A program made the translations under genes and the position numbers. Below, one piece after another: positions 1 to 29,052 of a DNA stretch of 29,052 nt. The notes beneath the pieces were generated by a model. The model did not search any database, was not told where the DNA came from, and saw only the letters and a list, made by a program, of their open reading frames with translations. This stretch comes from Nanobdellota archaeon (GTDB lineage Archaea > Nanobdellota > Nanobdellia > Pacearchaeales > GW2011-AR1), in the NCBI GenBank assembly GCA_038043645.1, contig JBBTBN010000025.1, forward strand, positions 1 to 29,052, read 5' to 3'. Each line of letters starts with the position of its first letter. Position 1 is the first letter of the stretch.

Positions 1-52
1 AAGTGAGGATTTGACGCATCAGCGTCAAACCTTTAGGGTGTGGAGGATGTCA
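1..52 (+). mobile_element. Probable right end of an IS200/IS605-family (TnpB-type) element, rest outside the window
   Basis: GC-rich segment in AT-rich DNA; perfect hairpin TTTGACGC-ATCA-GCGTCAAA (10-29) followed by CCTTTAGGGTGTGGAGGATGTCA, resembling the hairpin+GAGGATGTCA ends of IS605/IS1341-type elements; supplies the premature stop of the radical SAM ORF. No transposase visible. Confidence 0.6.
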
Positions 53-758
53 TTTCATTTCTAATCTCTTTTTCAAAGAAGCATAAAGGAGTGGGCGTTA
101 CTAAATTTATTTTTTTATTATTTTCTTGGGCATATAAATATATTTTTTTAAAATATTTTGAAGCTTCATAAGGATTTAATAAATCTTTATTCTCGTTATT
201 TAAACATGGTCCACAAAGATTAAAGCTTATTGTATTAAGAGGTAAAGAAATTAATGAATTTAATATCTTTTCTAAATCATTACAATTTTCTTTTGAAATA
301 ACTGTATTTGAAGAGACTTTTATCCCTATTTCATTTGCAATTTTAATTCCATTTATGCTCTCTAAATAGCTTCCAGGAATATTAGTTATTTTATCGTGAC
401 TCTTTGAATCGTATCCTTCTATAGATACAGTTAAATAAGATACTTCTTTTTCTAATAAAGATCTTGAAAACTCTTTATTAGATAGAATTCTTCCATTTGT
501 AACTAATCCTGTTTTAATTCCTCTTTTTTTATGTTCAAATAATACTTCATCTAAATAAGGATAAATTGTTGGTTCTCCGCCAATTAAAATTGTTCTTTTA
601 ATATTCAAATTATCTAATAAATCTAAAATAGGTATAATTTTATTTTTTTCAAGAATTTTCTTCTCTTTAAGAGTATTTGAAGAAGAATAGCACCAGCTAC
701 ATTTATTATTACAATTATATGTAAGTGCAAGCCAGACTACATTAAATGTATTTATCAT
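33..758 (-). pseudogene. Radical SAM protein (peptide-maturase-like), apparently C-terminally truncated
   Basis: CxxxCxxC motif (CNNKCSWC), GGEPT motif, TNG and SIEG motifs of the partial TIM barrel; only 241 aa, no SPASM/Twitch cysteines, last residues TSSTP* are read from the putative IS end. Confidence 0.8.
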
Positions 759-773
759 AAGTTTTCAAGAATA

Positions 774-968
774 TTAATCAGAATCTGATCCTTCATTACA
801 GTCAGTACAGTAGCAATCACTAGGACAATCTGTACAATTACAATTGTCATTGCAATCACTATTGTTCTCTTGATAACTTGTAGATTTTGGAGTATATCTT
901 TCTTGAGAGGATAAATTTCCTCCATTTAGATTGATACATCCTGCAATATCTAACAATGTTTTAACCAT
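774..968 (-). CDS. Cys-rich small peptide, candidate RiPP precursor
   Basis: 64 aa; C-terminal core DCNDNCNCTDCPSDCYCTDCNE with 7 Cys and two CxCTDC units; ends 15 nt upstream of the radical SAM start on the same strand. Confidence 0.75.
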   Translation of the reverse strand: MVKTLLDIAGCINLNGGNLSSQERYTPKSTSYQENNSDCNDNCNCTDCPSDCYCTDCNEGSDSD

Positions 969-1181
969 ATTCTCTTTAAGTATTCGCTCTTTTTAAATCC
1001 CTCGAAATTTGACTATAAATTTTTACTACAAGGCAGGGTTACAATTTGTTTTCTTTTTTGGATATAAACCTTTGAATAAAAATCTTCAAATAAAAATCTT
1101 TAAATACCTGCTTTTTCTCTTTTATTAAAATATAGATTAAGGCAACTTTTTCTATATAGTATTATAAAGAGGATATCAACA

Positions 1182-1385
1182 ATGGGAAATTTTGACAGAA
1201 GCGGTTTCAGAGGCGGTGGCAGAGATAGCAGAGGACCTAGAAGAAGTTTTGACGGGCCAAGAGAAATGCATAAAGCAACTTGTTCTGAATGCAAGAAAGA
1301 ATGCGAAGTTCCATTCAAACCAACAGAAGGAAAGCCGGTTTTTTGCAGAGATTGTTATAACAAAAAAAGTCCGAGAAGATTTTAG
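1182..1385 (+). CDS. CxxC-x17-CxxC zinc-ribbon protein with Gly/Arg-rich N-terminus
   Basis: CSEC-x17-CRDC with EVPFKP..GKPVFC motif and RGG-like N-terminus, typical of this small family common in CPR/DPANN genomes. Confidence 0.85.
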   Translation: MGNFDRSGFRGGGRDSRGPRRSFDGPREMHKATCSECKKECEVPFKPTEGKPVFCRDCYNKKSPRRF

Positions 1386-1404
1386 TTAACAATTAAGACA
1401 AAAC

Positions 1405-1446
1405 ATTTTTTATTTTATTTTTTTAATATTTTAATTTATATTTTTC
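1405..1446 (+). terminator. Oligo-T tracts, likely archaeal terminator of the zinc-ribbon gene
   Basis: Several runs of 5-8 T beginning ~20 nt after the stop at 1385. Confidence 0.4.
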
Positions 1447-1621
1447 TGCTTTCGCAGAATTTATTTGCTTCGCATCAGATTTTATCAAGGCGATTCGCTA
1501 AGAAAAATTTTGCTGCAATAACAATTTTGAGGTGAGTGGTTAATCTATTCACTCAATTTTTTATCCTCTGCAAACAGGGGAGTGTATTTTTTATTAAACT
1601 AATTTTTCCTCACTTTTCTCT

Positions 1622-1692
1622 TCTTTAAAACAAATATTTTTATATTCGCACCAGTTGCATAACATTGACTTATTTCTTGGAAATTCTTTTGT
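1622..1692. repeat. 71-bp direct repeat, copy 1 (orphan 3' end of the PD-(D/E)XK nuclease gene)
   Basis: Identical to 2914-2984; on the minus strand reads TKEFPRNKSMLCNWCEYKNICFKE followed by a different tail EKSEEKLV*. Confidence 0.95.
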
Positions 1693-1715
1693 TATTCTTT
1701 AACTAAATAGTAAGA

Positions 1716-1743
1716 TTTATATACTTATAGTTAATCATTAACT
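1716..1743 (+). promoter_or_regulatory. TATA box plus palindromic operator of the HEPN-MNT operon
   Basis: TTTATATA at 1716, 29 nt before ATG 1745; perfect inverted repeat AGTTAAT-C-ATTAACT at 1729-1743. Confidence 0.6.
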
Positions 1744-1744
1744 T

Positions 1745-2110
1745 ATGGATAATTTGATTTTGAAGGCTAAAGATTATTTTATTATTGCGAGAATGTCTGA
1801 AATTCTTGCAAAATATGATGTTGCATGTTCTAATTATTTTAAGTCGTTATCTGCTATTAATGATTATATTTTATCTAAAAAAAGTCTCTTTCCAAAAGAC
1901 CATAATGAACGATTTTTAATGTTAAAAGAGAATGAATCTCTTTTGTATAAAATAACTTCTTCATTATTTTTAACTTATAGAAGAGCTTATACTAAAGAGA
2001 TAACTAAAGAAGAAATTAAACTTCTAAAAGAAAAAATAAAGGAGGCATTTAAACATGCAGGCATTGAATACCCGACAGATTCAGAAATTGAGAAATATTT
2101 TAAAAAATAA
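1745..2110 (+). CDS. HEPN-like helical protein (partner of MNT)
   Basis: 121 aa, NYFKSL...DHNERF...YRRAY pattern typical of archaeal HEPN-type proteins; overlaps a nucleotidyltransferase ORF. Confidence 0.6.
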   Translation: MDNLILKAKDYFIIARMSEILAKYDVACSNYFKSLSAINDYILSKKSLFPKDHNERFLMLKENESLLYKITSSLFLTYRRAYTKEITKEEIKLLKEKIKEAFKHAGIEYPTDSEIEKYFKK

Positions 2111-2621
2111 AATAAAAAAGAATGTTATAGATATTTTTATTATTGGTTCTGCGCTTAAAAATAAACTTTATCCAAATGATTTAGATATCTTGGTTTTGTT
2201 TAGAGAAAAAAATTTGAAAGAAGTTGAAGAAATACTTTTTGAGATTAAAGAAAACATCAATAAGAGAGATGTCCATATTGAACCCCTTTTTGCAGATAAT
2301 CTTTTTGAAGAAAAAATAACTCTTACTATTTTTCACGAGGGTTTTAGCATTAAAAAAAATAAATTTATTTCAGAATTAATCAAATTAAATTCCTTTTCTA
2401 TTTTTTCTTTTAATTTGGAGAATCTTTCTAAAATAGATAAAGTTAGATTTGCGCAGGCGCTTTACGGCAGAAAAAAAGATGGTTTACTTTACATGGAAAA
2501 GGGAATTGTTTTAGGACAAGGAAGTTTTATGGTTAATGTTCAAAAAGAGGAGATATTTAAGGATTTTATGAAAAAGTGGAAGATTAAATACTTCAAGAAA
2601 AAAGCGTTTGTTAATGATTAA
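2055..2621 (+). CDS. Minimal nucleotidyltransferase (MNT, Pol-beta superfamily) with C-terminal extension
   Basis: IFIIGSAL...NDLDILV (GS + DxD) motif; true start may lie slightly downstream. Confidence 0.8.
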   Translation: MQALNTRQIQKLRNILKNKIKKNVIDIFIIGSALKNKLYPNDLDILVLFREKNLKEVEEILFEIKENINKRDVHIEPLFADNLFEEKITLTIFHEGFSIKKNKFISELIKLNSFSIFSFNLENLSKIDKVRFAQALYGRKKDGLLYMEKGIVLGQGSFMVNVQKEEIFKDFMKKWKIKYFKKKAFVND

Positions 2622-2661
2622 CAACATAGATATAAAATTTAAAAAATGGTTAACTATTAAA

Positions 2662-2859
2662 ATGATAATTAATATAAAATCAATTAAGAACGAATTCAAA
2701 AAAAGGAAAATTAGAATTGGAAAAAGTGTTCTTAATTTAATTATAAAGAATATTGAAAATAAGATAATTTTTGAAGTTGAAGAGATAATCAGAAATGCGA
2801 GGCTTGTTGGAAGAAAAACAATTAAGAAAAAAGATATTGAAAAACCCGAAAGTTATTAA
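2662..2859 (+). CDS. Archaeal histone-fold protein (divergent), 65 aa
   Basis: From Met at 2662: ...KIRIGKSVL...RNARLVGRKTIKKKDIE matches the HMf-type RV...A(R)xxGRKT(I/V)KxxD signature; the ORF-track start at 2608 is probably too long. Confidence 0.75.
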   Translation: MIINIKSIKNEFKKRKIRIGKSVLNLIIKNIENKIIFEVEEIIRNARLVGRKTIKKKDIEKPESY

Positions 2860-2879
2860 AATCTCTTCAAAAATATTAT

Positions 2880-3668
2880 TTAGAGAACTCTTTTTTCCTT
2901 CTCCTCTCCCTCCTCTTTAAAACAAATATTTTTATATTCGCACCAGTTGCATAACATTGACTTATTTCTTGGAAATTCTTTTGTGGATTCTACTTTTTTA
3001 ATTAATTCAATGGTTTCTTTTTTTAAATTTTCAAGTTGTGAATTTGTTCTTTTTGATTTCATTATTTTATTATGCGCCAAAAAATGCCATACTAAAAGAA
3101 TTTCTCTTTCATTGCCGTAAATTTCTTTTATAGCAATAGAATATAACGCTAACTGCCTTTCTTGGTCTAAGTGTTCTTGTTTTGGCAGAAGATTTCCTGT
3201 TTTATAGTCGTGAATTTCATATTCTCCTGTTTCTAAATTATAAACAAGTCTGTCAATAAATCCCTGAATTTTGTATTCTCCTTCTTCCAGTTCTATTAGT
3301 ATTCCTTTTTCGCATGCAATTGTTCCGTCTTTAAATGGAGAGTGTTTAGAATAATAATCTACTAAAAATTGTATTCCTTTATTAAAATAATCTCTTGCAG
3401 TAAATTGTTTTTTTACTATCAGAATATTTTCAGAAAATTCTTTTTGCCATTCTTCTGTATATTGGATAATTATATCGTCTATTTTTGGGTCTTTGTTCAT
3501 TTCTTTTACGCTCTTATAAATCCATTCTAAAGTTTTATGCACTGCGCTTCCTAAATGCGTTTCAATTGTTTTTTCTATTTCAGGTTTTAGTTTATCAAGA
3601 TATTTGTATTTGAATTTTTTAGGACATTGTTCAAATGTGGACAAACGCGAATGAGAATAGATTGTCAT
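2880..3668 (-). CDS. PD-(D/E)XK nuclease, RecB/Cas4-like with Fe-S cluster
   Basis: S(H)SRL..FEQCP N-terminal Cys, GFIDRL, HDYKTG, QLALY motifs and C-terminal CxxCxxxxxC. Confidence 0.88.
   Translation of the reverse strand: MTIYSHSRLSTFEQCPKKFKYKYLDKLKPEIEKTIETHLGSAVHKTLEWIYKSVKEMNKDPKIDDIIIQYTEEWQKEFSENILIVKKQFTARDYFNKGIQFLVDYYSKHSPFKDGTIACEKGILIELEEGEYKIQGFIDRLVYNLETGEYEIHDYKTGNLLPKQEHLDQERQLALYSIAIKEIYGNEREILLVWHFLAHNKIMKSKRTNSQLENLKKETIELIKKVESTKEFPRNKSMLCNWCEYKNICFKEEGEEKEKRVL
2914..2984. repeat. 71-bp direct repeat, copy 2 (within the nuclease gene)
   Basis: Identical to 1622-1692. Confidence 0.95.
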
Positions 3669-3746
3669 ATAGAGAGAGAAAGAAGAATGGTTATAAAGGT
3701 TGTTGAGATGATTTTCTGACGAGGATTGTTTTAATTATATATTTTT

Positions 3747-4952
3747 TTATACAATTTCCCCAAAACCAATTAATCTCCAATGACTTTTTAAATTTCTTGC
3801 AATTCCGACATTGTTTCCTTTTAGCGCAACTATTGGAATGTTTAAAGATAATTCTATTTCACTTGTCCCATTTAATGGATCGTTTTTGATTTTTTCAACA
3901 ATGCCGACGGTGATTGTCGTGTTGACACTTAGCATAAGCATTTCTTTTGTTTTTATTGGTTCAACAGGTTTTTTGTCTTCTGCTCCTAAAACCTCTTTGA
4001 ATAATTTTGTTTTTATTTTTACACTATGGGTTATTTCTGGGAGTTTTCCTTTAAGAGAAACAAGGCATCCTGTTAGTGAATCAGATTTTGTTAAGATTGG
4101 ATCAAGAGCTGTTTCAATGGAAATGCTTGCTCCTGGAGTTACTTGATTAATTGATTGGTTTCCTTTATATAAATAAACAATCTTTGTTGTCAGAGTTTGA
4201 TATATTTTGTCGTGGGCTTTTTTAATAATCAGCCCAGGCTTGATTTCAATTTCATCTCCAATTTTTAATTTTCCTTGTTTTAATATTCCTCCAAGAACTC
4301 CTCCTTTTAATTTTTCAATTATTGTTCCAGGTTTGTTTATATCAAAACTTCTTGCAACTAAAAATATTGGTTCGGATTTTTCATCTCTTTCAGGAATTTT
4401 TATTTTGTAAAGTTCTTCAAAAATTTTATCAATGTTAATTCCCTGTTGCGCTGAAATTGGAATAATCGTTGCGTTTTCAGCAATAGTTCCTTTGATAAAT
4501 TGTTTGATTTCTTTATAACTTTCCAGCGCTTTTTCTTTTGAGACCAAATCTATTTTATTTTGAATAACAATTATATTTTTTATTTTTTTTGCTTCTAACG
4601 CAAGCAGATGTTCGCTGGTTTGGGGTTTTATTCCTTCATTTGCGGCAATAACAAGAATTGCAGCGTCAATAATTGCAGCACCTGAAAGCATTGTAGCCAT
4701 TAGCATTTCATGTCCGGGATTGTCAATAAAACTTACATATCTTACGGGCTTTCCTTTTGTATTATTATATTTCCCATTTTCTTCGTAGATTGTAGTGTCA
4801 GCATAACCGAGCTTGATTGTGATTCCTCTTTTTAATTCTTCAGAATGCGTGTCTGTAAATTTTCCAGTTAGTTTGCTTAGCAGAGTTGTTTTTCCGTGGT
4901 CTATATGTCCAACAACTCCGACATTTATTTCCGGGAGATTTTTATCATCCAT
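3747..4952 (-). CDS. eif2g: Translation initiation factor 2 subunit gamma (aIF2-gamma)
   Basis: GHIDHGKTT, HSEELKRGITIKLGY, DxPGHE, NKID, C-terminal RLIGFG. Confidence 0.96.
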   Translation of the reverse strand: MDDKNLPEINVGVVGHIDHGKTTLLSKLTGKFTDTHSEELKRGITIKLGYADTTIYEENGKYNNTKGKPVRYVSFIDNPGHEMLMATMLSGAAIIDAAILVIAANEGIKPQTSEHLLALEAKKIKNIIVIQNKIDLVSKEKALESYKEIKQFIKGTIAENATIIPISAQQGINIDKIFEELYKIKIPERDEKSEPIFLVARSFDINKPGTIIEKLKGGVLGGILKQGKLKIGDEIEIKPGLIIKKAHDKIYQTLTTKIVYLYKGNQSINQVTPGASISIETALDPILTKSDSLTGCLVSLKGKLPEITHSVKIKTKLFKEVLGAEDKKPVEPIKTKEMLMLSVNTTITVGIVEKIKNDPLNGTSEIELSLNIPIVALKGNNVGIARNLKSHWRLIGFGEIV

Positions 4953-5019
4953 ATATGAAAATAGATAAAGGCTTTTTTAAATTAATCGCAAGGAATTGGT
5001 TTTTAAAAGATTGGATTAA

Positions 5020-5463
5020 TTAATTTAAAATTTTAATTTTTTGAGGAGAATATTTTGGTTCTTGAATTTTTTTGAAATAATTTAATAAATTATTCTCTAC
5101 TTTATTATAGAATGGTTTGCTTAAATTTTTAGAATCTAATTTTTCTTTATAAATGCCCGATGATCTCTCATTTAGTTCTTCATTCATTTGTATCCTCATA
5201 ACATTTAGTGGCCTTTTTTGATAGACTATCTCCTGAATTCTATTAATGTTTTCAATATTTTTTGCTCTTTTAAAATTTTCCCAGACTTCCGCATATTTGT
5301 CTTGAGGATTTTTATCTCCATACATTAATTCAGAAAGAGAATAGTTTTTAATTTGAGTTTCAAAATTAACTCTTTTTCCTTTAACCAAGATATCTTTTTT
5401 TGAAATTTTTATTTGTTTTTCAAATTCAGCTTTGTTAAAATTTTGATTTTTTGGTTTTGTCAT
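5020..5463 (-). CDS. Hypothetical protein
   Basis: 147-aa ORF co-oriented between rps6e and eif2g; no motif recognised. Confidence 0.65.
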   Translation of the reverse strand: MTKPKNQNFNKAEFEKQIKISKKDILVKGKRVNFETQIKNYSLSELMYGDKNPQDKYAEVWENFKRAKNIENINRIQEIVYQKRPLNVMRIQMNEELNERSSGIYKEKLDSKNLSKPFYNKVENNLLNYFKKIQEPKYSPQKIKILN

Positions 5464-5487
5464 TTTATCTTGTTTATGCCCTTTAGA

Positions 5488-5946
5488 TCATTCTTTTTTA
5501 ACTTCTTCTTTAGGTTTATTTTGTTCTGGGAAAATTTCTTCCAAAGATGTTTTTCCTTCTTTAATAATTTTCAAATTAATCTGGACAATGTCTGGACTTA
5601 TTACTTTTCCTCTGACCGTTTTTCTTAATCTTAAACCTTTTGGAGTATAACTTGAACGCTTTTTTTTGCCTTCGCGTCTTGAACGTTTTTTCATTCCTTT
5701 TTCGTAACTTAATAAAATTCCTTTTAAACCAGTTCCGGGAACAGATTCTAATGCAGTAAATCCTGCTTTGTCGCTTGCGCCAGCTATTTCAAATTCATAA
5801 TCTTCAAGAGCTTTTAATTCAGAGTTTAAATCAAGTTCTTTGCCAGATATTTTTTGATGAAGTTCTTTTCCTTCTAAACTTTTAGTTTCTGTTTCTAACT
5901 TATATGTTTTTCCGTTTTTAGTTCCGATATTTATTTTGAAAGGCAT
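5488..5946 (-). CDS. rps6e: 30S ribosomal protein S6e
   Basis: FKINIG...GKTYK, EIAGASDKAGF, RKTVRG..I...IVQINLKI motifs. Confidence 0.95.
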   Translation of the reverse strand: MPFKINIGTKNGKTYKLETETKSLEGKELHQKISGKELDLNSELKALEDYEFEIAGASDKAGFTALESVPGTGLKGILLSYEKGMKKRSRREGKKKRSSYTPKGLRLRKTVRGKVISPDIVQINLKIIKEGKTSLEEIFPEQNKPKEEVKKE

Positions 5947-6028
5947 AAGAATTAATGATTTGAGAGCTTTTTAAAGATTGCTCATCAATATAATAATTAT
6001 TATAAACCTTTTTTTTAATTAAATCCAT

Positions 6029-8455
6029 ATGGGTTTTTGGATTAATAATTTTGCAGAATTTGAAAGAAAACAAACGCGGAAAAACCGCTTAATTTTAAAT
6101 TTTTCATATATTTCTAATTCTTCAAAACAAAAAAATGTTAAGGTTTTCGTTGAGCAAAGTGTAAAAGTTCCAACAAAATTTATTAATCAAAATACTAGCA
6201 AAGAAATTCTTAGTTCTTTTGCAGGAAAAAATAATTTTGAAGATTTAACTATTCACAAAAAGTCAAGAGGAAAATTTGATGTCTTAAGCATAGAGGTTCC
6301 AAATGATAGAGATCTTTTAAACAAACTTTCTAATTATTTTCAGATAGGAAATTATGACAAATTGTTAAGATTTGGAGGATTTTATCCAGAAAGAAAAGTT
6401 ATTCTTAATAGTAAACTTGAAAAATTGTTTAAGGAAAATAAAGAATTGGAATTAAAAAATTTATCTGGAATAAATTTTGGAGAGATTTTGTCTGAAAAAG
6501 AACTTAACACTCTTCCTTATGTAATTCTTGATATAGAGAAACCATTATGGAAAAAAGATTTTGAAAAAAGAGAAATTAGATGGAGAGAGAATATATTAAA
6601 AGCTGAAAAAAAATATTTTAAACTTCCTGAAATAGAACAAGAAAAGCAAAAACCGATTCACGAAAAGAGGAAGAGAATTATAAAAAATTTAGAAGAGAAA
6701 TTAACTATTGAAGTTGAAGAAGTTGGAAAAGTTAAGTTGTATGATGAAAATTTTAGTTCTGAAGTTTCTTATGTTGGGACAATCTGGGGAAAAGGAAAAA
6801 AGAAGAAAAAGGAAATGTATGTTATTGATTCAAATGACGAAATTGTTCGCAAGAGATATAATGGATTTAAAATTCTTAAATTTAAAAGTGAAAAAGAATT
6901 AATTTTAGGATTTTTAGATTCTTTGCACAAGAGAAAACCAATTATTTCTTATGGCCATAATCAGGTTTATGATATAACTCAATTAAGATTTGCAGCAGAA
7001 GAAAATAAACTTATTTATGATCCTGCTGTTAAAGAAATTAAACCTCGACGGGATTTTGTAAGAAGTTTCTTGCAGAGACTTAGAGAAGATATGGTTTATC
7101 TCGATACTTTATGGCTTTCAAAAATTTTTTATCCGTATTTAAATCAAAAGAGATTTGATACCAGCCACAAATTAGCAGATGTTGCGCAATTTTTAGGAAT
7201 AGATTTCTCTAAATCACAAACTCATGAAGAATTAAGATTTACTGAACTTAAGAGATTAGTCGGAGAGACAAAAGAAATTAGAAAAAAAGCTATTGATGAA
7301 ATGTTATTTTATTCTTGCGGGGATTTAGATGTAACGCAAGAAATAGTGAAGAGAATTAATTTTCTGCCTTTAGTTTCAAAAATAAAAAATGTTTTGCCTT
7401 TTTCTACTTTGAGCGAGATTGCTTTTTCAACGAATTGCATGAATAAATTGCATGAGTTTAATTATTTTAAAAAAAATGGAAATCTTCCTTATTATGGATA
7501 TGCGTCAAAAGAAAGGCAGGATAAACTGCAAATCTTTAAAAAAAGATTTACCAGCAAGAAAAAAGAATTGTTAAATTGGGCTGGATTTAAAAAAGCAAAT
7601 TTTGGAGAATATGAAAATGTTAAGGAATTTTATTTGCCGTTAGAAGATTGGACTAAGGACATTGCATTTAAAATAAATCCCGAATTAGAAACAATAGATA
7701 ATGAAACTAAAAATAATAAGTCAGAGCATTTTGCTTTTTTACAATATCTTAAATCTTATATGAAAGAGGTTTTTGCAGATTATTCTTTTGTCAGAAGAGA
7801 TGAAAAAATTTATCAATTTACTAAAAATTTTCTTAGAATTGATAACAATCTTCTTAATGAAAATTTTAATAAAATTAAAAATAGTTTTGGTGAAGAAAAG
7901 CTGAATAAAATTATTGGTTCATTTAGATATTTAAAAAATCATTTTAGGAGCATTTATGTTTCTTTAGAAAGCAAAGACAGGAAAATAATACGGCCTATGA
8001 TTACTCAGGGCAATCTTTTTGAATCATATTATCCAAAAATAATGGAAAATGATGCCGATCTTTTTCTTTTAAGAAATAATTCAGAAATAATTAGAAAAAA
8101 TTTATCTCCTGCGAATGTTAAAAATCTTGATTCTTTTTTAGAAAATTTTGAAACTTTTGAAGGATATTTAAATTCAAGTGTGAATGATCTTTCTAATGCA
8201 AAGGACTTAATTTATTCATATATTTATTTAGATAAATTTTCTTCAGGCAAAAAAAAGTTTTTTAATATTTATGGGGTTGCTGTTAATGAGATAAGTGATA
8301 AAATTACAGGAGGATACAAGAATTTGTTTGAAGAGATGAAACAAAAAAATTTAAATTTTCTTGACCATGTTGGAGATTATATTTTTGTTCAAGGAGATGG
8401 AGATTTAAATTCTGCTATAAAAATAAGAGATTTGGAAAAGTTTGTTGTTTCGTGA
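6029..8455 (+). CDS. PolB-like protein with DEDDy 3'-5' exonuclease domain and degenerate polymerase domain
   Basis: ExoI LDIEK, ExoII GHNQVYD preceded by SEKELILGF, LDTL, HKLADVA..LG, ExoIII YSCGD; no DxxSLYPS or YGDTDS, only HVGDYIFV near the C-terminus. Confidence 0.65.
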   Translation: MGFWINNFAEFERKQTRKNRLILNFSYISNSSKQKNVKVFVEQSVKVPTKFINQNTSKEILSSFAGKNNFEDLTIHKKSRGKFDVLSIEVPNDRDLLNKLSNYFQIGNYDKLLRFGGFYPERKVILNSKLEKLFKENKELELKNLSGINFGEILSEKELNTLPYVILDIEKPLWKKDFEKREIRWRENILKAEKKYFKLPEIEQEKQKPIHEKRKRIIKNLEEKLTIEVEEVGKVKLYDENFSSEVSYVGTIWGKGKKKKKEMYVIDSNDEIVRKRYNGFKILKFKSEKELILGFLDSLHKRKPIISYGHNQVYDITQLRFAAEENKLIYDPAVKEIKPRRDFVRSFLQRLREDMVYLDTLWLSKIFYPYLNQKRFDTSHKLADVAQFLGIDFSKSQTHEELRFTELKRLVGETKEIRKKAIDEMLFYSCGDLDVTQEIVKRINFLPLVSKIKNVLPFSTLSEIAFSTNCMNKLHEFNYFKKNGNLPYYGYASKERQDKLQIFKKRFTSKKKELLNWAGFKKANFGEYENVKEFYLPLEDWTKDIAFKINPELETIDNETKNNKSEHFAFLQYLKSYMKEVFADYSFVRRDEKIYQFTKNFLRIDNNLLNENFNKIKNSFGEEKLNKIIGSFRYLKNHFRSIYVSLESKDRKIIRPMITQGNLFESYYPKIMENDADLFLLRNNSEIIRKNLSPANVKNLDSFLENFETFEGYLNSSVNDLSNAKDLIYSYIYLDKFSSGKKKFFNIYGVAVNEISDKITGGYKNLFEEMKQKNLNFLDHVGDYIFVQGDGDLNSAIKIRDLEKFVVS

Positions 8456-8469
8456 TTTTTGTTTTACTA

Positions 8470-8853
8470 TTAATTTATTTCTTTAAAATATCGAGCGTCA
8501 TACCATTCGTTCATAAACGGATAGAAAGAATTATTCCAAGGAATATTAGAGGATCTTTTTTTTAATGTTTTTGCTTTTTCTTTTGTGATAAAAGAGATAA
8601 GGGTATTTTTTTCTTTATCTTTTTTTATTCTTTTTACTATAGTTTTTGGAAGATTTTTTCCCATTAAAGTATAAATCATAGAAGTTTCCATTGAGAAAAG
8701 GTTTGCATCAGTTATTTCTTTTAATTTCATTCCTTTTTTGGGAATAAAATCATTTTCATTTATTCTTTTAAAAATCTCTTTATTTATTTCGTCTCTTTCT
8801 TTTATCCTTTCTTGAAAAGGTTGGTATCCCATCTCAGCTGCATAATGTCCCAT
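8470..8853 (-). CDS. Hypothetical protein
   Basis: 127-aa ORF downstream of infB on the same strand; no motif recognised. Confidence 0.6.
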   Translation of the reverse strand: MGHYAAEMGYQPFQERIKERDEINKEIFKRINENDFIPKKGMKLKEITDANLFSMETSMIYTLMGKNLPKTIVKRIKKDKEKNTLISFITKEKAKTLKKRSSNIPWNNSFYPFMNEWYDARYFKEIN

Positions 8854-8914
8854 GTTAAATTTTATGATTAAAAAGTATTTAAAGATTATGGATATATATT
8901 CTCTATTTCAAAAA

Positions 8915-10732
8915 TCATTTTCCCCAATCTTCCTTTCCTTTCCTTTTTATCTCAGCAATTTCCTGAAGAGCTTTCATTTCACTAGAAGAAAGCAAGTCTT
9001 TATTTTTTTTAAAATTTCTAAAATGTTGTTCTGAAATATCGCTGTAAAGATAATTTTTGTCTTTTAAAACTCTCTCAAAATTTACTCCTGGAATTGAAAC
9101 CGCAATCTCCATTCCTTCTGTCGCCTCTTCTATTGATTTTTTTTCTGATTGAATATTTTTTATTCTTCCGATTTTTTCTCCTTTTTCATCAATTAAATTT
9201 AAACTTTTTTTTATTTTTCCAGCTTCAACTCTTATTCCAAAAATTGCAGGATTTAAATTTCTAAAAACAAACTGATGAATAATTTTTATTTTAAATAAAG
9301 AAGCAAGTTCCATTAAACGCGTTTTTTCAATTTCTCTTGCTTTTTGTTTTCTGAATTCAACAGCGTCTTCAATTAATTTGTAAATAACATCATTTGTCAA
9401 GACTTTTATTTTTTCTCCCGTGAGCAAGATACTAGCTTCTTCGTCAAGAGAAACATTAAATCCTATTATTATCGCGTTAAGTTCATTAATTTCTAAATTT
9501 GCTTTTGCAGAAATTATATCCGTTTTGGTTATGTTTCCAATTCCTGCTTTTAAAATAGAAATGTTGTTTTGTTTTAATAAAAATAATAATGCTTCTAAAC
9601 TTCCAAGAGAATCTGCTTTTGCAATTATTCCTTGTTTTTCAAGCGATGAATTTATAGATTCAGAAATTTGTTTCTTAAATTTTTCTTTTAATTCCTGCAA
9701 ATTATCTTTGTAAATTTCAAAAGGCATTCCTGAAAAAATTTCATCCTTTTCTCCGACAATTAATTGCATTCTTAAGCCAGTTGATGCCTGAACTATTTCT
9801 TTTGGTTTGAATTTTGCGCTTAAAGGTTCAATTTCTTCCAACACTCTAATCTTTGCAATCAGAGGTTTTCCGTCGATATTTGATAACGCAATTTGATCTG
9901 ATTTTTTAAGCTGTCCGTCATAAAGAATTGCTTCAGCATAATTTCCGGATCTTTCTTTTTTAATTTCAAGAACCACTCCTTTTGCATCTTCTCCTAATTT
10001 TAATTTATCCACAAGATATTTCTGGCTTAAACCGCAGAGCATCATTATTAATTCTGGAATTCCCTGTTGTGTTCTTGCAGAGCATGGAACTAATGCAATT
10101 CTTTTTGTAAAATCTGTTATGTTATAATATAAATCTGAATCAAATCCGTATGAATTTAAAGAACCGATTATGGTCATATATCTCTCGTTGAAAGTATTTT
10201 GAATATTCATTGCTTGAGATTCTATATTTTCTTTTAATCCGATTTTCAAATTTACGCTACTCTCGCCCTCACTCGGATTTTCCAAATTTGACTTCGTGAT
10301 TTCATCTCGTGAAGGCGTTCGCCACCCACTAATATTATCTATTTTGTTTAGCGCAATTAAAAAAGGAGTTTTATTGTGTTTTAAAATTTGAATTACTTCT
10401 GCTGTTTGGGGTTTTATTCCTTCATTTATATCTATTACTAAAACTGCTAAGTCAGCCAAGCTTCCTCCGCGTTTTCTTAAATTTGTAAATGCGGCGTGTC
10501 CTGGAGTGTCAATAAATAAAAAACCCGGAATGTCTAATTTAATTCCCGAGCTTTCAATTAAGGGGCAGGTTTTTTTAAGCTGTTCTGCAGGATAACTTGT
10601 GAAAGAAATTTTTTGAGTTATTCCCCCTTTTTCAGTTTCTTGAATGGATGTGTTTCTAAGCACGTCGAGGATTGAAGTTTTTCCGTGGTCTACATGACCG
10701 CAGACTGTTACAATTGGTTGGCGGATTGTCAT
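8915..10732 (-). CDS. infB: Translation initiation factor IF-2 / aIF5B
   Basis: RQPIVTVCGHVDHGKT, GGITQ, DTPGH.AF.NLRKRGG, NKID, DSLGSLEAL; carries a ~22-aa insertion after ISGWR. Confidence 0.97.
   Translation of the reverse strand: MTIRQPIVTVCGHVDHGKTSILDVLRNTSIQETEKGGITQKISFTSYPAEQLKKTCPLIESSGIKLDIPGFLFIDTPGHAAFTNLRKRGGSLADLAVLVIDINEGIKPQTAEVIQILKHNKTPFLIALNKIDNISGWRTPSRDEITKSNLENPSEGESSVNLKIGLKENIESQAMNIQNTFNERYMTIIGSLNSYGFDSDLYYNITDFTKRIALVPCSARTQQGIPELIMMLCGLSQKYLVDKLKLGEDAKGVVLEIKKERSGNYAEAILYDGQLKKSDQIALSNIDGKPLIAKIRVLEEIEPLSAKFKPKEIVQASTGLRMQLIVGEKDEIFSGMPFEIYKDNLQELKEKFKKQISESINSSLEKQGIIAKADSLGSLEALLFLLKQNNISILKAGIGNITKTDIISAKANLEINELNAIIIGFNVSLDEEASILLTGEKIKVLTNDVIYKLIEDAVEFRKQKAREIEKTRLMELASLFKIKIIHQFVFRNLNPAIFGIRVEAGKIKKSLNLIDEKGEKIGRIKNIQSEKKSIEEATEGMEIAVSIPGVNFERVLKDKNYLYSDISEQHFRNFKKNKDLLSSSEMKALQEIAEIKRKGKEDWGK
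10258..10321. repeat. Palindromic dispersed repeat, copy A (in frame inside infB)
   Basis: 50/64 nt identical without gaps to 23304-23367; imperfect hairpin CTTCG-T-GAT-TTC-ATC-T-CG-TG-AAG. Confidence 0.8.
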
Positions 10733-10840
10733 GATAAATAAGAATGACAGAGGATTAAAAGGTTTTCTAAAAAGATATAATTTGTTGAAATAAGAATTAT
10801 TAAAAAATAACTTTTTATACTTGTTTTTCTTGGATTTTTT

Positions 10841-13591
10841 ATGGCGAATTTATCTGAGAGAGAAACGCGAGAAAAGATTATTGATCCTGTTTTAGAAAGA
10901 GTCGGATGGAAAATCAAAGGGAGTTATGTTAAAGAAGAATTAAATCCTGTAAAATCTAATTTTAACACAAAAGAATATGTCAGTCGTGAAGCAGGAATTG
11001 AAAGAGGAGTAGATCGTTTTATAGATTACTTGCTTTTAGATGAAAATAGAAGCCCCATTGCAATAATTGAATCAAAAAAAACTTCAGTTAGTGTTGAAAA
11101 AGGAGAAATTCAAGCAAGAACTTATAGAGATGATATTGAAAAACAAATTAAAATAAAAATTCCTATTTTTTTAACAAATGGGGATAAATGGTATTATGTT
11201 GATGATTTAGATAGAAGAAGACAAGTAAAACTTCCTTTTTCTCAAAAAGATTTGCATAGAATTGTTAGCCTTATGCAGAAAAGAAAAGATCTTACTACAA
11301 TTAAAATTAATTCAAGAATAGTAGATAGAAAGAGAGGTATTGAAGCAGTAAAAGGAGTATTAGAACATTTTTCTAAGGGACACAGAGAAGCATTAATAAA
11401 TATGGCTACTGGAACCGGTAAAACAAGAGTTGCAATGGCAATTATTGAAGCGCTTAGAAAAGCAGATTATGTTCAGAAAGTATTATTTGTAACTGACAGA
11501 ATTTCTTTAGGAAATCAAGCTAAAGAAAATGGTTTCAAAGAATTTTTCCCAGATGATCCTGTCTGTGAATTAAATGAAGAAGGTTATTCAGATACAGCAA
11601 GACTTTATGTTTCAACTATTCAAACTTTAATGTCTCCACAAAAACCAAGAGGAAAATTCTACGAAAAATTTGGGACAGGAGCTTTTGATTTAATTATTTT
11701 TGATGAAGCTCACAGATCTTATTATGATAAAAATAATGATATCTTCAAATATTTTGATGCACTTAAAATAGGGTTGACTGCTACACCTTCAACAATTCCA
11801 CAAAAGGATACTTTTGAACTTTTTAATTGCGAGGGAAACAAACCAACAGTTAAATATGATTATGACTCTGCTGTAAATGATGGAGTTTTAGTTCCTTATG
11901 TAGCTGATATTATTGAAACAAAAATTTTATCGTTAGGAATTGAAGGAAAGAAATTAAGTAAAGAATTGCAACAAGCATTAAAATTACAGGAAGAAGATTC
12001 AGAATTATTTCAGACGCCAGGTTCTAAATTTGAAAGATTTTTTACTGATGAAAAAACAAACGAATTGATTATAAGAGAATTTATTGAAAGATGTTACAAA
12101 TCTGATGACAAGAGACCTTGCAAAAGTATATTTTTTTGCGCAAGTGTAAAACATGCAGAAGCATTAGAATTATTATTTCAGAAACTTTATCCACTCTTAG
12201 CTAAGGATGTAAAAGTAATTACTTCAGATAAATCTCGTTATATGGATGAAGTTAAGAGATTTATAAAAAGAGATAGTCCAAGAATTGCTTTATCTGTTGG
12301 TGTTTTAGATACAGGGATAGATGTTCCAGAGATTATGAATTTAGTTTTTGTTAAACCAGTTATTTCATCAATAAGATTTTGGCAAATGCTTGGAAGAGGA
12401 ACAAGAAGTATTTCTGCTTGTAGATATAAAGAATGGCTTCCACCAAATCAAGATGGGCAACATATAAAAGAAAATTTTTTAATATTAGATTTCAAATTTG
12501 GAGAATGGTCAAATGTTCAACAACATAAATTAGATATGTCTAAACAAAAATCTTCTGGAACAGATGCAAAAACAAGAATATTTTTAGAACAAGTAGATAC
12601 TTTAGAGAAAAAATTAAACGAAAAAGAAAAAAAAATTATTGAAAAACAAATTATAAATACAATTAAAGAAATTGATCTTGAATCTCCATTAGTTCTTGAA
12701 AAAAAAGAAATTATAAAAAAAATTGTTTCTTCTAAATTTGACTTAAAAGAACATGTTAGAGAATTAAGAGAAGAAATCGCCCCCCTATTAATTTATACTC
12801 CCTCTCAAAATGCTAAAGTTTACGGATTTATTTCTAAATGTGTTAAATTATTTGATTATATTAAAGAAAATGATAAAGAAAAAATTGGAAATGTAGAAAA
12901 ATTTGTAGTTGAAAGAGTAGAATCAATCTGGGATAAAAATTTAGATGCAATAAAACAAAAGAAAGATGATTTAATAAAAATTCAACAAGAACCATTTTGG
13001 GAAGAAATTACATTTGAAGATGTTGATTTTTTAATTAGAGATATTGCTCCTTTAATGATTTTTTATGAACCTGAGAGGAAAAAAATGTTATATATTCATG
13101 CTCCAGATATTGTTTTGAAAGTAGAAAAAGAAATAATGCAGGTAAAGGAAGATCCAGATTATCAATATTTTGTTAATAGCAACAGATTATTAAAAAAGAT
13201 TAAAGAGGGAGAAGGAGTTACCTCTGAAGAGCTTTTAGAAATTGAAAAAAAATTAAAAGAATTAAAACCTACTTTGACAATAGAAAATATTCAAAAAGAA
13301 GAAGATTTTGTCCTTTTCTTAAGAGGAATATTAGAAATAAAAAATTTGCCTGATCCTCAAGAGATGATTAAGTGGGAGTTTGATAAATATGTAGCAGGTA
13401 AAAATGAACATTATAATTCTGAGCAATTAAAATTTTTAAGATTATTAGAACAAGTTTTTGTTAGAACAAAACATATTGAATTAAAGAATTTTGCAGAACA
13501 TCCTTTAGCAGATGGCAGACCTTTAGATATTTTTACTAAAGAACAGCTTGAAGTAATTGTTCAAAGGTGTAATAAGTTGAAGTGGAAATAA
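10841..13591 (+). CDS. hsdR: Type I restriction endonuclease subunit R
   Basis: N-terminal DYLL...IIESKK nuclease, ATGTGKT, DEAHRS, LTATP, TGIDVP, QMLGRGTR helicase motifs; EcoEI-like C-terminal domain. Confidence 0.93.
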   Translation: MANLSERETREKIIDPVLERVGWKIKGSYVKEELNPVKSNFNTKEYVSREAGIERGVDRFIDYLLLDENRSPIAIIESKKTSVSVEKGEIQARTYRDDIEKQIKIKIPIFLTNGDKWYYVDDLDRRRQVKLPFSQKDLHRIVSLMQKRKDLTTIKINSRIVDRKRGIEAVKGVLEHFSKGHREALINMATGTGKTRVAMAIIEALRKADYVQKVLFVTDRISLGNQAKENGFKEFFPDDPVCELNEEGYSDTARLYVSTIQTLMSPQKPRGKFYEKFGTGAFDLIIFDEAHRSYYDKNNDIFKYFDALKIGLTATPSTIPQKDTFELFNCEGNKPTVKYDYDSAVNDGVLVPYVADIIETKILSLGIEGKKLSKELQQALKLQEEDSELFQTPGSKFERFFTDEKTNELIIREFIERCYKSDDKRPCKSIFFCASVKHAEALELLFQKLYPLLAKDVKVITSDKSRYMDEVKRFIKRDSPRIALSVGVLDTGIDVPEIMNLVFVKPVISSIRFWQMLGRGTRSISACRYKEWLPPNQDGQHIKENFLILDFKFGEWSNVQQHKLDMSKQKSSGTDAKTRIFLEQVDTLEKKLNEKEKKIIEKQIINTIKEIDLESPLVLEKKEIIKKIVSSKFDLKEHVRELREEIAPLLIYTPSQNAKVYGFISKCVKLFDYIKENDKEKIGNVEKFVVERVESIWDKNLDAIKQKKDDLIKIQQEPFWEEITFEDVDFLIRDIAPLMIFYEPERKKMLYIHAPDIVLKVEKEIMQVKEDPDYQYFVNSNRLLKKIKEGEGVTSEELLEIEKKLKELKPTLTIENIQKEEDFVLFLRGILEIKNLPDPQEMIKWEFDKYVAGKNEHYNSEQLKFLRLLEQVFVRTKHIELKNFAEHPLADGRPLDIFTKEQLEVIVQRCNKLKWK

Positions 13592-13592
13592 A

Positions 13593-14111
13593 ATGATAAC
13601 ATTATTTCAATTAGATAAATCTGGAGGAGATATATTTGAGAAGGATTATTCAATTGTTTTAGTCCTTAATCAAAAAGAAGTTTATGGAGTGAATATATCT
13701 CAAAAGATTAAAGATAATTTGAATTATGAATATCAAAAGAATTCATTAAACATCAAAGCAGATTCAGATAAGAAAAAGAAAAATAGATTTAGACTAAGGT
13801 TTCATACGGCTATCCAAATAAAACTTTTGGAAAAGGCAATAAAAGACCTAAGATATCTGGAAGATGTGAATATTCAAATTTGTAATGATTTTGATGGACA
13901 TTTTCATGAAATAAAAGATATGATTTACAAAAATATCTGCTCTTTTATTCCTAGTTTGAAATTAGAGAATATAGTTTCAACAAAATTTCAAAAGCCGTCT
14001 TTAATTGATGAAGCTGGAAAGACTTTTAGAACTAAAGATAAAATTAAGCTAAAAAGATATATGCAAATAAATTTAAACTCAGAAGAATTAATAAAATTAG
14101 TAAAAAAATAA
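13593..14111 (+). CDS. RNase H-fold / DUF3800-like protein 1 (ncRNA-associated)
   Basis: LDKSGGDIFE, YG, ICND and SLIDE...FR motifs shared with the ORF at 14580; acidic triad D8/D99/D139. Family name is inferred. Confidence 0.6.
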   Translation: MITLFQLDKSGGDIFEKDYSIVLVLNQKEVYGVNISQKIKDNLNYEYQKNSLNIKADSDKKKKNRFRLRFHTAIQIKLLEKAIKDLRYLEDVNIQICNDFDGHFHEIKDMIYKNICSFIPSLKLENIVSTKFQKPSLIDEAGKTFRTKDKIKLKRYMQINLNSEELIKLVKK

Positions 14112-14112
14112 A

Positions 14113-14191
14113 GATAGTAACCAGGGCTCTAAGAGCCGAAGTCCTTTGTTGTCAAGCAGTAAACTGCGAAACGCTAAAGCGCGTTACTATC
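14113..14191 (-). ncRNA. Candidate structured RNA 1 (79 nt, four-way junction), convergent to ORF 13593-14111
   Basis: Perfect 9-bp closing stem GAUAGUAAC/GUUACUAUC; hairpins GCGC-UUUA-GCGU, GCAG-UUUA-CUGC, GGCUC-UUA-GAGCC; minus-strand TTTTTATA starts at 14220, 29 nt upstream. Confidence 0.75.
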
Positions 14192-14211
14192 AAATATAAT
14201 AATAAATTACC

Positions 14212-14227
14212 ATATAAAAAACTTTGC
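14212..14227 (-). promoter_or_regulatory. BRE-TATA promoter for RNA 1
   Basis: Minus strand GCAAAG-TTTTTTATAT; points toward the closing stem, not toward any ORF. Confidence 0.65.
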
Positions 14228-14316
14228 ATAAAGTTCATAATCTATACAAAAAGTGACAAAAATTCAGTAGACCGATTTAAGCAAACATTTAAATAATTTA
14301 AGTTTCTAATTTTTAT

Positions 14317-14583
14317 ATGGAAAATAAAAAAAATCCATTAAGAGGACAAGAGAGAAGAGTAATTTCTACTAAATTATATCGTTTAGAATTTGTTAATTTT
14401 GTAAAATTGTGTCAAACAGAGAAAAAAAGTGTCCATGCAAAATTAAGAGAAATGATTAGAGAAGAAATAAAAAAAAAGTTTGGTGAGATTTTGGGGGGGG
14501 AGAAAGAAACTCTTTGGGAAAATAAAACTAAAGTAAATGGGGTTTGGGTTGATGATAAAGATTTGAAGGGAGAAGGGGGATGA
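14317..14583 (+). CDS. Ribbon-helix-helix-like DNA-binding protein
   Basis: Beta strand RVISTKL followed by two helices (FVKLCQTEKKSVHAKLREMIREEI); TTTAAATA 29 nt upstream; ATGA overlap with the next ORF. Confidence 0.55.
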   Translation: MENKKNPLRGQERRVISTKLYRLEFVNFVKLCQTEKKSVHAKLREMIREEIKKKFGEILGGEKETLWENKTKVNGVWVDDKDLKGEGG

Positions 14584-15083
14584 AAAAAGATAATTTTCAT
14601 GTAGATATGAGCGGGAGAATTTATGAAGAAAGAACAATTGGTGTTGCTTTAGTTGCGACAGAAAACAAGATCCATTATGGATGCGCTTTAAAGGGAAATC
14701 TTGTTAAGCTTATTAAAAAGAATTTATTTAAGAAAAATATTTATGAAGATTCTGCAAAACTTTATGCGATATGCATTTTTTTATTAGTAAAAAATGTTAG
14801 AAGAGAAATTAAAACATTAATTATCTGCAATGATGAAGATTTTGAAATTGTAAAGATAGTTCTGAATAAACTACTAAGACCTGTTGATTTTGAGATAATT
14901 AATATAACTGAGTTTAGGAAATTGTTTGGAAAAAATATAAATTCACTTGCCCATAATTATGCAAATATTTATAGAAAAAAAGCATTAAAACCAAATAGAT
15001 GGGCAAAAGGAAAAGAACTTAATATCATTTCTGTAAAATATAATTTAATTAAACAAGTATGGGAGGAATTAGAAAAAAAATAA
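14580..15083 (+). CDS. RNase H-fold / DUF3800-like protein 2 (ncRNA-associated)
   Basis: VDMSGRIYE, YG, ICND and SLAHN...YR motifs; D9/D85/H125; homologous to ORF 13593. Confidence 0.6.
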   Translation: MKKDNFHVDMSGRIYEERTIGVALVATENKIHYGCALKGNLVKLIKKNLFKKNIYEDSAKLYAICIFLLVKNVRREIKTLIICNDEDFEIVKIVLNKLLRPVDFEIINITEFRKLFGKNINSLAHNYANIYRKKALKPNRWAKGKELNIISVKYNLIKQVWEELEKK

Positions 15084-15085
15084 AA

Positions 15086-15174
15086 GTAAGCGATTAGCGA
15101 TCTTCCCAACCAATCACAGCATAAAGCTTGGTCAGCTTGAATAATCAAGCATTTTACGGAATCGGTTCGCTTAC
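15086..15174 (-). ncRNA. Candidate structured RNA 2 (89 nt), convergent to ORF 14580-15083
   Basis: Perfect 8-bp closing stem GUAAGCGA/UCGCUUAC extended by CGAU/AUCG and UCC/GGA; hairpins GCUUGA-UUAU-UCAAGC and ACCAA-GC-UUUAU-GC-(UGUGA)-UUGGU; TTTATATA starts at 15203 (minus), 29 nt upstream. Confidence 0.75.
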
Positions 15175-15195
15175 AATAAATACACAATATGATAA

Positions 15196-15211
15196 TATAT
15201 AAAAGTTTCGG
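15196..15211 (-). promoter_or_regulatory. BRE-TATA promoter for RNA 2
   Basis: Minus strand CGAAAC-TTTTATATA, close to the archaeal BRE/TATA consensus. Confidence 0.7.
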
Positions 15212-15250
15212 TTTTAAGATTTTGAAAGAGAGGAAGTTGGAGGGGGAGGG

Positions 15251-16414
15251 ATGAAATTTGAGAAATTAGAAAAAGCAGTATCTAATCTTTTTTTACAATT
15301 TGAAAAACTTTCCGATTCTATTGATAGTGGCGAGGTAGGTCATCAGGAACATTATGATTATCGACTTTGGATTAATCATCAAATTATTCCATTGATGGAG
15401 GCATTTGATTTACTTAAAAAAAATTCTTATAAATCTTCATTTTCGTTGATAAGAACGGCATTTGAGTCTTTCTGGATCATTAACCTAACTATGAATGGGA
15501 TTAAGCATTTTTCTGAATATGAGTTTAGTGATAATAATGAAGCCAAAAAAGTTTATCAGAGTTGGTTAAATCAATTAAAAGAAAAAAAAGAAGAAAAACC
15601 TTGGAAACATATTCTAGAGATAAAAGCGCCAAAAAAGAAAAAGATTAAAATGGTTTTTGATGGCGTTGTAAACTTGACTAATGGAGGAGGCGAGATAATG
15701 CCATGGTACTATTTTAATTTTAAAGAGTATGATTCAGAGGTTGCTTATCTTGGTGTAAACTCTTCATCTTTTGGTCTTGAAGGACATGAAGAATTTTCTA
15801 AAAGAATAAAAGAAAAACACCAGAAACTAAAATATTTTTTTAATTTCTCTAATGGAGTTAAAGAAAGTCTTTTGTTAAATGAGTTAATCTCTGAGGCAGA
15901 GTTTGAGAGAGCGAGGGTTCATTATAACTTCCTGAGTACTTTTGTACATCCTTCCGCTAACTCTTTTGATTTTATTCATGGAAACAATTATGGAAGGGGA
16001 GGTTTTGAAGACATTAAAAAAGATAATCCTGACTTATATCATCTTGCTTTACTCTATATTGGAAATGTTCTTTGTTTATATCTTAAAGCTTTTTTGAAGT
16101 TTGCGGAAAGGCAAATTAAAGAGGGTAAAATCATTAAAGTCAAATTTAGAGAGGATTTTGATAAAGCCATAATTGAATTTCAGGATTGCTCAGCTTATTT
16201 TTGGTTTATTAATAATGAGCCTGCTAGATACTACAAATTGGAACATGCAATAAGCCTATTAAATAAAGGATCACAAAAGATAGAGGTAGACACTATTTCT
16301 TCATCAGAGATAGAGTATCCTAAAAACCCTCTTAATGCGCTTAAAAGAATGGCTAGTTCATGGCATAATCAAATACTTGGACATTACAAAAGTCCTTTTG
16401 AAGAAGAAAAATGA
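15251..16414 (+). CDS. Hypothetical defence-island protein, possible HEPN-like (DUF5677-like) domain
   Basis: SLIRTAFES and YNFLSTFVHP motifs resemble the R..hE / Y..LS..vH pattern of HEPN-derived families. Confidence 0.5.
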   Translation: MKFEKLEKAVSNLFLQFEKLSDSIDSGEVGHQEHYDYRLWINHQIIPLMEAFDLLKKNSYKSSFSLIRTAFESFWIINLTMNGIKHFSEYEFSDNNEAKKVYQSWLNQLKEKKEEKPWKHILEIKAPKKKKIKMVFDGVVNLTNGGGEIMPWYYFNFKEYDSEVAYLGVNSSSFGLEGHEEFSKRIKEKHQKLKYFFNFSNGVKESLLLNELISEAEFERARVHYNFLSTFVHPSANSFDFIHGNNYGRGGFEDIKKDNPDLYHLALLYIGNVLCLYLKAFLKFAERQIKEGKIIKVKFREDFDKAIIEFQDCSAYFWFINNEPARYYKLEHAISLLNKGSQKIEVDTISSSEIEYPKNPLNALKRMASSWHNQILGHYKSPFEEEK

Positions 16415-16454
16415 AACCACAAAAAAATAAAATTGAATTTGGAGAGAAAATAAA

Positions 16455-16934
16455 ATGACCTTTAATATTTTTGTAAGTTATAGTTCAAAAGATATTGAAG
16501 AGATTAAACTCATTTTAGATAGTTTCAAAAATATCAGAGATACAAAAATCTTCTTTGCTGATTCTTCTTTAAAAATTGGTGATGAAATTAGTAAAGAAAT
16601 TGAAAATGAAATAAGGAAATCAGATCTGTTTTTGGTTTTTTATAGTATTAATTCTGATTCATCAAATTATGTTCAACAAGAAATAGGTTTTGCAAAAAAT
16701 AATGTTAAAAGTACAATAATTATTCCAATTTTATTAGATGGAACAAAACCTACAGCTTTTATAAACGGAATAAAATATCTGGATTTATCTAATAAGAAAA
16801 AGTATAATTCAGAAATTAAAAGATTATATGATTTAATTATCTCAAATGTTGAAAAAAAGAATCAGAATCAAGCCATTACATCTCTTGGATTGTTGTTGTT
16901 GGCTTGTCTGATATTTTTTGGAAATAAAAAATAA
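16455..16934 (+). CDS. TIR-domain protein with C-terminal hydrophobic segment
   Basis: IFVSYSSKD, SDLFLVFYS..S..SNYVQQEIGFA (conserved Glu), IIPILLD; tail AITSLGLLLLACLIFFG. Confidence 0.88.
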   Translation: MTFNIFVSYSSKDIEEIKLILDSFKNIRDTKIFFADSSLKIGDEISKEIENEIRKSDLFLVFYSINSDSSNYVQQEIGFAKNNVKSTIIIPILLDGTKPTAFINGIKYLDLSNKKKYNSEIKRLYDLIISNVEKKNQNQAITSLGLLLLACLIFFGNKK

Positions 16935-16953
16935 TTAATAGAGAAAAAGAAAA

Positions 16954-18138
16954 ATGAAACAAACACAAACTAATAAAATTGAATGGAAAGAAGTTGAACT
17001 TGGAGAAGTAGCGGAATTTATTAACGGAAGAGCATTTAAGCCTTCAGAATGGGAAGAAAGGGGCAAGTTAATTATTCGTATTCAAGATTTAACTGGCTCG
17101 AGTGATTCTCCAAATTATACGACTAAAAAATTTGAAGATAAATATCTTGTTAAAAAAGGAGATTTGTTAATTTCTTGGTCTGCAACTCTTGATGTTTTTA
17201 TTTGGAATAAAGAAGAGGGCTGGTTAAATCAGCACATATTCAAAGTTAATGAAAAAATAGAATTAATTGATAAAAAATATTTGTTTTATTTGGTAAAGAC
17301 GAAAATTGAAGAGATGAAGAAAAATGCCCATGGTTCTACTATGAAACACATTACTAAAGGAAATTTTGAGAAAATACGAATATCTCTTCCATTCTCCAAC
17401 GGCACCCCCAACTTAAAAGAACAAGAAAGAATAGTTTCAATTTTAGAAAAAGCAGAAAAATTAAAACAAAAAGGCAAGAATGCAAGAGATTTGCTTGATG
17501 AATATTTGAAAAGTGTTTTTAATGAGATGTTTTATAATAAAGGGTTTGAAGAAGTTAAGATAGGGGGTGGAATCTTAAAAACAGATACTAAAAATCCAAT
17601 AATCGACTTTCCAAATAGTAATTTTTATTATGTGGACATAGCCTCTGTTGATAGTGAAGGAAAACAAATCGTTAATTACAATAAATTAATTGGAAAAGAA
17701 GCTCCAAGTAGAGCAAGACAACAAATAAAAAAGAAAGATGTTTTGGTGTCAACAGTTCGACCTAATTTAAATGCAGTTGCTCTAGTTCCAGCAAATTTAG
17801 ATAATCAAATATGTTCAACTGGTTTTTGTATTTTGAGAGCAGATAATAAAAATTTTACGCCTGAATATCTATTTTATACATCCCAAAAAGATTTATTTGT
17901 TAATTCTTTAATACGAAAATGCAAGGGGGCAAACTATCCCGCAGTTTCCAACAAAGATATTAAATCTATAAAAATCCCCCTCCCTCCCATTCCTCTCCAG
18001 CAAAAATTCTCAAAGATAGTTGAGCACATTGAAAAATTAAAACAAAATGTTAAAAAAACTAAACAAAATTCTGAGGAATTATTTAATTCTTTAATGCAGA
18101 AAGCGTTTAGAGGGGAGTTAAAGGATAAAGGAATATGA
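16954..18138 (+). CDS. hsdS: Type I R-M specificity subunit S
   Basis: Two TRDs with conserved EQERIV / LPPIPLQQKF repeats and LMQKAFRGEL end. Confidence 0.93.
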   Translation: MKQTQTNKIEWKEVELGEVAEFINGRAFKPSEWEERGKLIIRIQDLTGSSDSPNYTTKKFEDKYLVKKGDLLISWSATLDVFIWNKEEGWLNQHIFKVNEKIELIDKKYLFYLVKTKIEEMKKNAHGSTMKHITKGNFEKIRISLPFSNGTPNLKEQERIVSILEKAEKLKQKGKNARDLLDEYLKSVFNEMFYNKGFEEVKIGGGILKTDTKNPIIDFPNSNFYYVDIASVDSEGKQIVNYNKLIGKEAPSRARQQIKKKDVLVSTVRPNLNAVALVPANLDNQICSTGFCILRADNKNFTPEYLFYTSQKDLFVNSLIRKCKGANYPAVSNKDIKSIKIPLPPIPLQQKFSKIVEHIEKLKQNVKKTKQNSEELFNSLMQKAFRGELKDKGI

Positions 18139-18158
18139 AACCGCAATATTTAAATATG

Positions 18159-18195
18159 ACTAAAAAGATATAATCTTATAACTAAAAAGATATAA
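18159..18195 (+). promoter_or_regulatory. Tandem 15-bp direct repeats (putative operator) upstream of wHTH-MNT
   Basis: ACTAAAAAGATATAA at 18159-18173 and 18181-18195 (22-bp period), just downstream of CCGCAATA-TTTAAATA (18141-18156). Confidence 0.6.
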
Positions 18196-18202
18196 CCTAA
18201 AA

Positions 18203-18799
18203 ATGCTGACAAAAACACAAACAGAAATAATGAAAGTATTTGTTTCAAAAATAGAAAAAAGATTTAGTATAAATGAAATTGCGGGAATTTTGAAAAAGCC
18301 GTATGCTTTAATTCATCGTTCAATGCAGGAATTACTAAAAAATAGATTTATCCTCGGAGATGAAAAAAAGTTGCTCTCGCTTAACTATAAAGAAAATTTA
18401 ACAGAACTTTCTTTCATAGAATCCATAAGAACTAAAACTTCTTTGGAAAAAGAAAAATCTGTTTCTTTATTTATCAGAGATTGCCTGAAAGAAATAAATG
18501 AGGATTTTTTTATCTTTTTGATATTTGGTTCTTTTGTTGAAAAAAAGAAATTTAATGATTTGGATATAATAATTATCCTCAATAACAAAACCAAGCTCGA
18601 ACAAACTGAAAAGATTATTAAAAATATTGCTTCTAACTTTTCATTTAAAATTGATTCGCATGTTTTAAGCAAAGAAAGCGCTTATGAAATGTTTTCAAAA
18701 AGAGAACAGACAAATATTTTAAACGAATCATTAAATAAACATTTGATAGTTTTTGGAGGAGAAAACTATTATAAAATTTTGTCAAATGCCAGAAGATAA
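18203..18799 (+). CDS. wHTH-fused nucleotidyltransferase (MNT antitoxin-like)
   Basis: N-terminal FSINEIAGILKKPYALIHRSMQELL HTH; LIFGSF...NDLDIIII motif. Confidence 0.85.
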   Translation: MLTKTQTEIMKVFVSKIEKRFSINEIAGILKKPYALIHRSMQELLKNRFILGDEKKLLSLNYKENLTELSFIESIRTKTSLEKEKSVSLFIRDCLKEINEDFFIFLIFGSFVEKKKFNDLDIIIILNNKTKLEQTEKIIKNIASNFSFKIDSHVLSKESAYEMFSKREQTNILNESLNKHLIVFGGENYYKILSNARR

Positions 18800-19406
18800 A
18801 AAAATAGAAGAAGCAAATAAGAATGCAATTAAAAGCATAAATTCTGGAACTATTTTGAAAACCAAAGATTCAAAGTATGTTGATTTTTTTATTAAAAATG
18901 CAAAAGATTCTTTGGACTCTGCAAAAGTTCTGTTTGATATTTCAACAAATGAAAAAACCAAAAACACCCTCGGAATGCCTAATTTTAACGGATTTTTGTG
19001 GGTGATAAATTCAAGTTATTATTCAATGTTTTATATGGCAAGAGCATTGTTAGAAAGCATCGGGGTCAAAATAAAAGCAGAGGAATCAGTTCATTTTTTA
19101 GTTTTTAATGCGCTTGTCTATTATTTTTATTCTAATGGAAAATTAGAAAAACATTTTATTGAGGACTTCGAGAATGCGCAGGAAGAATCTTCTGAAATAT
19201 TGGGAAGAGAAAAAGTAAATTCCAAGTTTCCTTCGCAAGCTCAGGAAAAGGCAAAAGAAATAATAAATGATTACTCTAATGAAAAAGAAAAAAGAGCGAG
19301 ATTTACTTACGAAATAGGAGAAATTGCTATGAAAAGCAAAGCTGAAACTTCCCTAAACAGAGCAAAAAAATTTAATGAAGAGATAAGAAAAATACTGAAA
19401 AAATGA
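18786..19406 (+). CDS. HEPN-domain protein
   Basis: A..SL.SAK.L, SYYSMFY.ARALL, H, KRARFTY motifs; start placed at Met 18786 (ORF track 18753 overlaps MNT by more). Confidence 0.8.
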   Translation: MPEDKKIEEANKNAIKSINSGTILKTKDSKYVDFFIKNAKDSLDSAKVLFDISTNEKTKNTLGMPNFNGFLWVINSSYYSMFYMARALLESIGVKIKAEESVHFLVFNALVYYFYSNGKLEKHFIEDFENAQEESSEILGREKVNSKFPSQAQEKAKEIINDYSNEKEKRARFTYEIGEIAMKSKAETSLNRAKKFNEEIRKILKK

Positions 19407-19648
19407 AACTCAAAAATAAACCCAAAAATTTCAAAGAAAAATATTACATCTGTCCAAAATGTGGAGCATTAAATACAGAAACTCAAACATTAGAAGAAAT
19501 CAGCAACGGAAGTTGCGGAATGTGTTATTGCGAATTTAATAATGAAAGGATATTGAATAAATATAAGAAAATAAATAAAAGATTATGGGAAGAATTAAAA
19601 AAGTTAAAATCAGATAAATTAAGATTAAAAAAATATAAAAAATGTTAG
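19403..19648 (+). CDS. Small zinc-binding protein
   Basis: CPKC...CGMCYC; ATGA overlap with HEPN and overlap with hsdM start. Confidence 0.6.
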   Translation: MKLKNKPKNFKEKYYICPKCGALNTETQTLEEISNGSCGMCYCEFNNERILNKYKKINKRLWEELKKLKSDKLRLKKYKKC

Positions 19649-21093
19649 AATCAGAATTAAAATCAAAAATTAGAAAACTATGGGATAAATTTTGGAGCGG
19701 GGGAATTAGTAATCCTCTTCAAGCAATTGAACAAATATCTTATTTAATTTTTATGAAAAAACTGGAAGATAAAGATAATTTAGACCAGCAAAATGCAACT
19801 CTTAAAGGAATTAAATTTAAATCTATTTTTGAAGGGCATAAAAATTGCAGGTGGTCAGAATGGAGCGAATATTCTTCTGATAAAATTTTAGCGCACGTAA
19901 GAGATGTAGTATTTCCATTTATGAGAGAATTAGGAAAAGAAGATTCATTATATTCTAAATATATGAAAGACTCAAGCTTTTCTCTACCTACTGCATCACT
20001 TTTAATTGAAGCAGTGAATATAATTAATGATTTGCATATTAAAGAACAAAATCAAGATACTCAAGGAGATATTTATGAATATCTTCTAAGCGAATTATCA
20101 ACTGCAGGTAAAAACGGCCAGTTTAGAACTCCAAGACATATAATTCAAATGATGGTAGAACTTGCTAAACCAGAAATCGGCGACAGGATTTTAGATCCGT
20201 CTTGCGGAACTGCAGGATTTTTAGTAAATGTTTATGAATATATTTTAAAAACAAATCAAAAAAATGGAGTTAGCACATTAACCCCTCAAAAAAAGAAATT
20301 GTTAGATGAAGAATCATTATATGGTTATGATATAGATAGAACAATGGTAAGAATCGCAGTGATGAATTTGTTAATGCACGGAATAAACAATCCGCAAATT
20401 AAAGGAGAAGATACCTTATCAAAAAGATATAATGAGAACGGAACTTATGATTTAATATTAGCTAATCCTCCATTTAAAGGTTCTATAAATGAAAGTGAAA
20501 AGTCAGATGAACTTACTATAAGCACAAGCAAGACAGAACTTTTATTTTTAGAATTAATGTATAATTGTTTATCTATTGGAGGAAAATGCGCAGTTATTGT
20601 CCCTGACGGAGTTTTATTTGGAAATTCAAATGCTCACAAATCTATAAGAAAACTTTTATTAGAAAAATGCAGATTAGATGCTATAATTTCTATGCCCTCT
20701 GGAATATTCAAACCTTATGCGGGAGTTTCTACAGCAGTTTTATTTTTTACAAAAGGAGAACCAACAGAAAAAGTTTGGTTTTATGATATGGAAGCAGATG
20801 GTTATAGCTTGGATGATAAAAGAACAGAGCAACCAGATAAGAATGATATTCCAGATATATTAACAAGTTTTGAAAAAAGATTTAAAGAAGATAATAAAGA
20901 CAGATTTAAAAAACATTTTTTTGCGCCAATTCAAGAAATAAAAAATAATGATTGGGATTTATCGATTAATAAATACAAAAAAGAAAAAGAAGAAAAGATA
21001 AATTACAGAAATAGTAAAAAAATAATTGAAGAAACTAAGAAAGAAATCAAAGAATTAACCGATGGATTAAAGGAACTGGAAAAATTAATTTAA
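19642..21093 (+). CDS. hsdM: Type I R-M DNA adenine methyltransferase subunit M
   Basis: GQFRTPRHII, DPSCGTAGF (motif I), ANPPF (motif IV), VPDGVLFG. Confidence 0.95.
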   Translation: MLESELKSKIRKLWDKFWSGGISNPLQAIEQISYLIFMKKLEDKDNLDQQNATLKGIKFKSIFEGHKNCRWSEWSEYSSDKILAHVRDVVFPFMRELGKEDSLYSKYMKDSSFSLPTASLLIEAVNIINDLHIKEQNQDTQGDIYEYLLSELSTAGKNGQFRTPRHIIQMMVELAKPEIGDRILDPSCGTAGFLVNVYEYILKTNQKNGVSTLTPQKKKLLDEESLYGYDIDRTMVRIAVMNLLMHGINNPQIKGEDTLSKRYNENGTYDLILANPPFKGSINESEKSDELTISTSKTELLFLELMYNCLSIGGKCAVIVPDGVLFGNSNAHKSIRKLLLEKCRLDAIISMPSGIFKPYAGVSTAVLFFTKGEPTEKVWFYDMEADGYSLDDKRTEQPDKNDIPDILTSFEKRFKEDNKDRFKKHFFAPIQEIKNNDWDLSINKYKKEKEEKINYRNSKKIIEETKKEIKELTDGLKELEKLI

Positions 21094-21752
21094 CTTTTTT
21101 CCATCCAACTCCACCATTTTTCATTTCCAATTATTACATGATCTAAAACTTTAATGTCTAATTGTTTTCCAACATCAATTAATTTTTTAGTTATATCTAA
21201 ATCCTCTTTACTTGGGTTTGGATCTCCAGAAGGATGGTTGTGAATTAAGATTATTTTTGAAGCTGAATTCTTTATTGCCGGTTTGAAAATTTCTCTTGGA
21301 TGAATAATTGCAGAATCCAAAATCCCTTTTGTTATTAATTTTTCACCAAAAATATAATTTTTATTATTTAACATCAATACATAGAAATTTTCCTGTTTTT
21401 CGTCTTTTAATCTTTCATGAAATAAATCAAAAACATCTTTTGCACAGGTTATTTTCTTTAATTGTTTTCTAGATAAATTACATCGTTTAGTTATTTCTGC
21501 AATAGTCAAAATCTGCATTGCTTTGCTTGGACCAATTCCCTTTATCTCTTGAAGTTCTTTTAATGAACATTCAAATAATTTGTCTAAACCATATTCTTTT
21601 ATTAAACGATTAGACATATCAATTACATTTTCTCCTTTTGTTCCTGTTCTTAAAAGAATCGCAAAAAGTTCTGCATCACTTAATGTTTCTGGACCATGTT
21701 TAAGAAATCTCTCTCTTGGCCTATTTTCTTGTGGAAGGTCTTTTATTTTCAT
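21090..21752 (-). CDS. radC: RadC (JAB-domain) protein
   Basis: PRERFL..G.E.LSDAELFAILLRTG, HhH GIGPSKA, HPREIF, HNHPSGDP.PS..D, LDHVIIG. Confidence 0.95.
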   Translation of the reverse strand: MKIKDLPQENRPRERFLKHGPETLSDAELFAILLRTGTKGENVIDMSNRLIKEYGLDKLFECSLKELQEIKGIGPSKAMQILTIAEITKRCNLSRKQLKKITCAKDVFDLFHERLKDEKQENFYVLMLNNKNYIFGEKLITKGILDSAIIHPREIFKPAIKNSASKIILIHNHPSGDPNPSKEDLDITKKLIDVGKQLDIKVLDHVIIGNEKWWSWMEKS

Positions 21753-21844
21753 AGATTGAGTTAGTCATAAACGGATTAAGAATAAAGAATTTTAAAACTT
21801 ATCTAAATAGTTTATTAGTATTAGAAAAATAATTTAAATAAGAA

Positions 21845-22156
21845 TTAATAATCCGGCAATTCTTCTTGCGCCTTTGATTTTTTAACTGGTTTTTCTTCAG
21901 AATCTTCTTTTGGTTCAGTTGCTTTCAAATCCTCATCTTTTACTGAATTAATCATCTTCTTAAATTCTTGAAACTTTTCTGCTGGAATTCTTAATCCTTT
22001 TTTTGTTGGACCGGTGTATTTTTCACTTGAAGCAAATTCTCTTATATCAACACCCACTTTTCCATTATATTCTCTGATTCCAATAACAATGTCTGTTACT
22101 GTTCCTTGATATTCTCCTTTGTTTATTTTTCCTATATCTTTATCCATCTTAAACAA
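21845..22156 (-). CDS. PC4/YdbC-family ssDNA-binding protein
   Basis: VDIREF...GPTKKGLRI motif; true start may be the second Met (MDKD). Confidence 0.8.
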   Translation of the reverse strand: MFKMDKDIGKINKGEYQGTVTDIVIGIREYNGKVGVDIREFASSEKYTGPTKKGLRIPAEKFQEFKKMINSVKDEDLKATEPKEDSEEKPVKKSKAQEELPDY

Positions 22157-22234
22157 AGAATAAACTGGTTTTTAAATGTGTTGATTATTTTTAAGAACAT
22201 AAATCTTTTTATAATGTAATCTTTTCTCTTTTAT

Positions 22235-22666
22235 ATGTCAAAGGCTAAAGATCTTCTAAAATTCATTTATACTCCTAAAGAAATTTATGCTGTATTGGAT
22301 AAATTCGGGTATAAACCTGGAAATTCTCTTATTAAGGCTGTCATTCAAAAAGGCTATGCTGAAGAAAGAGAACACAAAATTGTCCTGACTAAACTTGGAA
22401 AAATTAGGCTAAATGAAATAGAATCTTCAGAAAATAATTCCCCTGAAATTCAACCTCAATTAATTGAACAAATTATTACGCCCGCAAAAGAATACAAAAA
22501 TAATTCAAGTTTATGGTTTTTGGGAGTTGTGGGATTATTAGGGCTTATTATTTCTATTTGGCAAGTTTCATCTTCTAAAATTTTTATGCCCTACGGAATA
22601 ATTGGGATCTTTTTTTTAATCTCACTTATTTTTTCTATAATTTTATCTGTTAGAAATTCTAAATAA
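22235..22666 (+). CDS. Membrane protein with two C-terminal TM helices
   Basis: Hydrophobic LWFLGVVGLLGLIISIW and YGIIGIFFLISLIFSIILSV; TTTTTATA 29 nt upstream. Confidence 0.7.
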   Translation: MSKAKDLLKFIYTPKEIYAVLDKFGYKPGNSLIKAVIQKGYAEEREHKIVLTKLGKIRLNEIESSENNSPEIQPQLIEQIITPAKEYKNNSSLWFLGVVGLLGLIISIWQVSSSKIFMPYGIIGIFFLISLIFSIILSVRNSK

Positions 22667-22702
22667 ATTGTTTATTCTTATATTTTCTTAAAAAGATTTT
22701 TA

Positions 22703-23242
22703 TTATATAATATATGCTTTCACAATTTTTACTTCCTCTAAAGGCCTGTCTTCTTCATCTGTTTCAACTTTTGCGATTTTGTCTATAACTTCCATCCCTT
22801 CAATCACTTTTCCAAAAGCAGGATGTTTGTCATCGAGGAAATTGTTATCAACTAAATTTATAAAAAATTGGCTTCCGCCCGTATTTGGACCGGAATTTGC
22901 CATTGAAATTGTTCCTCTGTTGTTTTTATTTCCGCCTGAATGGGTGAACTCATCTTTGATATTATATCCTGGACCACCCATCCCTGTTCCTTGAGGATCT
23001 CCTCCTTGAAGCATAAATCCGTCAATAACTCTGTGAAAAATAACTCCGTCGTAAAAACCGTTCTCAACTAATTTCTTGAAATTTCCAGAAGTTATCGGCA
23101 TATCAGAATAAAGATTAATTACAATGTCTCCATAATTTGTTTCAAGTTTTACCCTTGTTGATTCTGTTTTTTTTACCATGATTATTATTCCTGCTATTAA
23201 AATAATTAAGATTATTATAAATGTTATTATTTTAGGTTTCAT
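22703..23242 (-). CDS. Cyclophilin-type peptidyl-prolyl cis-trans isomerase with N-terminal membrane anchor
   Basis: FHRVIDGFMLQGGD, MANSGPNTGGSQFFI, FGKVIEG; hydrophobic N-terminus. Confidence 0.95.
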   Translation of the reverse strand: MKPKIITFIIILIILIAGIIIMVKKTESTRVKLETNYGDIVINLYSDMPITSGNFKKLVENGFYDGVIFHRVIDGFMLQGGDPQGTGMGGPGYNIKDEFTHSGGNKNNRGTISMANSGPNTGGSQFFINLVDNNFLDDKHPAFGKVIEGMEVIDKIAKVETDEEDRPLEEVKIVKAYII

Positions 23243-23303
23243 GAGATTTATTAAATAATTTTGTGTTTATTGTTCCTACTCGTTCTATTTTATTAATTTT
23301 TAT

Positions 23304-23367
23304 TACTCCCGACCCCGCTCGGATTTCTTTAATTTGCCTTCGGGATTTAATCTCGCGAAGTCGCTCG
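23304..23367. repeat. Palindromic dispersed repeat, copy B (overlaps the 3' end of the HPF-like gene)
   Basis: 50/64 identical to 10258-10321; hairpin CTTCG-G-GAT-TTA-ATC-T-CG-CG-AAG. Confidence 0.8.
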
Positions 23368-23673
23368 TTGATCGCTTACATGAAAAGTATGTTCAATTTC
23401 ATTTTCTATTTTATTGAAAACTTTATGAAAGGTTCTTTTTAAATCCCAGTCAACAGCGTCTGCTTCAAGAATTTTTCCAGAATAATTTACTATTGCATGA
23501 ACGCTGAATTTTATTCTTCCTCCAGGGCTGTGTTCTTTTAAATGAATTTTCACAGACTCAACATTTTTTAATTTGTTTTCAATTTTTTTAGAATATTCTC
23601 CCCAAATTTTTTGAAATTCTTCTTTAGTTTTTTCAGTAAGAATTTCGAAACCGATTGTTTTTAAATCAACCAT
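23347..23673 (-). CDS. HPF/RaiA-like (S30EA) ribosome-associated protein
   Basis: VKIHLKE...KFSVHA.V...G.I.EA.A.DWDL...F.K...EI pattern; assignment from fold pattern only. Confidence 0.55.
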   Translation of the reverse strand: MVDLKTIGFEILTEKTKEEFQKIWGEYSKKIENKLKNVESVKIHLKEHSPGGRIKFSVHAIVNYSGKILEADAVDWDLKRTFHKVFNKIENEIEHTFHVSDQRATSRD

Positions 23674-23804
23674 AAAAGATGAAATAAAGAGGTTTATATA
23701 AATTTAATGTTTTTATTTTTATTCAAAACTTATCTCGGGTTTACTGAAGTTATGATGTATTAGATAATGATAAATCTTATAAACATCAATTTAGTAAAAA
23801 TAAA

Positions 23805-24440
23805 ATGGAAAGACTAACAAAAGAGATGACTAAATCTGAAATTGAAAAAGAAGTTTCTAAATGGGGAGAATATGTTCAGATTGATAATCTGACGAGATTT
23901 TTGAAAACAAATCCGGGCATTCCTATCGATGTTAAGAGATTTATAAATCAAAAATTAGGAGAGGTGTATGAAAAAAGAAGAATGTTTTTTGATTCTGCAA
24001 TAAGTTATGAAAAGGTCGGAGAAATGTGCGTTTTGCGTCCAGAAAAACTAAAAAATTTTCTTAAAGCAGTTAATAATTATATACAATCCGGCTATTTTGA
24101 CAGAGCAGATGAAACTGCCAGAAAATGTTTGCGTGAGTCAAGCTCTTCGGAAAGATCAGAAATTTTAAGATCTTTAAAAGAATTTTACAATCAAGAAGCA
24201 GAAAAAGGCATGAAAGAAAACAAAAGAAGCAACACCATAAAAGTTTATGAAAGAATGCTTGAAATGGCTACAATTCCCATTTCAGAAAAAACAGAGATAA
24301 AAGAAAAATTATTAAAACTTTATTTAACCCTCGGAATGATGCCCCAGTATAATAAATTTAAAGGCAGAACTTTTACAGAACAAAAACAAAAAGAGCCTGA
24401 AAGAGAAGAAGTAGAAGGTTTGGAGTTTTTGTATAAATAA
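23805..24440 (+). CDS. Hypothetical alpha-helical (TPR-like) protein
   Basis: Repeated helical motifs (A..YEKVG, AVNNYIQSG.FDRA); CTTATAAA 29 nt upstream. Confidence 0.65.
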   Translation: MERLTKEMTKSEIEKEVSKWGEYVQIDNLTRFLKTNPGIPIDVKRFINQKLGEVYEKRRMFFDSAISYEKVGEMCVLRPEKLKNFLKAVNNYIQSGYFDRADETARKCLRESSSSERSEILRSLKEFYNQEAEKGMKENKRSNTIKVYERMLEMATIPISEKTEIKEKLLKLYLTLGMMPQYNKFKGRTFTEQKQKEPEREEVEGLEFLYK

Positions 24441-24509
24441 TTCTGATTTAATTTTATAACTCCAACTAAAACCCGCAACATTTAAAAATAATAGGAAATA
24501 ATAGATATT

Positions 24510-24677
24510 ATGAATATTGAAATGGAAAATTTAAGAGAAGAGAATGTGGAATTAAAAAGAACTTTAGCTATTCTCATGAATAAGACATTAGTTAAAAAAT
24601 TATCTGAAGCATTGGAAAGAATAAACTCTGGAGAATATGTTTCAGAAGAAGAGTTCTTTAAGAGTTCTCCTCGATAA
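24510..24677 (+). CDS. Small 55-aa protein missing from the ORF track, antitoxin-like
   Basis: MNIEMENLREENVELKRTLAILMNKTLVKKLSEALERINSGEYVSEEEFFKSSPR*; CCCGCAACA-TTTAAAAA starts its TATA exactly 29 nt before the ATG. Confidence 0.7.
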   Translation: MNIEMENLREENVELKRTLAILMNKTLVKKLSEALERINSGEYVSEEEFFKSSPR

Positions 24678-24743
24678 TCTTTATAATTTTTTCTTTTGTT
24701 AAATTTCTAAAAGGTTAGAGTTAATTCTTTTTTATTGAAAAAG

Positions 24744-25214
24744 TTAATACCCCTCTCCATAAAATGAATTCTTTATATAGTTCATAAATTCTTTTTTGTC
24801 TCTTAGATATTTATTTAGTTTATCCATATTAAGAACTGCTTTATCTTTGAATTTTGGATTTGATTCATATTTATTAGAAATTATAAAAACTCTTTCATAC
24901 AGAACTGAAAGTGTTTCAAATAATGAAAGTGTATCTTGTTCTTCTGTGGTGTCGGGACTTTCTCCAATATCTCCTTCTTCAACTAAATTTTTAAAATAAG
25001 CCAAAGACTCTCCATCATTTATTGTTAATTTAGAAACTATTTTTTTATAAATTGAGGGTATCATGAATGCTTTTCTATTATATTTTCTATATGAAAGATA
25101 TTCAAAAAATAATTGTGCATTTTCCCCATCATAATATTCTTCTCCAGATGAGTTCAAAAGACTAAATTCATTTAATATTTCTTCATCTATAATAAATACA
25201 CATTTATCATCCAT
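24744..25214 (-). CDS. Hypothetical protein, possible PIN-like fold
   Basis: VFIIDEEIL N-terminal strand, MIPSIY, D.LSL and IISN motifs loosely follow the PIN pattern. Confidence 0.45.
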   Translation of the reverse strand: MDDKCVFIIDEEILNEFSLLNSSGEEYYDGENAQLFFEYLSYRKYNRKAFMIPSIYKKIVSKLTINDGESLAYFKNLVEEGDIGESPDTTEEQDTLSLFETLSVLYERVFIISNKYESNPKFKDKAVLNMDKLNKYLRDKKEFMNYIKNSFYGEGY

Positions 25215-25248
25215 TAAATTTTTAGAAAGAGGCAGTTTATATATTTAA

Positions 25249-25509
25249 TTAAATAATTTTTTTACCTAAAAATCCTTCTTTTTTTAATGCTTCTTTAAAT
25301 CTCATAGTTGGAGATTGGTTTTTCTCAAATTTTATAATTTTTGGTTCTGCTGGAGAATTTCTTTCTACCCTTACTTCAACCAAATCATCTTTACTTATCC
25401 CCCTTGTTGCTCTTGTTACTTCACTCAATTCACTACCCCTAATAATATTTATACTAATTACTTTGGGATTTTTTTCTTTTGTTTCCATAATAATATTTTC
25501 AGAATCCAT
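25249..25509 (-). CDS. Hypothetical small protein
   Basis: 86-aa ORF directly upstream of the PIN-like ORF. Confidence 0.55.
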   Translation of the reverse strand: MDSENIIMETKEKNPKVISINIIRGSELSEVTRATRGISKDDLVEVRVERNSPAEPKIIKFEKNQSPTMRFKEALKKEGFLGKKII

Positions 25510-25877
25510 CTTTTAAACTTTTCGGCTACCTCTTTTCATAATATTCTTATAACTAATTAAGTTTAAAAATCTATTGCAAATTAAGGAGTAAGGATTGTTT
25601 TTCATAATAAATTAATGTGTAACTTCTATTTATATTTATCTATTTTTTAGATTTAATTTTTTAGGGATAAGAAAAACTTATCCACCCCGTCTCAACAGAA
25701 CCCAAAAATCCCCGCAAACATTTAAAAACTGCTTTTCTTTCTTTTAAGTATTAGAAGAATATCATTGATTATTATTAATCACAATCACTGCTCACATTCG
25801 GTTAGTATTGGCTAAAACTTGTGAAAGAGAATAAATATTTTTCTAAATTAAATAATATATTTAAATTAAAAATAAAA

Positions 25878-27050
25878 ATGGCAAAAATAAGTCCCGTATC
25901 AATAAAATATATGATACATGCGAATTTTACAGCTGAGGGCGCTTTGGAAAAGCCCGACGTAATTGGAGCTTTGTTTGGTCAGACAGAAGGATTGCTTGGC
26001 GCAGACTTGGAAATGAGAGAACTGCAAAAAGAAGGAAAAATCGGCAGAATTGAAGTTGATTTAGAAAGACAAGGTAAAATGACCGTCGGAAAAATTCATA
26101 TTCCAACTGCTTTAGACCAGTCTGAAACAACATTGATTGGCGCAGCTATTGAAACAATTGAACGTATTGGTCCGTGTGATTCTCAAATAGAAATAGACAG
26201 AATTGAAGATGTGAGGGGAAGCAAAAGAGATTACATTTTAGAAAGAGCAAAAAAACTTATGCAGTCAATTGAGGGTTCTTCAAATTCAAGAGAAATTTCA
26301 AAAGAAATCAAAGAATCCCGAAGAACAGACAGCATTCAAAAATATGGAGAAGAAGAACTTCCGTGCGGAGATTTATCTGGACAAGAAATTATTGTAGTTG
26401 AAGGAAGAGCAGATGTTATAAATTTGTTAAAAGTGGGCGTTAATAATGTTATTGGTATGAACGGCACAAAACTTCCAGACTCAATAAAAAAACTTGGAAA
26501 AGAAAAACAATTAACTTTATTTGTTGATGGTGATCGTGGAGGAAAATTAATTATTCAGAATGTTTTGGATAATGCGCAAATTAAGGATATTATAATTGCG
26601 CCAGATGGAAAAGAAGTTGAAGAACTTGCTGGAAAAGAAGTTTTAATGTGTTTAAGAAAAGCAATTCCAGTAGAAGAATATCTAAGAAGAGGATATGTCT
26701 TTAGAGATAGAGAAGAATCCCAAAGTAAAAGCCTTGAAGAATCTGTAGAAGAGCAGGAGAAAATTGAATTAAATGAAGAAAAAAAATCTAAGCTTAAAGA
26801 ATTATTCAAAGAAAATTATGGAAAAGGAAAAGTTCTTATTTTAGATTCTGAATTAAATGAAATAAAAACAATTTCTATAAAAGGATTTGGAGCATCTCTT
26901 GAAAAAATAAAAGACAAACCAAAAATTATTATAATTGACGGAGTTGTTACAAAAAATATTCTTTTAGATGCAGAAGAAGCAGGATGCCAAATAATTGTAG
27001 CAAATAATTTTGCAGCAACAAGCGACAAAATTAAATTGCTTAGCTTTTGA
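25878..27050 (+). CDS. dnaG: Archaeal DNA primase DnaG
   Basis: KY.IHA.F..EG..EKPDVIGALFGQTEGLLG..L..RELQK.GKIGRI, TOPRIM VVEGRADV..L and DGDRGG; start placed at 25878 (MAKISP). Confidence 0.95.
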   Translation: MAKISPVSIKYMIHANFTAEGALEKPDVIGALFGQTEGLLGADLEMRELQKEGKIGRIEVDLERQGKMTVGKIHIPTALDQSETTLIGAAIETIERIGPCDSQIEIDRIEDVRGSKRDYILERAKKLMQSIEGSSNSREISKEIKESRRTDSIQKYGEEELPCGDLSGQEIIVVEGRADVINLLKVGVNNVIGMNGTKLPDSIKKLGKEKQLTLFVDGDRGGKLIIQNVLDNAQIKDIIIAPDGKEVEELAGKEVLMCLRKAIPVEEYLRRGYVFRDREESQSKSLEESVEEQEKIELNEEKKSKLKELFKENYGKGKVLILDSELNEIKTISIKGFGASLEKIKDKPKIIIIDGVVTKNILLDAEEAGCQIIVANNFAATSDKIKLLSF

Positions 27051-27222
27051 TTTTTAAAATCCATATTTCCGTTGCTATTTTTACCCTTAAACTCCTTCAC
27101 CAAATGCTCCTAACACTAAGTTACTTATAAATTAAAAATTAATGTTGTCACCATAAAGTTTATAAAGGACTTTTTCTCCTACATTATATTGAAAACAATG
27201 TTTTCAAACAACTAAACAAAAA

Positions 27223-28440
27223 ATGATAAAAATGAATACAAAAAACCTATTGGTTTTTTTCTTTGCATTGGCAAGCATTCTTTTAGTTGCTAACAATTTT
27301 GTTAGTGCCGGTGCATCAGAACTTGTAACAATTGATCAAATTAAGATTGATGATGTCTTTGCATCTGGAAATGAAGTAGCTGTTGTTGCTGGAGAAACAA
27401 TAACTGTAAAAGTTATGTTCACAGCGTTGCAAAGCGCTTCAGATGTCAAGCTTAAATTAGAGCTTGAAGGCGCAAAAGTTGATGAGGAAGCAGTAACTGC
27501 TCCTTTTACTGTTGAAAAAGGAAAAAAATATAGTAAAACATTGACTTTAACAGTTCCTTACGAACTTCAAGATGAAGTTAGTGATGAATTAACTCTTGAT
27601 GTAAAAATCTGGAATGGCGACTTTAGAACAGAAAGCGACAAAATCAGTTTGAATGTACAAAGACCTTCATATAATGCAGCAATAATGTCAATAGACTCTG
27701 CGCAATCAGTTAAAGCTGGAAAAATTTATTCAGTAGATGTTGTGTTGAAAAATACTGGTTATAGTAGACTTGATGATGTTTATGTAACTATGAAAATTGG
27801 CGCATTAGGTCTTGAGAGATCTTCTTATTTTGGGGATCTTGTAGCTATTGAAAACAAGTATGATGATGACACTGTAACGAAAAGATTCTTAATTGAGATA
27901 CCATCTGACGCTAAAGCAGGCTTATACACTTTTGAAGTGAAAGCTTACAATAATGATTTTAGTGTTAGCCAATCTAAACAAGTTGCTGTAGAAAATGAAT
28001 TTTCAAGCAATGCTGTTGTAGTAGACATGAAAAAATCTGCTTCAGTTGGAAGCGCAACTGAATTTGAGTTAGTAATTGCTAACCCAACAGACAAATTAAG
28101 AGTTTTCAGAATTGTAACTGAATCTAACGGAGATTTAACAACTAGCTCAAACGTGCAATTAGTTTCTGTGCCAGCTGGACAAACTAAGACTATTATCGTA
28201 TCTGCAACCCCTGAATCAAAAGGAGATTACATGTTTGATGTACATCTTTTTGCTGGTGAGGAACTTGTTGATACTGTTAAGCTTGAAGTTTTAGCAGACG
28301 GCAGATCAGCTAAAGGCAGTTCAATTGTTGCTTTAACAATTATACTAGTGATTATTTTCCTAGTATTGTTAGGTGCTTTAATTGCTATTATGAGAAAAAA
28401 TCCAAAACAATCTGAAGAATTTGGAGAAAGCTACTACTAA
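27223..28440 (+). CDS. Secreted, membrane-anchored Ig-like repeat (S-layer-like) protein
   Basis: N-terminal signal peptide, beta-rich repeats (V.LKNTG, I.N...), C-terminal TM helix and basic stop-transfer RK. Confidence 0.75.
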   Translation: MIKMNTKNLLVFFFALASILLVANNFVSAGASELVTIDQIKIDDVFASGNEVAVVAGETITVKVMFTALQSASDVKLKLELEGAKVDEEAVTAPFTVEKGKKYSKTLTLTVPYELQDEVSDELTLDVKIWNGDFRTESDKISLNVQRPSYNAAIMSIDSAQSVKAGKIYSVDVVLKNTGYSRLDDVYVTMKIGALGLERSSYFGDLVAIENKYDDDTVTKRFLIEIPSDAKAGLYTFEVKAYNNDFSVSQSKQVAVENEFSSNAVVVDMKKSASVGSATEFELVIANPTDKLRVFRIVTESNGDLTTSSNVQLVSVPAGQTKTIIVSATPESKGDYMFDVHLFAGEELVDTVKLEVLADGRSAKGSSIVALTIILVIIFLVLLGALIAIMRKNPKQSEEFGESYY

Positions 28441-28490
28441 TTGCTTTTTTTATTTTTTATTTTTTATAATTTTGCTTTCTCCCTTTCTTT
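28441..28490 (+). terminator. Oligo-T terminator region
   Basis: Successive T6-T7 tracts immediately after the stop at 28440. Confidence 0.45.
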
Positions 28491-28536
28491 CTTATATTTA
28501 GAAAGATAATTAAATAACATAAAACAAAAAATCAAT

Positions 28537-29052
28537 ATGGAAGCAAAAATAGGAAAATCATATTTAACTGTTCCTCATGAAGGAGGAGAACTTAGTTTTC
28601 ACTATCCTTCATTTAAAGGAACTTATGAAAATGTTGCAAATGAAATAGATAAAGTGGGATTAAAGAGACCAAATTCTGCTGAAACAGCGTCATTAGTTTA
28701 TGATGCTTGGAAAAATCAAAAAGGAGAAAAAGAATCAGAAATAATTTCAATTCTAAAAAATAATTGGCTTTGGGAGTACACTGGAAATCTTTATCTTCCA
28801 AAATCAAATGAAGAAATAAGCAACGGAGTAATTTTAGAAATTAATCCCAAAATTATAAATGGAGAATTAGCAATGGATAAACATTCTTTAGTTCAAAGAT
28901 TAAAACAAAATGACCCTTTAGTAAAATTCGTTCCATTTGGATTTAAAATAAAAGAACAAAATTTAATTGAACTGCAAAAAAATTCTTATATTATTGCAAG
29001 ATATGGAAAAGAAGGAGCAGAAAAAATTGCAGAAGTTGCTTCAAAATATAAA
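28537..29052 (+). CDS. Hypothetical protein, 3'-partial (runs off the window)
   Basis: ATG at 28537, open for 172 codons to the end: MEAKIGKSYLTVPHEGGELSFHYPSF... Confidence 0.75.
   Translation, partial: MEAKIGKSYLTVPHEGGELSFHYPSFKGTYENVANEIDKVGLKRPNSAETASLVYDAWKNQKGEKESEIISILKNNWLWEYTGNLYLPKSNEEISNGVILEINPKIINGELAMDKHSLVQRLKQNDPLVKFVPFGFKIKEQNLIELQKNSYIIARYGKEGAEKIAEVASKYK

Follow-up and report, generated by a model that had tools for sequence, protein, structure and literature searches.

A HEPN-MNT-histone-fold cassette at the 3' end of a Cas4-like nuclease gene in a Pacearchaeota genome, with a 71-nt duplication as a probable scar of recombination

It is suggested here, with a confidence only a little better than even, that a mobile three-gene cassette has been inserted at the 3' end of a gene for a Cas4-like nuclease, and that the 71-nt repeat on either side of it is the scar of recombination by the host. 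The event is most likely one of ordinary recombination and not the work of a new integration system. The DNA analysed, referred to below as the window, is a stretch of 29,052 nt within a genome assembly of 625 kb with a completeness of 72%. The host is a tiny-genome groundwater archaeon of the Pacearchaeota.

Self-comparison of the window found positions 1622-1692 and 2914-2984 to be identical over 71 nt and 1292 nt apart, within a longer direct repeat of 75 nt (1618-1692 and 2910-2984) that has a single mismatch, T at 1621 against C at 2913. The chance of a 71-nt exact repeat within 29 kb is negligible, and this core has two copies only in the whole assembly. The minus-strand reading of both core copies is TKEFPRNKSMLCNWCEYKNICFKE, and each copy codes for the Cys-rich end of the Cas4-like nuclease followed by a different Glu/Lys-rich tail. 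Copy 2 is part of the working gene, being the end of an intact nuclease gene of 262 aa (2880-3668, minus strand), and runs into tail B, EGEEKEKRVL*. Copy 1 belongs to an orphan fragment, 34 codons long and without a start (1594-1698, minus strand), recognised from its sequence and the orthologues of relatives, which continues from the core into tail A, EKSEEKLV*, with its stop at 1594-1596, and is preceded by an in-frame stop at 1699-1701. A perfect duplication of 71 bp, coding for the Fe-S C-terminus of a nuclease with two alternative tails, had been claimed in an earlier note on this DNA and is borne out in both respects, as is its statement that HEPN, MNT and histone genes are all that lies between the repeats; three genes and no recombinase were found there. 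The sequence from 2845 to 2913 belongs to neither cassette nor repeat, as judged from the tail comparison and from the homology to other contexts, which stops at 2844. It comprises the final codons of the histone-fold gene with their stop, 20 nt of spacer, and the nuclease stop with tail B (2880-2913). No tRNA or tmRNA gene occurs within the window, and no Rfam family reached its gathering score near the insertion site.

The nuclease is of the PD-(D/E)XK type (PF12705, E 9e-34) and its Fe-S cysteines follow the pattern C...CxxCx5C, with one N-terminal (C15) and three C-terminal (CNWCEYKNIC). Cas4 models of PADLOC match it to E 5e-16, and as its TIGR00372 score of 48.8 bits is below the cut-off of 65 it is called Cas4-like and not an equivalog. 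Orthologues in congeners are 86-87% identical. Tail B (KEEGEEKEKR) resembles the tails of orthologues G001 (KEEMEEKRKD) and P0010 (KEEGEEKKIK), tail A has AAAAGTGAG in common with that of G003, and by this resemblance both look like genuine nuclease tails. Tails A and B are about two-thirds alike (~67%), beside cores with zero changes in 71 nt. Two simple origins of the repeat were considered and rejected. Target-site duplication by a staggered cut does not fit, since tail B is a homologous nuclease tail and the tails and downstream DNA of the two copies are unlike. Divergence in situ of a longer duplication was discarded because zero changes in 71 nt beside about 33% divergence in the tails are incompatible with one age. 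The identity of the cores is itself no proof of recency, as gene conversion could keep them identical.

That last consideration leads to an older insertion with concerted evolution, in which gene conversion would have kept the cores identical, with conversion tracts stopping where the tails diverge. We regard this as unlikely. It would account for the derived sequence NKSML, which is present in both cores and in no relative (core identity to relatives 83-92%), lying next to tails of such limited likeness. It is also in keeping with the same structure in samples from several studies between 2019 and 2025, and with the lack of SNPs in either core among strain variants. Against it, conversion would have to act on a target of only 71 nt at a distance of 1.3 kb, loss of the cassette would be just as likely an outcome of that recombination, and no intermediate with partly converted cores occurs in any contig.

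The limits of the cassette, a discrete unit of some 1.15 kb (1688-2844, plus strand), were set by its homology to six further genomic contexts at 73-89% DNA identity. At least seven unrelated sites on Pacearchaeota chromosomes carry it, and its ends (window ~1688 to 2844) are the same at each. Identity to the copy in the window is 89% for L029/L031, 86% for L070 and L071, 74% for L075 and 73% for G086; the cassette of L082 was recognised by gene order, and its HEPN protein is 89% identical. A search with the cassette DNA in 100 genomes of the family gave one true match (G086), the remainder being short AT-rich noise. At the level of the order, the set of HEPN, MNT and histone-fold genes is patchily distributed (30 of 201 genomes), and the present genome has three paralogous copies. 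Among the contexts compared, the long flanking duplication is found with the window copy only and is lacking from the six others, around which (L029, L031, G086, L070, L071 and L075) neither flanking repeats nor duplicated ends of neighbouring genes were found; two short matches, one of 19 nt and A-rich in L070 and one of 14 nt in L071, were taken as chance. The nuclease adjoins the cassette in none of these six contexts.

To the left of the insertion is a treble-clef zinc-finger gene of 67 aa (1182-1385, plus strand; PF23477, E 3e-18). In the related strain represented by L054, the same gene (94% identity) has the nuclease 3' end (90% identity) as its immediate neighbour, and judged by its sequence L054 is the empty site. 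Together with the mobility of the cassette among at least seven contexts and its lack of an integrase, this upholds the claim that the cassette is an inserted island. Also absent from L054 is an additional structured segment of 146 nt, richer in G+C (1448-1593, plus strand; fold z -3.7 on that strand), between the T-rich tail of the zinc-finger gene and the orphan stop. It has a weak H/ACA-like Rfam match (E 0.005, below gathering), is unique in this genome (G000) and has two partial matches of 79-83% in the congener G001. It may be a small RNA or a small repeat element. The left joint of the cassette falls in a microhomology, TTTTGT (1687-1692), recognised from alignments of the nuclease gene and the cassette ends. 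These 5-6 nt are common to the nuclease gene (CTTTTGT-GGATTC, 2978-2990) and to the left end of the cassette elsewhere ((A/T)TTTGT-TA).

The integrated form rests on repeat resolution by assemblers, since the apparent k of 55 is shorter than the 71-nt repeat. An assembly artefact, in which an empty site and either a free circle of 1292 bp or another strain were threaded through the shared 71-nt node, would be consistent with this and with contig ends that lie precisely k bases inside the repeat (the start of L037 at 1638, the end of L053 at 1676 and the ends of Logan unitigs at 1651). It nevertheless seems very improbable, as the repeat is resolved alike in contigs from different samples. An independent contig of 2115 nt, L049 (window 1-2115), which differs by four SNPs and so does not come from the window's assembly, covers the left side from tail A through the core into the cassette; the right side, from the cassette through tail B into the nuclease, is covered by L028 and L037. 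Further contigs of up to 61.5 kb with the same proteins are known from the listing of the collection, and the coverages of flank and cassette contigs are alike (5-6x). No contig or protein of the collection joins tail A to the nuclease body, and the adjacency of core and cassette is in any case real DNA (L037).

Under the reading that we prefer, the donor would have been DNA of a sister strain with the cassette just downstream of its own tail-B nuclease allele. This DNA would have recombined with the resident tail-A locus through the host's own recombination, with the conserved Fe-S-coding gene end as anchor, and the other end would have been joined at the TTTTGT microhomology. It could have done so through a single crossover of a fragment circularised at TTTTGT, or through homology-facilitated illegitimate recombination. 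A dedicated integrase or att site would then be unnecessary, and the duplication would be a by-product that keeps the nuclease gene whole. The 5-6-nt microhomology at the left joint points to illegitimate or homologous recombination and away from a site-specific recombinase. The donor arrangement, a cassette beside a tail-B nuclease and no duplication, was not found. Cores that are identical and have private alleles in common, next to tails only about two-thirds identical, imply either that the donor was a very close strain in which the tail had already been swapped or that gene conversion was added to the event. The uniform and tight ends of the cassette in all contexts are not obviously expected from random illegitimate events; selection on a minimal functional unit could explain them.

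Both proposed routes are known from bacterial transformation, where homology-facilitated illegitimate recombination and Campbell-type single crossover of a circularised fragment have been described. The likeness is that one end lies in conserved homology and the other at a microhomology of a few bases, and that the anchor can be duplicated. To our knowledge neither process has been demonstrated in DPANN archaea, and in the present case it would be deduced from one product only.

Integrative elements are known that use the 3' ends of genes as their targets, with att sites in tRNA genes or protein genes, and carry a replacement for the end that they displace. The present locus resembles them in its flanking direct repeats, which include the 3' end of the target gene, in a target gene left intact through a second 3' end, and in the orphan on the far side. 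It differs in that there is no integrase, the cargo is only 1.2 kb, one joint rests on microhomology, the same cargo also occurs at places that lack the site, and none of the relatives searched shows the site in use again. It may be asked whether the cassette could be a non-autonomous site-specific element, the 71-nt core serving as att site and the cassette with its replacement 3' end being integrated and excised by a recombinase supplied in trans, after the manner of integron cassettes or Xer-exploiting elements. The perfect repeats around a small cargo would favour this, as would the restoration of the target gene; from the sequence, recombination between the repeats would yield an intact gene with tail A, as the earlier note had foreseen. 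The precise and conserved ends of the cassette, with a conserved palindromic motif exactly at the left one, also speak for it. Recombinases are present elsewhere in the genome, which has as its sole PF00589 and PF00239 matches XerA on contig C13 and a small serine recombinase on contig C10, and either could be the enzyme in question.

Several observations weigh against such an element. No integrase is present in the cassette or the window, and the window's contig has no recombinase gene. XerA (231 bits against a cut-off of 220), which adjoins kae1, is a housekeeping tyrosine recombinase and the sole tyrosine recombinase found in the genome, and no Y1 transposase was found in this 72% complete assembly. 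The nuclease core is missing from all six other cassette contexts, as are flanking repeats, and a search of 60 relatives with the nuclease protein revealed no further orphan of its 3' end. One other partial match to the nuclease (G020:C51, residues 173-249, 45% identity) lies in an open frame of 225 aa and looks like a divergent paralogue. No full-length nuclease protein with tail A is present in the 90% protein cluster. In all runs, those with only part of the locus included, the word shares of the cassette go in parallel with those of its flanks, and there is no run with flanks but without cassette. JGI metagenome contigs gave no exact match to the empty-site junction; these scans are uninformative on the empty site, since tail A alone also gave none and the strain is not represented. 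We therefore consider a site-specific element of this kind to be improbable. Of the integrative element envisaged earlier, insertion, a mobile unit and the lack of an integrase all stand, and the nuclease gene as its attachment site is not supported, the cassette being found elsewhere without the core and next to no nuclease.

The DNA downstream of the nuclease varies in every close relative and includes an R-M system, PemK/MazE, SpoU, a 129-aa ORF and LemA, among others. A comparison of syntenic loci had been proposed as a way of finding alternative cassettes at this place; the downstream DNA does differ among relatives, and no second nuclease 3' end accompanies it in the relatives searched. 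The locus is similar to hot spots of defence or variable islands, in that what follows the nuclease differs from one relative to the next and is often of defence type (a TdeIII-type R-M system, PemK/MazE and the present cassette). It is unlike defined hot spots in that synteny is generally loose in these small genomes and in some strains the variation extends to either side of the nuclease, so that its hot-spot character is no more than suggestive.

The first gene of the cassette encodes a HEPN-fold protein of 121 aa (1745-2110, plus strand; model pLDDT 91). No match to it was found in Pfam, NCBIfam or PADLOC, and the assignment comes from Foldseek, in which the best matches of the model were 2q00, 2hsb, 1o3u, 1wol and 1ufb (TM 0.63-0.72). 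The motif Rx4-6H is absent from the protein and from an alignment of 25 members, in which H53, Y78, R79 and Y82 are invariant and R56 and R80 nearly so. The second gene, which overlaps the first by 56 nt, encodes a minimal nucleotidyltransferase (MNT) of 188 aa with a C-terminal extension (2055-2621, plus strand; PF01909, E 5.8e-5, 23.8 bits against a cut-off of 21), and the motif G[GS]x9-13Dx[DE] is present as GS-x10-DxD, GSALKNKLYPNDLDI. The third encodes a histone-fold protein of 65 aa with a GRKTIK loop signature, invariant in the family (2662-2859, plus strand; model pLDDT 88). It falls below curated cut-offs, with no match to Pfam CBFD_NFYB_HMF and 15.9 against 50 bits for NCBIfam archaea_histone. 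A profile compared with the PDB found HmvA (E 2e-4) and HMfB (0.007), and the model has helices at residues 5-14, 21-48 and 56-59 and TM values of 0.72-0.78 to 8bdk, 5t5k and 1a7w, its structural matches being archaeal and eukaryotic histones. Further histone-fold genes occur elsewhere in this genome.

Sequence motifs suggest that the cassette has promoters of its own and palindromic, operator-like sites. At its left end is the motif TTGTTA-N4-TTAAC (1689-1703, plus strand), with three matches in the window against 0.05 expected. It is followed by a TATA-like box (1716-1723) and a perfect palindrome, GTTAA-N3-TTAAC (1730-1742), on the plus strand, the latter ending 2 nt ahead of the HEPN start codon. 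This palindrome has two matches in the window against 0.03 expected, is in the same place in every cassette copy and looks like a putative operator. A second copy of the left-end motif, 919 nt away, is found in every cassette copy for which the left flank is available, with the exception of the L075 group, in which TTGTTA-N4-TTAAC is matched at the second site only. In the window this second site of motif and palindrome (TTGTTAATGATTAAC; 2608-2622, plus strand), identified from the motif counts, overlaps the MNT stop and lies upstream of a TATA-like box of the histone-fold gene. In G086 the two sites form a perfect 23-nt repeat. Conserved palindromic sites are present in all copies of the window's cassette type.

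By analogy, the HEPN-MNT-histone set is toxin-antitoxin-like. It shares with the type VII system HepT/MntA, structures of which (6m6u, 7ae9) are among the HEPN-fold matches, adjacent and overlapping HEPN-fold and MNT genes, the GS...DxD motif, and a patchy, multi-copy distribution. It is unlike HepT/MntA in that the HEPN gene comes first, its product has the conserved histidine, tyrosines and arginines listed above in place of Rx4-6H, the MNT is extended at its C-terminus by about 90 aa, and a third, histone-fold gene is always present. The product of this last gene resembles archaeal histones (HMfB and the non-canonical HmvA, PDB 8bdk) in its helix, long helix and short helix with a GRKT loop; it differs from them in scoring below the family cut-offs and in that its gene stands third in a mobile HEPN/MNT cassette instead of being a stand-alone chromatin gene. 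A survey of prokaryotic histone families makes no mention of toxin, defence or nucleotidyltransferase partners (PMC11390915). In the copies of the set examined here, the histone-fold gene is invariably coupled to the HEPN/MNT pair.

It is possible, and we put it forward tentatively, that the set constitutes a three-component family of Pacearchaeota not described before, toxin-antitoxin-like or defensive, that moves as a precise 1.15-kb unit with conserved palindromes at its left end and at its internal promoter, the duplication described here being one footprint of its movement. The histone-fold protein might then be a sequence-specific regulator acting at the palindromes, or the palindromes might be recombination sites that serve mobility without an integrase.

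The event itself is of an ordinary kind, a small accessory cassette set beside a conserved gene whose duplicated end forms the scar. Since the site is known both empty and occupied, and the cassette also from other places, it provides a clean and polarised example of how accessory genes are exchanged without integrases in the tiny genomes of DPANN archaea. Of greater interest than the insertion is the HEPN-MNT-histone set, and if its histone-fold protein were a sequence-specific regulator or the partner of a toxin, the known roles of histone folds would be widened.

The cassette of HEPN-fold, MNT (minimal nucleotidyltransferase) and histone-fold genes forms a discrete mobile unit: the three genes turned up, in unchanged order, in six other chromosomal contexts when exact proteins were looked up and genomes searched. 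In a congener (L029/L031) they lie between a 190-aa gene and a 436-aa or 239-aa gene, with 89% DNA identity to the window; in G086, a member of another genus, they follow AspRS and precede a reverse-transcriptase-like ORF (73%). At L071 (86%) SerRS lies before the cassette, L070 and L075 are 86% and 74% identical, and L082, placed by gene order, encodes a HEPN protein 89% identical to that of the window. Wherever cassette DNA could be aligned, the homologous stretch covers window positions of about 1688 to 2844, beginning with (A/T)TTTGTTA and ending at the stop of the third gene. Of the contexts compared, the window is alone in having a long direct repeat on either side of the cassette. The 420-aa ORF after the G086 cassette (L048, on contig C6, 7093-8355) appears by eye to be reverse-transcriptase-like in its C-terminal half and has no Pfam match; upstream of AspRS in the same genome is another nucleotidyltransferase gene, larger than that of the cassette (259 aa, PF01909; L048 3267-4046).

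The unoccupied state of the insertion site is represented by L054, a 942-nt contig from a related strain, in which about 55 nt separate the zinc-finger gene from the nuclease 3' end, which has a third kind of tail. L054 is 94% identical to window positions 1100-1447 and 90% identical to 2910-3486. As it joins the zinc-finger and nuclease genes without the cassette, it was the window's lineage that gained the insertion. Also missing from L054 is a G+C-richer, structured segment of 146 nt (1448-1593, plus strand; fold z -3.7), with a TATA-like TTTATAT (1436-1442) ahead of it and an oligo-T run behind it. It has a weak, below-threshold H/ACA-like Rfam match and is unique in the window's genome, but two loci of the congener G001 match its first 60 nt at 79-83%. 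The segment could be either a gene for a small RNA or a small repeat element.

The DNA directly downstream of the nuclease gene differs in each close relative examined. A 129-aa ORF and then gyrA are found in G002, a TdeIII-type restriction-modification system in G003, SpoU in P0004 and a 635-aa gene in P0003, while LemA, an M48 peptidase and PemK/MazE occupy the same side in the P0002 strain (L055). On the upstream side the neighbour, eIF2-gamma, is largely the same among relatives; it directly adjoins the nuclease gene in the window and G002, unlike in G001, where a 324-aa ORF with no assigned function lies between the two (L025, contig C22, 1452-2426). Between gyrA and the nuclease gene of G003 (L026, contig C81, 2296-5420) are an N6/N4 DNA methylase, a DUF4145 protein and a TdeIII-type endonuclease.

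The earlier note had described an identical repeat on either side of the cassette, encoding the nuclease end with two different tails, and this was borne out. Positions 1622-1692 and 2914-2984 are identical, at a spacing of 1292 nt, within a 75-nt direct repeat with one mismatch (1618-1692 versus 2910-2984) recovered by a repeat search of the window. A search of the whole assembly (625 kb, 37 contigs, 72% complete, the window being contig C25) found these two copies and no more. An intact minus-strand gene (2880-3668) ends in copy 2 and its tail; it encodes a 262-aa nuclease, which matches PD-(D/E)XK (PF12705, E 9e-34) and Cas4 models and has the cysteines C15 and CNWCEYKNIC. Copy 1, on the same strand, is an orphan fragment of 34 codons preceded by an in-frame stop (1699-1701). 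After the shared CFKE, copy 1 continues as EKSEEKLV* (tail A) and copy 2 as EGEEKEKRVL* (tail B). In a comparison of tails, tail B was near those of the G001 and P0010 nucleases, and tail A had a 9-mer in common with the G003 tail. Both tails thus resemble genuine nuclease tails, which means that the locus contains two alleles of the gene end and rules out a simple staggered-cut duplication. Recombination between the repeats is predicted from the sequence to yield a 260-aa nuclease with tail A. The cores of relatives are 83-92% identical to that of the window, and the NKSML alleles carried by both identical cores occur in no relative compared. An older insertion, with cores subsequently homogenised by gene conversion, seems rather unlikely.

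It is very improbable that the arrangement is an assembly artefact, and contigs from other samples' assemblies reproduce it. L049 (2115 nt, 4 SNPs) equals window positions 1-2115 and so places tail A, core and cassette on one contig, while L028 and L037 cover cassette, tail B, core and nuclease. In copy 1, L037 starts 55 nt inside, L053 ends 55 nt in and Logan unitigs end 30 nt in, as expected of a true graph branch at k=55 and k=31, and contig coverages are similar (5-6x). Taken together, the independent contigs, branch-like edges and similar coverages indicate that the core joined to the left end of the cassette is real DNA. The remaining form of artefact, an empty site plus a free circle, is unlikely: different assemblies resolve the structure consistently, the 12-member 90% cluster contains no full-length tail-A protein, and in runs from five studies the word share of the cassette follows that of the whole region (for example, 0.54 versus 0.61, 0.47 versus 0.51 and 0.36 versus 0.38). 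The window contig and L049, from another sample, begin at the same base, at a G+C-rich hairpin, which fits a repeat breaking assemblies there; a search of the 72%-complete genome turned up no Y1 transposase.

The earlier interpretation was half right. A mobile, integrase-less cassette has indeed been inserted here, but to call the nuclease gene end an att-like site was an overstatement, as there is no recombinase in the cassette or the window contig and no sign that the site is reused in the relatives or other cassette contexts searched. The most probable reading of the duplication is a scar left by a single recombination event at a variable spot. The copy 1/cassette joint falls on TTTTGT, which the nuclease gene (CTTTTGT|GGATTC) and the left end of the cassette in other contexts have in common. 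The simplest account, and the one towards which we lean, is host recombination at a conserved gene end. DNA from a sister strain would have recombined with the resident locus, anchored in the conserved Fe-S-coding stretch, and the other end would have closed at the TTTTGT microhomology, either by circularisation of the fragment at TTTTGT followed by a single crossover or by homology-facilitated illegitimate recombination. The repeat would then be limited by the microhomology joint on one side and by the divergence point of the two alleles' tails on the other. Mobilisation of a site-specific element in trans appears doubtful; the sole tyrosine recombinase of the 72%-complete genome is XerA, adjoining kae1, and contig C10 encodes a single small serine recombinase. 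The latter (249 aa; C10:12310-13690 with its downstream gene, L081 573-1953) resembles large serine recombinases or IS607 TnpA only in its catalytic domain. Directly after it comes a 209-aa protein that has an IscB-like HNH region, and the two may constitute a small mobile element.

Family, profile and structure matches upheld the names HEPN, MNT and histone. The 121-aa protein had no match in family searches, and its model, built with an alignment of 25 relatives, is a confident fold (pLDDT 91) whose best structural matches are the HEPN-domain proteins 2q00, 2hsb, 1o3u, 1wol and 1ufb (TM 0.63-0.72). It lacks the Rx4-6H motif; in the family alignment H53, Y78, R79 and Y82 are invariant and R56 and R80 nearly so. 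The 188-aa protein is a minimal nucleotidyltransferase with a GS-x10-DLD motif, PF01909 scoring barely above cut-off. Profile (HmvA E 2e-4, HMfB 0.007) and fold (pLDDT 88; TM 0.72-0.78) alike match the 65-aa protein (2662-2859) to archaeal histones, and it has the GRKT loop signature.

Two DNA motifs are conserved in the cassette. TTGTTA-N4-TTAAC is present at the left end and, 919 nt further on, at the MNT stop of all copies with the left flank available, except the L075 group, where only the second site matched; the window has 3 matches against 0.05 expected, and the two sites of G086 repeat each other perfectly over 23 nt in direct orientation (L048 5851 and 6770). In every copy the stretch from a TATA-like box to the HEPN start codon contains the perfect palindrome GTTAA-N3-TTAAC, which is 2 nt ahead of the start codon in the window (1730-1742) as in L029, L048, L070, L071, L075 and L082; its second window match (2610-2622) is at the MNT stop (2 matches against 0.03 expected). 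These motifs look like putative operators.

The window's genome has two further, diverged paralogous sets (L092 and L093), on the minus strand at C14:7400-8440 and C2:10775-11834, in which gene order is unchanged and the genes again overlap; its three HEPN paralogues have H-x-E-R-F and Y-x3-Y in common. Across the order, 30 of 201 genomes sampled contain the HEPN-fold family. Such a patchy, multi-copy distribution is typical of toxin-antitoxin or defence genes, and it is the cassette family itself that deserves to be followed up.

Follow-up and report, generated by a model that had tools for sequence, protein, structure and literature searches.

An in-frame hairpin repeat in the aIF5B gene of a Pacearchaeota-type archaeon, probably one copy of a repeat family analogous to the Rickettsia palindromic elements

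The gene for the translation initiation factor 5B (aIF5B) of a Nanobdellota archaeon encodes a stretch of extra residues in the G domain of this essential GTPase, and it is asked here where these residues come from and whether they represent a mobile repeat that entered the gene in frame. The window, i.e., the whole stretch of DNA analyzed, spans 29,052 nucleotides and is part of a Pacearchaeota-type genome of 625 kb in 37 contigs with 28% G+C. The host is a tiny groundwater archaeon. The aIF5B gene is located on the minus strand at 8915..10732, as shown by its ORF and translation, is intact and encodes 605 amino acids with the Pfam domains GTP_EFTU, IF-2, and GTP_EFTU_D4; the closest solved relatives of the protein are the aIF5B structures 5yt0 and 1g7r. 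Only one full-length match was found in the genome, so the gene is present as a single copy. Its translation reads ...NKIDNISGWR-TPSRDEITKSNLENPSEGESSV-NLK.... An earlier note on this DNA had described the segment behind NKIDNISGWR as a GC-rich palindromic mobile repeat of about 22 amino acids, similar to the Rickettsia palindromic elements (RPEs). Extra residues are indeed present at this place, although their number is 21 codons (63 nt, 10259-10321; codons 138-158), and the insert is GC-rich in a relative sense only, with a local G+C of about 42-43% compared to 28% for the genome.

The observation from which the earlier note started was a similarity of positions 10258-10321 to positions 23304-23367, and upon recomputation in the window these two stretches are identical at 50/64 positions without gaps, exactly as claimed; a repeat search extends the pair to 73 nt at 75% identity. 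The second stretch, translated in the same frame as the aIF5B copy, contains two stop codons, again as described. One might suppose that two moderately GC-rich stretches resemble each other by chance or that the insert is an assembly artefact, for which nothing speaks beyond the short length of the match. This reading is already refuted and has next to no probability left: in a shuffled-query control (200 shuffles, best ungapped match anywhere in the window) the mean was 32 and the maximum 37 of 64, dozens of copies with covariation exist, and the insert is found in contigs from independent runs and studies as well as in a sister species.

The element in aIF5B is recognized by a covariance model at 10257..10321 on the minus strand (74.7 bits, E 9e-18) and comprises 65 nt including a conserved 3′ UAG, of which 63 nt are net insertion. 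By alignment it is composed of a 5′ arm at 10306..10321 (CGAACGCCTTCACGAG on the gene strand, which is the minus strand for all three parts), encoding R-T-P-S-R and pairing with the 3′ arm, a variable 30-nt loop of subfamily 1 at 10276..10305, and a 3′ arm at 10260..10275 (CGAGTGAGGGCGAGAG on the gene strand), which is also defined by covariation and encodes P-S-E-G-E-S. A CGAAG segment in the loop can pair with the 5′ arm; the CTTCG...CGAAG hairpin reported in the earlier note does exist, but as a minor inner pairing, and the covariation-backed stem is the one between the two ends. The second subfamily-1 copy is mostly intergenic and lies at 23303..23367 on the minus strand (78.5 bits), its terminal motifs being the exact family motifs. 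A 108-aa ORF at 23347..23673 (minus strand; from the ORF list and its translation) derives its last six codons and its stop codon from the 5′ arm of this copy, giving an element-encoded C-terminal tail (...QRATSRD*). The G003 orthologue of this ORF, as read by eye from the sequence, has a different end without the element. A GC-rich hairpin at positions 1-52 of the window was considered as a further member, but its arms differ and it does not belong to the same family.

Read in the plus orientation of the window, the copies share two 16-nt ends, CTCCCGACCCCGCTCG and CTCGCGAAGTCGCTCG, spaced by 25-55 nt, and matches to these terminal motifs occur 49 times in the host genome compared to 2 times in a shuffled genome. 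An alignment of 20 host-genome copies, on which the covariance model was built, shows that both ends align well and that the middles split into subfamilies. The repeat unit measures 53-87 nt. Its two 16-nt arms (5′ consensus CGAGCGACUUCGCGAG, 3′ consensus CGAGCGGGGUCGGGAG, the latter usually with UAG) enclose a variable loop defining the subfamily; in 13 of the 20 copies the 3′ arm is followed by a conserved (G)UAG, which precedes the 5′ arm in none. The genome-wide search for further copies proposed in the earlier note yielded 35-40 copies in the host genome (G000; 40 covariance-model matches at E<=1 and 35 at E<=0.001) and 34-78 in its congeners G001-G003 (34, 78, and 64 matches at E<=0.001), the four genomes being 72-93% complete. 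In other genera among the 27 nearest relatives 0-4 matches each were found. In a family-wide model search with one genome per genus (149 genera, E<=1e-5) at least one copy is present in 52/149 genera and several genera show bursts of at least 10 copies; these counts are lower bounds, with 30 candidates scored per genome. At the gathering threshold, Rfam 15 gave no match anywhere in the window. The single copies in other genera were also considered as a conserved syntenic RNA gene, which was dismissed as their neighboring genes are unrelated. Nor does the aIF5B copy represent the ancestral reservoir of the family, as in four checkable single-copy genomes the copy is located outside aIF5B.

Most copies in the host genome are intergenic with respect to a simple ORF-based gene set (85% coding), and several are arranged in head-to-tail arrays, one of which has a period of 57 nt and ends a contig. 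Their orientation relative to the neighboring genes shows no bias in the host genome, so that a fixed role as terminator or 5′-UTR element is unsupported. Among the conserved genes of this genome, aIF5B alone has a clear internal insertion, and two ORFs take a C-terminal tail from an element, i.e., the 108-aa ORF (23347-23673) and a 207-aa ORF on contig C2. The intragenic share amounts to one internal copy, these two C-terminal tails and a few uncertain N-termini among approximately 36 copies.

On the aIF5B sense strand the ends of the element pair as a 9-bp stem (CGACUUCGC with GCGGGGUCG), which is flanked by tandem G-A mismatches; in the predicted minimum-free-energy fold the 9-bp stem is continuous and leads into a 2x3 internal loop. 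Among the 20 host-genome copies 95% of the cells are paired and 7/11 pairs show compensatory changes. The observed pairing or covariation score of this alignment was matched by 0/500 shuffles, and pairing falls to 29-47% if the partner is shifted by one to three columns. One stem pair is U-G in 19/20 copies; as this pair would be a C-A mismatch on the opposite strand, the hairpin belongs to one strand. A similar picture emerged from 48 further distinct copies of other genomes, with 96.8% paired cells, compensatory changes in 10/11 pairs and U-G at the same pair in 43/48 copies, in an alignment that was fitted to the covariance model and thereby somewhat favors the structure. Covariation supports a terminal 9-bp stem with near-invariant U-G wobbles that would form fully on one strand only.

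The alignment of 20 aIF5B genes from relatives revealed that the 21 extra residues are confined to the host genome and G003; the site is filled in G000 and G003 and empty in G001, G002 and 16 further relatives. Many relatives of aIF5B are without the insert and dozens of other copies are present in the genome, the reverse of what the earlier note had named as speaking against its own interpretation, namely an insert in all related proteins and no other copies. The 63-nt insert sits exactly between the Trp and Arg codons of GWR, after the G4 motif (NKID). Empty DNA alleles read TGG AGA/AGG ACA GAT, filled alleles TGG CGA ACG ... AGT AGA ACA GAT, and the alignment with relatives suggested in the earlier note defined the empty site as TGG|AGA ACA, which two congeners have in common with every other relative examined. 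The conserved terminal AG of the element coincides with the AG of the Arg codon of the target, and no target-site duplication was found in three filled/empty comparisons (aIF5B, a methyltransferase described below, and the copy-2 site). An origin of the empty alleles by slippage between flanking GAAC repeats was rejected as it predicts TGG CGA ACA, whereas all empty alleles read TGG AGR ACA or GCA. In a gene tree with the insert masked G000 is the first branch of the genus and G003 clusters with the empty G001 and G002, so that a single event does not suffice even at the genus level. The inserts of G000 and G003 differ by CC/GG vs. AT/AT at two adjacent stem pairs, i.e., by a double compensatory change in coding sequence. 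Contigs of at least 99% identity from two separate studies retain the insert, a related species’ contig in one of those samples has the empty junction, and contigs from four DNA runs contain no joint that skips the insert within the host species.

Further in-frame coding insertions, for which the earlier note had suggested a count, were found in the congeners, the host-genome orthologues being empty. In the 3-kb loci around the model matches of the congeners five further copies are located inside long ORFs. G002 encodes an RsmB/F-type RNA methyltransferase with a 21-residue insert near the C-terminus, the Pfam match spanning the insert, and the host-genome orthologue (76% identical) shows a gap exactly at the insert position. 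In G003 a 251-aa protein contains two units, both of which are absent from the host-genome orthologue. The units use all three sense reading frames (RATSR, SDFAR, ERLRG) and one antisense frame (APDPAR). At the intergenic site downstream of the 108-aa ORF, G000 carries the subfamily-1 copy, G002 has a copy of another subfamily about 6 nt away and G001 and G003 have none, which appears to be an independent colonization by different subfamilies in G000 and G002. A common target motif for insertion was not retained: the aIF5B and methyltransferase insertions are both just after TGG, the other sites are not.

We consider it probable, with good though not full confidence, that the aIF5B segment is one copy of a non-autonomous hairpin repeat family and constitutes an RPE-like coding insertion in Pacearchaeota-type DPANN archaea. 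The further copies, the clean empty site and the other in-frame insertions support the RPE-like reading of the earlier note. The family would spread mainly in intergenic DNA, often as head-to-tail arrays, and a copy would occasionally land in a coding region; those with a length of 3n, no stop codon and a position in a tolerant surface loop would persist and be translated. The repeat might move as a single-stranded intermediate with the help of an enzyme provided in trans. The TnpA/RAYT gene that the earlier note proposed to look for was not found in any of the four congeners: a Y1/RAYT (PF01797) search of G000-G003 (72-93% complete) gave no match at E<=0.1, with the control being positive in 7/14 genomes in the congener search and in 10/14 in the host-genome search. 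The search for TnpB zinc-ribbon domains in G000-G003 gave sub-threshold matches only, and a parent IS with matching ends was not found above the cut-off for the families searched (Y1_Tnp, TnpB zinc-ribbon). As no Y1/RAYT or TnpB gene was found, mobility is argued here from the presence/absence patterns only. The mobilizing enzyme could be encoded by the host or by a virus, or it could lie in unassembled DNA.

‘Selfish’ palindromes inserted in frame are a textbook curiosity known from Rickettsia. RPEs are palindromic repeats of intergenic DNA that also occur in frame within conserved genes without disrupting the host ORF, according to two papers that summarize the original work (PMC10969869, PMC2229807, summarizing Ogata et al., 2000, 2002), and about half of the copies of the main RPE families are intragenic (PMC10969869). 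The archaeal repeat resembles RPEs as it is multi-copy, hairpin-forming and non-autonomous, occurs in intergenic DNA and in frame in conserved genes, leaves the ORF intact and adds a peptide loop; in both cases no transposase is known and the repeat is confined to a lineage of reduced-genome organisms. It differs from RPEs in having an archaeal instead of an alphaproteobacterial host and in having units of 53-87 nt, about half the 105-146 bp of RPEs, these two features setting it apart from RPE-1 to RPE-10. Further differences are the structure of two 16-nt arms with an exchangeable loop, the frequent head-to-tail arrays, the dependence of the stem on U-G wobbles and thereby on one strand only, and an intragenic share in the host genome well below that of the main RPE families. 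The repeat is an analogue of RPEs, not a relative, and similarity to them at the sequence level would not be expected. Our literature search found no description of in-frame selfish palindromes in archaea, including DPANN.

REP/BIME sequences with their RAYT (TnpA-REP) and the IS200/IS605-derived elements are short imperfect palindromes with strand-specific hairpins and no target-site duplication. REP/BIME sequences have a conserved short terminal motif, cluster into arrays and are mostly extragenic; the RAYT gene (Y1 HUH transposase, PF01797) is typically flanked by REPs, which have GTAG/GTGG 5′ of the palindrome. The repeat described here is likewise a short imperfect palindrome with a strand-specific hairpin, a terminal UAG and no target-site duplication, and it forms arrays and is mostly extragenic. 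However, the four congeners have no Y1 transposase gene, the conserved GUAG is located 3′ of the hairpin in contrast to the 5′ motif of REPs, and the arrays are direct head-to-tail and not alternating as in REP/BIME. A classification as REP/RAYT system was rejected for the missing RAYT gene in G000-G003 and the missing 5′ tetranucleotide. As an analogy, and not as evidence, a one-strand hairpin, conserved end motifs and scar-free sites are what would be expected of elements that move as single strands, such as REP/RAYT and IS200/IS605.

Prokaryotic MITEs have been reviewed (PMC10969869, PMC11602168) and a MITE census reported a high MITE density in some DPANN genomes (PMC11602168). The repeat is similar to MITEs in its size range, its imperfect terminal inverted repeats, its non-coding origin, its mostly intergenic position and its taxon-specific occurrence, but it differs by the absence of a target-site duplication and of a parent IS with matching ends in the searches for Y1_Tnp and TnpB zinc-ribbon. 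It was not classified as classical MITE, as no target-site duplication is seen at aIF5B, the methyltransferase and the copy-2 site. The covariation with wobbles points to a single-stranded form rather than to double-stranded terminal repeats bound by a DDE transposase.

In a search of a large protein collection restricted to the insert region, many aIF5B proteins were found to have extra residues at precisely this place. Some carry same-family inserts with other loops, such as TPSREENSEGKNNKSSGGESRT and ATSRETIPKANPQNPNEVGRR, one has three tandem units amounting to 62 extra residues (known at the protein level only), and the aIF5B gene of a distant clade contains a 45-nt minimal form (AISR...SEVAR) that is recognized by the model in the DNA directly after TGG. 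The DNA of four such alleles retains the stem. A tree of 109 aIF5B proteins was computed with the insert masked. Eight state changes are required on it for the eight rows that had initially been attributed to the family, of which at least six are forced by well-supported branches, and filled and empty alleles group as sisters with a support of 96-99%; 83/109 aIF5B genes are without insert in this sample, which is biased toward inserts. With at least six well-supported changes at an identical site, simple random insertion is no explanation. Furthermore, a second, unrelated multi-hairpin repeat, of which the host genome has two copies, is inserted in frame one codon further on in the aIF5B genes of other genera. 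Repeated insertion, precise excision and an exchange of gene patches between co-occurring lineages are candidate accounts of the recurrent site.

The last of these accounts, in which the patchy site would result from homologous-recombination exchange of gene patches among co-occurring lineages after one or a few insertions and not from repeated transposition or excision, is possible but the less probable side of the question. A Ser codon 6 nt upstream of the insert reads AGT in four filled alleles compared to TCN in the empty sisters, and in one tight clade P0004/P0006 (filled, AGT) differ from P0035/P0038 (empty, TCN) by at least two bases linked to the insert state; this linkage favors patch exchange, as do the co-occurrence of filled and empty relatives in one groundwater sample (contig loose end at 10251) and the absence of a deletion scar in the empty alleles. 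However, the filled alleles of G003 and of the P0044 lineage have TCN at the Ser codon, the loop types differ strongly, and the unrelated hairpin family one codon on in other genera needs at least one more independent insertion. Alternatively, the hairpin in aIF5B could be an old selected feature of the mRNA or protein, such as a protein-binding site or a hairpin with a role in regulation or pausing, that is passed on vertically and is now and then lost precisely or recombined between alleles, the copies elsewhere in the genome having been amplified from such a feature instead of the insert being neutral cargo. Such an origin would fit the finding that distant clades have same-family inserts, including the 45-nt minimal form, at an identical position (TGG|CGA), and the compensatory double stem change between G000 and G003. 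Between the aIF5B insert types the arms are 83-91% identical, similar to the upstream flanking G-domain codons (82-94%), and the loops 58-63%, so that arms as conserved as the flanking codons next to a diverging loop could mean function rather than neutrality. In addition, a C-G stem variant is common to the aIF5B copies of G000, P0004, P0006, and P0010, replacing the consensus A-U pair that 17/20 host-genome copies have at this position. Nevertheless, the 83/109 genes that lack the insert even in an insert-biased sample and the sister lineages differing in insert state make a selected feature improbable. The arms are equally conserved in intergenic copies in either orientation relative to the neighboring genes, and gene conversion or self-templated palindrome repair could keep them complementary without function.

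Likewise improbable is a combined account, namely that a strand-specific mobile ssRNA/ssDNA hairpin is moved by an enzyme that is neither an HUH transposase nor TnpB, that the codon after GW in aIF5B is a specific site that is reused (with at least six changes of state and with two unrelated hairpin families only one codon apart) and that the hairpin at this site is a selected, functional structure and not neutral cargo. A further alternative, which we regard as very improbable, is that the insert never appears in the protein and is removed or skipped at the RNA level as a bulge-helix-bulge intron or by ribosomal bypassing as for the yeast mitochondrial ‘byp’ elements. Fungal mitochondrial mobile GC clusters, double-hairpin elements and byps are GC-rich hairpin repeats in AT-rich compact genomes that are found inside protein genes, and the ribosome skips byps, for which an in-frame position is not required. 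The repeat shares with the mitochondrial GC clusters that GC-rich hairpins spread in an AT-rich compact genome and land in protein-coding genes, and a structure specific to the aIF5B sense strand would suit a process acting on RNA. An archaeal bulge-helix-bulge intron was nevertheless rejected, as the minimum-free-energy fold, a continuous stem with the 2x3 internal loop, does not contain two 3-nt bulges separated by a 4-bp helix, and the intergenic copies cannot be introns. In contrast to byps, every coding copy seen is 3n long and stop-free, including the 62-aa triple tandem among the aIF5B inserts and the units in other genes in three frames, which makes translation the simpler reading. Such a constraint is needed only if the insert is translated and speaks against removal at the RNA level, with the caveat that matches from protein databases are biased toward intact frames.

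Returning to the reading as an RPE-like coding insertion, the insert is most likely translated, judging from the open frame, since the coding copies are 3n and stop-free and aIF5B is single-copy and essential. The solved aIF5B structures align with the host protein up to residue 139 and again from residue 168, corresponding to residues 140 and 148 of 1g7r, which places the insert in the loop that follows the G4 strand. In an AlphaFold2 model (residues 1-245, 48 homologues) the pLDDT is <50 for residues 142-163 and approximately 90 in the flanks. In the simplest reading the insert would be a polar, probably disordered surface loop, which is predicted to be located where the fold tolerates it, and its effect on aIF5B would be near-neutral.

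New in this case are the repeated occupation of one site in aIF5B and a hairpin kept in coding sequence by compensatory changes. An archaeal family is cleanly defined by a covariance model, by filled and empty alleles in sister species and by a copy in a single-copy essential GTPase, and it raises the questions why the same aIF5B codon is occupied repeatedly, by at least two hairpin families, and why compensatory changes preserve a hairpin inside coding sequence. Practically, such repeats add spurious ‘novel loops’ to conserved proteins and should be recognized by annotators and structure predictors. They also inflate and fragment DPANN assemblies.

The serine codon that lies 6 nt upstream of the point at which the hairpin element is inserted in aIF5B, between the Trp and Arg codons of GWR, was compared between window positions 10321-10330 together with the orthologous alleles L078, L083 and L080 on one side and L091 and L092 on the other. 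It is AGT in four filled alleles, i.e., those carrying the insert, and TCN in close empty relatives, a difference of at least two bases that is linked to the insert state. TCN is also found in two filled alleles, those of the congener G003 and of the P0044 lineage. The linkage hints that patches of the gene have been exchanged. The aIF5B of the congener G001 (L071, G001:C22:8500-10381) is some 40 residues shorter at the place of residues ~313-354 in the protein encoded in the genome holding the window (G000), and its frame is open apart from this gap.

A second multi-hairpin repeat, unrelated to the aIF5B hairpin family, is present outside the window in two copies in G000 (C36:~3110-3230 and C13:~11290), with GGTTCTCGCACCTCCTTGGTGTACACC as the conserved core. 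Several other genera have at most four matches to it per genome, and in other genera it is found in frame in aIF5B, one codon past the hairpin-family insertion site (from L081:1915 and from L082:1909), where it encodes peptides of the type MPQNSAI.GTPSG.

In G000, at least four 57-nt units of the hairpin family itself, nearly identical to one another, follow each other head to tail (C32:5550-5776). This array reaches the contig end, and the assembly is probably broken by such arrays. In a distant lineage with a minimal aIF5B insert, a further copy (L110:14680-14752) is located 4 kb from aIF5B, just upstream of the aIF2-gamma gene. The genes flanking the second copy in the window are separated by ~1.4-1.7 kb more DNA in all three congeners than in G000, seen as a gap in the matches of window 23225-23358 to G001:C24, G002:C19 and G003:C86.

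Furthermore, the window contains a 75-nt direct repeat with 99% identity (1618-1692 and 2910-2984) and a GC-rich stretch (1-52) with the perfect 8-bp hairpin TTTGACGC/GCGTCAAA, which was rejected as a member of the aIF5B hairpin family as its arms are different.
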